Assembly (NCBI RefSeq): GCF_963676685.1
Contig: NC_092346.1
Coordinates: forward strand, 86,552,001 to 86,616,000
DNA length: 64,000 nt
DNA from: Mytilus edulis
Lineage: Eukaryota
Direction of reading: 5' to 3'
This document shows, piece after piece, positions 1 through 64,000 of the stretch (position 1 is its first letter; the number at the start of each line of letters is the position of its first letter). The notes below the pieces were generated by a model, which was not told the origin of the DNA, searched no databases, and worked only from the letters and a program-made list of their open reading frames with translations. Position numbers and translations under genes: made by a program.

Positions 1-985
1 ACACACACACACAATTAGAAAAAACAATATTACAGATAAAGCTTATAAAACATGGCAAAAAAAACATCTGCAGATAACCCATGTGCCTTGGATCAGTAAG
101 CAGTTCTTATTCTAAATTAAAAAAAAAAGCATCCGTATCACATGCCGTATCATTCCGAGATACCAATATCAGACCTAGGGCCTTTAGTGATTTTGCAATG
201 TATTATTCTCGATGTATTTTGGGCGCATGTATCTCAAATTTATAAACGATTGACAGGTATCCATTATAACACAATAACAGCATACTGCATTTATGCAATG
301 GTACTGAATATTTCTGAATTTACCACAGTGGATAAGTCTGAAATTACACTGAATAGCTGAATACGGCTTTTCAGATCCTGATAAAAATAAACATGACCAT
401 TTTAGACCAAAATGTATTTACTAGCAGATGCTTAACGATTTATAAATGTTTTCAAAACAAAATATGTGCAGCAGTCTTTTGTAGAAGAAACGCGCGTCTG
501 GCGTACACAAGTATAACCCTGGTATCGTTGGTACATTAAGTTTACAACTCCTTGGTAGATGCCTCTTCTGGTGGCGTTTTTTTCTCCAATAGTATAACCA
601 GCGCCGAAGTAGTCAGTACTTCTGTCTTCATTGAAATGGTAATATTAATTAATTAACTGGTACATAAATTCGAATTGTTCGAAAAACGAAGGATTTCCTA
701 CCTAAAAACCGTATTTTGACAAAACATTTAGACATTTTATTCCTCAACACTTTTCAAGTGTATATTACCTTATTTGACCTTTAAACTTATTTTTATTTGA
801 AGTCACTGATGATTTATTTTGTAGACGATAGTCGCATCTTGTGAAAAAAACCTAAGCTCAGTGGTAAGTTTTTTGTATAGGAAGATGGTTGTTTTAAAAG
901 GCTCTGAAACTAAGTAACTTTGTATAATTCATTTCAGCCCGAAAGTTATTTTGTATGGAATCGCAGGAATAGAATGGATTGTTCA

Positions 986-3900
986 TTAACATACATTGCA
1001 ACTGTGTTTACATTTTGACAGCATGTAGTTTTGATTTTTAACACATTCACCTATGAAGGCCCAGTGGTTACACTTTGTATTTTCATCTACACAGTTGATA
1101 TCACCTAAAATATAGAAAATTAAAATATAATACACTTAGTAACTTATATAAAAAAAACATTTGTATCTCCTTTAATCGATGATATTTTGAATTGAACAAA
1201 CATTCTTTAAAATATTTTTCAACACATACACAATGATTGACGCGTTAGATTCACGATAATGTCAATTGCAACGCAAAAAAGCATAGCAAGCAAAACGCAA
1301 CTAAAATACAAAAATGATCAACGTTATTCCATTTTATTACATGTTCAGGGTCAGGTTTGATGGTGTTTTTTTTTACAAATAAGAAATTGAAATGAATGTA
1401 CCATTATCAGAAAAAAACATGTTTAATTCATATAGCATTGACATCATACACATTACCGCACCAATTATCGAATTATTTTGCTTAAAAATAACTGACTAAA
1501 CTATATTCAATGTATATACAATAAATAAAACATCTTATCGCTCCAACAAATACTTTTAATAACTTTTTTTGAAGAATTTGTATTTTAAGCTGGTTGTTTA
1601 GAAACGATGATACTGAATCATCGAAGATACCAAGCTTCTTTTTTGGTATTCAAAGTGCGTGTTTCTATACTGCTACAAGTTAGATAATTTTTTAAGAACA
1701 TGTCTTTACCGTTTTTCCTTGGACTTTCACATGCATCACAACTAAGCTTGCAATATTCAAACATGTAAGTTGAGTGTGTCTTGCATCTACCACTTGACGC
1801 CCAATCAGAACATTGGTGGTGCCAGTCTTTGCATTCTGCATATTGATACAAACATATATTTTTGTAATTGTGATTGTGATTTTACTTTTTATTACAAATT
1901 TGAGAGCATTGATTGTTTGACTAAACTAAAATAGATTAAAGAAAATCCTTCACCCGGTACACTCGAAACAAGTAATAATGCAATATACTTCAGTATAAAA
2001 ACCAACTGAATCTAAATAAAACGTCACACAGTAGATTACAATGCCTGAGTAATGACAATAAGATGGATTATGCCCGTTTGCACCTGGAGCGGAAATAGTG
2101 AACGAGAGGTAATTTGAGGAGTTTTTTTTAATATGGAATAGAAATGAGCGTCCACTTCGTTTTGGTAACCTTTTTCATTAAGTTTTTATATTACTGCGGT
2201 ATTAAACTTTAACGATAGGTGTAATCAGAATGAAAGCCAAAATTTTTATTTTCGTTACCCAGTAGGCAATGTTAATCATTTTTACAATATCCTCAATGCA
2301 CTTTTTACGAGACAGATTTAGTTCTTTATCATAATACCTTTGGCAATTGCATCACCACAAGCATTACAACTCTTCTTACAGTTGTACAGCATATATTCTG
2401 GGTTCTGCTTGCATTCCTTTTGTAAAGCCCACATTAAACATTTTTCCTTAATGTCCGTGCAATCTTAAATAAATTATATTCAGTAAATAAATTTAGATTG
2501 TATTACAAATAAAATTTGATAAATGTTCTGTAAAAAGTAAAATAACAAAAATACTCTGAGGAATATTCATAACGGAAAGTCAAATGTTCTGCGTCACTGT
2601 CTTTGATATTCTGATGTGTTTGTCGTTGATGGAATATGTTGTTTTGCATGTTGTGTCGTCTATCATAGTATTTGTTTGTGCATTTTTCTGTAAGGAATGT
2701 TTTTGCGTGTGCTTGAGCATACCATTAAACCAGGTTCAACCTACCATACATTGTCCTGTACCAAGTCATGAATATGGCAGTTGTTATCAAATAGTGTGTT
2801 TCTATGGGTGTTAGCGTTTGATTTTGTCCCTGTTTTTCCTTTGTTTTTCTCTTATAGTTGATTAATTTCCCTCACTACCATGAGTTTTTTCTCGATCGAA
2901 TTATGACGTTTGACATCGGTATAATACTGTTGCCTTCATTTTACTCAATATTATTGTAGTTGCATAAAGTCCCTCGTTTTGTAATAACGTTTACAATTAT
3001 GATGTATGTTTATTTCGTAAATTGTGTTTCTGGTATTAAAAGAAAACCGCCCATCCTTCGACTGATTATATGAAGAAATAAAAGATCATGGTGTAGTAAA
3101 GCATCTCAAAAACATGGCATGCACATTTAATTAACGAACGAGATATGCTAAAGAAAAGCGAGTACCTGTTACACCATTGGTGGTCGTGTCGTTAGTTTGA
3201 AATTCATTCTCTTCTGTTTCCTTTTCTAATTGTGTTGATGCTGTTGAATCAGTTACGGTTAATTTGTCTTCGTTGTCTGCAATGGTGACTTCTTCTCTTG
3301 CTCCATTTGTTGTTTCAGCAGATTTCATTTCGTCTTTTATCTGAGTGTTTTCCTTGCTAATGCCTATTTGAGAGATTAACAAACTAATTGAGTGGAGTCT
3401 CCAACCTTCGGATTTGTTGATTGTTTGTGTCATTGCCCGTATAAAAAGTCTCTTTGATTTTCATCTACCCAATTTATGCATTGTCTATCAGATGGCTATA
3501 ACAGTAAAATATCCTGACATAAACTCATTCATGCAAACTTCAACCATATGAATTCGAGTGACCTCGCTTTGAACTGACTTTCATTGTCCAATTCAAGACA
3601 TTTACAACGAGAGAGATACTCAATTTTAAACTTCGTTATACAAGTATTGTTTTACTTTTTGTGAATGAAACAATGAGCCCACACTTCTCCATTTGTGCTA
3701 CTGGTATGTCTTGACTGTTAACTTAAAATATCCACAATTGATAAATGTACATGATTATTCAGTGATTGCAACACAGTCACGATTTTATGATGACTTGTAT
3801 CAGAGACGCTTTCTCTTTATTTTGCATATAATTTAGATACAAACATTTAAAGTGACTTTTTTTTTGTTTTTGGCATGTACAATATGCTTACCTCATAATC

Positions 3901-6900
3901 ATAGTGCATTATATGAAATTGTTACAAGCACAGAATAACAAGGCAAATGATTCGTGTTTGTTTATTGTCTTGATGATTGCATTTTTAATATCCTTGACTT
4001 CGAAACATCTATCTTTTACATTATTTCTAAGTGAAGCAATATTATGAATGTTGCAGTAAATAAAGGCAACATTTTAACATTTACCTATTTTGCCGTCACA
4101 TACTTTGCAGCTTTTTTGACAATTAAATAACATATACTTTGGGTTTTTGCGACATTCACCGTTTGCCGACCATTTTGAACAGCTCTTGTTCTTGTCTATA
4201 CAATCTATAAAATTGTTTTAAAAATGCATATATTTGACGAATCTTGGTTGCATGTGACTTTGCAATTCTGAATCCAAAATAAGAGTAATTTTGATAAAGA
4301 AGTACACGAGCATCAATTGCTGTGTTATTTAAATGCAAGTAGGTTCTTCTTCTTCTGACGGATGTTCCAGCATCAACTTCTTTGCTATTTCGTGGCAGTT
4401 TGGGTACACGTACATCTATTGTTATAATCCAATTTGAGCTTATTTTTGTTTGACTATAAAACTAGCAGTCATGATGTACATTATAATACACATAATTATA
4501 TGCAGGAGCTACTGTTTATTTTTCCTTTTAAATGGTACCTTTTGCTTTAGATAAAATTCGGATATATAAAAAGAAGATGTGGTATGATTCCCTATGAACA
4601 TTTGAGACAACTCATCACAACACAAATGACATAGTTCATAGACTAGAACATAATATACTTGTCTAAATTTGTGATTATAATTCCATATTATATTTACATA
4701 TATACCTGTAAAGGAACCACTGCAAACTTGACAACTGTTTTGGCAATTGAAAACCATGTAACCTTGATTCTTCGTACATTCCCCTTGAAATGCCCATAGC
4801 ACGCACATTTTGTCATTATCTTTGCAATCTGTTTTTTAGAACACTATTTTATGATGCATGGTTCGAGATATGTTCGCATGAAGAACGGTTATAACTTATA
4901 TAAATAATATGGAGTCTTTTCCTCGGAGTTCAGTAATTTTGTGATTTTACTTTTTGTTTTCATTAGCATCGATGTTGTAGATTGAGTATCAATTGTATTT
5001 ACATGGATACTTGAACTCGATGTTTTGACCATGGCGACATACCCAAGACTATTTACCATTTGAATTTCGTTGAACACCAAAAGTCACGGCTTAAATATAC
5101 ACACACGAAAATGTGTCCGCCACGAATTTTAATGAACTCTTAGATAAGAAGATATAGTGGAGCAGGATCTGCTTACCCCTCCGGAGTACCTGAGATCACC
5201 CCTAGTTTTTTGGTGGGGTTCGTGTTGTTTATTCTTTAGTTTTCTATGTTGTGTCGTGTGTGCTGTTGTTTGTTTGTCTTTTTCATTTTTAGCCATGGTG
5301 TTGTCAGTGTTTTAAATTTATGAGTTTGACTGTCCCTTTGGTATCTTTCGTCCCACTTATATAGAACATACATTAATGCAACAGCAACCCAAGTAAAATA
5401 TTTAGCCTATAAAGCCTACATAGAAAGCTAAATACAGTCCTCAATAATAGGCAGCTGGATGGTAATGAAATATGTCGTTATCTTAATCCTCCATCGTCTA
5501 CATAAGTGACAATAAAAAATCAAAGATTGATCATGAATTGAAACAAGAGCTTGACTATATGTTGGGTTCAACTTGATTTTAAAATATCAACCCTCTCAAT
5601 CTCCACGAGTAGACTTTTTACATAAAATACACAAAAATTCATTGAATAAAAATCAGTATATACAAGCAGCGAGCTCTAATTTAACCAGATAAAAAAAATC
5701 ACAACCACAAACAAGCATTAAATAAACAAACGTGATGCGTACTATCTAAAACATATATAGTAAAATCGACATAGTCGTTAAATATTTGGAGTTCTATTTT
5801 TGAATGTCATAATTGCTTTTTGATATGATAACAAAAATAAGAAATATTATTATACCTGTTATTTTTCAAATATTTAAAACACAGCAATATGCCAAATATT
5901 GATACACAATTTTGTACAACTCAATTACGACATTATATCAGAGAAAATAAAATTCGATAATTACTATCGAGTTGTATGTTATTGGGTTTTTTAATTGTCA
6001 ATAACTTGACAATAGACGAATAAGAAAATGAAAACTATCCTATCTAGAATCAAATGAACTTCAAACATAGTTAGTTCGGTATGTTTATTCGGTAAACACC
6101 TCCTACTCTGTATGAAGCATCTGTATTACAATTATAAGGTCACATACAATAATGGTACACGTCAAAGCTAGTCACATGGTGAGATTGGTAGCGTTGTCAG
6201 ATTAATAAATGCGTTTTATAGTTACATAATAATCATTTTCCAATCTGTTAAATCAAATTGATCATTAGGCAGAAACAAACAAATATAAGGAAATTGATTG
6301 ACTCACTGTTGACATTTTGGAAAAGTATGAGAAACATTTTATGTCAGGTTTTTAAATTTCTGACAATTGCTATTACTGTGCTATAACGTTAAAATGTGAC
6401 ATTTGATCTTCCGTCACTGTATTAGATACATAAGCTACACAAGTGTCTGTATAAACAACGTTATATCGATGGGTCGTCCTTCATTGTATTTGATAACTAA
6501 ACTACATTAATGTTTTTACCAACAACGTTATATTGCTGGATCTTTCAAGTGATCCATAAACCCTCTTTCTAAATCATTAACATCCATTTTATTAGAAATC
6601 AAAGCCGCACTTCAAAGATTGTTTGCAACTTTCAATTCTAGAGGTGGCTTGGAGAAGTTGTGATTACTAAAATATTCCAAAAATCTTTTGCAGTACATAC
6701 AGTCTACAACACTTTAATCTGGAAAAAGTATTTAAACATTTGACTTTTCTATCCTTTAGTACTTTCCATTTCAAACTAAAAGACAAATCGAGAGAGTTGG
6801 TCCATTTTCGTTTCCTAAAAAAACATGGAGAATTATCTTGTCTTTCGGGGGGATAAATCGTTCTTTTTAAAATAAAAAACACTCATCAATCAAACAAAAC

Positions 6901-9900
6901 ATTCTCTGAAACTGAAGTTATCAAACAGCGGTATACTACTGTAACCTTTAATTATCAATCTTTGATTTCTTGGTAGACAACATGACTTTTACGTTTTGAT
7001 GACGTGTTTTGCAACATACAATCGGAATTCCCATGGAAATCAACTGTGCGTCTCTTCTTTTCGACTTTTACCTTTATTCATATGAGGCTGACTTCATGAT
7101 CCGGATTTGTTTTCTTTCAATCGATTAATGACTTTCAAATAGCGGTATAATACTGTTGCCATTTTTCATTCATACAGGGATTTTTTTAAAAGACAAAAAA
7201 AAAAAGCAGTTTCTCTTTACTTCACTCTTGCTATATACTAGTAAATGATTTTGTCTCTCTGGATAATTTTATATTATTTTAATTATTTGTATCATCAAAC
7301 TTGAGATGAAGGATACAATATATACAATTAAGTTTGTCTCACATATTGACTTACATTTAGAAGTTGGCAATGATGGTCGGTTTAAAGCTAAACCTTAGGA
7401 CAAAAGAGATGATTACAGCCTTCGAATTGTAAACTTTTCATATCCATATAGAAACATTCAAGTAGCGCATGCATACGGAGTATATATCTCCTAGTTAATA
7501 CAATATCCTAGGGTTTGTATTTTCTATCCTGATGTCCTTGACAGAGAGTTGCTGGTCCCATGAAGCTATTAAACAAAGAGATCCAAGTGGTGAAATCATC
7601 CCTTCGTAATTTTTAAGGACGCTATTACAAGTTGGTTGACCGTAATGGAATATCGGCTTCACAGATGACGAAGAATATGTTCCAATTGTCGTAACTACAA
7701 TCTCGCTTCCTTTACTCTGAATGTGAACTACCAAATAAGACTTATAAGTCAGTTTATACTTACATGATCAACACGACGGGTACAACATGTTGAGCAGGAT
7801 CTTCTAGCCTTACAGATTCACTCGAATCATCCCAGTTATGTAGTGGTTCGTGTTGCTCAAAGTTAAGTTTTGGAGAAGAAGTGTTTTTGTAATGTTTTTT
7901 CTCTGTTATTTTGTTTGTGTGTGTCTTTTTTATTTAGCTTTGGCGTTGTCAGGTTACTTTCAACTTATGATTTGAATGTCCCTTTGGTATTTTTTGCCCC
8001 CCCCCCTTTCCCTTTCGTTACAATGTAGTTTTTCATAAATGTCCATATAAATATGATTCTCTATTATAATGTTTGAGATGCAAGAGTTGTACATAAATAT
8101 TTCCTGAATAACATACACTAATGGATTAAGTAAACTTAACTCCAATACAGCTGATGCGATCTCCTACCCGCAAACTATTATCCTCAAAATCGACATCTGA
8201 CAGGCTGTAGTTGGAGATAGCTTCGTCAGATCTCTTTTTACAATTCATCTTAAGCTCCTGCTCCAGCTCTTTACCTACATTTACACTTTACATTTAGTTG
8301 ATAAAATGCAGACACAATCAACAGATATTTGACACATAATAATATAATGAAAATTTGAATGAATAGTATAACACCTGCCATTTTTATCAACTCGTGCTGG
8401 TCTATGTAATAATATATACATATCATTTCTTTACCATTGACAAATTCATGAAAAGTTAAAGATTGACAAATTCATGTTTTCTCCGCAAAATTAATATGTC
8501 AGCTCAACTATTCGATTTTGGTAATATTGTATTTTGAATGCGAGATACGTTTGCGTTAAACAATACTAAAGACACATCAAAGCAAAAAACAGCAAGAAGT
8601 TGCCATTTGATTAGTAAACCATATAGAAAAATCTTTGGAATTCTGTTTCCTTTTTTGTGTCACTGTCTTATTGACGTGTACCCCCAACAATCTATATTTA
8701 TTCGTTTTGATGTTCTATTTTACTGTTTGTAATATTAAATAAATAAAAAAGGGTAAGTCATGAACGTACAAACAATAACGAAATCCGGGTGGTCCAATTA
8801 CCCTGACATGGTCCAGCAATAAAATTTGATTAAACCAGATTTAAACCAGTTTTACATAAACACAATTCTTCTTTTGTGTCTATCTGACCATATTGCAAAA
8901 TTGCAAAGATGTTGACTGTGTTGATATCATCGTCCCAACTAAACTTCAGTTAGGTATGCTTCCATTCTGATTTTGACAATCCCTGCCTGTCAGGCCCTTG
9001 TGGTTCAGTTGTTTGTGTTTGTTGTATAACACATTTGGTTTTCGTTTAATTTTTTTCATAATCAATCAAACTGTACAAGTGTCAACTGTACAATACATAC
9101 CTCTCGTTGATTCACATCGTTTGAGAAACCTGTTTTTACATGGAAAAACTTCATGAATTAAATCATATAAAACGGGATCATATTCTTCCAGTCTTTTTCG
9201 GTTGCTAATAGGACCATGAACTCCATCAGCCTTATCCAAATGAGTATTTACATTGAAGTAACTTTGTACTCCTTCAGCCTATACAAAAGAAATCAAATCA
9301 TCTAAATTCAACTAAACGTTGTATGTAGCCAATAAATTTAAATAATAAAACGTACATATAAACAGCAAGTTATTAGTTGTGAATATAAAATTATTTCCAA
9401 GTAAGTTAACATGCATCATCTATATCCAAAATGAAATAATTGTCAAAATTTCTCATCATTGAAACCAGGAAATGTGTATGTTCAAATTGTTTACGCCAAA
9501 AAAGTCCATATATTTAATGAAATGGCCATATCTATAGAAGTAACTAGTCTCCTTATGTATGTTTCGGCAGAGCACAAAAACGTCGTCTACAGAAACCCCT
9601 ACATAGATAATACTATGACAACCTTGTCCTGGGTGTGATATGGGAGAAAACGTTTTTTTCACATAAATACATTACTTAGATATAGGAAGATGTGGTGTGA
9701 GTGCCAATGAGACAATTCTCCATCCAAATAACAATTTAAAAAAGTAAACCATTATAGGTCAATGTACGGCCTTCAACACGGAGCCTTGGCTCACACCGAA
9801 CAACAAGCTATAAAGGGACCCAAAATTACTAGTGTAAAACCATTCAAACGGGAAAACCAACGGTCTAATCTATATAAGATAAAAAAAAAACAAAAAAAAC

Positions 9901-12900
9901 GAAAAACACGTAAAAATTACATAAACAAACGACAACTATGCCTGATGTTCATATGATGAAATCATAATCTTTCAGTCAGTTTAATTGAAGTCTGGAGCTG
10001 GCATGTCAGTTAACTGCTAGTAGTCTGTTGTTATTTATGTATTATTGTCATTTTGTTTATTTTCTTTGGTTACATCTTCTGACATCAGACTCGGACTTCT
10101 CTTGAACTGAATTTTAATGTGCGTATTATATGCGTTTACTTTTCTACATTGGCTACAGGTATAGGGGAGTGTTGAGATCTCACAAACATGTTAAACCCCG
10201 CCGCATGTTTGCGCCTGTCCCAAGTCAGGAGCCTCTGGCCTTTGTTAGTCTTGTATTATTTTAATTTTAGTTTCTTGTGTACAATTTGGAAATTAGTATG
10301 GCGTTCATTATCACTGAACTAGTATATATTTGTTTAGGGGCCAGCTGAAGGACGCCTCCGGGTGCGGGAATTTTTCGCTACATTGAAGACCTGTTGGTGA
10401 CCTTCTGCTGTTGTTTTTCTGAATTTCCATTCTCAATTTTATACTGTACATCAAATTACTGGCTTATTATTGTATGTACTCAAAGCGTAAAAAATATATA
10501 TATCACAACAAATGTGTGTAAAAAATCCAGACGACACTGAAAGATTGCCAAAAGCACTGTTATGAACGAAGTTGTAGGATTTATGTCAACCAGACAGCAA
10601 TTTAAACAAATAAAACATTATGTCCATTAATATGGTATTTAACGATATGTACTCTATATGAAAAAACTCTACAAGAGAAACAGATTCAAAGCAAATTGTA
10701 AATCTGAACAAACCAATTCAATCTGACAATATATATTACAAAGGACAAATATCTTTACGATATAGACAAATGGAGGAACTAGTGACGTCCTTGAATTTTC
10801 AACAATCAGTCGAATATCACACATATTGAAAAGTTACACTAATTACACATTATTTCAGGACTTGCATTACTTACTGACAACCAATTAACATCGAATCATT
10901 AACCAAGAGGAAAACTACCAATATAGAATAGTTATAAGCATCAATGCAGATTTTATTCTGGATCATCATCAGTAGTTTTAGACAAAATCGTATGGTGTAA
11001 CGATTTAACAAAACAGGAGAGAAGATTCCAAGGTCCATAAAAGAATACAAGTTCAAGAACGACGAACAAACCAAAAGGAAAACAGAGGCGGACAGGGAAA
11101 CAGCAACAAACGACACCTAAGGAAACTAATAAACATTAATTCACGACAGAATATCCAGTCTTTGAACTGATTTAGTTTAATGTGCCCTGTTAGAGTATAA
11201 CACTTTTTTTGCCATTTGTTACATAATGGTACCCCCTCTTTTGTACTGGTTACTATTTACAAACACTGGAAGATTATAGATTAGAACATATCCTATTGAT
11301 CCAGTGTTGAAATTCAATACCCGTATTCTGTCATTGTAGCGCATCATGTCATTGAATATGTCGTAAAAGGTAGGAGGAATGTGCGATACGATTTTGTGCT
11401 CAACCTAACCTAACCTGGGGCAGTTGGTTAAATCATAACATATGAACCTGATGTTCAGTAGTTGTCGTTTGTTGATGTGGTTCATAAGTGTTTATCGTTT
11501 CTCGTTTTATATAAAGGTTAAACCGTTTGTTTCTGTTTGAATGGTTTTGACTACTTATTTTTGGAGCCCTTTATAGCGTGCTGTTCGGGGTGAGCAAAAG
11601 CTCCATGTTGAAGACCGTACATTGACCTATAATGAGTTACTTTTACAAATTGTCACTTGGATGGAGAGATGTCTAATCGGCACTCATAACACATATTCTT
11701 ATATCTATATAAAAATCAATGGAAAAAGGCTAAACTCATCAGATCGATACTAAGTAGAAAAACAAGGAACAAAAGCTCAAAACGAACACAGTCGAGTATT
11801 TGTACATCCCCACAACAAAAATGACACTAAGTACAGATGTGTGTGTACTAGCACAGTTCTGGTAGTGAGTTGAAAACAAAAAACAACTATGTATCTAAGA
11901 CTAAAATATCAATCAGTACAAAACCAACACCCAATGGATGAAATGTAAAGACGTCGTTAACAGTCAGAGAAAAAAACATGACCATGTACAATGCCAATTG
12001 ATATGTTTACTATATTTGTATGAAAATAGAAATATTGCCCTTAAAGATCAGATTATCGTATTTTTACCGTTTGAAAATAAAATAGAAAATGCTTACAAAA
12101 TATTCAGCCGATGAATTCATTGCATATGTGTCGTTCCAAAGACCAGTTCTCTGTGCATCTTCAAACTGATTGATAAGTTTTGTACTCCAACCATCAATAG
12201 CGTATTTTGCACCCAGAAAATGAGCTCCATGAGCAACTTCATGGACAAATATATCTTCAAGAAAGTATTTATCCTTGCAAAAACATGAAGCATTTTCTTC
12301 TCCTGCAGTACACACCGGTGCATAATCAGTTGCTCCTAGACCACGTGTTCTCTCATTCAATCGTTTTGGAAGCCAACTGTGTTCCGGAATATCTGTCGTC
12401 CCCTCCGAAGCTCCAATTACAGCCACTCGTCCATAACGTTTGTAGTAAGACGTTCGAACATTTTTGTTATCAGCAAACATAAATCTCACCACGTAACAAG
12501 CTCGTCTTAGTGCATTATCTGACACTTGATCAGATCCTTAAATGGAATGGTATTATGATGAAATTCGTTTAGATAATTCTATACTAGTAAATGTTTTAGT
12601 AGGTTTATTGTACAAATTGAAAAATTAAAATCGGCACCATTCCGTTTATTTCTCTCATACAAAACCCCTGATGCTTTAGACAATTTCGAGAATTTAAAAT
12701 ATGGCTATTTTCTTAAGACTGTCATAATGAGTAAACCGTTTCAAAACACCACTGCGCACACGAACATGTATTTGTTTATTAAAATAACTTTCTGTTTAAT
12801 TATTTGATTTTATAAGACTCGGGGCAAATTAAAATTTGATATGTTTTATAGATACTTTTTTTCAGTCTATATATATATATTAACGTCTAAATGTCTTTTC

Positions 12901-15644
12901 GTTGTTGATCATATTTTGCTCTGACTGTTTATGACGTTTTCACACTAAATCCATTGGATGTTTGATGTGTACTACTTACTATTTAGTCTTACATACGTCT
13001 GGTTTTTTTTTTATTAGTTGTCTACTTTGTGTTTTTGTTAGATGTATTTCTCTTTGATTTCATCTGATGAGTTAATCCTTTTTTCAACTGATTTATATAG
13101 TTTGATTTTATACTGTACTATTTAACCATTGTCTAATGTTACGTGAGGCTCTCAAAAATGTTCATTCCCGCCACATTCTTTATGTTCCTGTCACAAGTCA
13201 GGAGTCTGTTACTGTAGTTCTGCGGTTGTCGTTGGTTCATGTCAGTCATATTTGTTTTTCTTTAGCTGTCTTCATTACGTTTTATAACGTTTAAAACAAT
13301 AATTCAAATAGTAATTAACAGTCTACATGTTCGTCTATGTCATAAGTAATTTTTAATTGTCTGACTTGGTTTTATTACGACAAACAAACAAATACTTTTG
13401 TAGGCGTAAAACCACCATTGATTTTATCCGATTAGTCTTTGTTAAACTTGCACTTTTTTTTAATTTATCTTTGTTTAAATAAAGAAATACATGTACTTGC
13501 CATGGCATGAATAAACTTTAAGATTTATCCTACACAGTACTATGGACACAATTTCACAAACCATTTCATTGCATATAAGGAAATAACCATCACTGGAAGT
13601 CAACCAATCAAAATAATGTGCACATCTTTTTTACCTTTAGTAACCATGTAACCTCCAGTTTCCAAAATATTCTACAGAAACACCTAAGATATATGTTTTT
13701 TATCCAGATTTATTTTACTGCAATGAAATGTAGGATTCATTTACCCAATTGTCAAATTCAAGGGAATATTTTTTTCGACAATTTTTCGTACGCAATCGGA
13801 TGTGAAATACTTTGATTTGGTGGTATCACTCTTTGCAGACATCATTTCGTAATGATTCAGAAGCATGTTAACATGATAAGTTTTATACCTATGACAGGAA
13901 TACCATACGCTTCCGTATATTTCTGGTAGAATTGATCCAGACCATTTGGTTTCATAAAGTTTTTGCTGCGTAAATCTTTCGGGACCTCCCTAACATGGCA
14001 ACAGCTATGTGATGACAATGGTTTCCCTGGTCGCAGATTAAATTCTGACCGTCTTTTTCTAGGATTAAACTCTTAAATAGAAATAAATTAGTAATGTTCA
14101 TTGTACTTACTAAAATTACGGTATAATTACTATACATTGTATATATAACGTTACGGACTTTTCTATCGAATGTTGCAGCGAAATAAATGCCTTCTTCAGA
14201 CAGTTGTCCATGGTAAATGACATCGTTTTTACAGTAAAGTAACCTTGGCTAAAAAACAACGTTTTTCCATTTAGTACATCTACCCTCAATGTGTCCATTA
14301 TTTAGAGGTTTGTGTGCAGAAATACTGTAGGTTTTTTTTACTTCAAAGTAAATTTCTTACCAGATTCAGTAAAATATTTGTAATAATCGGCCTCTGATAG
14401 TATTTCCTCCTTATCCATCCAATTTAGTCCAAATTGGGATTGTATTACAGTGTCCATATCTTGTCGCCTTCCTTGGAAAGAAATATTCGTTAGTTATAAT
14501 AGAAAATATGACGAACGTATATTATACATCTTGATTTAACGTGTTTGTTTAGATATAATGTATTATATTAAATACTAAATATGTTTCTTAAGTTTATAAT
14601 CAAGGTTTACATGCATAAATGGTATACCAAATATATAATTGAAAATACACACGCAAAGGATGCTATAAGTGTAAAATACAAACTTGGAGATTAAAGCAGA
14701 CCTTAAAACTATGTTTGAGAATTCATTAAATGAGTTTTACCTATTTAAGTTGACCTTTCATATTGCACATGTTAATTTTAATATTCATGCTGTGAAGTTT
14801 TGTTTGTCTTCCTTTTTTGTCTTTTTGAAGATGTCGATGATTTTCGACATATTCCTGTTTGTACTTTTCTTTTATTCTTTGAATTTAAATATTTACACAA
14901 AATTTTAATTAAAATAAAATCGCATACGTAGTTCATATGAACTAATGTTATTCTTAGAGTTATCAATTCAACATTGGATATTGCCCTTATCGTTACTAAC
15001 ATTGATTTTAAATTTGAACAAAAAAAAATATGTATACTATTGCTATCCAATAATTGACACTTATGGTCATACATCCGTTCGATTCTTATTTTTTAGTATG
15101 GTATTGGGTAATAAAGCTTATCTATATAAAAAGAAGATGTGGTATGATTGCCAATGAGACAACTATCCACAAAAGACCAAAATGACACAGACAATAACAA
15201 CTATAGGTAACTAAAAGGCCCCGATAAGACAATGTAAAACAATTCAAACGAGAAAACTAACGACCTTATTTATGTAAAAAAAATGAACGAAAAACAAATA
15301 TGTAACTTACACATAAACAAACGACAACCACTGAATTACAGGCTCCTGACTTGGGACAGGCACATACATAAATAATGTGGCGGGGTTAAACATGTTAGCG
15401 GGATCCCAGCCCTCCCCCTAACCTGAGACAGTGGTATAACAGTACAACATAAGAACGAACTATAAAAATCTGTTGAAAAAGGCTTAACTCATCAGATGGA
15501 CAAAAATACAAGTGGACGTGGCTATGACTGCTTTTAATTGACAAATTATTGCTTGCTTACCTGTCAGTGGGGACATATTTGTTGCATTCCCAGGATGGGA
15601 ATAAACTAACAATTTGTACAATAGTTAAAAATGTAGTTGCTGGC
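986..15644 (-). CDS. Spliced gene: HExxH zinc metallopeptidase (ATLF/anthrax-lethal-factor-like zincin) with four C-terminal ShK (ShKT) domains
   Basis: GT-AG exons read by hand: 15644-15561 (tentative, signal-peptide-like), 14471-14361, 14026-13889 (FYQKYTEAYGIPVI), 12536-12097 (HEVAH...TYAMNSSAEYF), 9278-9101 (AEGVQSYF...), 8274-8176 (donor tentative), 4828-4706 (ShK1), 3363-3166 (T/E-rich linker), 2463-2338 (ShK2), 1835-1710 (ShK3), 1104-986 (ShK4, stop). Phases are consistent from 14471 to the stop. The 5' end is uncertain; a possible first exon ends at 18681 and gives a split AT|G. Confidence 0.8.
5157..5356 (+). repeat. Short interspersed repeat (GGAGCAGGATCTGCTTACCC...), related to the Penelope-like 3' end
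   Basis: Similar to 7790-7990 (+) and about 21180-21330 (-). Confidence 0.6.
6470..7990 (+). mobile_element. Decayed Penelope-like retroelement (RT pseudogene plus 3' repeat)
   Basis: Broken frames give YQQRYIAGS..PLSKSLTSIL, RVLQHTIGIPMEINCASLLFDFYLYSYEADF and HIDLHLEVGNDGRFKAKP*DKRDDYSLRIVNF..AYGVYIS, typical of Penelope-like RT. Many stops and frameshifts. Confidence 0.8.
9677..9938 (+). repeat. Interspersed repeat family A (GAAGATGTGGT..TGCCAATGAGACAA..)
   Basis: Near-identical to 59697-59950. Further copies at about 11446-11710(-), 15125-15525(+), 25615-25820(-), 32935-33125(+), 34285-34697(+) and 55780-56230(+). Confidence 0.85.
9939..10442 (+). repeat. Interspersed repeat family B (TGCCTGAT.TTCATATGATGAA...GTCTGGAGCTGGCATGTCAG)
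   Basis: Colinear with 59310-60200; partial copy at about 57370-57630. Confidence 0.85.
15125..15525 (+). repeat. Interspersed repeat family A, long copy
   Basis: Colinear with 34285-34697, including GGCTTAACTCATCAGATGGACA. Confidence 0.8.
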
Positions 15645-16169
15645 CTGGACGAAGTACGGGAAACTTAGACTGTCAACAGCAAATGAAGGTATATTGGTTA
15701 GGTACAGTAATTTTCCTCTGAAAGTTGTTGCAAGATTCTACAACTTTTATAGAGCATTACAACAAATTGCAAACTAAACGTCCCACAGGTATTTTCTGAT
15801 GGACGGGTAACCATGTTTGTCTGTTTATGACATCTTTAGAATACATCGTTTGGTAGTGTACATATTGATTTTTAAGTATCATGGGGGGAATAAAATAGTT
15901 TATATATTAGTTAAAATCGGACTTGGACGTTACATTCAATAATTAAGAATATACTTAGATCGGTACTTTTTGTCTTTTGGTTTCTTATTTGTTTTCTGTT
16001 AATAGTGTCGGTCTTATATGTCTATTACTTTCTAACTGAGGATTACAGCTTGTGCAAGTGTCGTGTTGCTATTGTTAGAAGTAAGGGAATAGAGGACAGC
16101 ACTTACACATATTTTAACCCGACACATGCTTGGTCTCTCATTAATCTGTACAGATTGGCTTATGTATAC

Positions 16170-16256
16170 AAAAATGTATCTTTTATAATGTATTGTGTAA
16201 TTTTATACATAAGGTGAGACGTAAATAAAATATTGAATTGAATTGAATTGAATTGA
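16170..16256 (+). repeat. Probable LINE 3' tail ending in (ATTGA)n
   Basis: AATAAA followed by (ATTGA)n; a similar (TTTCAA)n tail lies on the opposite strand at about 16829-16852. Confidence 0.45.
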
Positions 16257-17812
16257 TTAATACAAAAGCATGAGTCTATTTTCCAAAGCTTGTTATATGT
16301 TACTAGCTGCCATACTTGTTTGTTTTTTATATTGGTGAAACAGTTGTAGTAAATAAGCTTTCTATAAGCCTTCGGTTTTTTGTTTTTATTGTTTCTGAAT
16401 TGAACACTCCTGGCTTAATTTCTATACGGTACTGTTTTTTGCTTGTTTTTTTTTTTTTTTTTGCTAGCCTGGTCCAAAGAACCAAGTAAGCTTTTCTCGT
16501 CTCTTGTCGGTCGTTGTCGTTATCGTCTGTCTATATCATCATCCATTAACTTCTACACAAGTATTCTCCTCTAAACACCGGAACCAAATTTCGCATTAAT
16601 TGGCCACACTCCTTTGGGGTATTTTGAAAAAAATGACCTCGCTTGCCAACCGACATGCACATCGAATTGTTAAGATATCAACATAATACATGTGTTAGGA
16701 TAGTTTAATGTTATAATCTTAGCTTAAAAATCGATTTACATATAGAAGATATGACAGGACAGAAATTTTACTGCAAGAAGACAATTCACGTCTTAAGGAT
16801 TGAGATCGAACCCCAAGTTTCGCGTCTAATTTCAATTTCAATTTCAATTTCAATATTTTATTGGAAAGAGCACAATAGAGGCGTGATCAAAATACAGACA
16901 ATTATAATATTAAAACAACATATAAATGAATTAAAGATGCATGTAACAACAAGTCATAGGCCAATTCTATGTATACCATTATAAATTGATATTGATACCA
17001 TAAACTTATACATCAGTATTATTTTAAATTTTCATAAATTTACTTCAAACACACAATCGCCTATATGAGATATATGTGTATATGCACGAACTACTGTAAA
17101 AGATTATTACCTGATGAAACGGTATGGTGGTCTCTCAAATCAAGAGCTTCTTCAATATACATACAAATAGATTTTAATTCATAATAGATAACCTTGAAAT
17201 CCTGTTAAATAACGAATTTTACCAATTGTTTGCGTTTTGTCTGAAATCTTTTATAGATAGGTAGAAATTTTAAAAAGAAAACAATAAAAGGATCAGCAAA
17301 AAAGATATAAAAAAAATCAAATGGTCGGTATTGTCATTTATTAACTTAAGACTTGAAAGTTCTTCAACGTTATTGATCTTTAAAGACACTCTTTACTTAG
17401 TCTACTTTTAAGTGTTTGTTCCTATTTTTCTTCAAAACCATTATGTTATCAGTTTTTGTCTGTTATCATGAAAACTCTAGAATATAGATAACACCAACAA
17501 GACAACATAATATACAAATAAGTCAATGTTTCCCAAATCGTTAATAGACTCTTTATAGGAATGATTGCCATTAATTGACAATGTTGTTGTTGCTGTTTGA
17601 TAATTGCCCTGTCAATTGCATAAGAAAGTACGAAAGATATAGAAAATTGTAAAATACTCGATTAACAAGAAATACATTGCATTAACACAAAAAGTCATTC
17701 TATGCTAGTCTACAATGTGTGAACGTGTTCGTTGTTGAAGATTCACATATACGTTGAATAGGATTGCCCTCAAATAACTTTTTGTTGAAACAGGCCGATA
17801 TCACGGTGTTAA

Positions 17813-18426
17813 AGGGGCACTTGCTTCGAGATAGATAAAAAATATAATATATGATTTTTTTGTTCAATCATTAATGATAGTGAAATTGTGAAATAATTCT
17901 TCGCTTTTAGCAGCCAATATGGTTCAATTTTGTCAAAATAAGGTAAGAAACATTGATGAATTATTCACTTGCAAGTGAATAATTCGACCTCATTGAATCT
18001 GTATTTATGTGAACTGCAATGTAACCCCTTAGCCACAGATGGATACCACGTGATGTGTATGTGTTAAGTTATTTAAAGGAAAAAATGTCAACATGGAAAG
18101 TGAAACAAATGAGAATCATTTGATTGACTGATTCGATCCACAAAAAACTAAGAAATTAAACAGACCTCGTTTTTTTGTCTTTATTTCTGTGTATGTCGCA
18201 TATATGGTCATCGGATGACTTCGGAGGTCAAATCGATAGTTAATTAGATGGCGTCTAAACTAAAATACACACGAAACGAAGCTACGTATTATCATGCCCA
18301 TGCCCTGTTAATTATTATTTTATGCTTTTAATAGTTTGGATATATGTTTAACATTGTTACAAGTCAAATATGAAAATTTGACTCAAATCGGTGAACATGA
18401 ATTTGACAGCTACATGTAGTGCCCCT
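17813..18426. mobile_element. Non-autonomous Kolobok-type DNA transposon (MITE), 614 bp
   Basis: TTAA|AGGGGCACT...AGTGCCCCT|TTAA, i.e. a TTAA target-site duplication with AGG termini. Confidence 0.8.
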
Positions 18427-21400
18427 TTAATAGACCAGAAAAAAATGCATTTTTGTACTTGAAATACAATAGAAGACAGGTTTCATTTCATTTTACAGAT
18501 ATAATGCAATAAGGAGACAGTATATTAAGCCATATTATTATAGGCGTCCATCGTCATTTTAGCTTATACAGTTTTTGATCACAGAAAATATAAAAGACAT
18601 AATTATGTAATAAACCTTTGTCCATTCTTTTCCATGCAATTAAACGTAAAGCAGACATGTTATAAGTAGCCGATACTTACATGTAATATAGATCATTATT
18701 CTTCTCGGATGTATTCATTTATCAGTTATGTATGCATTATGTATTTATTTATCATAAAAAAATATATTGTATTTGCATATATATTATATATATATATTAC
18801 ATGTCTTTCAAGTGATTAGCATTATTTTCTGAAAGTAATAAAATAATTGAAATAAATTGAACGTTGGACAATGCTCCTTCAATTGCTTTTGAATGTTGGA
18901 GGTCCTTCGGTGACTAGCAATTTTTCTCATCTTCGTTCATTGATCCATGTCATTTTTTTAATATACATTCTGCATTTTTAATAAATAAACCACTTTGATA
19001 TTAAACATTATTTTAAAGTTTTCAACAAGCATTTTTATTGCATATTAGTAAATAAAATAAATATGATTAGTGTCATTCAAACCCCATGCATTGGTAGTAA
19101 TACAACGAAGTAAATTAAACAGATGACAGCCAAAGTGTACTTTAAATATCGTGTGATTTGGATAAAATTAAATACAAATAGATGTTGTAAACAAGGGATA
19201 TTTTGGACTAGATTGTGCATACTGAATCAATGAAGACTTTGTTGTCGTTTTCTTTTGTACCTAAAGTAGTCATTTGATGTTGTCAGCTTCACGATTACAA
19301 TTTAACGAATCATTAATCATTATAACTGTGTTAATTTCAATCCTACATCGTCATGCCTATTTAAAATATTTAAAATTGGTACCTTCATGTTGTAGATCTA
19401 TATGTTTTGCTTCAGCCAACGGAATCGTTACGGTAACTATAATCCACATCGAGATGTACTCTAGCATTGTTTTAACAAACATTACAAAGAAACACACTTA
19501 ATATTTTCCTAGGTAGATACAACTATGATATAACTCATAAATAAGATTGTCAGGAAGAAACTGGACTTGTGAATCCAATACACACATCGGAAGGATTATG
19601 ATCGTACACCAAGTTTTACGTCTAATTAGTAATTATTCATTATTAGATAGCTTAATAACCTTGAAATCATATTAATATACATAATTATGGAAATCACTTT
19701 AGCCTGTCTCGAATTATCATTGCGTGCCTATCGATAACACAAGTAATTACGGACGAAATTCGAAACGGACCTGTTGAATATTCGTTAAAAAAAAGAGGAA
19801 AAGAACAATACAAAAGTTTACATACAAGCACTGAAAACATATAGTTTCGTTTTATAATTAAAAGGCAAGGATGCAGTGAATCAATTCATAATAATACACA
19901 AAAATCGTCAAAGGCACATTAAGAATCAAAAGCGCCTTTATTGCTGTGTTTCATCTCAAAGTCACAATGATCACTTCAACAGGGAACAGCAATTCTGATC
20001 TAACTGCAAGTTCAAGATGGTCCATATCACCGGTTTGAGTTGAATCCCTGATAGATGTCGATCACGCTTCGACTGTAAAATTGATAAATTATGTTTATTG
20101 TATTCACTGTTTTTTAAAACAGTAACAAGGGTTACCATAAAATAAACTTTCAGTACTTTTTGATGAAATTAATAGCGCCAGCACAACTCGTACAATGCTC
20201 ATTCCAACTGCCTTTGTAACGACAATCTGAACGAATTAACTGTATTCCTAACCAGGAAAGCTTAAAATTATTCAATGATCCAAGAAAATGAAGGCAAGGT
20301 CAGACGAACCCTGCAAGACAGACATGTCCACCTTATAATACTTGCATGCTTTAAATAAAGTTGACCTTCGGCATATAGTATCAAAGAAACAAACTTATCC
20401 AGGAAAACTGAAGATTAAATTGAAAAAGAGCTCATTGTCAGATGATAATTGAAAGTGAGACATAACCACCTCACAATCATTCACGAAAGATTGTTAACCT
20501 ATTACTTATAGTGTTAGAAAAATAGACCCCGAAACAAACACTTAATTAACATTGAGTTATAGAAAGCCTCAGCTGTCATATATTAGAGATTTACAAAACG
20601 TTATGCTGAAGCTTAAAATGTAAAGTTTAGACATCGTGATATTGAATTGAGTCATCAAAATCCTAACTCTAAATTACAATATGCTAAGTTGAATCTGTGC
20701 AATGTTGACTTGCAATGACAAGTGCTTTAGTCATGATAGTATAATGATAAGTCACAATGTTGTGATGATATGCCAAACACACGTAACGTTGAGTTAAAAG
20801 TAAATGATGTGAAGTTGACGTTGCATGATGTTAGCTTGCAGATTGATAATGCTCAGTCATCCACTTATATTGCTATGATAATAAATAAATAGATAAAGTC
20901 CTTACACATTCCATCATTAGAGACGATATATGCCAAAGGGGTTTCAAACTCATAAGTCGAAAACAGACTGACAATACCATTGCAAAAAAATAAAAACAGA
21001 CTGACAATGCCATGGCAAAAAATAAAAGAAATAAAAAAAAACCGAGGGAAGAATCGAAAAAAAAACCTGAATAAAAATACACAAAAATGGATAAAAGAAG
21101 GCGAAAGAAACAAAAAGGGATAGTAAAACTTTTAACAAAACTGACAGTGTCATGACAAAAACTCATCAGCTGAAATAAAGAGAGAAAAAAAAATAAAAGC
21201 CAAACAACAGTATATTAAGCGCAACATAGAAAACCAAAGACTGATCAACACGAAACCCTAAAAAAAGGTTTATCTTAGGTTCTCCTGAAGGGTAAGCAGA
21301 TCCTGTTTTGTATGTGGCACCCGTCACTTGGCGATTTTGCAAATAAAGAAGGAATGTGTTATAATTTTCGAGGAACTCCAAAAAACATGAATTACAGGGT

Positions 21401-21499
21401 GTCAAGTTTATAAACGTGCTCAAAATAGATATAGGTAGATGTGGCTCCTTTTCATAAAAAAAACAATTGATGATAATGTATTTGTGTTTAAAGTGGAAA

Positions 21500-21925
21500 G
21501 TGGCAAATATTACATGCATATAAGGACGAGAGTGTGTAAGTGTGATATGAATATAAATACATCTTGGCTCTGTACAAGACATATTTTGCTTGCTTAGCCG
21601 AATTTTTGACACACTAGTTGACAAACCGTCTCTGACAATCTAATGACATTCAAATAGCATCGGTTTTGATTAAGACCAGATTTTGTGGTTTTATTTTGGG
21701 GAAAAGGGTGCGTTTTATGTACAGTGGCAAATATTACATGCATATCAGGACGAGAACATGTGATATGAATATGAATAAACCCTGCTTTGTTACCAGACAT
21801 ACTTTACTTGACTAGCCGAATTTTCAACGAACTAATCGACAAACCGTCTCTGACATTCTATGGAAATCTTTATCGCATCGGTTTTGATTAAGACCGGTTT
21901 CGTTTGTTTTATTTCGGGGAAAAGA
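21500..21925 (+). repeat. Two diverged tandem copies of a unit of about 224 bp, plus a partial third near 22065-22150
   Basis: GTGGCAAATATTACATGCATA at 21500 and 21724, each followed by GACAAACCGTCTCTGACA and GCATCGGTTTTGATTAAGACC. Confidence 0.8.
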
Positions 21926-22699
21926 ACATTCAAATTTTCAGATACCTCTAACAAGGCCCGGGGTCACATTCTCATATAGCTCTGGTCCTCTCAGTCCTAC
22001 GTTTTAGCGTAGTATTTGTCTTATCAGTTAATCTTTGTTTTTTAAGATTAGGACTCCAGATTCTTATGTTTTATTTCGCGGAAAAGGGGAGTGGTAAATA
22101 CAAATTCTCCGATAACTCTTACATAGATGTGATTTTATATGAATAAATATTTGACCCTTACAGTCATATGTCATATAAAGCCACAACATTATGTTGTATA
22201 TATCAACACACAACACAGATAAATATTTTCTTAAATATTGATCATAAAAAAGGTCTGGGTTTAAATCATAAAAAAAATAAAATCCAAAGAAAACATGTAA
22301 AATATACGGCAAAACTGTATTCAAGTGTAATATATAGCTATGGGTAAATTTTTTGCTTTATGAATTTATGGAAAACTTTCTTTGTATATCCTTTTGCCTC
22401 TTGAGTTAAATTTCATTAATATTCATCAAGTTGCAAATGAAGAAGAAAACATCCTGGGGGATTTGTCCCTCATTCTTTTCCATAGAATTTCAGTTTCAAT
22501 TCACATAATTCTGTATTTGTTCTACGCATCATTATTGTCTTTCAATTTAACATAAAAACGATCTAACATTTGTACTATATTCGAAGTCAACACAAAAAAT
22601 CTTCAATTCTGCGCAAGTATATGTCATCCTATCATTGTTTTAATTTGATTTTACGCTCTGTTTTTATAACATAACATTTAAATGTTTCAAGTAAAGCCA

Positions 22700-23540
22700 A
22701 ACTACTTCAAATTTACATCGTGTAGTTTCAAGTCAACACATTGTATGTTACGCTTCTCGTGACGTGATAATGATATAACATCGTGCTATCTTAGCTCAAC
22801 AACACGTACTTTCAACTGTACGTCGTGTAGTTCTGAATGGTAAAATTGTATGGCCAGCCTATCGTGATATTATTACGATATAACATCGTGGTATCATAGC
22901 TCAACATCACATACTTTCACTTGTACGTCATGTAGTTTTGAATGAGCATAGTGTATGGCCAGCCTGTCGTGATATTATCATGATATAACAACATGCTATC
23001 ATAGCTTAACATCACATAATTTAAACTGTACGTTGTGTAGTTTTAAATGAGCATAGTGTATGGTAAGCCTATTGTGACATTCAAATGATATAACAACATG
23101 CTATCATAGCTTTACATCACATACTTTCAACTGTACGTTGTGTAGCTTTAAATGAGCATATCGTGTTGTAAACCTATCGTGACATTATACTGATATAACA
23201 TCATGCTATCTTAGCTTAACATTACAAAATTTCAACTGTACGTCGTGTAGTTTTGAGTGAGCATATTGTATGTTGAGCCCATCGTGACATTATACTGATA
23301 AAACATCGTGATATCTTAGCTTAACATCGTGTACTTTCAACGTTGCATCGTGTTGTTTTAAGTCAAAATATTGTATGGTAGACCTTTCGTTTCAATATAG
23401 TGGTATAGCTTCGTGTTATCTTAACTTATCATCATGTACTTTCAACTGTACATCATCGTGTTTTAAATCAATACATTGCATGATTGACCTATCGTAATAT
23501 CATAATGAGATAACATCGTACTATCTCAGCTCAACATTTA
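22700..23540 (+). repeat. 105-bp tandem array, about 8 copies
   Basis: A TTCAACTGTA-type anchor recurs at 22706, 22811, 22916, 23021, 23126, 23231, 23336 and 23441, exactly 105 bp apart. Confidence 0.92.
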
Positions 23541-24389
23541 TTAATAATAAGTCAGCACCATACATTTTAGCTATTCATTTTATTTATTATCATAGCAATG
23601 GAAGTGGATGACTGAGCATTATCAATCTGCAAGCTAACATCATGCAACGTCAACTTCACATCATTTACTTTTAACTCAACGTTACGTGTGTTTGGCATAT
23701 CATCACAACATTGTGACTTATCATTATACTATCATGACTAAAGCACTTGTCATTGCAAGTCAACATTGCACAGATTCAACTTAGCATATTGTAATTTAGA
23801 GTTAGCATTTTGATGACTCAATTCAACATCACGCTGTCTAAACTTTACATTTTAAGCTTCAGCATAACGTTTTGTTGCAGGTTGCAGTCTTGTAATTGAC
23901 TGCTCCATAGGCTTACATGCAAAACAGCTGATCTTTGAAAATAAAAAAATAAAAAATGATACATGGATAGAAAAAAAATTTCATGTTCATTACATGTATG
24001 TACTAATGTGAAATTGTGATTTAATCGGAAAAAAAGGGGGTCTTGCCACGAAGAATAAAAAGTTACGCAATCCTGAAATTAAAACATTTTTTTTCTAGTT
24101 TCTGTTTGCTATTTTTACTAGGCCGCACCACTTCCAGTAAACATGATATCCTTCCACTTTCCTGGATTGATATCCCCAAAAGATGCACGATTTTTTTAAA
24201 AGTCTATATATATGATTCAATTCAGCATAAACCTATAATCAAACAGAAAAAATTGAGTTCAGAAAAAAATTCAGAAAAAAATGCACTATTTTGTTTCCCT
24301 CCATGTTTTGACATGCACCGGAAAATGGAGTTGTTATACAAGACTGGTACCTTGTAAATCTCTAATATATGACAGCTGAGGCTTTCCAC

Positions 24390-25040
24390 ATTGAGCAATG
24401 AACCATAAAAATTACGTCCAGGTCAAATAACACATGCAAGGCTGACTGGTACATTTTAAAATATGTTCATACAACACCTAGTTGATATTGCATTCAGTTT
24501 TATAAAAACAAATAAAAAAAAAAAAAAACTTAATACTAACCACAGAACCATGAAAATGAGGTCAAGGTCAGATGAAAAGTGCCAGTTGAACATGTACACC
24601 TTACAATTATTCTATACACCAAATATAGTAGACACAAAAACTTAACTATAATAACTAATGAATCATGAAGATGAGGTAAAGGTTAGATGACACCAGTCAG
24701 TTTGACACTTATACCAAATATAGTACAGCTATTGCTTATAGGATCTGAGATATGGACTTGACCAACAAATCGTAACCTTGTTCAGTGATCCATATGAAAT
24801 GAGGTCGAGGTCAAGTGAAAAATGTCTGACGGACATGAGGACCTTGTAATGTAACCTTGCACGTACTAAATATAGTTATCCTATCACCATGAATAGAGAG
24901 TCACTGAAACATGAAAATGAGGTACAGGACAAATGACTTGTGACAAAGAATCTTCCTAACATCAAACATATATATTCCAAGCATGAAGCATCCAGATTTA
25001 CAACCTTCTAAAATATAAAGCTTTTAAGATAGCCGCCGTC
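24390..25040 (+). repeat. Diverged tandem repeat with a CATGAAAATGAGGTCAAGGTCA core; continues at about 20230-20550, left of the foldback insertion
   Basis: Core recurs near 24549, 24663, 24793, 24910 and 20285. Confidence 0.65.
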
Positions 25041-26583
25041 ACCGGATCACTATCACTAAGGCTCGACAAAAACACTTCAAATCCTCTTTCAATCTAATGT
25101 ATAAAATAATTGAAATCTAAATCTGCAGACGTAGCATAAAAAATTCCAAAATTATACGAAAACTCTGTCAGTCGGATCAAACTTATTTGTAGCCATCATT
25201 TTAAAAAGAATTTACAAATACAACACCAAATCTGCAGGCGTTACAAAAAAAGTCAAGACAAGTACAATGGTCGCATTTCAGTAAATTAGATAAAACAAAT
25301 AAAAACAGTACTCGATCTGTAAATCATCATTCGTGGAAACTCCCCATCAATACTGCATAAAAAAAAATAGTCAAGACAACTGTTAAAATTGTTACAATAT
25401 AACCCCTATTGACGGGGATACAAAAATACATAGAATAATATTTAGAAAAGCCTTTACAAGAAAACGGGAAATAGGACATAGCAATTGCAATTAAACAACA
25501 TACCACATAAGCACATTACATAAAAAATGTGAAACAATTTAAAACTATAGAAAACAAACGCCGTAACTTATTCAATTCAATACTGGTATACAAAAAACAA
25601 ATATAACAGACATTTTTTATATAAATAAGACCGTTGGTTTTCCCGTTTGAATGGTTTTACACTAGTAATTTTGGGGCCCTTTAAAGCTTGTTGTTCGGTG
25701 TGAGCCAAGGCTCTGTGTTGAAGGCCGTGCAATTGACCTATAATGGTTTACTTTTATAAATTGTTATTTGGATGGAGAGTTGTCTCATTGGCACTCATAC
25801 CACATCTTCATATATCTATAAACCAACAACAACAACTGGATTACAGGCTTCTGTATGACGGGACTAGCACATAAAGAATATGATGAGGTTGAAAAAAAAA
25901 AAAATATTGAATTGAATTGAATTGTTTGTGAGCGCTGAACCCTCCACATGACCTGGGACACCCATAAGAACAGGTGCCTAAATATCGATGTATGCTATTG
26001 ATAAATTGATAATGAGCTTACGTTTGGCTGTGAGGAATATTTAAATAACCTCAAAATACAAACAAATAATTTTAATTAACTGTTGGTTTGTTTGTGTATT
26101 TGTAACTATATTTTTTTTCAATTTCGAAGGTAGTTTAAAATAAATGATAGGATGAAATCTATATATAAAAAAAATGCCACACATGTATGTTGTCGTTGAT
26201 GATCAAATGTTGATACCATATCTTGAACAATCGCTGTTATTTTTATTCAAATGTTTTCAGACGCTATCCTGTTTTTAAAATGTCCACTTGTAGAGGCAAC
26301 CGACTTATGTAACAGTTGATGCCAATACGGTCTTCTTTAGACAATGTCCTTGGTTTTTTTTTGTGTCGTTCGGTTGGCTTGCTGACTCATTGACGTATAT
26401 CATAATAATCTTTTACTCGTAATTGTAACATGTATTTTAACATTGAAATAATATAATAAGTTTTCACTCTATTACACGAACATTACACCTATTGACAATT
26501 TTACTTATAGGATATGGCATATCCTTCCAATTGCCATACTTTATATAGATAAAACAACATGTAACAATTACATATTTACTGAG

Positions 26584-29500
26584 TTATACACTAACTTCTT
26601 TAATGTATGAAGATAAATGTTCTAATCCAGCTTTGTATGAATCATAAAATGAATAAATCATAAATCCATGTTCTACTCCATCCCAATGTTTATAGTTTAA
26701 AGGATGATTTATTCGTCGTAGGCGATGTCCCAAAATCATTCCTTCGTCCCGTAAACCGTCATATTCTGCTGTTATAAGGTAAGTTTTGGGAAGAAGCTTT
26801 AGCTCTTCGTCTGTTGCCATTAATGGTGCGAAATAAGGATTAAGTATAACATTGGCAACTTTGTTTGCAATTTCTATATTTTCTTTAGAGTTATCATCGT
26901 CTGGTATCATTTGGTACTTCCACGTTAGTTGGCTTGGATCGACCAATTTTCGGTATTTCTTCTTTGTTTCACGTGTTGTATGAGTGTTTTCTTTAAAATA
27001 TTCCACGTACTGATCCCCGCCAAAACCATACAGATTATAGTAATGTATCATTGTAGTCTTGGTAACAGGTGTATAAGTATTTCTCATAGACAAATCAAAC
27101 TCCCTGTACGACGATAAGTTGTAATCCATAGCTTGTAATATAGGGTAAATGAGACCTTGGAAATTTAACTTCGGTGTAATGTTTTCTTTCCCAAAATACA
27201 GGGAAACTGCCATTGCCAAATTTCCACCAGCACTATCACCTGTGAAACAAGAATGTGTCCTCAGTACACGAATGCCCCACTCGCACTATCATTTTCTATG
27301 TTCAGTGGACCGTGAAATTGGGGTAAAATCTCTAATTTGGCATTAAAATTAAAAAGATCATATCATAGGGAACATGTGTACCAAGTTTGAAGTCGATTGG
27401 ACTTCAACTTCATCAAAAACTACCTCGACCAAAAACTTTAACCTGAAGCGGGACAGACGGACGAACGGACGAACGAACGAACGAACGAACGAACGAACGG
27501 ACGGGCGGACGCACAGACCAGAAAACATAATGCCCCTCTACTATCGTAGGTGGGGCATAAAAACAAGATTAAGGTAATATTTTAAAAATGCTTAATGAAA
27601 GTGTCTTAATAAAATTTGCATTTGTTTAATGCAAGAACAGTGTATGTTGCACTTTATTTTAGGACAAAGAGAAAATTATCGTGTTTTTCAATTAGGTTTT
27701 GTTTTCTCTCATGCATTTTATTCCATGGGTAGCATTTGAGTTATATTCATTACGGAGACTACACATAATAATGGCAATGTACGTTCAGGTTCTGACATGC
27801 GTGCATACATCAATCTTTGGGTAAGATATAGCTTAGTGTTCATATTCAGTCGTTTATTTTTTTAATATCTATTAAAATGATTGAAAATCTTTAACTCATT
27901 AATCAATGAAAACAAATGTAACTTCAAAGCATTTCTAGCACATGATATGCGTAATGTAGCCAATATATTCATTATTACCTGCAACGCCAATTTTTGAGGA
28001 ATCAACACCAAATACAGCTGCATTTTTCATAAAATATTTGGTTGCTTTCACACAATCATCAAACGCTGCTGGGAATACATGTTCTGGTGCAAGCCTGTAG
28101 CTATGATGAATAAAATAAATGGGACATCATTCAGTACAATTATTTAAAAATAACAAATTAAAAAGTGGTCACTATAGTTTAATTGGTATAAAAAATAATA
28201 ATATGTTACACCCCTTAACTGTCAATTTATTATTTCTTGATAGAGACAAGTTATCTTATATATTGTGTTTTTATTACTTTTTACCCTTCCACGTCTGGTC
28301 TGTGTTTTAGTGTGATGTTATTCTACTTTGTATCGATTTGACGAGTGAAGCCTTTTTTTTTAATGTGCTGTTACACCACTCTCCCATGTTAGCGGAGGGT
28401 TGAGCGCTCACAAACATGTAAAACCCCTCCAAATGTTTTGAGTCTGACCCAAGCCAGGAGCCTGTAGTTCAGTGGTAAGCGTTGGTTCATGTCTTTTATG
28501 TCTGTTTTTCTTGTTTTCTTATGATATGATATAAATTAGGCCGTTAGTTTAGTAAATTGGATTGTTTCATATTTTTCATACCGCCGACTATAAGGTATTT
28601 GGTTTCTTATTGTTGAAGGCCGTATGGTTGCCCATAATTGCTTACATCCACTTTATATGACATAACTGTATTTTGTTGGATAGGTGTCTCATTGGCAATC
28701 ATATGTCACCGGGGAAATGGGTGACTTATGAGGTTGTGCAACAAGAGCCTGACTGAATGGCCTCTTGTTCTGAAACTGTGTGATGGACCTGATCACACAA
28801 CGAACGATTGCTCTGAATAGCAATGAGAACTACGGGTGAAACCTAACTTTTGAGACTCTGGAACAAAAACGCGATGAATAAACCAATAATTCAGCATGGA
28901 ATACTAATACTTATATTACAGATGGACTGTGTTCGGTGTAAAGTCCCGAGTCCAAATCTTGCTTTTTCAAATTATAAGCAATTGAAATGACAAGAATACA
29001 CATGACAAATAACAATTAGTTTGAGTGATATTGTTCACTGACAAAGGTTAAACTATTTTTAGAACTTGAAGAATAAATATTAAATGATAATCTGATTATG
29101 ATAATTAAGAACATACATTATGAATAAGGTAAAATGTCACTAATTAGCTAACAGAGTATTACATGTCACTCAATATCCAAACTGAGAATTAAATGCATAT
29201 CAAAGCATGTTGATTTTAAGTCCTGGATACGAAATGTAAATAGAAACGAAATTATAAAATAGAATGAATTATAAAACACAAAAAATTAAAGTCTAAAATA
29301 TCACAATTGAGAATTTTATATTTAAGTCCAAAATATTAAACGAAGCTGCTTTTTCCCTGGTCACACATACACAAACCACATCTACTTATTTTTACAATTC
29401 AGCAATACTTCAGAAAAAATAAAGATGAATACTTTATATTTTTCACGATTCCTAGTTAAAATTCACCAAGTCAAAATTGTGTAAAATGACATATATCCCA

Positions 29501-32326
29501 TTTACTGATTTTGACTTAGTTCACAGTTTTATAATTAACGTGAGAATAAGGTATTTATACGATAAAGCTATCAGATCGTCGACATACACTAATCTAATAA
29601 TCGCTGTGAATATAAGATAGACCGATAGTAAATGAGTTTTTTATTCACCTGTGTAAATACTTACTCTACTGAAATGACTATTGCTTGGGTCTTTTTAGCA
29701 AGAGCTCTGGTAAATCTATCGTATCCGTCTTTAAAAAACACCAAAAAGTTAACAAAAAAAATCGACTATCATATTTTTTAAAATTTAATTGTTACTATTT
29801 TCAAAACAATTCATCATTTGACAAGATCAGAAAAATCAGAAATTACAGCCTTTCAAAAACGCCTTTCTCCCCCTTTTTTTAATAAATTTACACTTTATTG
29901 TAACGAACTGAATTCTATCGCATAAATACAACACCGGACTCGCATCTCAGTGGCCATACAAATGTGTGAATTCGGAGTTTATCATTCGTTCCCTGTTTCG
30001 TTTAATAGAGTTATTGTACGGTAGAACGATATATGCCTTTTCAAGTAAAAGAAAAACTACAGTATCATTTGTGTAATTAAAATTCTTTTTATTGTGTTTA
30101 TATCGCTCGATGGAAGTTCAATGCAGTATTATCATTTATATTTTTGTTAAGAAATTTCCACATGCTCCGGATTCGTCTTTCCGTTTTATTATACGTGTCT
30201 AATTCTTACCGACGCTTAACAATGACCAGCCACCTCCATGTATATACACAACACCGGGTCGTAATTCTTTTGACGGTGTTGTTGGTTTGAATATTCTAAC
30301 GCCAATGCCATCAAATGTACCTTCTTCTGCCTTTAATATATGATAAACAAAAAATTTATAAAAAAAACCCTTTAAGTTATATCATTATACTCAGTTCAGG
30401 ATTTTTATCACATGAATACAAACCATTCAATTACCTACCATTCCTTTTACTTTAGCCAAGAAACATAGACGATAGTTTTCCTAATGCAATGAATGTTGTA
30501 AACGTCCAAACTATCGGCGAAATGGAAGCGGCTGCAATGCAGATGTTAAAGGCGCACTAGCTGTCATATTCATATTAACCGATTTGACTCAAAAAATATT
30601 TGCAAGTGAATAATTCATCATCAATTTTACTTAGCTTGTTTTGACAAAATGGACCATACTGGCTACTAAAAGTAAATTATTATTTCACTTTTTCACTTTC
30701 ATTAATGATTGAACAAAAAAAATCATACTATAGATTGTTTACATATCTCGTAGCTAGTGCCCCTTTAACATTGCTTATCCGCAACAACTTAACATTTTGA
30801 AGCTCCAGACCAAATATTAAATCAGTCCTTTTCATAGATGTTTGACGAAAGTTTTCCAAGTATAAAGAGTCTTGTAAAATGCTAGAAAAGTTTGACGAAA
30901 GTTATATACTCATTCTATTTCCCACAGACGGGGTCGATTAGTTTTATATACTTGATTTCGCTTTGGCGACGCAGTTGAAACCAACAGTATCATCTATTGG
31001 AATGATACGATCGTATATGACTGATAAACGAAATATTTGTACGCGCACTCTTAAATCGGTACTTTGTGGGTTTTGTTTCCATTTGTACAGTGTGTTTCGT
31101 GCATATCTGTTAAGTTAAGTCCTTTCCTATTGTTATTTACAGATAGTTATTATGTAGCGTTTTTTTTTGGTCAGAATTCAATACCTGTTACATCTCATGT
31201 TCATATCATACATGGGCTTAACAATTAAAAAAGGACACAAAATTGATTTTTTTTTATACCTGAATGCCTTCTATTTTAGGATGTAAATATTTTCCAGCCA
31301 TCAGAGACATATCCGTTACTGCACGAGTTGCATTTAAGCGTGAAAATCCAAACAATTCAGCAAGACGTCCCTATATGAAAAAGAAAAGATATTTACTTGT
31401 ATATATTTTTTCATAATCATGTGCCAATGTAGAATATATCTGATTTATCGAAAACATACCTGAAGGCAAAAGAAACACTCATTTCAAAGCTTAGTAATAT
31501 GACTTAAAACCACGGCTCATAATTATCACTTTCAGTAACATGTAGCAGTAATATCAATGTTTGAAGAAGAAAGAATGTTTCAATTTATACTCGTGAACCT
31601 TGTCAGGGTTTTTTTTTTGTACTTGGGGAAAATCTTGCGATTGTTTTCGATAATTTATTTTGTTGATAACTTGTGAACACTCGTGGCGATTTAGAACTTG
31701 GTATATCTGTGGTTTAGCCAATTGACCGTTGCTAAAGATCACATATTTCCTTATTGTGTTGTTAGATTGTTGCCTTATTGATAATTACTCCAGAAAGGTT
31801 TTTTTTTAACAAGCTAGGAATATGACAGTTGAAAATCATTTGTTTGATGTGTTTTTTTTCTGATTTTGCCATTTGATTAGCCTAAGGGATTACTTTTTTT
31901 TTAATTTACCTCAGTATTTTTGTGATTTTCCTTTTTTTTTCAAAAAGAAGCAAAAAAGACGCTTATTGCCTAGCGCTTTTAAAAAGAACGCGGTTACATA
32001 AGACGCATGACATTCATAAAGTATCATTTTAATTTTAATTAGAACGATAGCATTGTCTTCAAATATGACTCGATTTTTTTTTCTTTGTTTGCTTTTGATA
32101 TATATATACATGTACATCTTATACTAAAAAACAGTTGTATAGTTCGGTGAATTCAGCAGTGAAAGTAGAAAAGGAAATATATTATACTTACAACATCGTC
32201 AACAATTTTGAGCGTTAATGCAGGAATGTGTTGTTTATATGGTTCAATGGCATCTTCAGGAAGTGGAATGTAAGCGTAATACGCCACGGAAAATAGAATG
32301 ATGGGTGCAATTACCCATCGTTTCAT
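26584..32326 (-). CDS. Arylacetamide deacetylase / neutral cholesterol ester hydrolase-like (HSL family alpha/beta hydrolase), 6 coding exons, 402 aa
   Basis: Exons 32326-32192, 31370-31260, 30330-30210, 29728-29665, 28100-27979 and 27239-26584 total 1209 nt in frame. Motifs seen: N-terminal hydrophobic anchor, HGGG, YRLAPEH, GDSAGG, AEYDGLRDEG, HGF. Confidence 0.92.
27246..27562 (-). mobile_element. Helentron/DINE-1-like non-autonomous element (HINE)
   Basis: The minus strand starts TTTTTATGCCCC with a short hairpin (ATGCCCC..GGGGCAT), has a (CGTT/CGTC)n microsatellite and ends TCTTGTT. It is inserted in a T-rich site. Confidence 0.75.
28704..29365. mobile_element. Solo LTR (Gypsy-like) or Ginger-type element, 662 bp
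   Basis: Termini TGTCACCGGGGAAA...TTTCCCTGGTCACA, flanked by a 4-bp CATA duplication (28700-28703 and 29366-29369). It interrupts a family-A repeat. Confidence 0.75.
30550..30764. mobile_element. Internally deleted copy of the Kolobok-type MITE, in opposite orientation
   Basis: TTAA|AGGCGCACTAG...TAGTGCCCCT|TTAA; both halves match the ends of 17813-18426. Confidence 0.8.
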
Positions 32327-32480
32327 TGTAAATCAATGGTTGATGAATGGAATGATAGAATTGTCTAAAGAAAATATAAAATACTTTAGTAACGTGTTAT
32401 TGATAAACTCTATTTGTATAGACAAAATGTCAACTCAAATTCTTTTAAAAAATCATACAAAGAAATATGTTAGTTGTTAA

Positions 32481-33711
32481 AGCCCCAGTCCCACTAGACC
32501 ACGATCGCACCACGCTCACCGCGATCTAAAATAAATTTAGATCGTGGTGAGGTCGCGGCATGAGCGGCATGAAAATGAAAATTTTCGTTTCTTTCACGAT
32601 GCTACTACGTCATCTCTACGCTTCTACAAAGATCCCGCTACGATTATACCACGTTCTCACCGCGCTTATTCTGCGACCTCACTACGCTTATCAAGATCTT
32701 GCTACGCTCTTCACGTTCTCACTACGACCATACCACGAGTTATCCGATTGCAACACGATCTTACTGCGATTATAACACGTTCTTACCACGATTATACTAC
32801 GTTCATAGCGCGATCTTACTACGTTCTCAGCAATTTAACGTCAACATCGTGTTCCATATCAATACAGTTCAATATTCCTTCTATTTCTGATTAAATCGTA
32901 GATTTCTCGGAAACAATACAGTCATGCCACCAAAAGGAAGATGTGGTATGAATGCCAATGAGACAACTCTCCATCCAAGTAACATTTATAATAGTAAACC
33001 ATTATAGGCCAAGGTACGGCCTTCTACACGGAGCTTTAGCTCACACCAATCAGCACGTTATAAAGGATCCAAAATATTACTAGTGTTAAACCATTTAAAC
33101 GGGAAAACCAACGGTCTAATAACGAGAAGCATGGTTGAGCCGTTAGAGCAAATAGATAATTACATTCAAACAAACAAAATCTAGGGAGCTTTTTTATATA
33201 TTTTATGTGAAAATGACAATGAGAATGATGATCGTAGTGTGAACGTAGTCAGATCGTAAGAAGAGCGTGATGAGGACGGCAAGGGCGTGCTAGAATCGTA
33301 CTATGGTCGTGAACAGCGTGGTATAGTCGTAGTGAAAGCGTAGTTGGGTCGCAGAGAGAACGTGATGGTCGTAGTGAGGTCGTGATAACGTCGCTGTGCG
33401 ATAGTAGCGCAGTCTCTCCGAATAGAATCACGCTTTCGCTACGCTCTCACTACGATTGTACAGCGACCTTTGCGATCTTACTACGATCTTAGTGCGCTCT
33501 CACTACGCTTCTACTACGACCTGATTTCGCCACGACCGCACCACGATTGTTTTGAACATGTTCAAAGTTGGCCACGCTCTTCACGATCTTGAAGACCTCA
33601 CAACGACCGTGATACGACCTTACTGCGATCTACACGATCGCACTACGATCATAAAAATTTGCATTTTTTTCACAGATCGTAGTGCGATCGTGGCCTAGTG
33701 GGACTAGGGTA
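32481..33711. mobile_element. Non-autonomous TIR element with TTAA flanks and internal ACGAT/ACTACG micro-repeats
   Basis: The left end AGCCCCAGTCCCACTAGACCACGATCGCACCACG matches the reverse complement of the right end TACCCTAGTCCCACTAGGCCACGATCGCACTACG. TTAA at 32477-32480 and 33712-33715. Confidence 0.8.
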
Positions 33712-33715
33712 TTAA

Positions 33716-33812
33716 GTGATATAGATGCAATGGATAAGCGTTGATTCGTGAAAAACAAACCATTCGCCCTCCGGTTTTTCATGAATCAACGCTTATCCAT
33801 TGTATCTATAAC
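33716..33812. repeat. 97-bp near-perfect palindrome (mini-MITE or hairpin) with TTAA flanks
   Basis: 37-bp arms with 2 mismatches; TTAA at 33712-33715 and 33813-33816. Confidence 0.8.
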
Positions 33813-34284
33813 TTAAACTATTGTGTTAATGTCTTGTCAAAATTAACGCCTATTCTTAATTAGAAGGTATTGTAAGTGAGTTCAAATAACCATGTTATCG
33901 TGTCAAACGATCCATTACAATTAAATATCACAAATAAATGTTTAAAAATACAAATACATTATTACACAACACGTCTGCCCTTTAAGATCTTCATATTATC
34001 AGGCATCTGAATATTATCTGTTTATACAAAATAAGTTCTATTCGGACTCATTTCTATTAAAATTGAAAATGGAAAAAGATACATATAGTGCATATAATAA
34101 GTGTGTTTCCGAAATTTTTTAACACGAAGCCTAATTCTAGGCACATAACGATTTTCTAGCATAGGAATTTGCGAATTAACATTTGTAAAAGTATGTAGTA
34201 AAACAGATGAAATCATATTATATTAATTTATAAAACAATAATGGACAAAAATAATGTATTCATTTTTATTTCAAACATGTGGAA

Positions 34285-34697
34285 TATAAAAAAAGAAGAT
34301 GTGGTATGATTGTCAATGAGACAACTCTTATTATGAGACCAAAATAACACAGAAACTAACAACTATAGGTCACCATACGGCCTTTAACAATGAACAAAGC
34401 CCATACCGCATAGTCAGCTATAAAAGGCCCCGAAATGACAATGTAAAACAATTCAAACGTGAAAACTAATGGCTTATTTATGTAAAAATTGAACAAAAAA
34501 CCCACTGAATTACAGCTATGCTCCTGACTTGGGACAGGCACATACATACAGAATGTGGCGGGGTTAAAAATGTTAGCGGGATCCCAACCCCCCTAACCTG
34601 TGACAGTGGTATAACAGTACAACATAAGAACGGACTATAAAAATCAGTTGAAACAGGCTTAACTCATCAGATGGACAGAAAAACAAGTGGACGTGGA
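34285..34697 (+). repeat. Interspersed repeat family A, long copy
   Basis: Colinear with 15125-15525. Confidence 0.8.
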
Positions 34698-37600
34698 ATA
34701 GCCAACATTTATCCGATTATAAACGACTAAACTCGCTTTTATATGTCTATCCCAAATTACTTGTCTATCTTTTACGACTAAACTCGCTTTTATATGTCTA
34801 TCCCTATTACTTGTCTATCCCAAATTCATGTATTTGGTTTTCTTGTTATATTTGTTATTCTCGTGGTGTTTTGTCTGATGCTTGGTCCGTTTCTGTGTGT
34901 GTTATGTCGTTGTTCTCCTCTTATATTTAATGCGTTTCCCTCGGTTTTAGTTTGTTACCCCGATTTTGTTTTTTGTCCCTGGATTTATGAGTTTTGAACA
35001 GCGGTATACTACTGTTGCCTTTATTTATTACACAAAATATCCACAATAACATACAAAACAAGAACAAAAACTGGAAAACCAGAGATTATTGACAACAAAG
35101 AGAATTCAGGGATTCGAACCTAAACAGACAAGACCTAAACTTTACCTCATTAATCTTAACAATGAAACCTCGTGGCTACCAACTTATACTGTACGTTTGC
35201 CTATTATTAATATATAAAGGTACAAGCCCTGTGTGTATGTTGAACCGATGTATATCATTTATTCATTTTTATATATAAAATAAACATATAAATCGTAACC
35301 AATTGGTAGCCCAGAGGTTTCATCGATATGTTGAAGTCAGTAACATTTAACAGAATTCATGGACGGGTTCGATTCCCAGTGAAGGCATACAGAAATTACA
35401 AAAATTAAAGGTAAGTTTTTAAAATAATTCCATTTGTGAACAGAAATCAGTAAATTAGTCAATTCAACCTTAATGAAATTAGACACACAAAGGAAACAAA
35501 ATATAATCTGGTGAGTCCATTTCAGCGACGGATTTAGGAAGCGTAGATTCTTTAATAGTTATACCAAGTCCGAATGGGATAACTATTTTACATCCCAGAT
35601 TTTAGATTAGACGGAAAACCATTTACAATTCATAAAATCTAGTTTAGAATGCCACACGACCATTATAATATACTTTATATATTACTATATGATGTATACC
35701 CTTAATGACCCTCAAACACGATGAGTAGATATCAAATAAGGTCAACTCGCCCTACTTACCAATCGGCCCACACTATATCGCCACTTTATAAAAAAAATTC
35801 CCCCACTCTTGTTTACCGACTCGCCCCACTTTTGAAAAAGTGTAAAATCAAATTGAACAATCAGTCTGAAAACTCACTTATTCATGTTATTAACGAAAAA
35901 GGTTTAAACCCCACTGAATAAAGGTTTGACAACTCGCCCCACTTATAAAAAGATCTTGCTTCCTTTAAGTATGTCAGATTACTATTATTTCGTATCCAGT
36001 CGTCCTGGTGTTATATTATGAAGGAACTTCTATTCCGTGACAGTAGTATGTGTCGTGGCTTGATATGCTAAAGGTCTTGAGTTCGAATCCCAGCATATAC
36101 ACTGTATTTTTTCTACGTGAATTTTGATAGATAGTCTTTTCCGTATAATTAATTACTAGTATAAGTTTTATAGTGGATTTGACATTCCCGCCAAAATGTT
36201 ACAGAACAAAGGAAAGCATGCATAACAAAGAAACACAAACTGGGGTGATCTGGTAGGGGTGATCCGGCTCAGATCACCCCTGTTAGAACAAAGGAGCTGG
36301 GATGTAAAGAAAAAGAATTCACGGTAAATGAATAGGCTGACGTCACCACAATGGTTTAAGAACTTACATGTTGTTCCTGTATTCGGTTTTGTAAAATTAG
36401 CATGAGTTTTCATTCGAACATGTTAATAATTGCTGTGAAACTTTTTCTTGGTGCTTTCTTTTTAGTAAATTGTGTCGAGGATTGAAGTATTTGTTTACGT
36501 TATACATCTGATAGGCTGCTATTGACTCTTGAATTCATTGGCGTTTTCCATTTTAAGTGCCTAGATACATGTTTTAGCATGCCCATAAGCATTATTTGAA
36601 TATACAAATGAAGATATGTTGTATGAATGCCAATTTAACAACTATCCATCGGAGTTGAAATGAAGTGATGTTAATATAATAAATGCCACATTATGTCCTT
36701 CAACAATGAGATAAATACACACGTTTGTACAGTAAAGTCAGCTATAATAAACCCCGACGTTATACTAATCTATTTATCTAACGTCCTTGTAATTCTTATA
36801 TGATAACTCGGTGGGATAATATTTGCACGTACTCTTCACACCCTGTATGTTGGTCTTATAGATACCTTTTATTTTCAAATGTACTTTACACATTATTATG
36901 TTATTAATACATGAACCAAGATCTGATTTGATACAATGCAAAAGTACGTTTGAAATAAACAATAAAGTACGTTTAGAAAAATAATAATAATCTAATACTT
37001 GGGCTTACCTTGTCCACCTAAAATCCAGGTTATCATGAGTTATCCATGTGATTTAATGATATCTAATGTCATAAGTTTACAATTTATCATTTTACAAATG
37101 CACATGGTAAAATTGTACACACTATACATGTAAATACATTTACCCGTTTACATAGGTGTCTAAAGGAATCAATTTAATCTTTTGATTTAAATACATGTAT
37201 ACATTTATGTGCTTTTAGAGAGAACATGTTGATAATAGCACAGAATAATACTCATTATCTATAATACTTTTTTGTTAGTACATTTTTTTAGTACAATACG
37301 AAATATTGCATTGTCCTTTCCATATAAATACAATTGGTCAGTCATAACCTACAAATATAGAAAAGTGAAGAAAACAAAATATATTTAAAGTGGTTTATTT
37401 TATACGCTTTATCATATATTTCAACAGGAGAGTTATATTATATCAGTTGGAAAGCAGGTCACGGTTTGACCCCAAGTTTATCAGCAACAATAGAGTCACG
37501 TGACCGTGAAAATTCAGTAAAAAAACGGATGAGACAAACCTCTTTTTAACTCACTGAATACTATTGTCGTAATAAAAACTTATTGACCTAACTAATCTTG

Positions 37601-38896
37601 AGTATCCATAGTTTATTCTCGTCAAAGCTCACACATCAAATCAAAGTCCTTTATTCTTTATTTTATCTGCAAACTTGGAGTTTGGGTGAAAATTGTCAAG
37701 TCTCCTAAACGAAAAATCTAAATATTTACGAGGAAACTAAAAATGATGGGCTGAATTTAAATTTAATAAAGCATCTCATTAAGACAAACACTCGATATGA
37801 ATATCTCGGCAATAGAATGTTGGATACGCAAACGTCAAATTGATTTCAAACCGAAGCGGTGGTTTTTATGCCGATTTGTTCAAGTGGTTATCTCCTCTTA
37901 ATATCACCAGTCAAAAATAAAAACCCAGCAAAATGCATAAAAATTAAAAAAGGAGTTTACTTTACAAAAATTAGAAAGAAAATAAACTAAACTCAATTTA
38001 TAACTATGTTATGATAATATAAAGAATACTTTCTCCTATTTTTCAGAGAAGGACTAAATGTAAATATTAAAAGACAAAATATTACTGCAGTAAAATAAAA
38101 ATAATTCAAAAATGTGGATAATGACACCTATACATGTAAAATGAAAAACCTAGCTATATTGAAAGAAATTAGATCTGGCGGATGAAATATACTACATGTA
38201 ATTTTTATATGTGGGATCATTCCTAGCAGAATTTTTTTATAAACACTTCTGATTATATTTAATGCAATAAAACATAGTTTATACAATTTCCATAATCTTT
38301 CTGAAAATTGATATAATTATTAAATAAATAGTACTGATCATATATATTTTATATTCTATAAAGTGTGACCAAGTTGAACAGTAAAATACAAAAAAGGGAT
38401 TTATAAGTTTTATACCAAAAACATTGACAGAAATTCTGTAAAAAAATATGCTTTAAATTATAAGTGAAAGTGACACAATTTTGAATTTCAGAATCATTAT
38501 TATTGTAAAATTGAACTATTAGATTAGCTTGCACAGTAGCCCTTTGTCTTATTTCTCAGGGTATTTTATAGATTATGAAAGTAAACTTTTTGGAAAAAAT
38601 GGGGCTTCTTCTCTTGAACAGGTTGCTGTATCAGCTTCTTTTTTAAAATAATTACATATTTATAAACAAAGTTTTGTGTATATACTTTACCCGAATACTA
38701 GTAATAGGAAATTAAATGAAACTGGTGGGACAAATCTGGTGCATTTTACTTCAATAATGATCAAAGATGCTTAAATTTGACAAGAATTTGCCATTTGAAT
38801 CAATTCAATTTTGTAAGAACACATCTCTATGAATAAACTTCATATAGATCTCTTTACGGATAAAACGCGCATAGCAGTTCGCGCATAACAAAGCGT

Positions 38897-38918
38897 TGCA
38901 TTGTGGGATTGTTTGCGT
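38897..38918. promoter_or_regulatory. Subterminal inverted repeat containing a ZNF143/Staf-like motif, 35 bp upstream of the YqaJ ATG
   Basis: TGCATTGTGGGA is the reverse complement of TCCCACAATGCA. Confidence 0.5.
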
Positions 38919-39878
38919 CCTTAGTTTCCAGCTGTACAATACATAAAGAAAGATGACTGAGAATAAAAACGTTAAAGATTTAAAACGGGACGAGTTGGGA
39001 GTTTTTTTGCGGGACCGCGGAATTCCATACGCAAGTAGGAACAAAGAGGACAGACTGGTGTTGGCATCAATTGCTGAAAAGAGAAATGTACCCCTGAAAT
39101 CTTCTGTTGATGACGACCTCAAGACAATCATTGAGGAACGGAAGAAGAAGATGGTATTAGAAGATGGGCTCATAAAGCTTCCCGATCCTGTGAAGATGTT
39201 AGCTGGGTGGGAGAATACATTTATTAACTTCCCGAATACATCAGCCACAGATGTGGAAGACTACATAAAGTTGTGTAAGAACAATATTATAAAACTATAC
39301 CCCCCCCCCCTATATTCACTTATAAATATAAAGACATATAAAAGGCACGGACATTTTTTTTTCTAATGGGCAAAACTTGATGTAGGTGCTGTCAAGATTG
39401 TTTTTTTAACAACAATGAGAGCCAGAATAAAACCTAGTTTCCCCCAGAAAATCAAATGGTATATGCCAAAGTGTCAAAGTCATTTAAAAAAAAATAATAA
39501 AAAAAAATACACCATCAATTTCCTATTATATCTTATATATATATAAGGCTTATATTTTTTTCTACATCAGATGCGCATTGTGTCTATACAAGACTCATCA
39601 GTGATGACCAAATCACAATGATTATAATGTCTAATATAGTGAAAAGTTGAAGAAATAAAGAAAAAAAATCCTACAAAATGGAGTTGAAATACACTGTTAA
39701 TGATTTGATTTTCTTATTAGATAAGTGGTGCCCCTAAATCACTATAACTGTAAATTCCAGTAAATTCCAGAGAGTAAATTGTCACTATAGTAAAAGAATC
39801 TTCGACTTGTTGAAGGAGGCTATTATTCGGCAGATGCAGATGCAGAATGGTGCCAAAAAAATCCTGTTACCATACTAA

Positions 39879-40029
39879 GGGAGCTACCATTTGATTTTTA
39901 TGGGTGTAAGGGCTCTTAGAGATGAAATTAAAAAAAAAAGTCAGGACAAATATTTTGAGTAAAAAAAAGGCAGGATGAGCAACTGGACAAAAAAAAACAG
40001 GACAAACTTGTAAAAAAAATTCATCCTAG

Positions 40030-40060
<31 letters not shown>

Positions 40061-40083
40061 ATTAAAATCAAATGGTAGCTCCC
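39879..40083. mobile_element. Tourist/Harbinger-like MITE with a C-run of about 31 nt
   Basis: TAA|GGGAGCTACCATTTGATTTT...AAAATCAAATGGTAGCTCCC|TAA, located in intron 1 of the YqaJ gene. Confidence 0.85.
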
Positions 40084-41377
40084 TAATGTTGGAGCAGACA
40101 ATTTTATGTTGGTATCATATGAAGGAATTTTTCATTTACCAAATAAAGTTTAGGCTGTCTTTGGGTAATATTTGGTAATTTATATCATATTAATGTGAGA
40201 CTTCATTCCACCAGAGTTCAAATGACAAAGAGACATTAATACCGGTAAGCAAAAGGTCTCTATACAACCTTCAACAATGAAAAAAAACATACCACATAAT
40301 CAGGTATAATTTTCATTCTCAATTTTATAAAAATGTGTGACATGACAAATCCAAAACAAGAAAATAAACAACCAAATTTATAAAAATACAGTTTCTTTAA
40401 GAATAAATCTGAGAGACTTGAACAAATGACAATAAGTGAATTACAGGATCCTGACGTACAATATAAGACAGTCAAACTGTTTTATTCGTATACAAATGTG
40501 CATTAAGTTAAATCAGAACAAGGCACTGGGTAACTTGTTTGTTTACATGTACTTTGATTACAACATCCTACAAAAATGAGAAGAAAACTACATGTATTTA
40601 TGTAACAAGTATATATATGTAATAATTTTTACAGGTGCTGAGAACCATAATGTTCAAACAAAAGGAATTAAATCAACAAAAGAAGGAGAAAGTCTATACT
40701 TGTCTGGACACGTCACTGGAGTTGAATACCACCGCATCAGTCCTAATATTTCTTACTGCTACATAAAGGCTATTGTTGCAAGGCAAAAGGCACAGACACA
40801 AGCGCCATATAGTGTTTGGATTATCCTGCATAAGAGAACAGGTAAAGTCGAAAATGCATATTGCAATTGCCCTGCAGGTTTGCGAGGACATTGTAAACAT
40901 TGTGTTTCTTTGTTGCATTTTATAGTTCGGCAAATAGAGGCAGGATGCAACAAAGCATGTACATCCAAACCACAGGAGTGGCACAAACCGCATGCTCAAG
41001 GGAAAAGGGTTACTCAACCTGACTTCGTACGCAATCTTGTTGTGAAAAAAGTAACTGGTAGATTTGATACTACTCCAGAAGATTTGAAAAAAAAGGGAAA
41101 TAAATCAAGATTGGCATTTGACCCTAGAGCAGTTTGCTACAGAAAAGAAAAAACATTGTTAGATTTTGATTTGAAAAAGCTAGAAGACATTACAAATGGA
41201 AATTGTGGTGTTCTACTTTATTCACCAAGAAGTAATATTGAAAAAAATGCTGGGCATCCTGATATCGAAAATATACAAATTGAAGAGGAAGTAGAAACTA
41301 TTTCAAAAACAATACCTGTTCTTGCTAACGAAATTATTGAAGCAAAACAAAACATTAATCAATGTGACTTTGGGGAG

Positions 41378-41910
41378 TATGATGTCTATACCAAATAAAT
41401 ACTAATTCCTTCCGTTCAAATCTCTTTATTCAGGTACGAAAAGATTAACTACAAAATAAAAGATAAAACACACTAAATTCTACTATCAAAACTAACATTT
41501 TGTGAATTATAATACAATACAAAAGTGCATCTATCATAACATTTACGGTAGTGACATACACTTGTTCTCATTCAAAAATGTAATATCATGAACATTTACG
41601 GTAAATAATTGCCAAATTATCAAGTTCAACTTTCATCGGTTTTAAATCAATTAAACTCAAAATTTCTAACTTTAAACATGAAAGATAATTTATCTGTAAT
41701 AAATAAAAGAAACATACCATATTGGTTGACTCTGGTATTCCTAATTTTCATCATAATCTAAGATTTTCACCAAGCACGTTTCGTGCAAATTCCCTGAAGG
41801 GGTTCATTTAAGTAAAGGGAAAGTAACTTGTCTTAAAATAGAATATCACTAATTACCAAAAAATACAACAATAGGCAACAATGGTTTTGTTCTCAAATTT
41901 GGCCGCTACA
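41378..41910 (-). repeat. 3' LTR of the BEL element
   Basis: Direct repeat of 48238-48770, adjacent to the polypurine tract. Confidence 0.95.
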
Positions 41911-42086
41911 TTCCAGCCCCTTAATTGTGGTCTTAAAGAACTCAATTATCAAAAATTATAATAAGGCCAAATAATTTCCCAATTTAAGTGACAATCAATA
42001 ACTAAACCTTTATATAGTCCATTTATACAACAAAGTACTTTCAAACACAAGTTACTGTTCTAACATGACTAGTTCAAACTATGACT

Positions 42087-45000
42087 CTAAATATCAGCTT
42101 CTAATACCAAACACAACTTTGCGACTGGTCGTAATAATGTTGTTGAATATGTTTTTAGCCTCACTATACGAACATTGTCTGACTTGTCCTTTAGTACTTC
42201 AATGATTCTTCCTAAGTTCCAAAGATTCCTCGGTGTATTATCCTGGATCAATACAATGTCTCCTATTTTCAAGTTTCGCTTTTCAGAGTTCCACTTTTGC
42301 CTACTTTGTAATAAAGGCAAATACTCATGAGTCCATCTCTTCCAGAAAATGTCTGCTAGATATTGTATTTGTCGCCAACGTCTTCTTACGTAATTGTCTG
42401 TCTTACAAAAAGTTCCTGGAGGAAAGTATTCGCCAGGTCTTAATAAGAGAAGATGGTTCGGAGTAAGCACCTTTAAATCGTCTACGTGTTCAGATACTTC
42501 AGAAATCGGACGGTTATTCAAGATTGCTTCCACTTCACAAAACAATGTATTCAGATTTTCATCGTTCAATCGAAGACTCTGCTCTTGCATGACAGAATAT
42601 AACACCTTTCTTACTGATCTTATTAATCTCTCCCACACGCCTCCAAAGTGTGACGCGGCAGGAGGGTTGAATGCCCATTTTATACTTTTCTGAAGCATGA
42701 AATTATTTATCTTGTCTATGTTCCATCTTTCTATTTCTTCTCTCATTTCTCTTTCTGCTCCAACTAGATTTGTTCCGTTATCTGATCTTATGAATTCTGG
42801 CTTTCCTCTGCGAGATATCAAACGTCTGATTGCGTTTATACAAGAATCTGTATCCATAGAATGTGCGATTTCCAAGTGAACGGCACGAATGGAGAGACAT
42901 GTAAAGATAACCCCATATCGTTTCACTAAACTTCTTCCTTGTTTGATCTGAAACGGTCCAAAAAAGTCCATTCCAACCATCGTAAATGGTGGTTTATCGG
43001 ATATAAGTCTCTCCTTTGGTAAATTAGCCATTTTTTGGTCAACAAATGGTGCACAGTACTTCCTACAGATTACACATTTTGATACTATTCCTTTAATCAT
43101 AGAGCTAGCACCAATAATCCAAAATGTTTGCCTTAGTTGCGCCAGAATTGAGTTTTTACCCAAGTGTCCTACTGAACGGTGAATGTCTTCAATGATCAAC
43201 TTTGAAATGTTAGAGTCTTTCGGTAATAATATTGGATGTTTCGCATCATACGGTAAATCAGCACGCTCTAATCTTCCTCCTACTCTTAACAAACCATTCT
43301 CGTCTATAAATGGATTAAGTTTGAAGAGTTTAGATGACTTCTTTAACACTTTACCTCGGTCTATATTTTGAAGTACATGTATTTCTTCTTCAAAGTGAAC
43401 ACTTTGTTCATATTTAATGATAGCCATTTCTGATCTATTAAGAGTTTCAGTTGTCGGTAACGTGATCTGAACATCTTTCGTTACTCCGTTCAATGATTTT
43501 CTAACTGTTCGTTCATTCTGATTATCCACTGAGTTCTCACCTTCTGACTGACGTCTGTTTCTTATCTGTTTTCTTTCCTTAACAAGTTTCCTAAAGTTGT
43601 CCAACGCAATAAATAACCAACTAGTTATTTTCTTCAGTTTCTTCCATTCTGAGAATAGAGAGAACAGTCTATCTAATCCGTGATGTTCGCTTGACAATAT
43701 TGTAGTGTTAACGACTCGTTTCACTTCTTTATCTTCATCAATAATAGTCTTGTCTATGCGCCCTTCTGGCCATTCTATTTCTGGTTTCCAAAGATACTCT
43801 GGTCCATTGAACCAGTCTGGGTTTGATTCAAACTTTGAAACTGACATTCCCCTAGATGCATAATCGGCGGGATTAAGCTTTGTATTTATATACTTCCACT
43901 GATCAACAATTGTAGCTTCATGAATGATTTCTAAGCGGTTTGCAACGAAAGTGTGGAAACGTATATTCTGATTGCTGATATAGCGTAATACTGACATACT
44001 GTCTGTCCAAAAGAATGTTTTGTCTATGCTGTAGTTTAACTCCTCTAATATTACTTTACTTAGTTTTACTGCTCGTGTTGCGGCTGTAAGTTCCATCCTA
44101 GGTATAGTTACCTTTTTCAATGGTGCTACCCGAGACTTGCCGAGTACAAAAGAACAATGAATCATACCTTCATCATCAACAAGGCGTAAATAAAATACCA
44201 TTCCGTAGCCAATTTCACTAGCATCAGAAAAGCAATGAAGCTGAGATGAAACAACCTTTCCAAAGTTTTCAGGTTTATAGCACCTGTCTATTCTCACGTT
44301 CTCAAGGTCAGAAAGCTGATCTAACCAATCGTTCCATTTCTTTAAATCAGGTCCTGTAAGTTCTTTATCCCAACTAAACCCTTGTCTACACAAACCCTGT
44401 AGAATAGATTTCGCATTCAGCACGTACGGCGATATAATTCCTAAAGGATCGTATACTGAACTAGTGATTGAAAGAATACTTCTTCTAGTCGCTATCATTT
44501 CTTTGCACTTAATTCTGAATCCAAGAGTGTCAGTCTCTATAAACCATTGCACGCCTAATGCACGTTCAACCGGGAGGTCATCCTCAAGACTCCACTGCTT
44601 GACCTCTTTGGCACGCTCCTCCTCTGGTATCGATTTAATTACGAGTGGGCTGTTACTGATCCATTTTGTCATATGAAATCCACCCTTTTCACACAAAGAA
44701 GTCACGTTCTTTATCAACGATATTGCTTCAATGTCAGTCGATAATGACGAAAGACAATCATCAACATACATGCTCTTAGTTATTGTGTGTGCTACTTCTT
44801 TGTCGTAATGTTCACCGAAGTCTTCAGCTGTTCTTTTTAGCGCATAGTTACAGCAACTTGGTGATGATGTGGCACCGAACAAATGCACGGTCATTCTATA
44901 CTGTTCCGGTTCATTCTCCATGTTACCGTTTGGCCACCAAAAGAATCTTAAACAGTCTCTATCAAGTGGTGGCACTTTCACCTGGTGAAACATAGCTTCT

Positions 45001-48000
45001 ATATCTCCTAAAATTGCTACTTTCTCTTCACGGAATCTTATGAGAACACCTAGTAGGTTATTAGTGAGATCTGGTCCCTGTAAGAGTTGTTTATTCAGAG
45101 ACACACCCATATATGTAGCTGAACAGTCAAACACAATTCTAATTTTGTCTGGTTTCTGACTGTGGTAAACACCATGATGCGGGATATACCATACTCGTCC
45201 ATCGTTTCTGCTGAACTGTTCCTTTGGGACGTGTTCCATGTAACCTCTTTCTAACAGTTTGTCCATAAAATCAGTATAGTCCTGTTTGAATTTAGGATTC
45301 TTTATAAACTTGTTCTTAAGACTTCTCAATCGCTGCTGGCCCTGGGAAGCATTATTCGGCAGTTTCACATTGCTGTCACGGAAGGGTAGCGGAATGTAGT
45401 ACTGTCCCTTCTCAAAATGAATATTCTTATTCACATAATCTAAGAAAGAATTGTCGTCTACTGAGTTTTCTCTCTTGTCATCTATAATGCGTTCAGGAAA
45501 ATCAAAGTTCATAGATTTTTCAACTAACTCGTTAAGCCTTGAATGCTCTTCTTCATGAATCGCAGACATCTCTACTCGATTAACGACTTTATTAGTTCCT
45601 GTACATTCTCGTATCATGTTCCATATAATCCATCCCAATCTAGTGCGTGTGGCATGTGGGGATCCACTTGGTCCTGTTGCTACCTCAAATGGTGTGTAGG
45701 CATCTGGGACATTATTGCCTATCATAAGTCCAATACTAGCATCAAGGTTAGGCCATTTAATTCCCGACAAGTGACTCCATTTCGAGATTTCTTCTTGTTT
45801 CGGAATGTGATCCACTGAAACTGGCATCTCATCCTTTGTATAGACTCTTGGAAGTTCTACAACGTCATTCATTTCTAGGTCCAATACTTGTAATCCAGAA
45901 ACTGCATAAGTTGTCATCTTATACGGTTCACCCATGGTATTCAGTGTAATCTGCATTCTTTTACCATTTCCACCTAGCTTGTGCAACAGATTTTCTGTAC
46001 AGAATGATACGCTACTTCCTGAATCAAAAAATGCGTATGTCTCTACACAAGGTGCTTTATTCTTCAGTTTTACCCTTACTGGTATTATAGCCATTGCACA
46101 TGACATATCTCCAGCCCCTACTTGGCTGTTATTATCTGATAAATAGCTTGTGCACGCGCTAGTCTTGTTTTCCACTTCTGTCGAACTTTCACTCTGTTTC
46201 ATTGGTGTAACATCTCTTGGTACTTTGTCTTTGTCGTGAAGTAAAGTCGGATGTCTTTTGTTACAAATGAGGCATGTGGCTCTCATTTTACAGTTAACTG
46301 TCCTGTGTCCTATTTTGAGGCAACCAAAACAATGACCTTTGCTCTTTAAATGTTCATAACGGTTTCTAATACTCAAAGATAGTATGCTTTTGCAATCTTC
46401 TAATTTATGACAGTTTCCACAGTAGGTACATTTCAGTTCATTTACATGCTTATCATGTTCGTTTTTAACGTCTGTGGCAAAGCTCATTCTTTGAGTCTGT
46501 TTCGATTTGTTATCAGTCACATTTTTAGCCTTCTGGTCTCTTGTATTATTCTGTTTTGCAGAAACCGCTATATTACCATAAGTTGGGTCATTGGCCTTTT
46601 TAGCTTCCTGTTTAACAAACTGCACAAAATGTGTAAATGTTACTGACTCTTTCTTTTCCTTTGTTCGCATAACTACATTTCTCCATCGATCATGAAAGTA
46701 GAATGGTAATTTAATCATTAGTCGTTTAATGTTCTCGGAGTATTCCAGAATACGCATAGCTTCCATGCTTACAGCTGCATTTTCACATTCAATCAAAAAT
46801 AAAGAGAAATCATCAAGTGACTTTGAATCTCCAGCTTGTATGGTAGGCCACTCTAGTGCTCTTTTAATGAATGCATTTGCAATAACTTCTGTATCTCCGT
46901 ATCTTTCTTCTAACTGTTTGATTGCTGCACTATATGCATGTTCACCTATTAAATGGCTGAATCCACTTACTACTTTGCTTGCTTCGCCATATGTAAATTG
47001 TTCCAAATAAGTCATTTTCTCCTCCTCGTTATCTGTATTTGCAACTATTCTTGCTTGAAATTGTCTATAAAACTTTCTGTATTCTAAAGGGTTTCCTCCA
47101 AATTTCTTAATATCAGGTGTAGGTTTTCGTAAGTGTTTCACTACTGCAGACATACTATTTTCCGCTATATTGCTATTTTCCACTGTATTAGTCTGAATAT
47201 TGTTCATATTTTCATCATGTTTAATGCTGGATTTTACAGTCCTAATATGTTCATTTTTAGGTTCTTGCAAATGTGTGTTGTTTGAGGTAGATATAATTTT
47301 ATTGACCTGTAGGGCTTTAACTGGTCTAGTATCGAGTACTTCTTTTATCTCGTTCTTTGGTACAAACGGTTTTGCCATTACGTTATAATTCACAGCTGTT
47401 TTTTGTGCATTGTCAGATTTCTTTGGTTTTGATTGTACTTTCGAAACGTGAGTACTACATGTACTATTTGATTCAGATTCAAGATTTTCATACTTGTCTA
47501 ATAATTTTGTTTTTGCGTCTGCTATAGCTATATCAGTGTCAAGTTGCAATTCTTCTTCTTCTAATTTTAATTTTAACTTTGCTAACTCAATGTCTTTCTT
47601 TCTTTTAAGTGCTGCCAATTTTGTCTCTAATTCAACTCGTTTTTGTTCTTCTTTTAACCTTTGCGATGATAAACTTGATCTTGAAAGTGATGATCGTTTA
47701 CTAATTACACTTTTTGACCTCTGTGTTTGTTTATTTTCTTCGCGGATAGCGTTGAAATAATTTTCTATTGATCTCTTGATCTCACGTAAAGATTCATCTC
47801 TTTCTTGGAAAACCATCATATATGATTCTTTGTCTTCCTCATGACCTATCTTAGGCATAATGTTTTGGTGTTGTTCTAAGAACATCTCATATTTGTCCAT
47901 CCATATTGAATACTTCCCTTTGATTGTATCATATGGTGCTTTATCTGCTATTAGATCAATAATGTTTTCAGAAAGACGATTTAAGCCACCGTAACTATGG

Positions 48001-48221
48001 GCAAGCTTATCAAATTCGTATTGTTGTCCTTTTTCTGATAATGTTCTTGCTCTGGCACCATCTACATGTTCTGATTCCAAACTACATGTAGTCGTACTGG
48101 TCGTTTCTTCCGTTTCATTTGTGTCCTTTATATTTGCACTTTCTTCAATTACATTTGTGTCTATTATATTTGCACTTTCTTCATCTTTAGTAGCTTTGGT
48201 GTCGCTTTCTGTTAAATCCAT
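42087..48221 (-). CDS. BEL/Pao gag-pol polyprotein (Gag, three zinc knuckles, aspartic protease, RT, RNase H, integrase), 2044 aa
   Basis: Uninterrupted ORF with CFGCLKIGH, FFDSGS, WYIPHHGV, MYVDD, FSDAS, integrase HHCC and MDFFGP/SDNGTN/VWERLI. Confidence 0.96.
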   Translation of the reverse strand: MDLTESDTKATKDEESANIIDTNVIEESANIKDTNETEETTSTTTCSLESEHVDGARARTLSEKGQQYEFDKLAHSYGGLNRLSENIIDLIADKAPYDTIKGKYSIWMDKYEMFLEQHQNIMPKIGHEEDKESYMMVFQERDESLREIKRSIENYFNAIREENKQTQRSKSVISKRSSLSRSSLSSQRLKEEQKRVELETKLAALKRKKDIELAKLKLKLEEEELQLDTDIAIADAKTKLLDKYENLESESNSTCSTHVSKVQSKPKKSDNAQKTAVNYNVMAKPFVPKNEIKEVLDTRPVKALQVNKIISTSNNTHLQEPKNEHIRTVKSSIKHDENMNNIQTNTVENSNIAENSMSAVVKHLRKPTPDIKKFGGNPLEYRKFYRQFQARIVANTDNEEEKMTYLEQFTYGEASKVVSGFSHLIGEHAYSAAIKQLEERYGDTEVIANAFIKRALEWPTIQAGDSKSLDDFSLFLIECENAAVSMEAMRILEYSENIKRLMIKLPFYFHDRWRNVVMRTKEKKESVTFTHFVQFVKQEAKKANDPTYGNIAVSAKQNNTRDQKAKNVTDNKSKQTQRMSFATDVKNEHDKHVNELKCTYCGNCHKLEDCKSILSLSIRNRYEHLKSKGHCFGCLKIGHRTVNCKMRATCLICNKRHPTLLHDKDKVPRDVTPMKQSESSTEVENKTSACTSYLSDNNSQVGAGDMSCAMAIIPVRVKLKNKAPCVETYAFFDSGSSVSFCTENLLHKLGGNGKRMQITLNTMGEPYKMTTYAVSGLQVLDLEMNDVVELPRVYTKDEMPVSVDHIPKQEEISKWSHLSGIKWPNLDASIGLMIGNNVPDAYTPFEVATGPSGSPHATRTRLGWIIWNMIRECTGTNKVVNRVEMSAIHEEEHSRLNELVEKSMNFDFPERIIDDKRENSVDDNSFLDYVNKNIHFEKGQYYIPLPFRDSNVKLPNNASQGQQRLRSLKNKFIKNPKFKQDYTDFMDKLLERGYMEHVPKEQFSRNDGRVWYIPHHGVYHSQKPDKIRIVFDCSATYMGVSLNKQLLQGPDLTNNLLGVLIRFREEKVAILGDIEAMFHQVKVPPLDRDCLRFFWWPNGNMENEPEQYRMTVHLFGATSSPSCCNYALKRTAEDFGEHYDKEVAHTITKSMYVDDCLSSLSTDIEAISLIKNVTSLCEKGGFHMTKWISNSPLVIKSIPEEERAKEVKQWSLEDDLPVERALGVQWFIETDTLGFRIKCKEMIATRRSILSITSSVYDPLGIISPYVLNAKSILQGLCRQGFSWDKELTGPDLKKWNDWLDQLSDLENVRIDRCYKPENFGKVVSSQLHCFSDASEIGYGMVFYLRLVDDEGMIHCSFVLGKSRVAPLKKVTIPRMELTAATRAVKLSKVILEELNYSIDKTFFWTDSMSVLRYISNQNIRFHTFVANRLEIIHEATIVDQWKYINTKLNPADYASRGMSVSKFESNPDWFNGPEYLWKPEIEWPEGRIDKTIIDEDKEVKRVVNTTILSSEHHGLDRLFSLFSEWKKLKKITSWLFIALDNFRKLVKERKQIRNRRQSEGENSVDNQNERTVRKSLNGVTKDVQITLPTTETLNRSEMAIIKYEQSVHFEEEIHVLQNIDRGKVLKKSSKLFKLNPFIDENGLLRVGGRLERADLPYDAKHPILLPKDSNISKLIIEDIHRSVGHLGKNSILAQLRQTFWIIGASSMIKGIVSKCVICRKYCAPFVDQKMANLPKERLISDKPPFTMVGMDFFGPFQIKQGRSLVKRYGVIFTCLSIRAVHLEIAHSMDTDSCINAIRRLISRRGKPEFIRSDNGTNLVGAEREMREEIERWNIDKINNFMLQKSIKWAFNPPAASHFGGVWERLIRSVRKVLYSVMQEQSLRLNDENLNTLFCEVEAILNNRPISEVSEHVDDLKVLTPNHLLLLRPGEYFPPGTFCKTDNYVRRRWRQIQYLADIFWKRWTHEYLPLLQSRQKWNSEKRNLKIGDIVLIQDNTPRNLWNLGRIIEVLKDKSDNVRIVRLKTYSTTLLRPVAKLCLVLEADI

Positions 48222-48237
48222 GTCAATATGTTAATGA

Positions 48238-48770
48238 TATGATGTCTATACCAAATAAATACTAATTCCTTCCGTTCAAATCTCTTTATTCAGGTACGAA
48301 AAGATTAACTACAAAATAAAAGATAAAACACACTAAATTCTACTATCAAAACTAACATTTTGTGAATTATAATACAATACAAAAGTGCATCTATCATAAC
48401 ATTTACGGTAGTGACATACACTTGTTCTCATTCAAAAATGTAATATCATGAACATTTACGGTAAATAATTGCCAAATTATCAAGTTCAACTTTCATCGGT
48501 TTTAAATCAATTAAACTCAAAATTTCTAACTTTAAACATGAAAGATAATTTATCTGTAATAAATAAAAGAAACATACCATATTGGTTGACTCTGGTATTC
48601 CTAATTTTCATCATAATCTAAGATTTTCACCAAGCACGTTTCGTGCAAATTCCCTGAAGGGGTTCATTTAAGTAAAGGGAAAGTAACTTGTCTTAAAATA
48701 GAATATCACTAATTACCAAAAAATACAACAATAGGCAACAATGGTTTTGTTCTCAAATTTGGCCGCTACA
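48238..48770 (-). repeat. 5' LTR of the BEL element
   Basis: Direct repeat of 41378-41910; begins TGTAGCGGCC on the minus strand. Confidence 0.95.
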
Positions 48771-50575
48771 GGGAGGAACTCCTGTTAAATCTTGATAATT
48801 CAATAACAGATGAAACGGTTGACTATGTTGTCCGCAAAACCTGCAAACAAAGCAGTTCAAAAATATGGTTTGATCACAGGATTGGACGCATAACTGCATC
48901 AGTGGCAAATGAATGTTCAAAAAAAGTTAATGAAAAAAATAACTCTGTTGTTGCGAAAATTTTCAATTATAAAAGTGCACCGGCTTATGTTAAATCCTTG
49001 AAATGGGGAAGAGAAAGAGAATTACCAGCAATAAAAGAATATGAAAAAAATGCAAAAGGCAAACACAAAGATTTCAATGTACAAAGCACAGGGCTTCACA
49101 TTTGCAAAGAAAATCCTTGGTTGGCAGCCACACCAGACAGTTTAATAATATGTGATTGTTGTGGTCTTGGATGTTTAGAAATTAAAAATCCTGAAAAATA
49201 TAAAAATGACACAATTCAACAAATGGCAACCTCAGACCAATCTTATTTAAATTATTCTGACAATAAACAAATCAGTCTTGACAAAAAACATCAATATTAT
49301 ACTCAAGTACAAATTCAGATGTATGCTACACATACTAAATATGCTGATTTTGTGGTAAAAACAGTTGCAGCAGATGACAACATTTTTATTCAAAGGATTG
49401 ACTATGATGAAATTTTTACCATGAATGTAATACATAAATGCAAAGTTTTTTTCACCAAAGTTATCGTTCAGGAATTGTTAACACATAAAGTAAAATTGTA
49501 CTATGAAAAACTTCAAAATAATGAACAAAACAGCGATCAAGTTTTCACAAATTCTAATTTAGAAATTAATGAAGTTGTCCAAGAAGTTGACACTGGCAGT
49601 GCTACTACATGTATGAATGAAGATAATACTGACATACATGTACCTTCTTCTAATCCAGCTGTTGTATGTCCAATCTGCAGCTGTGAATGTAAAGACGAGC
49701 CTTTGACTTTAAATGAAGAAAGTATTTGTTGCTCAAAATGTGACTTTTGGTTTCATTACCCATGTGTTGGAATAAAAGGGAATGAAAATGTTGTGAGGTC
49801 AAAATATAGAAATTGGTTTTGTAAGAGTTGCAAAGGCAAAAAATGATTTTTCTAAATATAAAGAATTTATATATATTTAATTATATATATTAATTTGTTA
49901 CAGGTTTACTGTACATTGTACACACTTTAATAATACAATGTAACACATGCAGGACTTTCAACAATATTTTTAGAAGGTAAAATGATAGGTGTACAAGTCA
50001 AAATACAAACAATTATATACAACTTCATGTATTTCTATCAATACATCATCCTTGTAAGTTGTGTTAGTATTGAAAAAAATAATTGAAAATGTGGGGAAAG
50101 GGAGATAATCTGAATCCACAATAAAAGTCATATTACTTCACACAGATTTTTTCAACTGGCTTTTCCAAACTTCTGTAAATTTGATTTTTTTTTAAATTTA
50201 AGACTTTTATTTTGTCTTGAAAAAATGTTCATTTCATTGAATATTTTCAAATTAAAAATTTGTGAAAGAACAATATGCTTTAAAAAAAATTGTTCATTGT
50301 TTTGTATTTCTTATTATTTTACACATTAAATTAGACATGTATTTGTTGCTGTCATATATAAACTGTACAGTGAATTAATAAAATTTTGCAGTAGTATATG
50401 AACATGAATGCAAATTATGGATAAAAATAACATGTGGTATGAGTGCCAAAGGCAATGAGACAATATCAAAGTCAAAATGCATTTAAATTTAGCAATTATA
50501 GCTCACAGTACGGCCTTTAACACAGAGCATTGGGCTGGCATGACTGATCATATAGATGTACTTCATAGCTATTCA

Positions 50576-52570
50576 TTACTCTGACTTATTATTTGTGTGT
50601 AGTGGTACCAACACACCAGACAGGTTTACCAGACAACCACATACAAAAACAATATTGTCAACTACATCACTTAAAATCAATGGAATTGGTCCTTGCAAGA
50701 TTTTAAAATCTTTCATTCGTCCAATAACACGCTCAACATGAATCCGAGCATTTGAAATTTCAGTATTGCTGATATTTTTGGATTCCCTAAACTGAATGTT
50801 TTTTCTTGCAAATGCTGGAATTATTAGTTCAACATCTCCTAGTAGAAAGTCATCTTTATTATTAAGCCCTTATCTGCCATAACTTTATCACCTTCTTCAA
50901 ATAAATCTAAAATGCCACATCTTCTAACAAGTTCAACATCTGACATGTCACCACCTGTTGCATGAGATACAAATGAGACTGTACCCCCTGGAGTACATGC
51001 AACTAAAACTTTGTATGTGTGTCTGGACTTGTAGTTAGAATATAAAGCAGAATTAGTGCTGTCCAAGGATGGCCTCTCTGTCTGTACCTCTGTGCAATCA
51101 ATAATTGCCGTTACTTTTCCGTATTTAGAATAACAATCAGGATAATATTGATCCAATTGATCCCGTGTTGGCCAATGAATAAGCGGTCTTAACTCTAGGG
51201 CAAGAAGAGAAATCCAAGTAGTGATAATTAATGAAACTAGTGAGCTAGAAACATTAAACAAAGAGGCCATAAATTCCTGGTTCAAATTTAACCTTAATTT
51301 CATTAGAGTCATCAACAGTTCATCTTCTAAGGATAATTTGCGCTTTGGTCCAGGCTTTTTAGCATTATTTTCTTGGTAACTTGTTGTCTCATGAGAATCC
51401 TCACCTTTGTAATACTTCATATTTGAAGCTGGTACACTAACTTCATCAAGTAACCAACAAAATAAAGAATATGACGCTAATCCTGTATGTAGCCTTATAA
51501 GATTATCCGAATGTTTAATGCTGATTATACCAAATGAATTTTTTTTTCAAGATCCTTAATTTTTTCTTTTGCACTGGAAAGCTGATGGTCTTTTTCAGCC
51601 AGCTGGATTTTCAGGAATTGTATTTCTGCACTCAGACTTTCTTTTGATATTTCATTCTCATCAATTATATCATCAGATATATTACATGTACTTGAATCCG
51701 TACATATATTTGTTGTCAGACTAACATTTTCCGAGTCTACAAGTTCTGAAAGTTTTTTCCTGCTTTTTGAAGCCACAGGTTTTGAATGCACTTCAGTGTT
51801 TCTCATTAGAAGCCGTCTAGGAGTTGTTATTTCATACCCTTTCATATGAAGTTTGGGATGTGGTGCTAACTCACGTGGCTGACCATATTCAAAATGATTT
51901 GAACACACTCGTGTATTTTTGTTCACTTCATAGTTGTCCCTGTTAAGTAATTTGCTCCACTTTTTGTACCATTCTTCTTTTGGACATTTGTGTAGCTTTA
52001 TTGATGCGTTTGAACCGAGATGTTCTTTCACATGGGGCATTACCAAAAACCTGAAAAAAGAAGGCTAAGTCAGGGTGGGGCCACTAAGCAATCTGCCCTC
52101 TTTGCAACCAGCTGATATTGATTAAAGCCTAGGGAAGGAATCGAACCTTCGTACCCTGACCAAGCCCTCTTATTTTTCAGAAATTTACAAATAAGTTTAG
52201 ATACAAATGTAAATATAGTTTATTTTTAAGGAAGAAACATGGGGATCCACGGTAACACATATAAGGAAACACTGAAATAAGTAAAAAAACGTTAGTTCTG
52301 ACGAATCTGTAAAATAATTTTTAGTCTGTGATTCCTTTACTAGCCAACGAAAAAGAACTATCAGCCAGAGTTATTCAGATCTATAGAAAACACAACCTCG
52401 AATCACACTTGAATTTCTTCTCATTTCTAAATGAAATTAAGTGTAATTTGCAACTCAATCTATCTCTAAATGTTTAATTACTTGAAATTAAAATATCATG
52501 CTTTATTATATTACCTGTCCTGCTGATCGTAATCATTATTGCATCCGTAAACTGCACACCTATGCGACAT
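50576..52570 (-). pseudogene. THAP + HTH + DDE_Tnp_4 (Harbinger/ISL2EU-type) transposase of element no.1, with two frameshifts
   Basis: Exon 52570-52515 (MSHRCAVYGC) splices to 52050 (..RVCSNHF). DDE triad IIDCTE / MADKG / HVERVIG. Frameshifts in an A-run near 51545 and near 50865; the first could be a homopolymer assembly error. Confidence 0.88.
52054..52167 (-). ncRNA. Putative structured small RNA (Y-RNA/YrlA-like permuted tRNA mimic) in the transposase intron
   Basis: 14-bp closing stem GGCTTGGTCAGGGT/ACCCTGACTTAGCC, perfect T-arm GAAGG-TTCGATT-CCTTC (B box), internal hairpin, A-box-like GCTTAGTGG downstream, then TTCTTTTTT. Folded by eye; expression unknown. Confidence 0.45.
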
Positions 52571-52601
52571 AGTTTTAGGCAAAATGGCGCTAGAGTAAAC
52601 A

Positions 52602-52623
52602 ACGCAAACTGTCCCACAATGCA
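52602..52623. promoter_or_regulatory. Subterminal inverted repeat containing a ZNF143/Staf-like motif, 32 bp upstream of the transposase ATG
   Basis: TCCCACAATGCA, with a YY1-like AAAATGGCG at 52581-52589. Confidence 0.5.
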
Positions 52624-52794
52624 TTTCGGCGTCAGCCATCAATGATCCATGAAGAGATCTATGGCTGGTGGTCACTAAAATAGTCGACTTTCATATTATA
52701 TTTGATGTAAGCGGTTATGCGTAACGTAAGCGGCCTACGTCACGTGATACCCGACAAGTTTTTTTCCGCGAAAATATAAACAAAGTAAAAAAGA

Positions 52795-55660
52795 ATGGTA
52801 AAACGTTGTGTTTGGGGAACCTGCAACAGCGATGACAGATATAAGCATAAACCTCATATGTCAGGAGTGGAATTCTTTCCTATACCTAAGCCTAAAACAA
52901 GATTGGAAGAAACTTTACAGTGGGTAAAAGCTTGTGGCAGGAAAGATTACGCCGTATCCAATGTAAACAAACATGCCTATGTGTGCAGCAAGCACTTTGT
53001 TGATGGGAGACCTACCACCCAACATCCATACCCAATCATGGCTACCCCTTTAAAGCAAACTGTGCACAAATCCAGGAAACTTCCGTTTGACAGAGCCACT
53101 GTACATATCAAAGCCAGCATAACCACGCCCACTACCAGTAAAATTGTCGATCAAGTATGGAGGGATGTTGGGGCGTATGTAACTTTAAATGGATCCAACA
53201 CATCAAAAGACCAACCTCTTCAGGCAACACCACATTTCTGTGAAGAACTTAAAGGTAATGACAGGTATAATATATATATGAAATGACAAGGCATTGACCG
53301 ATAATAAGTAATCAAACTCCGAAAAGGGGGGGGGGTGAATTCCAAGTATCATGCGCCTCTAAATTGATGTATGTGTATGCTGTCCACTTGCTCTGTTTCT
53401 TAATAATGTCTGATGACTTATTATGTCTGAATCATTTAATCAATGTTGTATACCTGCTGTGCCTTACAGATGCTGCATTGGACTACCCTATCAGTAATCA
53501 TCTAATGTTTTATGTGCATATATCCACCTATATAGTATATGTCCATATTTTTCTACAAAATATATGTCATCAGTACATTCTAAGTCTTTTGCTCAATATT
53601 AGTTGGTTTACAAATAATTTTGAAAATTGAAAATCAACCAAGTCATGCAATATATATTGAATCTTGATGTTTCAGTGGATGCAGACCATACTTACTATGC
53701 TGTAAAGAGGGGATTTCATGTACAAACTACAAGTATATCTACACAAACAGACATTACCATGGCAGAAATGGATTCTCTGACCGATAATATGATGGACACT
53801 GGTAGCATGAAGAGAAAGAATCTCATGAATGACATTATGAAAGACAACAAATCCTGCAAATTCTATACAGGTACATGTAACTTAAATTTTTAAAGATTTA
53901 AAAATGTATGGAAGCTTGATGGTATTTTATGCACATTTATAAATGGGTAATAAATTACAAATTACATTTATTCTGTATATTAACCATGAAAATAAATTAT
54001 CACCCGACCACAAAAGGCTGAATTCATTTTGCCTATGGGTCAAATTGTCTAGACTAAGTGTGCTTGACACAGTACATGCAGGTGGTATTGTTTCAATTTC
54101 TTTAAAGTTTGAGATTAAATCCTATCTGGAGACAAAAAATATAATTTGATTGCTCAAATTTGCCTTTTTTAAATTGTTGTGTCAATATTTAGACGCTTTA
54201 CCATGAGAAATAAGTATATACATTTTGTTTTCTTCATTCAAGGTGTATCACTGGCAGTATTTTGTTTCATCCTAAATTTCCTGAGGAAAAAGGCTTCATC
54301 CATGGTGTACTGGAACAGTGCAGATACATCCGAAAGGGAAAATTCTGAGGTAGAAGATATATTAAGAGGTTTATACTTTTTATTGTGTCCTTTAGCATGT
54401 TTAGTATACCAGAAAAAGCAGACGACAAAATTTTTGTTCACTTGTGTACATGTACATGTATTTATAATGTAATGTCAGTACCTTAAATCTGTTATCCAAA
54501 TACATAAAACAAAATTAATATAAGAACAGTGTAAATGGTGAAAGTATTAGGACAGTTTCTGCTTGATATTCTGGAGCATCTAGCTACATTTGTTGTAATG
54601 TCATTTGAGTTTTTAAATTTTCACCATGGAAAAACTTCGAAGTCAATGAACCAATTTTTGCATGCCTCGAGGTGCAGGTACAATGTGTAATGTTTTTCAG
54701 TCTGTGCGTATGTTTGTTCAATATTGAATTGTTTGCCAAATTGATGTTTTGACCCGGATTTCGTGTTCCACCTATTTAACATTGAAAAATGACAGCACAA
54801 GTCTCAATAACAATTGATGGTAACTGAAAACATGACTCTAGAATCAATATAGGTTTCAGATTATATGAAGAATATGCATCATCATTTATTTATTTCAGAC
54901 ACCTCGCAAAGGACCGAGAAGAATATTAGACATAAAGGAGGAATTAGCACTCACTTTGTTAAGACTAAGAAGAGGATTCGATACCAAAACTCTTGGGGAC
55001 ATGTTTGCTATATCAGAAAGCTCTGTGTGTAGAATATTTACTACTTGGCTAAATCTAATGTATCATGATTTGAAGTTTTTGGTCAGATGGCCTTCAAGAG
55101 AACAAGTTCTTAAAAAAATGCCAAAATGTTTCAAACACTTTAAGAAAACAAAATGTATTATTGATTGCACAGATTTTTTTGTACAAAAACCTAGTCTGCC
55201 ATCAGCTCAGCGAATTACATATTCTAGTTACAAACATCACAACACTTTTAAGTGTCTTGTTGGGATCACACCCAGAGGTTCATTTAGTTTTATATCCGAC
55301 TTATTTACTGGTAGCATATCTGATCGTAAAATTGTACAAGATTCTGGCTTCCTACAGAAAGTTGAGTATGGTGATGATATAATGGCAGATAGAGGCTTCC
55401 TTATTCGAGGTGACTTAGCGCTTAAAGGAGCAACTTTAAATATCCCCCCTTTCTCAATGGGAAAGCAGATGTGTGCAAATGCAACTACAAAGACACGCAG
55501 AATTGCACGTGCAAGAATTCATGTGGAAAGGGCAATAGGAAGACTGAAGAACTTTACACTTTTACAGAGAACTATTCCACTGAGAATGAAACATACATTT
55601 AATCAAGTTGTAAAAGTGTGTGCCATTTTGTGCAATCTGGACAGTCAGTTGGTTAAATAA
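52795..55660 (+). CDS. THAP + HTH + DDE_Tnp_4 transposase of ISL2EU unit no.2, 4 exons, 507 aa, apparently intact
   Basis: Exons 52795-53254, 53676-53870, 54243-54349 and 54899-55660 total 1524 nt in frame. THAP MVKRCVWGTC..VCSKHF, DHTY motif, triad IIDCTD / MADRGF / HVERAIG. Confidence 0.87.
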
Positions 55661-56312
55661 TATATAACTTATTGTTGACTTTTTATTCCATTTCTTTAAA
55701 TTACATGTATAAACAAATACATGTACATACATAGACATGATAAATAAGATGTTGACCAAAAAAAATTTTTAGGTCAAGTTTAAAAACAAAGATGATATGG
55801 TATGACGAATACCAATGAACTCTCCACAAGAGACCAAAATGACACAGAAAATAACAACTATATGTCACATAACAGACTTTAACATTGAGCAAAGTCTAAA
55901 CCGCATAGTCGGCTATAAAAGATTCTGAAATGACAATGTAAAAAATCAAATGAGAAAACTAAAACCCTATTTATGTTAAAGTTAAGTCCATTCAAAATTG
56001 AATATAAAATAGAAGATGTGGTATGACTGCCATTGAATCACAACATTCAGACAAGTATCCATACAAGAGACATTTTATTGTAGTTAAAGTACTAAGCAAT
56101 TATAGGAGACAGTACAACCTTCAACACAGAGCTTAGGCTCACCTTTATTAACAATCTATAAAGGGCACAAAAGATAACCAGTGTAAAACAAATAATAAAC
56201 TGGAATACAAAATGAAAGAGACACACTGTAAAACCTGTTTAAAAAAGATTTACTCATCAAATTGATATTATGTTAATTATTAATAAGTAACATGTACATT
56301 TTATGACAAAAT

Positions 56313-58118
56313 TCATTGACAAGATATAATTGCATTAGCCAAATGATTTCGGAAGAAAAGCTGAAACTTTTTACACATTCTTTCAAAAAACAGAGGATCA
56401 AATGTAGCACTAGCAACAGCAATTCCTTTCTTTGTGAATACAACCAAGTCTGATTTGTGGATTCCATATATACCCATTTGTCCTTGAATTTGATGGTAAT
56501 ATTCGCATTTGTCAGTTACTTGAAGTTCACCACTTGAATCTAGCACACATCCCTTTTTAATGGCAACTTCCTTAGGATTCAAGTTCTTGTCAGCAAATGG
56601 ACATTTAACTTCCACTAGATTCTCACCATGACACTTACATGAGAACAGACCATCGACAGAACATCCAACATAAGGCAACCTTGTGTAGATACGAAGTCCC
56701 TTTTTCTCTTACATACAGCCTTTGTGTTTATGTCTGTTTACACGTATGTAAAGGTCTAATGCAGCTTTCTCTTTCCTCTTCCCCCATTCCAGAGATGGTA
56801 CTTCAGAATGAGATAAATCATATTCCCCTAGTAGACTTTTCATTTACGAAGGAGGGCATTTCAAATTGTCAACAGCTCTACAGACTTTAAAAAAATTTGA
56901 CGCAGTTATTCTACCTTTCCTCAACTTAAACCAAGTATCGTTATCTGACTGATCAACAGTACAACGTTCAACGTGCAACACTTCATCTCGTTCTATCAGA
57001 ATAGTTGACAGGGTTTCTGGAGTAGCATTAGCATTAACAGCTGCTGACATCATCGACAAACTTTCACATCTATCACATGCTACGAAATCCACCTCTTCAT
57101 CCAATTCTGATGGGTCCTCTAACAAATCTAATGCCTGCAGTTCTGGTGATATCTTGAAAAAGAAAAGATGAAAATATTAATTATGCAACTGCAAATGCAC
57201 CATGGCAATTCACTATATATACATATATACTAAGTTTAGTTGGTGTAGACTTACCTATTTTAAAAATTGCATGGTCATAAAAGTATTGTCTGTAACACAG
57301 ATACTGTTTATATAATTTTTCCAGCTTTATAGAAATTATTGCAATATTTTTTTAAAAATTTATACTGAAATATGTTTGTGCCTGTCCAAATCAGGATCCT
57401 CTGCCCTTTACTCGTCTTGTATTGTTTTTTTAATAAATTTTGGAGATAAGTATGACATCCAATATCACTAAACTAGTATATATTATTGTTTAGGGGCCTG
57501 CTGAAGGACGTCTGTGAGTACAGCATTTTCTCAATGCATTGAAGACCCATTGGTGTCCTTTGGTTGTTATTTGCTTTTTGATCAGGTTGTTTTCTTTTTG
57601 ACACATTCCCCATTTCCATTCTCACTTTTATACTCTCTAACTTATTACAGGAGACATCTCATTAGGGTCTAGGTAATCTATTATTTACATTATGAAAATT
57701 TTTATGTAAATTTAATCACATACATGTAGTATTATGATAATTACTGAAATAAATTGGGTAATCAATTATTAATCAGAAAAATATTCTAAGATAATTAAAC
57801 ATCTATGAAATATGTGTTATGTTTGAATTAAAGTAATGAAATAATCACTGAAAAATTGTAAAGTTATCAAATATTATATAAATGAAATTGTTTGTTTCTA
57901 TCTTATGAGCAGTTAAATTAAGATGCTCCCAATACCATGTGAAATATGGTAAATATATTACAGTTTAGAAAATCTAAATCAAACTTACTGCTTTTAACTG
58001 TCTAGCAATGTTTAACATTTGTTCAGCTCCATAATCATCTCTGTTGTCTGAAGACCGCGGGTCAAAATCATGGGCACCATCTTGCATTCCATTGTCAGCT
58101 TGATCAGCAGTTGAATAC
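56313..58118 (-). pseudogene. YqaJ/lambda-exonuclease gene of unit no.2, 5'-truncated with two premature stops
   Basis: Exons 58118-57989 (FDPR) and 57152-56313 (WFKLRKGRITAS, CSVDG, VEVKCP, YYHQIQGQM). In-frame TAA near 56844 and 56709. No SWIM exon was seen upstream. Confidence 0.85.
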
Positions 58119-59309
58119 CTGAAAAAAAAGACAATACTTAAAATGCTTTGTTTTTATTTCATGCTTTTAGCTCAAATTTACAGAAAGATAAAATCTTGTG
58201 ACACACAAATTCTGTTGTGTGCCTATTCCAAGCCATCAGTTGTTTCTAATGATGTCAAAGTAAACTAATTTATTTTTTTTATTTCTCAATTTCAGTTTAA
58301 TATGAATATATATTCTTGTAAGGTTGTATAAGAGTTTCTCAATGCAAGTGGTGTTGCTTTCACTCAAATGAAATAAAAGTAAAAAATGATGGCTTTAAAA
58401 CAGTGTATAAATTTGAAATAGGTTTCCCGGTTTCATTTAAGATTATAACCGTTCTTTTCTGTATTTGGATACGCAAACGTCAAATTAGGAAAAATCGATT
58501 TTTTTGGCGAACAAAAAAGATGGCTATTTTTTTTTAGAACGGACAGGATAAAGGAATAGCAATAACAAGCTATTTTTTGTAATGTTTTTATGTCGTAAAG
58601 AAATTATATTGGTCACAAAATCTACAAATTTTAAAATTTAATTGTAATAAAAGCATGACAAGTTGCAAAAAATACTTTAAACGTCAATCTTTTAGCCGAT
58701 TGATTTGGCGGACTTTTTGACGTTACGGACGACTGTAGCGCCACCTAATTAATTCCCCCTGCTATTGTTGCTGATAAAGCTTGACGACAACGGACGTTTC
58801 CAAGGACTTGCTTTCCAACTGATATTATGTTATATTGTTGTATTTCGTTCGTGACGTCACATGTACATACCAAACAATGACGTCATTCAATAAATTGCGT
58901 CACGCCCGAATGACCGTACCTATTTTGAGGGAAAATATTTCTCAAGCTTACATAAATAAAAACTGACTATGTAAAAAAAAAAGTAGGGGTGTGATAAAGG
59001 GTGGTATGAGATAAAGGGTAGGGTGTGATAAAGGTATGCGATAAAGGGTGCGCTTCAAAGCTGCGCGATATGGATTAAACAGCAGGCTATTTATCAAATA
59101 TGCAAAACTACTGTATCGCATACCTTTATCACACCCCTACCCTTTATCACAAAGATGGCATATTTTGGCTTTAATATTGATTAACTTTAGTGTCTTTGCA
59201 TCGGAATTAAGCACATTTATTCTAAAACCAGTTTTTGGCATGACACGGGTTATGTTCTTCTCATATATTTCATGAGGGTATAATACTTAACCACTAACAG
59301 GAGAGATAG

Positions 59310-60200
59310 TGCCTGATATTCATATGATGAAGACATAATCTTTAAATCATTTCAATTAAGGTCTGGAGCTGGCATGTCAGTAACTGCTATTAGTCTGTTG
59401 CTATTTATGTATTATTGTCATTTTGTTTATTTTCTTTTGTTTCATATTCTGGCATCGGACTCGGACTTCTCTTTAAACGAGTTTTACTATGCGTATTGTT
59501 GTGCGCTTGTTTTTCTACATTGGTTAGAGGTATTTGGGGAGGGTTGAGATCTCAAAAAAACATGTTTTCCCCCGCTGCAATTTTGCGCCTGTCCCAAGTC
59601 AGGAGCCTCTGGCCTTTGCTAGTGTTGTATGATTTTTATTTTTAGATTCTTGTGTATAATTTGAAGTTTAGTATGACTTCCAATACTTATTGAACTAGAT
59701 ATAGGAAGATGTGGTGTGAGTGCCAATGAGACAACTCTCCATACAAATAACAATTTAAAAAGTAAACCATTATAGGTTAAAGTACGGCCTTCAACACGGA
59801 GCCTTAGCTCACACCGAACAACAAGCTATAAAGGGCCCCAAAATTACTAGTGTAAAACCATTCAAACGGGAAAACCAACGGTCTAATCTATATAAACAAA
59901 ACGAGAAACGAGAAACACGTATATATTACATAAACAAACGACAACTACTGTACATCAGATTCCTGACTTAGGACAGGTGCAAACATTTCCAGCGGGATTA
60001 AACGTTTTAATGGATCCAAACCTTCTCCCTTTTTCTGAAACAACATATTTGTTTAGGGGCCAGCTGAAGGCCTAGGACGCTTCCGGGTGCGGGAGTTTCT
60101 CGCTACATTGAAGACCCATTGGTGGCCTTCGGCTGTTGTCTGCTCTATGGTCGGGTTGTTGTCGCTGTGACACATTCCCCATTTCCATTCTCAATTTCAT
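59310..60200 (+). repeat. Family B repeat interrupted by a family A copy (about 59697-60042)
   Basis: Matches 9939-10442 on both sides of the inserted A copy. Confidence 0.85.
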
Positions 60201-61199
60201 TGATTAATTTATGTTAATACACATTTTAACAACATGTATTTCTATTATTTTTTTTTAACTAAGTAAACGATAATTGTTTGTTATTTGGTGAGTTTGTATT
60301 TAGTTCTGACAGGATATTTATTCATATCTATTTACAGAAAATATTTCACGGATAATGCAGATTTAAACAACCCACATAACTATTATAGTTAATATAGGAT
60401 TATATGTATGAAGAATACATCCGGTGCATCGGAGAAAAGTGGGCTTAAGTTTTGGGAGTTGTCCCGATTTTTGCCTTTGTTGGAATTAATTTATTACAAT
60501 GTATGAGTGACGTTGTTTACTGTAACGTCATAATCTTTCTCCCACCCTGCAGTAGAGAGAAGAAGATGTAAAAAAATCGGTTCCGTAGTTGAATCATCAA
60601 GTCATCAAGAACACAAGTCAATTTGGGTTTTTAGGTCTTGTGGTCGATTTTAATAAATAAGTCTAAAGAAGCTAAACGATCATACGATGGCTGTAGCTTA
60701 TGATTGCATAGAAACAATAACAGGGTATGGTTGCATAACATTGGGGGCTCGTACCAATATAAAATAAATCCTCCAAATTGAATACTAGTACCCTCCAAAA
60801 ATTGTAGTTATACATTGTGATGGTAATAGTATAGGGGCTTTACCACTCTGATTTGAGAGAAATCTTGAAGTCTGATATTTTAATAATATACGAAATGCTG
60901 TAACGCACAAACGAGGCATGGTCCCAGATTCTTATGCGTTATGCATTAGTTTTTCTATACCTACAGACAACTCTAATGATCTTTTTGCTGAAGGTAGGTA
61001 CACTCGATTTTGATCTTCCATCGTCTGTGAATATTTATGCAGTTTGCCAAAATTATAATCTGATAATGAGGGTCAATATTTCTGGAACTTTATTTGTGCA
61101 AGTGTAAATATGTATAAAGGTTAATGTTCTTTTCGATCTGGCATGAATTAGTTGTTCTAGTTGTTCAGACAACTCTAATTATCGTTTTGCTATATTTTA

Positions 61200-62430
61200 C
61201 GTAGCTGATAGAGACAATCTACTCAGCAACAAGAATGCTGAAAGCACCAAAGCAGTCACGACTTTTTATGATTATTGCATGACAGCGATGAGCTACTAGA
61301 CAACAGTGGCCATTGACCTGCTACCCTATATAAATTTTGATGAACTGCGTGCAAAGGTCTATCCATCACTGCGGAACAAAAATGGAGAAAAATATGCGGT
61401 TCAAAGCTTGAGGTCAATACGGGCCGGCATTTAAAGGTAGGTACATTCGAGTTGCATCTTCCATAGTCTGAATACAGTTTGACAAAATTATAATCTTAGA
61501 AGACGTGTAAAATGTGTTTGAAGTGTTTTAGGTATGTTTATAATTTTAAATATTCGTGCATTTTGAACCAGATCTAGAATCAATTTGTTTACGTGTTCCG
61601 AACTTAGACATAAGGCAGAGACCATTTGATTTTCTGTAAGCCTGGGTTGGTTTTTTTTTTGCAGCTCAAATTGAATAACTTGTTTAATTTATGTACATTT
61701 TTAATATTCAGTCTATGAACATGATAAATGTACAAAACATAGCAATTTTAATTTGTATTCATATGTGCAGTTAATTTTTCGGACACGCCACTGTACCGCC
61801 ACGTAGATGGGAGATCAAAATTATCAGCGGCGAAATACCCGTAGTAAGGCTAGTATGTTCGAGACTGTTTGTGTAGACCTGAACAAAAAGTGGTCTTGAT
61901 GATGTAACCCACAAACCTGTGATAAACAATGAAGAATTGGAAAAGATATGTCACTATTTCAAAACTTAGAAAACAGATCAAGTATTCCTAATGCGAATGG
62001 TTTGGTTTGATCTCATGATTTTTTGCTGGCGTAGAAGAAAAGGAAGGGATGAGAGAACTTTCAAAAACTTCATTATTGATTGTTGATTTAGTCGGATTAG
62101 GTCAGCGACTTGTGTCTAGTTAGATTTTATACTTTTATTTTTGGAAATTTAACCCTACCTGTGATGTACTTTTTCGGCGTCCGCCAACGAATTACAAAAT
62201 AGAGGATGAGACATGTTGGTAACAAACCATTGGGAAAAAATACTGTAGGTGTATTAATAGTGAAACTCTCTAAGTGCGGGATTATCAAAAGTATGCACAA
62301 ACCACTCAATCAGATCTACATCTATCACAACTCTGAGTGAGAGTGGTTTCGAGGACAAAAAATCAAAACTGTATCATAACACAAGCTACTTCAAAGTATT
62401 AGAAGCTACTCCAGGGACTCTTCACTCCTT
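61200..62430 (+). pseudogene. Decayed Crypton-like tyrosine recombinase (DUF3504/ZMYM-related)
   Basis: Broken frames give NGEKYAVQSLRSIRAGI, THKPVINNEELEKI, VWFDLM, KPLGKNTVG and TNHSIRSTSITTLSESGF...SIRSYSR (HxxR...Y). Confidence 0.72.
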
Positions 62431-62877
62431 TAAAAGAAAAGGATGTCCAAAAGCTCTTGCGTTGTTATTATATAATACTAAGGCATAGATACATGTACCG
62501 TCTACAGATCTAGAACAATGCAATAAGCACTGTCAATAAAATTTCTCCATTAGAGCAACGACAACCGTTGCAGTACCAAAAACTATTCAAGACATAAAGT
62601 GTCTTGTACATGTTTGCAACTTGATGACATTGTTTTCTTAATGACAGTTTCTTCAATGAATCCACAGAATTGGTTAACGTACTGAACGAAATAAGTGCAT
62701 CACAAAACAATGTTCAAAACAATTACTCAAGAAAACAGTCGATGTGCAACACAAATGACCAAAAGGTATCGGGTGGAGTGTTCAATTTCTATGTTTCTAA
62801 AGACTACATTTATACATGACTTTGTATAACTATGTGGATTTTTTTCCAGTTAAACATTTTCCTGTTTTCATTTTTAT

Positions 62878-63031
62878 ATACACCTTATCGCTAATCCCGG
62901 CTGACCCGGCCGCTTGAACTTTTTGACGCATACAACAATCACTTTTTCATTGTTGCGTCAGATATTTTGTATTATGACGTCGGAACCTGTGTGATATCCA
63001 GTAATGGCGGACAAATAGCGATAAGGTGTAT
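62878..63031. mobile_element. 154-bp element with 16-bp inverted ends
   Basis: ATACACCTTATCGCTA (62878-62893) and TAGCGATAAGGTGTAT (63016-63031). Confidence 0.6.
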
Positions 63032-64000
63032 TGCAGTTGTTTATCAGATTTCTTTGTTAATTATAAAATTATAGAAAACTTCATTTTGTATTCAAATACT
63101 GGCAAATTGCATTAAATGAATGGCAGGGACTTAACAGTTATGAATATGACTGGTCTTCATTCTTTCCTATTGCAATCGTACACTAACTCGAGTTTAATTT
63201 GAACAATTTGAAATTTTTGAATTTGTTTAAAACCATGGTTCCTCAATGAAATACACATAATTATGATAATAGCTAATGAAAAACTGGTCAGTCATTATCG
63301 CTGTCTCAGTCAATACCCCTAACTGTCCTGTAGGCAGTCCATATATCACGATAATGACCAGTTTTTAGTGGAAGAAGACTTCAAGTCTTCTGAAGGCTAA
63401 TGGTGCCGACTTTAAAATCATTAATCCTCCGTATGCCGCATTCGTTTCTGTGTATTACCATTTCATAACAACTTCTGATTCCAGACACCGATTTTAACGC
63501 ATGATTATGCATCTGAATCATTTAATTTGTTAATTAGGATTGAAAAACAATCACTATCGTAAATGTGTATCCTTTTAGTTATGTTAATCATTAGATTTCA
63601 TCTCTTCTACATGAACGTTATTTGTTTATTTGTAACCGGATGTTTTTACTGTAGATATTTGTAGTACGCATGCGTGAATTTGGTATCGGGACAACTCGCC
63701 CTGTTTACATGTTCGCCCTTGAAGTTACGAATTTGCAATCTTGTAGACAAGAAGATTTTGTTTTTGATAAATAAAAGGGATCTATTTCTTATTAAATTGT
63801 TGTCTTTATTCATTGTTTTCCTTTGTCATGTGAATTAGATGCCCTTTTACTTCAAATGGTTTGAATCTATTTATAAAATTATTCAAGACTCAGTTGACAA
63901 GAGCACTACGTTGCTGTTGGGAGAATTTTTATTAAACTCTAAATGCTTATAGAATATGAAATATAATCTAAGCTGAATGTACCCCCTTCTGAATAATTTA

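Follow-up and report, generated by a model that had tools for sequence, protein, structure and literature searches.

A tRNA-like structured module, probably a dispersed passenger, in the intron of a THAP-DDE transposase gene of Mytilus edulis

The transposon and the island in its intron

The window, a 64,000-nt stretch of Mytilus edulis DNA, carries on its minus strand a transposase gene of the THAP-DDE kind, adjoined by a nuclease gene on the plus strand. The features that matter here are the following.

52515 to 52570, minus strand: coding part of exon 1, with the ATG at 52570 and the C-X2-C start of the THAP domain, read from the sequence
52051 to 52514, minus strand: transposase gene intron, 464 nt, with GT at 52514, AG at 52051 and the frame kept over the join
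51525 to 52050, minus strand: exon 2, with the remaining THAP domain and a linker (Pfam THAP, E 1.6e-6)
50839 to 51420, minus strand: transposase reading-frame piece with HTH_Tnp_4 and DDE_Tnp_4 (Pfam, E 3.4e-21 and 3.8e-16)
48902 to 49846, plus strand: YqaJ and PHD (Pfam)

On sequence grounds, namely its splice sites and the frame, the transposase intron is real. The join of the two exons was read by eye and the Pfam search was run exon by exon; the exon-2 reading frame covers positions 15-60 only of the THAP profile, which means that the beginning of the domain has to come from exon 1. A transposase with THAP and DDE_Tnp_4 domains and a neighbouring YqaJ nuclease gene defines the ISL2EU superfamily in Repbase, and this combination is found at the locus.

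An earlier note on this DNA had singled out a GC-rich island in the AT-rich intron, with paired ends, a perfect T-arm and a T run ahead of the splice site. These observations hold. The minus strand of window positions 52170-52051 matches the island letter for letter as written there, and its GC content is 0.46-0.47, whereas the remainder of the intron has 0.23-0.34. An 18-bp stem, in which 52170-52153 pairs with 52076-52059, closes the ends; it contains a single T.T mismatch as well as G.U pairs. The T-arm, GAAGG/TTCGATT/CCTTC, lies at 52150-52134; and T6 at 52059-52054 runs into CAG at 52053-52051, with exon 2 following from 52050. The module copy itself spans 52170-52054 on the minus strand, inside the intron, and is one copy of a unit of roughly 112 nt. 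Its parts, from the 5' end of the folding strand, are given below; remarks on conservation refer to an alignment of 27 sequences.

52153 to 52170, minus strand: 5' strand of the closing stem S, AGAGGGCTTGGTCAGGGT, pairing with 52076-52059
52151 to 52152, minus strand: junction AC, 2 nt, from stem S to the T-arm; the A is invariant, the second base mostly C or T
52134 to 52150, minus strand: T-arm, with the B-box-like GGTTCGATTCC; its loop is nearly invariant
52127 to 52132, minus strand: 3'-acceptor-like strand of helix a, CTAGGC, with C 52133 before it, pairing with GCTTAG at 52089-52084
52113 to 52126, minus strand: variable AT-rich linker TTTAATCAATATCA, in which subfamilies differ in sequence and in length (14 to about 32 nt)
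52100 to 52112, minus strand: conserved single-stranded block GCTGG(T)TGCAAAG, with TGCAAAG invariant and GCTGG nearly so
52095 to 52098, minus strand: D-stem-like 5' strand of helix b, GGGC, pairing with GCCC at 52081-52078
52084 to 52089, minus strand: 5'-acceptor-like strand of helix a, GCTTAG, assigned by covariation and lying within what the earlier note called an A box
52078 to 52081, minus strand: 3' strand of helix b, GCCC, assigned by covariation, with TG 52083-52082 before it and C 52077 after it
52059 to 52076, minus strand: 3' strand of stem S, ACCCTGACTTAGCCTTCT, pairing with 52170-52153
52051 to 52059, minus strand: T6 and CAG, as read the polypyrimidine tract and 3' splice site

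No partner strand for the GCTGG(T)TGCAAAG block was found in the 27-sequence alignment.

A four-helix fold maintained by compensatory changes

Folded as a single sequence, the intron copy reaches -42.4 kcal/mol with a z of -2.47, and 4 of 200 shuffled sequences do equally well. By itself this z is modest, so it is the family evidence that shows more than chance; in seven of eight members the z lies between -2.4 and -4.6. The fold leads from stem S across the 2-nt junction into the T-arm, then through the 6-bp helix a and the 4-bp helix b to a single nucleotide, after which S closes. Helix a joins CTAGGC, directly after the T-arm, to GCYTAG (it would measure 7 bp if C52133 pairs with G52082), and helix b joins GGGC to GCCC. 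Because the two interleave, they form a pseudoknot.

Each of the four helices varies in the manner expected of paired strands. Helix a occurs as CTAGGC:GCCTAG, CTAAGC:GCTTAG, CTAGAC:GTCTAG and CTGAGC:GCTCAG, with 97.5% of its cells paired; helix b changes to TGGC:GCCA in L088 and L091 and to GGGT:ACCC in L093; pairs 2 and 3 of the T-stem covary (UA/AU, GC/AU); and 16 of the 18 pairs of stem S have changed on both strands and still pair. Over the whole fold, both-side changes are seen in 22 of 33 pairs among the 27 sequences, although the cells are not independent, many rows being copies within one subfamily. The proportion of paired cells is 90.1%, against 77.5% in shuffles (a level that 0 of 500 reach) and 38-50% with slid partners, the structure having an advantage over these slid controls since it was derived from the same 27 sequences. 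Compensatory changes in the alignment show that the four-helix fold is maintained. G.U combinations occupy 60 of the 725 cells and A.C combinations 17, an excess suggesting that the folding strand is the one in T-arm sense.

The resulting proportions are those of a tRNA: helix a is placed like the acceptor stem, helix b like the D stem and S like the anticodon stem, which gives an acceptor/T stack of about 12 bp, a 4-bp D-like stem and a long "anticodon" stem, with no free ends. The circularly permuted tRNA mimic that had been proposed for the island thus stands in its geometry, covariation supporting a T-arm that comes first and a molecule opened at the "anticodon" stem. It does not stand in its wiring: in contrast to the drawing, the acceptor-like helix is pseudoknotted. 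The loop-closed acceptor hairpin of that drawing (CCT/AGG, CTTT/AAAG, AATCA/TGGTT) is paired in 62.4% of cells among 27 members against 61.6% after shuffling, 106 of 500 shuffles being equal to it, and GCTTAGTGG, which had been read as a D-loop or A box, contributes its GCTTAG as the 5' strand of helix a, covarying with CTAGGC.

These properties invite comparison with several known RNAs. In Y RNAs, the terminal stem includes a Ro60-binding helix with a bulged C; in YrlA, whose gene lies beside rsr, a permuted tRNA-like domain (T-arm, loop-closed acceptor hairpin, D-arm) is set on a Ro-binding stem. The module has in common with them a long end-to-end stem, a tRNA-like domain atop it, a T-arm that comes first and an "anticodon" position that opens into the stem. 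The earlier note had accordingly proposed a Y RNA or YrlA-type molecule, that is, a Pol III small RNA with a Ro60-binding stem and a tRNA-like part that recruits nucleases. The overall shape agrees with this, as does the U run after the paired ends in the intron subfamily, and T runs follow the stem also in L006/L007, L008 and L086, which include the closest relatives outside the transposon. Against it, the stem is free in sequence, unconserved between subfamilies, and holds a T.T mismatch and no bulge, so that the bulged C is absent, as the earlier note had itself cautioned; no T run follows the stem in the main and rDNA subfamilies, the rDNA copies having theirs inside the module; and, unlike the simple permuted layout of YrlA, the T-arm is joined by no supported acceptor hairpin but by an acceptor-like helix pseudoknotted with the D-like arm. 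Unlike YrlA, moreover, the module is eukaryotic, present in many copies, and located in repeats and in the rDNA spacer. Rfam, with Y_RNA included, gave no family at gathering score in the window and none at E up to 10 in 51900-52350, nor did a search at E up to 5 with eight divergent members return a Y_RNA row; its one contact was with the T-arm, by tmRNA and plastid models far below threshold. The module is not a Y RNA or a Ro60 partner, and we give practically no credence to the wider YrlA-type reading.

A closer parallel in wiring is offered by the TYMV-type tRNA-like structures at the 3' ends of plant RNA viruses, which have a pseudoknotted acceptor arm and a free, aminoacylated CCA. Here too, an acceptor-like helix is built from the strand next to the T-arm and a distant loop, giving tRNA proportions by other wiring. 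In contrast to the viral structures, the module has its acceptor end closed off by 35-55 nt of linker and resides in the genomic DNA of an animal. Red and green algae have circularly permuted tRNA genes, in which a bulge-helix-bulge is formed at the paired ends and a normal cloverleaf results after permutation. The module shares with these genes the paired ends and the placement of the 3' half (T-arm, acceptor strand) upstream of the 5'-half-like part. In the tRNA arrangement, however, its acceptor strands would not pair, since CCTAGGC has no complement in the strand upstream of the D-like stem; its stems run on without paired 3-nt bulges; and by inspection there is no anticodon loop. The absence of a bulge-helix-bulge from the stems also led us to reject a substrate of the tRNA-splicing endonuclease. 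ARAGORN, a tool the earlier note had recommended, found 0 tRNA genes in the window and 0 in 25 module-bearing loci. Self-cleaving ribozymes (hammerhead, twister, HDV-like) were likewise set aside, no such Rfam family having appeared; by eye, GCTGGTGCAAAG is unlike the hammerhead core.

Dispersal of the module and the copy behind the 28S genes

The family was surveyed in one mussel genome. Exact-pattern counts put the roughly 112-nt unit at about 220 genome copies or more, 141 from the main subfamily and 80 with a longer linker (0 with either reversed-pattern control); a third, independently designed pattern gave 25 matches that overlap the other two sets (reversed control, 0). A covariance model returned 150 full-length matches, of which 67 share one identical score. 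Among the best 40 of 290 candidates are five copies 100% identical, all in the same transposon, relatives at 92%, 90% and 84%, and 31 rows at 83-88%. Beyond the genome, neither JGI metagenome contigs nor 185,579 prokaryotic genomes gave a match to the pattern (0 in each). A literature search with words and two sequence strings found no description of such a module, and the family looks undescribed; the supplementary repeat libraries of PMC11481361, PMC4758252 and PMC10886601 may name it.

The module stands in at least a dozen differing flanking contexts, the flanks being judged by reading. What the intron copy has in common with L006/L007 is the stem-bounded unit alone (108 nt, 92%), and the same holds between the main family and the rDNA spacer (113 nt, 85-87%). 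Subfamilies keep a common core, and their closing stems, wholly different in sequence, still pair. A leader or trailer common to the main family, the copy in the intron and that in the rDNA spacer was considered and dropped: BLAST extended the match by 45 nt upstream at 74% overall, and the multiple alignment was AT-rich and unconvincing. Derivation of the main-family host repeat from ISL2EU was rejected as well, since nothing besides the module is shared with the transposon. The reading frames, tandem repeats and inverted repeats of L042 offered nothing telling.

The most regular of the contexts is ribosomal. Every rDNA unit contains one copy, 303 nt past the 28S gene (in L104, the 28S gene ends at 844 and the module starts at 1147). 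Arrays with a period of 13-17 kb hold 60 of the 80 longer-linker matches, and in 8 of 8 contigs that list both, 18S is on the module's strand. The linker of the rDNA copies is a T run, and with T6-T10 inside the module a full-length RNA from there cannot be a Pol III product. With a few hundred copies in the genome and one at each 28S gene, the module is neither a Y RNA nor a part specific to the transposon.

Nor does it behave as a Pol III unit in general. A B-then-A order is wrong for a type-2 promoter, the main-family leader contains T5-T6, the rDNA copies are interrupted by T6-T10, and inspection revealed no upstream element common to the contexts. The tRNA-derived SINEs and Helenus TRIMs of bivalves carry the A box before the B box and were mostly caught by tRNA predictors or by inspection of A and B boxes (PMC11481361, PMC10886601, PMC4758252). 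As far as these sources go, the module resembles them as a dispersed repeat with a B-box-like GGTTC motif of tRNA origin. It differs in that the order is reversed, the B-box-like motif standing about 55 nt ahead of the A-box-like one, and that the "A box" is a helix strand and an LTR pair is lacking; it is internal to its host repeats, with A runs after some copies, and no tail or target-site duplication could be established. The LTRs of TRIMs are tRNA-like in the normal order, according to what is given in PMC10886601, and the paired modules on C11 differ consistently and are therefore not LTR pairs.

A different possibility is that the module spreads as a plain DNA-level MITE, stem S serving as its terminal inverted repeat and the tRNA-like interior being an inert relic devoid of RNA function. 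The stem-bounded unit common to unrelated contexts would be expected from this, longer interrupted inverted repeats flank L086, L087 and L093, and one main-family host element resembles a DNA transposon, with sharp ends beside TTAA. Inverted-repeat ends would also preserve the "pairing" of S, though not that of helices a and b. The pattern of conservation, however, is the reverse of that of a MITE: the inverted ends are present and vary wholly between subfamilies, in sequence and in length (7 to 18 bp or more), and the conserved part is the interior. Binding of a transposase to the ends leaves the covarying helices a and b and the T-stem unexplained, and the preponderance of G.U over A.C cells implies one folding strand. 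Flank searches detected no empty sites for the L009, L010 and L006 contexts, and no target-site duplications were identified around module copies. We consider a MITE of this kind unlikely.

Passenger or working part

The earlier note had suggested that the island might be a third, RNA component of ISL2EU, or a structure controlling splicing of the transposase. The module would then be a working part of the transposon, either as an RNA that is released from the intron and partners the transposase or the YqaJ nuclease, or as a structure controlling the 3' splice site. It is kept in all sampled copies of the lineage that have this exon-2 boundary, five near-identical ones and a 91% copy, L008; it has the orientation of the gene and abuts the 3' splice site; and in the window copy an extended CTG...CAG pairing, as we read it, buries the T run and the AG. 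However, the five copies are 98-100% identical, and their agreement is therefore uninformative on selection, and the older L008 appears to have lost the extended pairing, its changes striking helices a and b and the GCTGG block in a pattern of neutral decay. A second THAP-DDE (ISL2EU-like) unit in the window is without the module: as had been observed for this unit 2, the covariance model gives one match in the 64 kb. Many unrelated repeats contain the same unit of sequence, as does the rDNA spacer. The island proved to be a dispersed repeat, one of the outcomes named beforehand as counting against a role in the element, yet one that is kept in every sampled copy of the lineage and that covaries.

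Transcripts, in what was a weak test, gave no sign of a spliced or small RNA. Two raw runs of ordinary RNA-seq had no reads on 50774-52900 (about 18 in 100 of X24 were read, and about 6 in 100 of X21, too few to be a test). Two contig runs, possibly DNA, pass unspliced through exon 2, the module and the intron, with no joints. Ordinary RNA-seq libraries capture small RNAs poorly, and the absence of a discrete transcript of about 100 nt was noted in libraries that are not of the small-RNA type. Altogether, a working part of the transposon seems to us very unlikely.

The island is probably a dispersed tRNA-derived structured module of about 112 nt that is a passenger in the intron of a THAP-DDE (ISL2EU-type) transposon. 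It would have arrived in the intron as a discrete, stem-bounded unit and been carried along passively thereafter, its pyrimidine run now acting as the tract before the 3' splice site. Since neither an empty site nor a target-site duplication was found, insertion into the intron is something that we infer rather than show. As RNA, the T-arm strand would fold into a closed L-shape with no free acceptor ends. Selection would have acted on source copies, for which the rDNA-spacer copy is a candidate, and not on the copy in the intron; what was copied may have been an RNA that ended at the foot of stem S. As to function, the likeliest guess would be a tRNA-like mark for processing or 3'-end formation, recognized within longer Pol I or Pol II transcripts by tRNA-shape enzymes such as RNase P and RNase Z.

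Comparable marks are the mascRNA of MALAT1 and the tRNA "punctuation" found in the rRNA operons of organelles and bacteria, all of which are ordinary cloverleaves that tRNA finders detect. Like these, the module would present a tRNA-shaped fold within Pol I or Pol II transcripts, and its rDNA copy lies just behind a large-subunit gene, on the transcribed strand. Unlike them, it is invisible to ARAGORN, and its cleavage is putative. It is tempting to speculate that the rDNA module is the working copy of a new class of closed, pseudoknotted, tRNA-shaped RNA, marking the site of cleavage in Pol I read-through transcripts, whose cutting enzyme might be RNase P, RNase Z or an RNase III acting on the long stem, and that the excised RNA is occasionally copied back, seeding the copies in transposons and in this intron. 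We advance this tentatively, as a possibility that is more doubtful than the passenger reading it extends. If true, the rDNA mark would be a nuclear, animal counterpart of the tRNA "punctuation" in prokaryotic rRNA operons.

For ISL2EU, our analysis gives no sign of a Y-RNA-like third component and removes an attractive idea. Annotation calls for caution, the family being missed by tRNA finders and by Rfam, and its B-box-like motif inviting over-reading. For RNA biology, what emerges is a covariation-supported fold that has the proportions of tRNA, a different wiring of strands and no free ends, sits at a fixed place behind 28S and has been spread by several mobile elements. The setting of rRNA 3' ends and of Pol I termination in molluscs is, to our knowledge, not well understood; if tRNA-processing enzymes cut the module, it would provide a testable handle on both. 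The module would then also exemplify the uptake of a ready-made processing signal by mobile elements and introns.

The intron copy and its surroundings

The GC-rich island in the transposase intron is best read as a passenger, one copy of a structured, tRNA-derived module whose stem-bounded unit recurs in many other places in this genome. Re-reading of window 52170-52051 (-) returned exactly the sequence on which the earlier note was based. The island has a GC content of 0.46-0.47, against 0.23-0.34 elsewhere in the intron; T6 and CAG lie 3' of its closing stem, and exon 2 begins at 52050.

Features of the intron copy and of the neighboring unit (window coordinates)
52570-52515 (-): exon 1 coding, from the ATG to the end at AG/GTAATA
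52514-52051 (-): intron, 464 nt; frame preserved across the join, as read by eye
52170-52153 pairing with 52076-52059 (-): closing stem, 18 nt, one T.T mismatch, some G.U
52150-52134 (-): perfect T-arm, GAAGG/TTCGATT/CCTTC; a 2-nt junction separates it from the closing stem
52795-55660 (+): second THAP + HTH_Tnp_4 + DDE_Tnp_4 unit, head to head with the first; THAP unsplit; no module

Exons 1 and 2 were submitted to the domain search separately, and the exon-2 ORF matched the THAP profile at positions 15-60 only; the ORF after exon 2 carries HTH_Tnp_4 and DDE_Tnp_4. A YqaJ+PHD ORF lies close by on the strand opposite the transposase. Beside the YqaJ gene, a 2044-aa ORF (window 42087-48221, -) looks by eye like an LTR-retrotransposon gag-pol with protease, reverse transcriptase and integrase motifs.

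The raw RNA run X24 gave five reads, all at 50700-50753 and none on 50774-52900; a second run, X21, gave no reads and was counted as no test. In contigs from two runs whose kind is uncertain, no joint interrupts the coverage of exon 2, module and intron. Neither splicing nor a discrete RNA was seen in these runs, whose power is low for a small non-polyadenylated RNA or a silent transposon.

A dispersed family with a copy in the ribosomal spacer

The island was used as a DNA query against its own 1.37-Gb genome. Among the 40 matches scored of 290 candidates, five (the window's and four more) matched at 100% along the full 117 nt, each within a copy of the same transposon. Two loci in unrelated flanks (L006, L007) matched at 92%, a decayed copy of that transposon (L008) at 90%, a truncated copy (L012) at 84%, and 31 relatives at 83-88% across the inner 73-87 nt. 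Nineteen distinct copies were used to build a covariance model, which found 150 full-length matches in the genome, 67 of them sharing one identical score. Exact patterns matched 141 times for the main subfamily and 80 times for longer-linker copies, with 15 and 25 matches in two patterns built to exclude the main subfamily, and the reversed-pattern control gave none for each search; these counts put the copy number at hundreds, not thousands.

An 851-nt query comprising exon 1, intron and exon 2 detected five near-identical transposon copies (98-100%), unbroken through the module, plus fragments, and L008 at 91%, over a stretch that begins 33 nt before the module and continues through exon 2. 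The earlier note had envisaged, against its own proposal, a dispersed MITE or SINE fragment absent from other copies of the element: dispersed the segment is, and no transposon copy without it was found with this query. We regard a plain MITE as unlikely. A role for the module in the transposon appears more doubtful still: the covariance model has a single match in the whole window and none in the other THAP-DDE unit, as the earlier note had observed by eye. Young near-identical copies carry no information on selection; L008 has disruptive changes in the two internal helices described below (a and b) and in GCTGG.

Members of the main subfamily lie inside composite non-coding repeats with a common core of about 300 bp. 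One such host, 1.5 kb long and sharply bounded, has ...CTATAGG adjoining TTAA in 10 of 10 aligned copies; it may be a non-autonomous piggyBac-like element.

L015:269-1789 and nine sister loci: 1.5-kb non-coding host element, 3' end ...CAGCTATAGG beside TTAA in 10/10 copies

Other members reside in unrelated repeats or in sequence occurring just two or three times in the genome. The intron copy has nothing in common with L006 and L007 beyond the stem-bounded unit (108 nt at 92%), and the same is true when the rDNA spacer is set against the main family (113 nt at 85-87%). At three places on contig C11 (27993405/27994502, 30843634/30844735 and 51423829/51425452; L094, L095), two diverged modules share an orientation at a spacing of 1.1-1.6 kb; their stems differ and their linker contains a palindromic insert, and the arrangement looks like a composite repeat carrying two modules. 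At L046 and L060, a TATA-flanked palindromic insert of ~38 nt, probably a tiny nested inverted-repeat element, interrupts the leader ~60-100 nt upstream of the module.

Of the 80 long-linker matches, 60 belong to tandem arrays that repeat every 13-17 kb; 57 of these lie on 30 unplaced contigs, the other 3 at the beginning of contig C8. 18S was detected on eight array contigs, on the module's strand in 8/8; the arrays are rDNA. In one of them (L104) the 28S model ends at 844 and the module occupies 1147-1263 (C1630:10846-10962). Each rDNA unit has one module, located 303 nt past the 3' end of 28S on the same strand as the rRNA, with two long T runs before it and 115-nt spacer subrepeats after it. 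In the rDNA copies a run of T6-T10, different in length from unit to unit, forms the linker that follows CCCTAGGC, so that a full-length RNA from there is not a possible Pol III product. When the spacer was compared with all loci by BLAST, homology to dispersed copies gave out within a few nt of the stem's 3' foot; on the 5' side its limit differs from copy to copy (1080 in L103, 1122 in L100, 1146-1149 in the main family). Three loci, L100, L102 and L103 (C5:44.34 Mb, C8:0.24 Mb and C9:51.88 Mb), carry rDNA-spacer sequence for 25-67 nt ahead of the module, with spacer homology stopping at the stem foot and, in L102, 85 nt of the spacer deleted; they are possibly rDNA-derived fragments.

Fold and covariation

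The core is kept across subfamilies (GGTTC.ATTCC, TGCAAAG and the junction bases are among its invariant features), and the closing stem differs wholly among them, each strand paired with its own partner. Helix a joins CTAGGC, one base past the T-arm, to GCYTAG, a strand lying inside what the earlier note had read as D-loop/A-box-like; helix b joins GGGC to GCCC. Since the two interleave, the fold is a pseudoknot.

Variants of the paired elements
Closing stem: TTGGTCAGGGT; AGAGTTGGTGT; GATCTACGT; TTGGCGT; GGTCTATGT; AGTTCATGT; GGGCTATGT; CAGCAGTGT
Helix a: CTAGGC:GCCTAG, CTAAGC:GCTTAG, CTAGAC:GTCTAG, CTGAGC:GCTCAG
Helix b: TGGC:GCCA, GGGT:ACCC

Across 27 distinct sequences, standard pairs fill 90.1% of 890 cells versus 77.5% in shuffles (reached by 0 of 500), in a count where members of one subfamily are not independent rows and the structure derives from the very sequences scored; a count on 22 sequences agrees. 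With partners slid by 1-3 columns, 38-50% of cells are paired. Two-sided changes affect 22 of 33 pairs (stem 16/18, T-arm 2/5, helix a 2/6, helix b 2/4); the outer seven stem pairs are often unpaired because stem lengths vary. The loop-closed acceptor hairpin proposed earlier is not conserved in the family, at 62.4% paired versus 61.6% in shuffles, 106 of 500 being as good. Non-Watson-Crick cells comprise 60 G.U and 17 A.C, an excess suggesting that folding takes place in the T-arm-sense strand. The fold energy of the intron copy (-42.4 kcal/mol, z -2.47, 4 of 200 shuffles equally good) is suggestive, not compelling on its own; z ranges from -2.4 to -4.6 in seven of eight members and is 0.04 in L086.

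As in a tRNA, a 5-bp T stem adjoins a 6-bp helix a (7 should the adjacent invariant C and G pair, with a T bulged out), and the 4-bp helix b is followed by one base and then the long stem, with a 2-nt junction on the other side. Unlike in a tRNA, the acceptor-like 5' strand is located within the D-like arm's loop, and a linker of 35-55 nt closes off the acceptor end.

Identity and possible function

The module is none of the known RNAs. ARAGORN found no tRNA or tmRNA in the window and no genes in 25 loci carrying the module. No Rfam family reached its gathering score in the window; with the E limit raised to 10, the T-arm alone touched tmRNA and plastid models (11-13 bits), and eight divergent relatives behaved alike. 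A Y RNA, the identity first proposed, is thereby rendered scarcely credible; its Ro60 site fails as well, the closing stem having neither conserved sequence nor a bulged C. The T run 3' of the stem, once taken for a possible Pol III terminator and polypyrimidine tract, is present in the subfamily of the intron copy and in the members closest to it (L006, L008, L086) and absent from the main and rDNA subfamilies. A literature search by words and two sequence strings gave no account of the module; repeat libraries may hold it under a name. Helenus TRIMs, which occur in Mytilida too, have tRNA-like LTRs in the normal A-then-B order (PMC10886601), and do not fit; nor do the bivalve tRNA-derived SINEs (PMC11481361).

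Four features point to selection for an RNA fold, which would act in the source copies of the family: the interior is conserved, the stem varies freely in sequence yet stays paired, the internal helices covary, and G.U cells are in excess. A copying unit bounded by the stem, with a fixed 3' limit, suggests an RNA ending at the stem foot. Most likely, we infer, the module would serve as a tRNA-shaped processing mark within longer transcripts, and the rDNA copy would be the working one.
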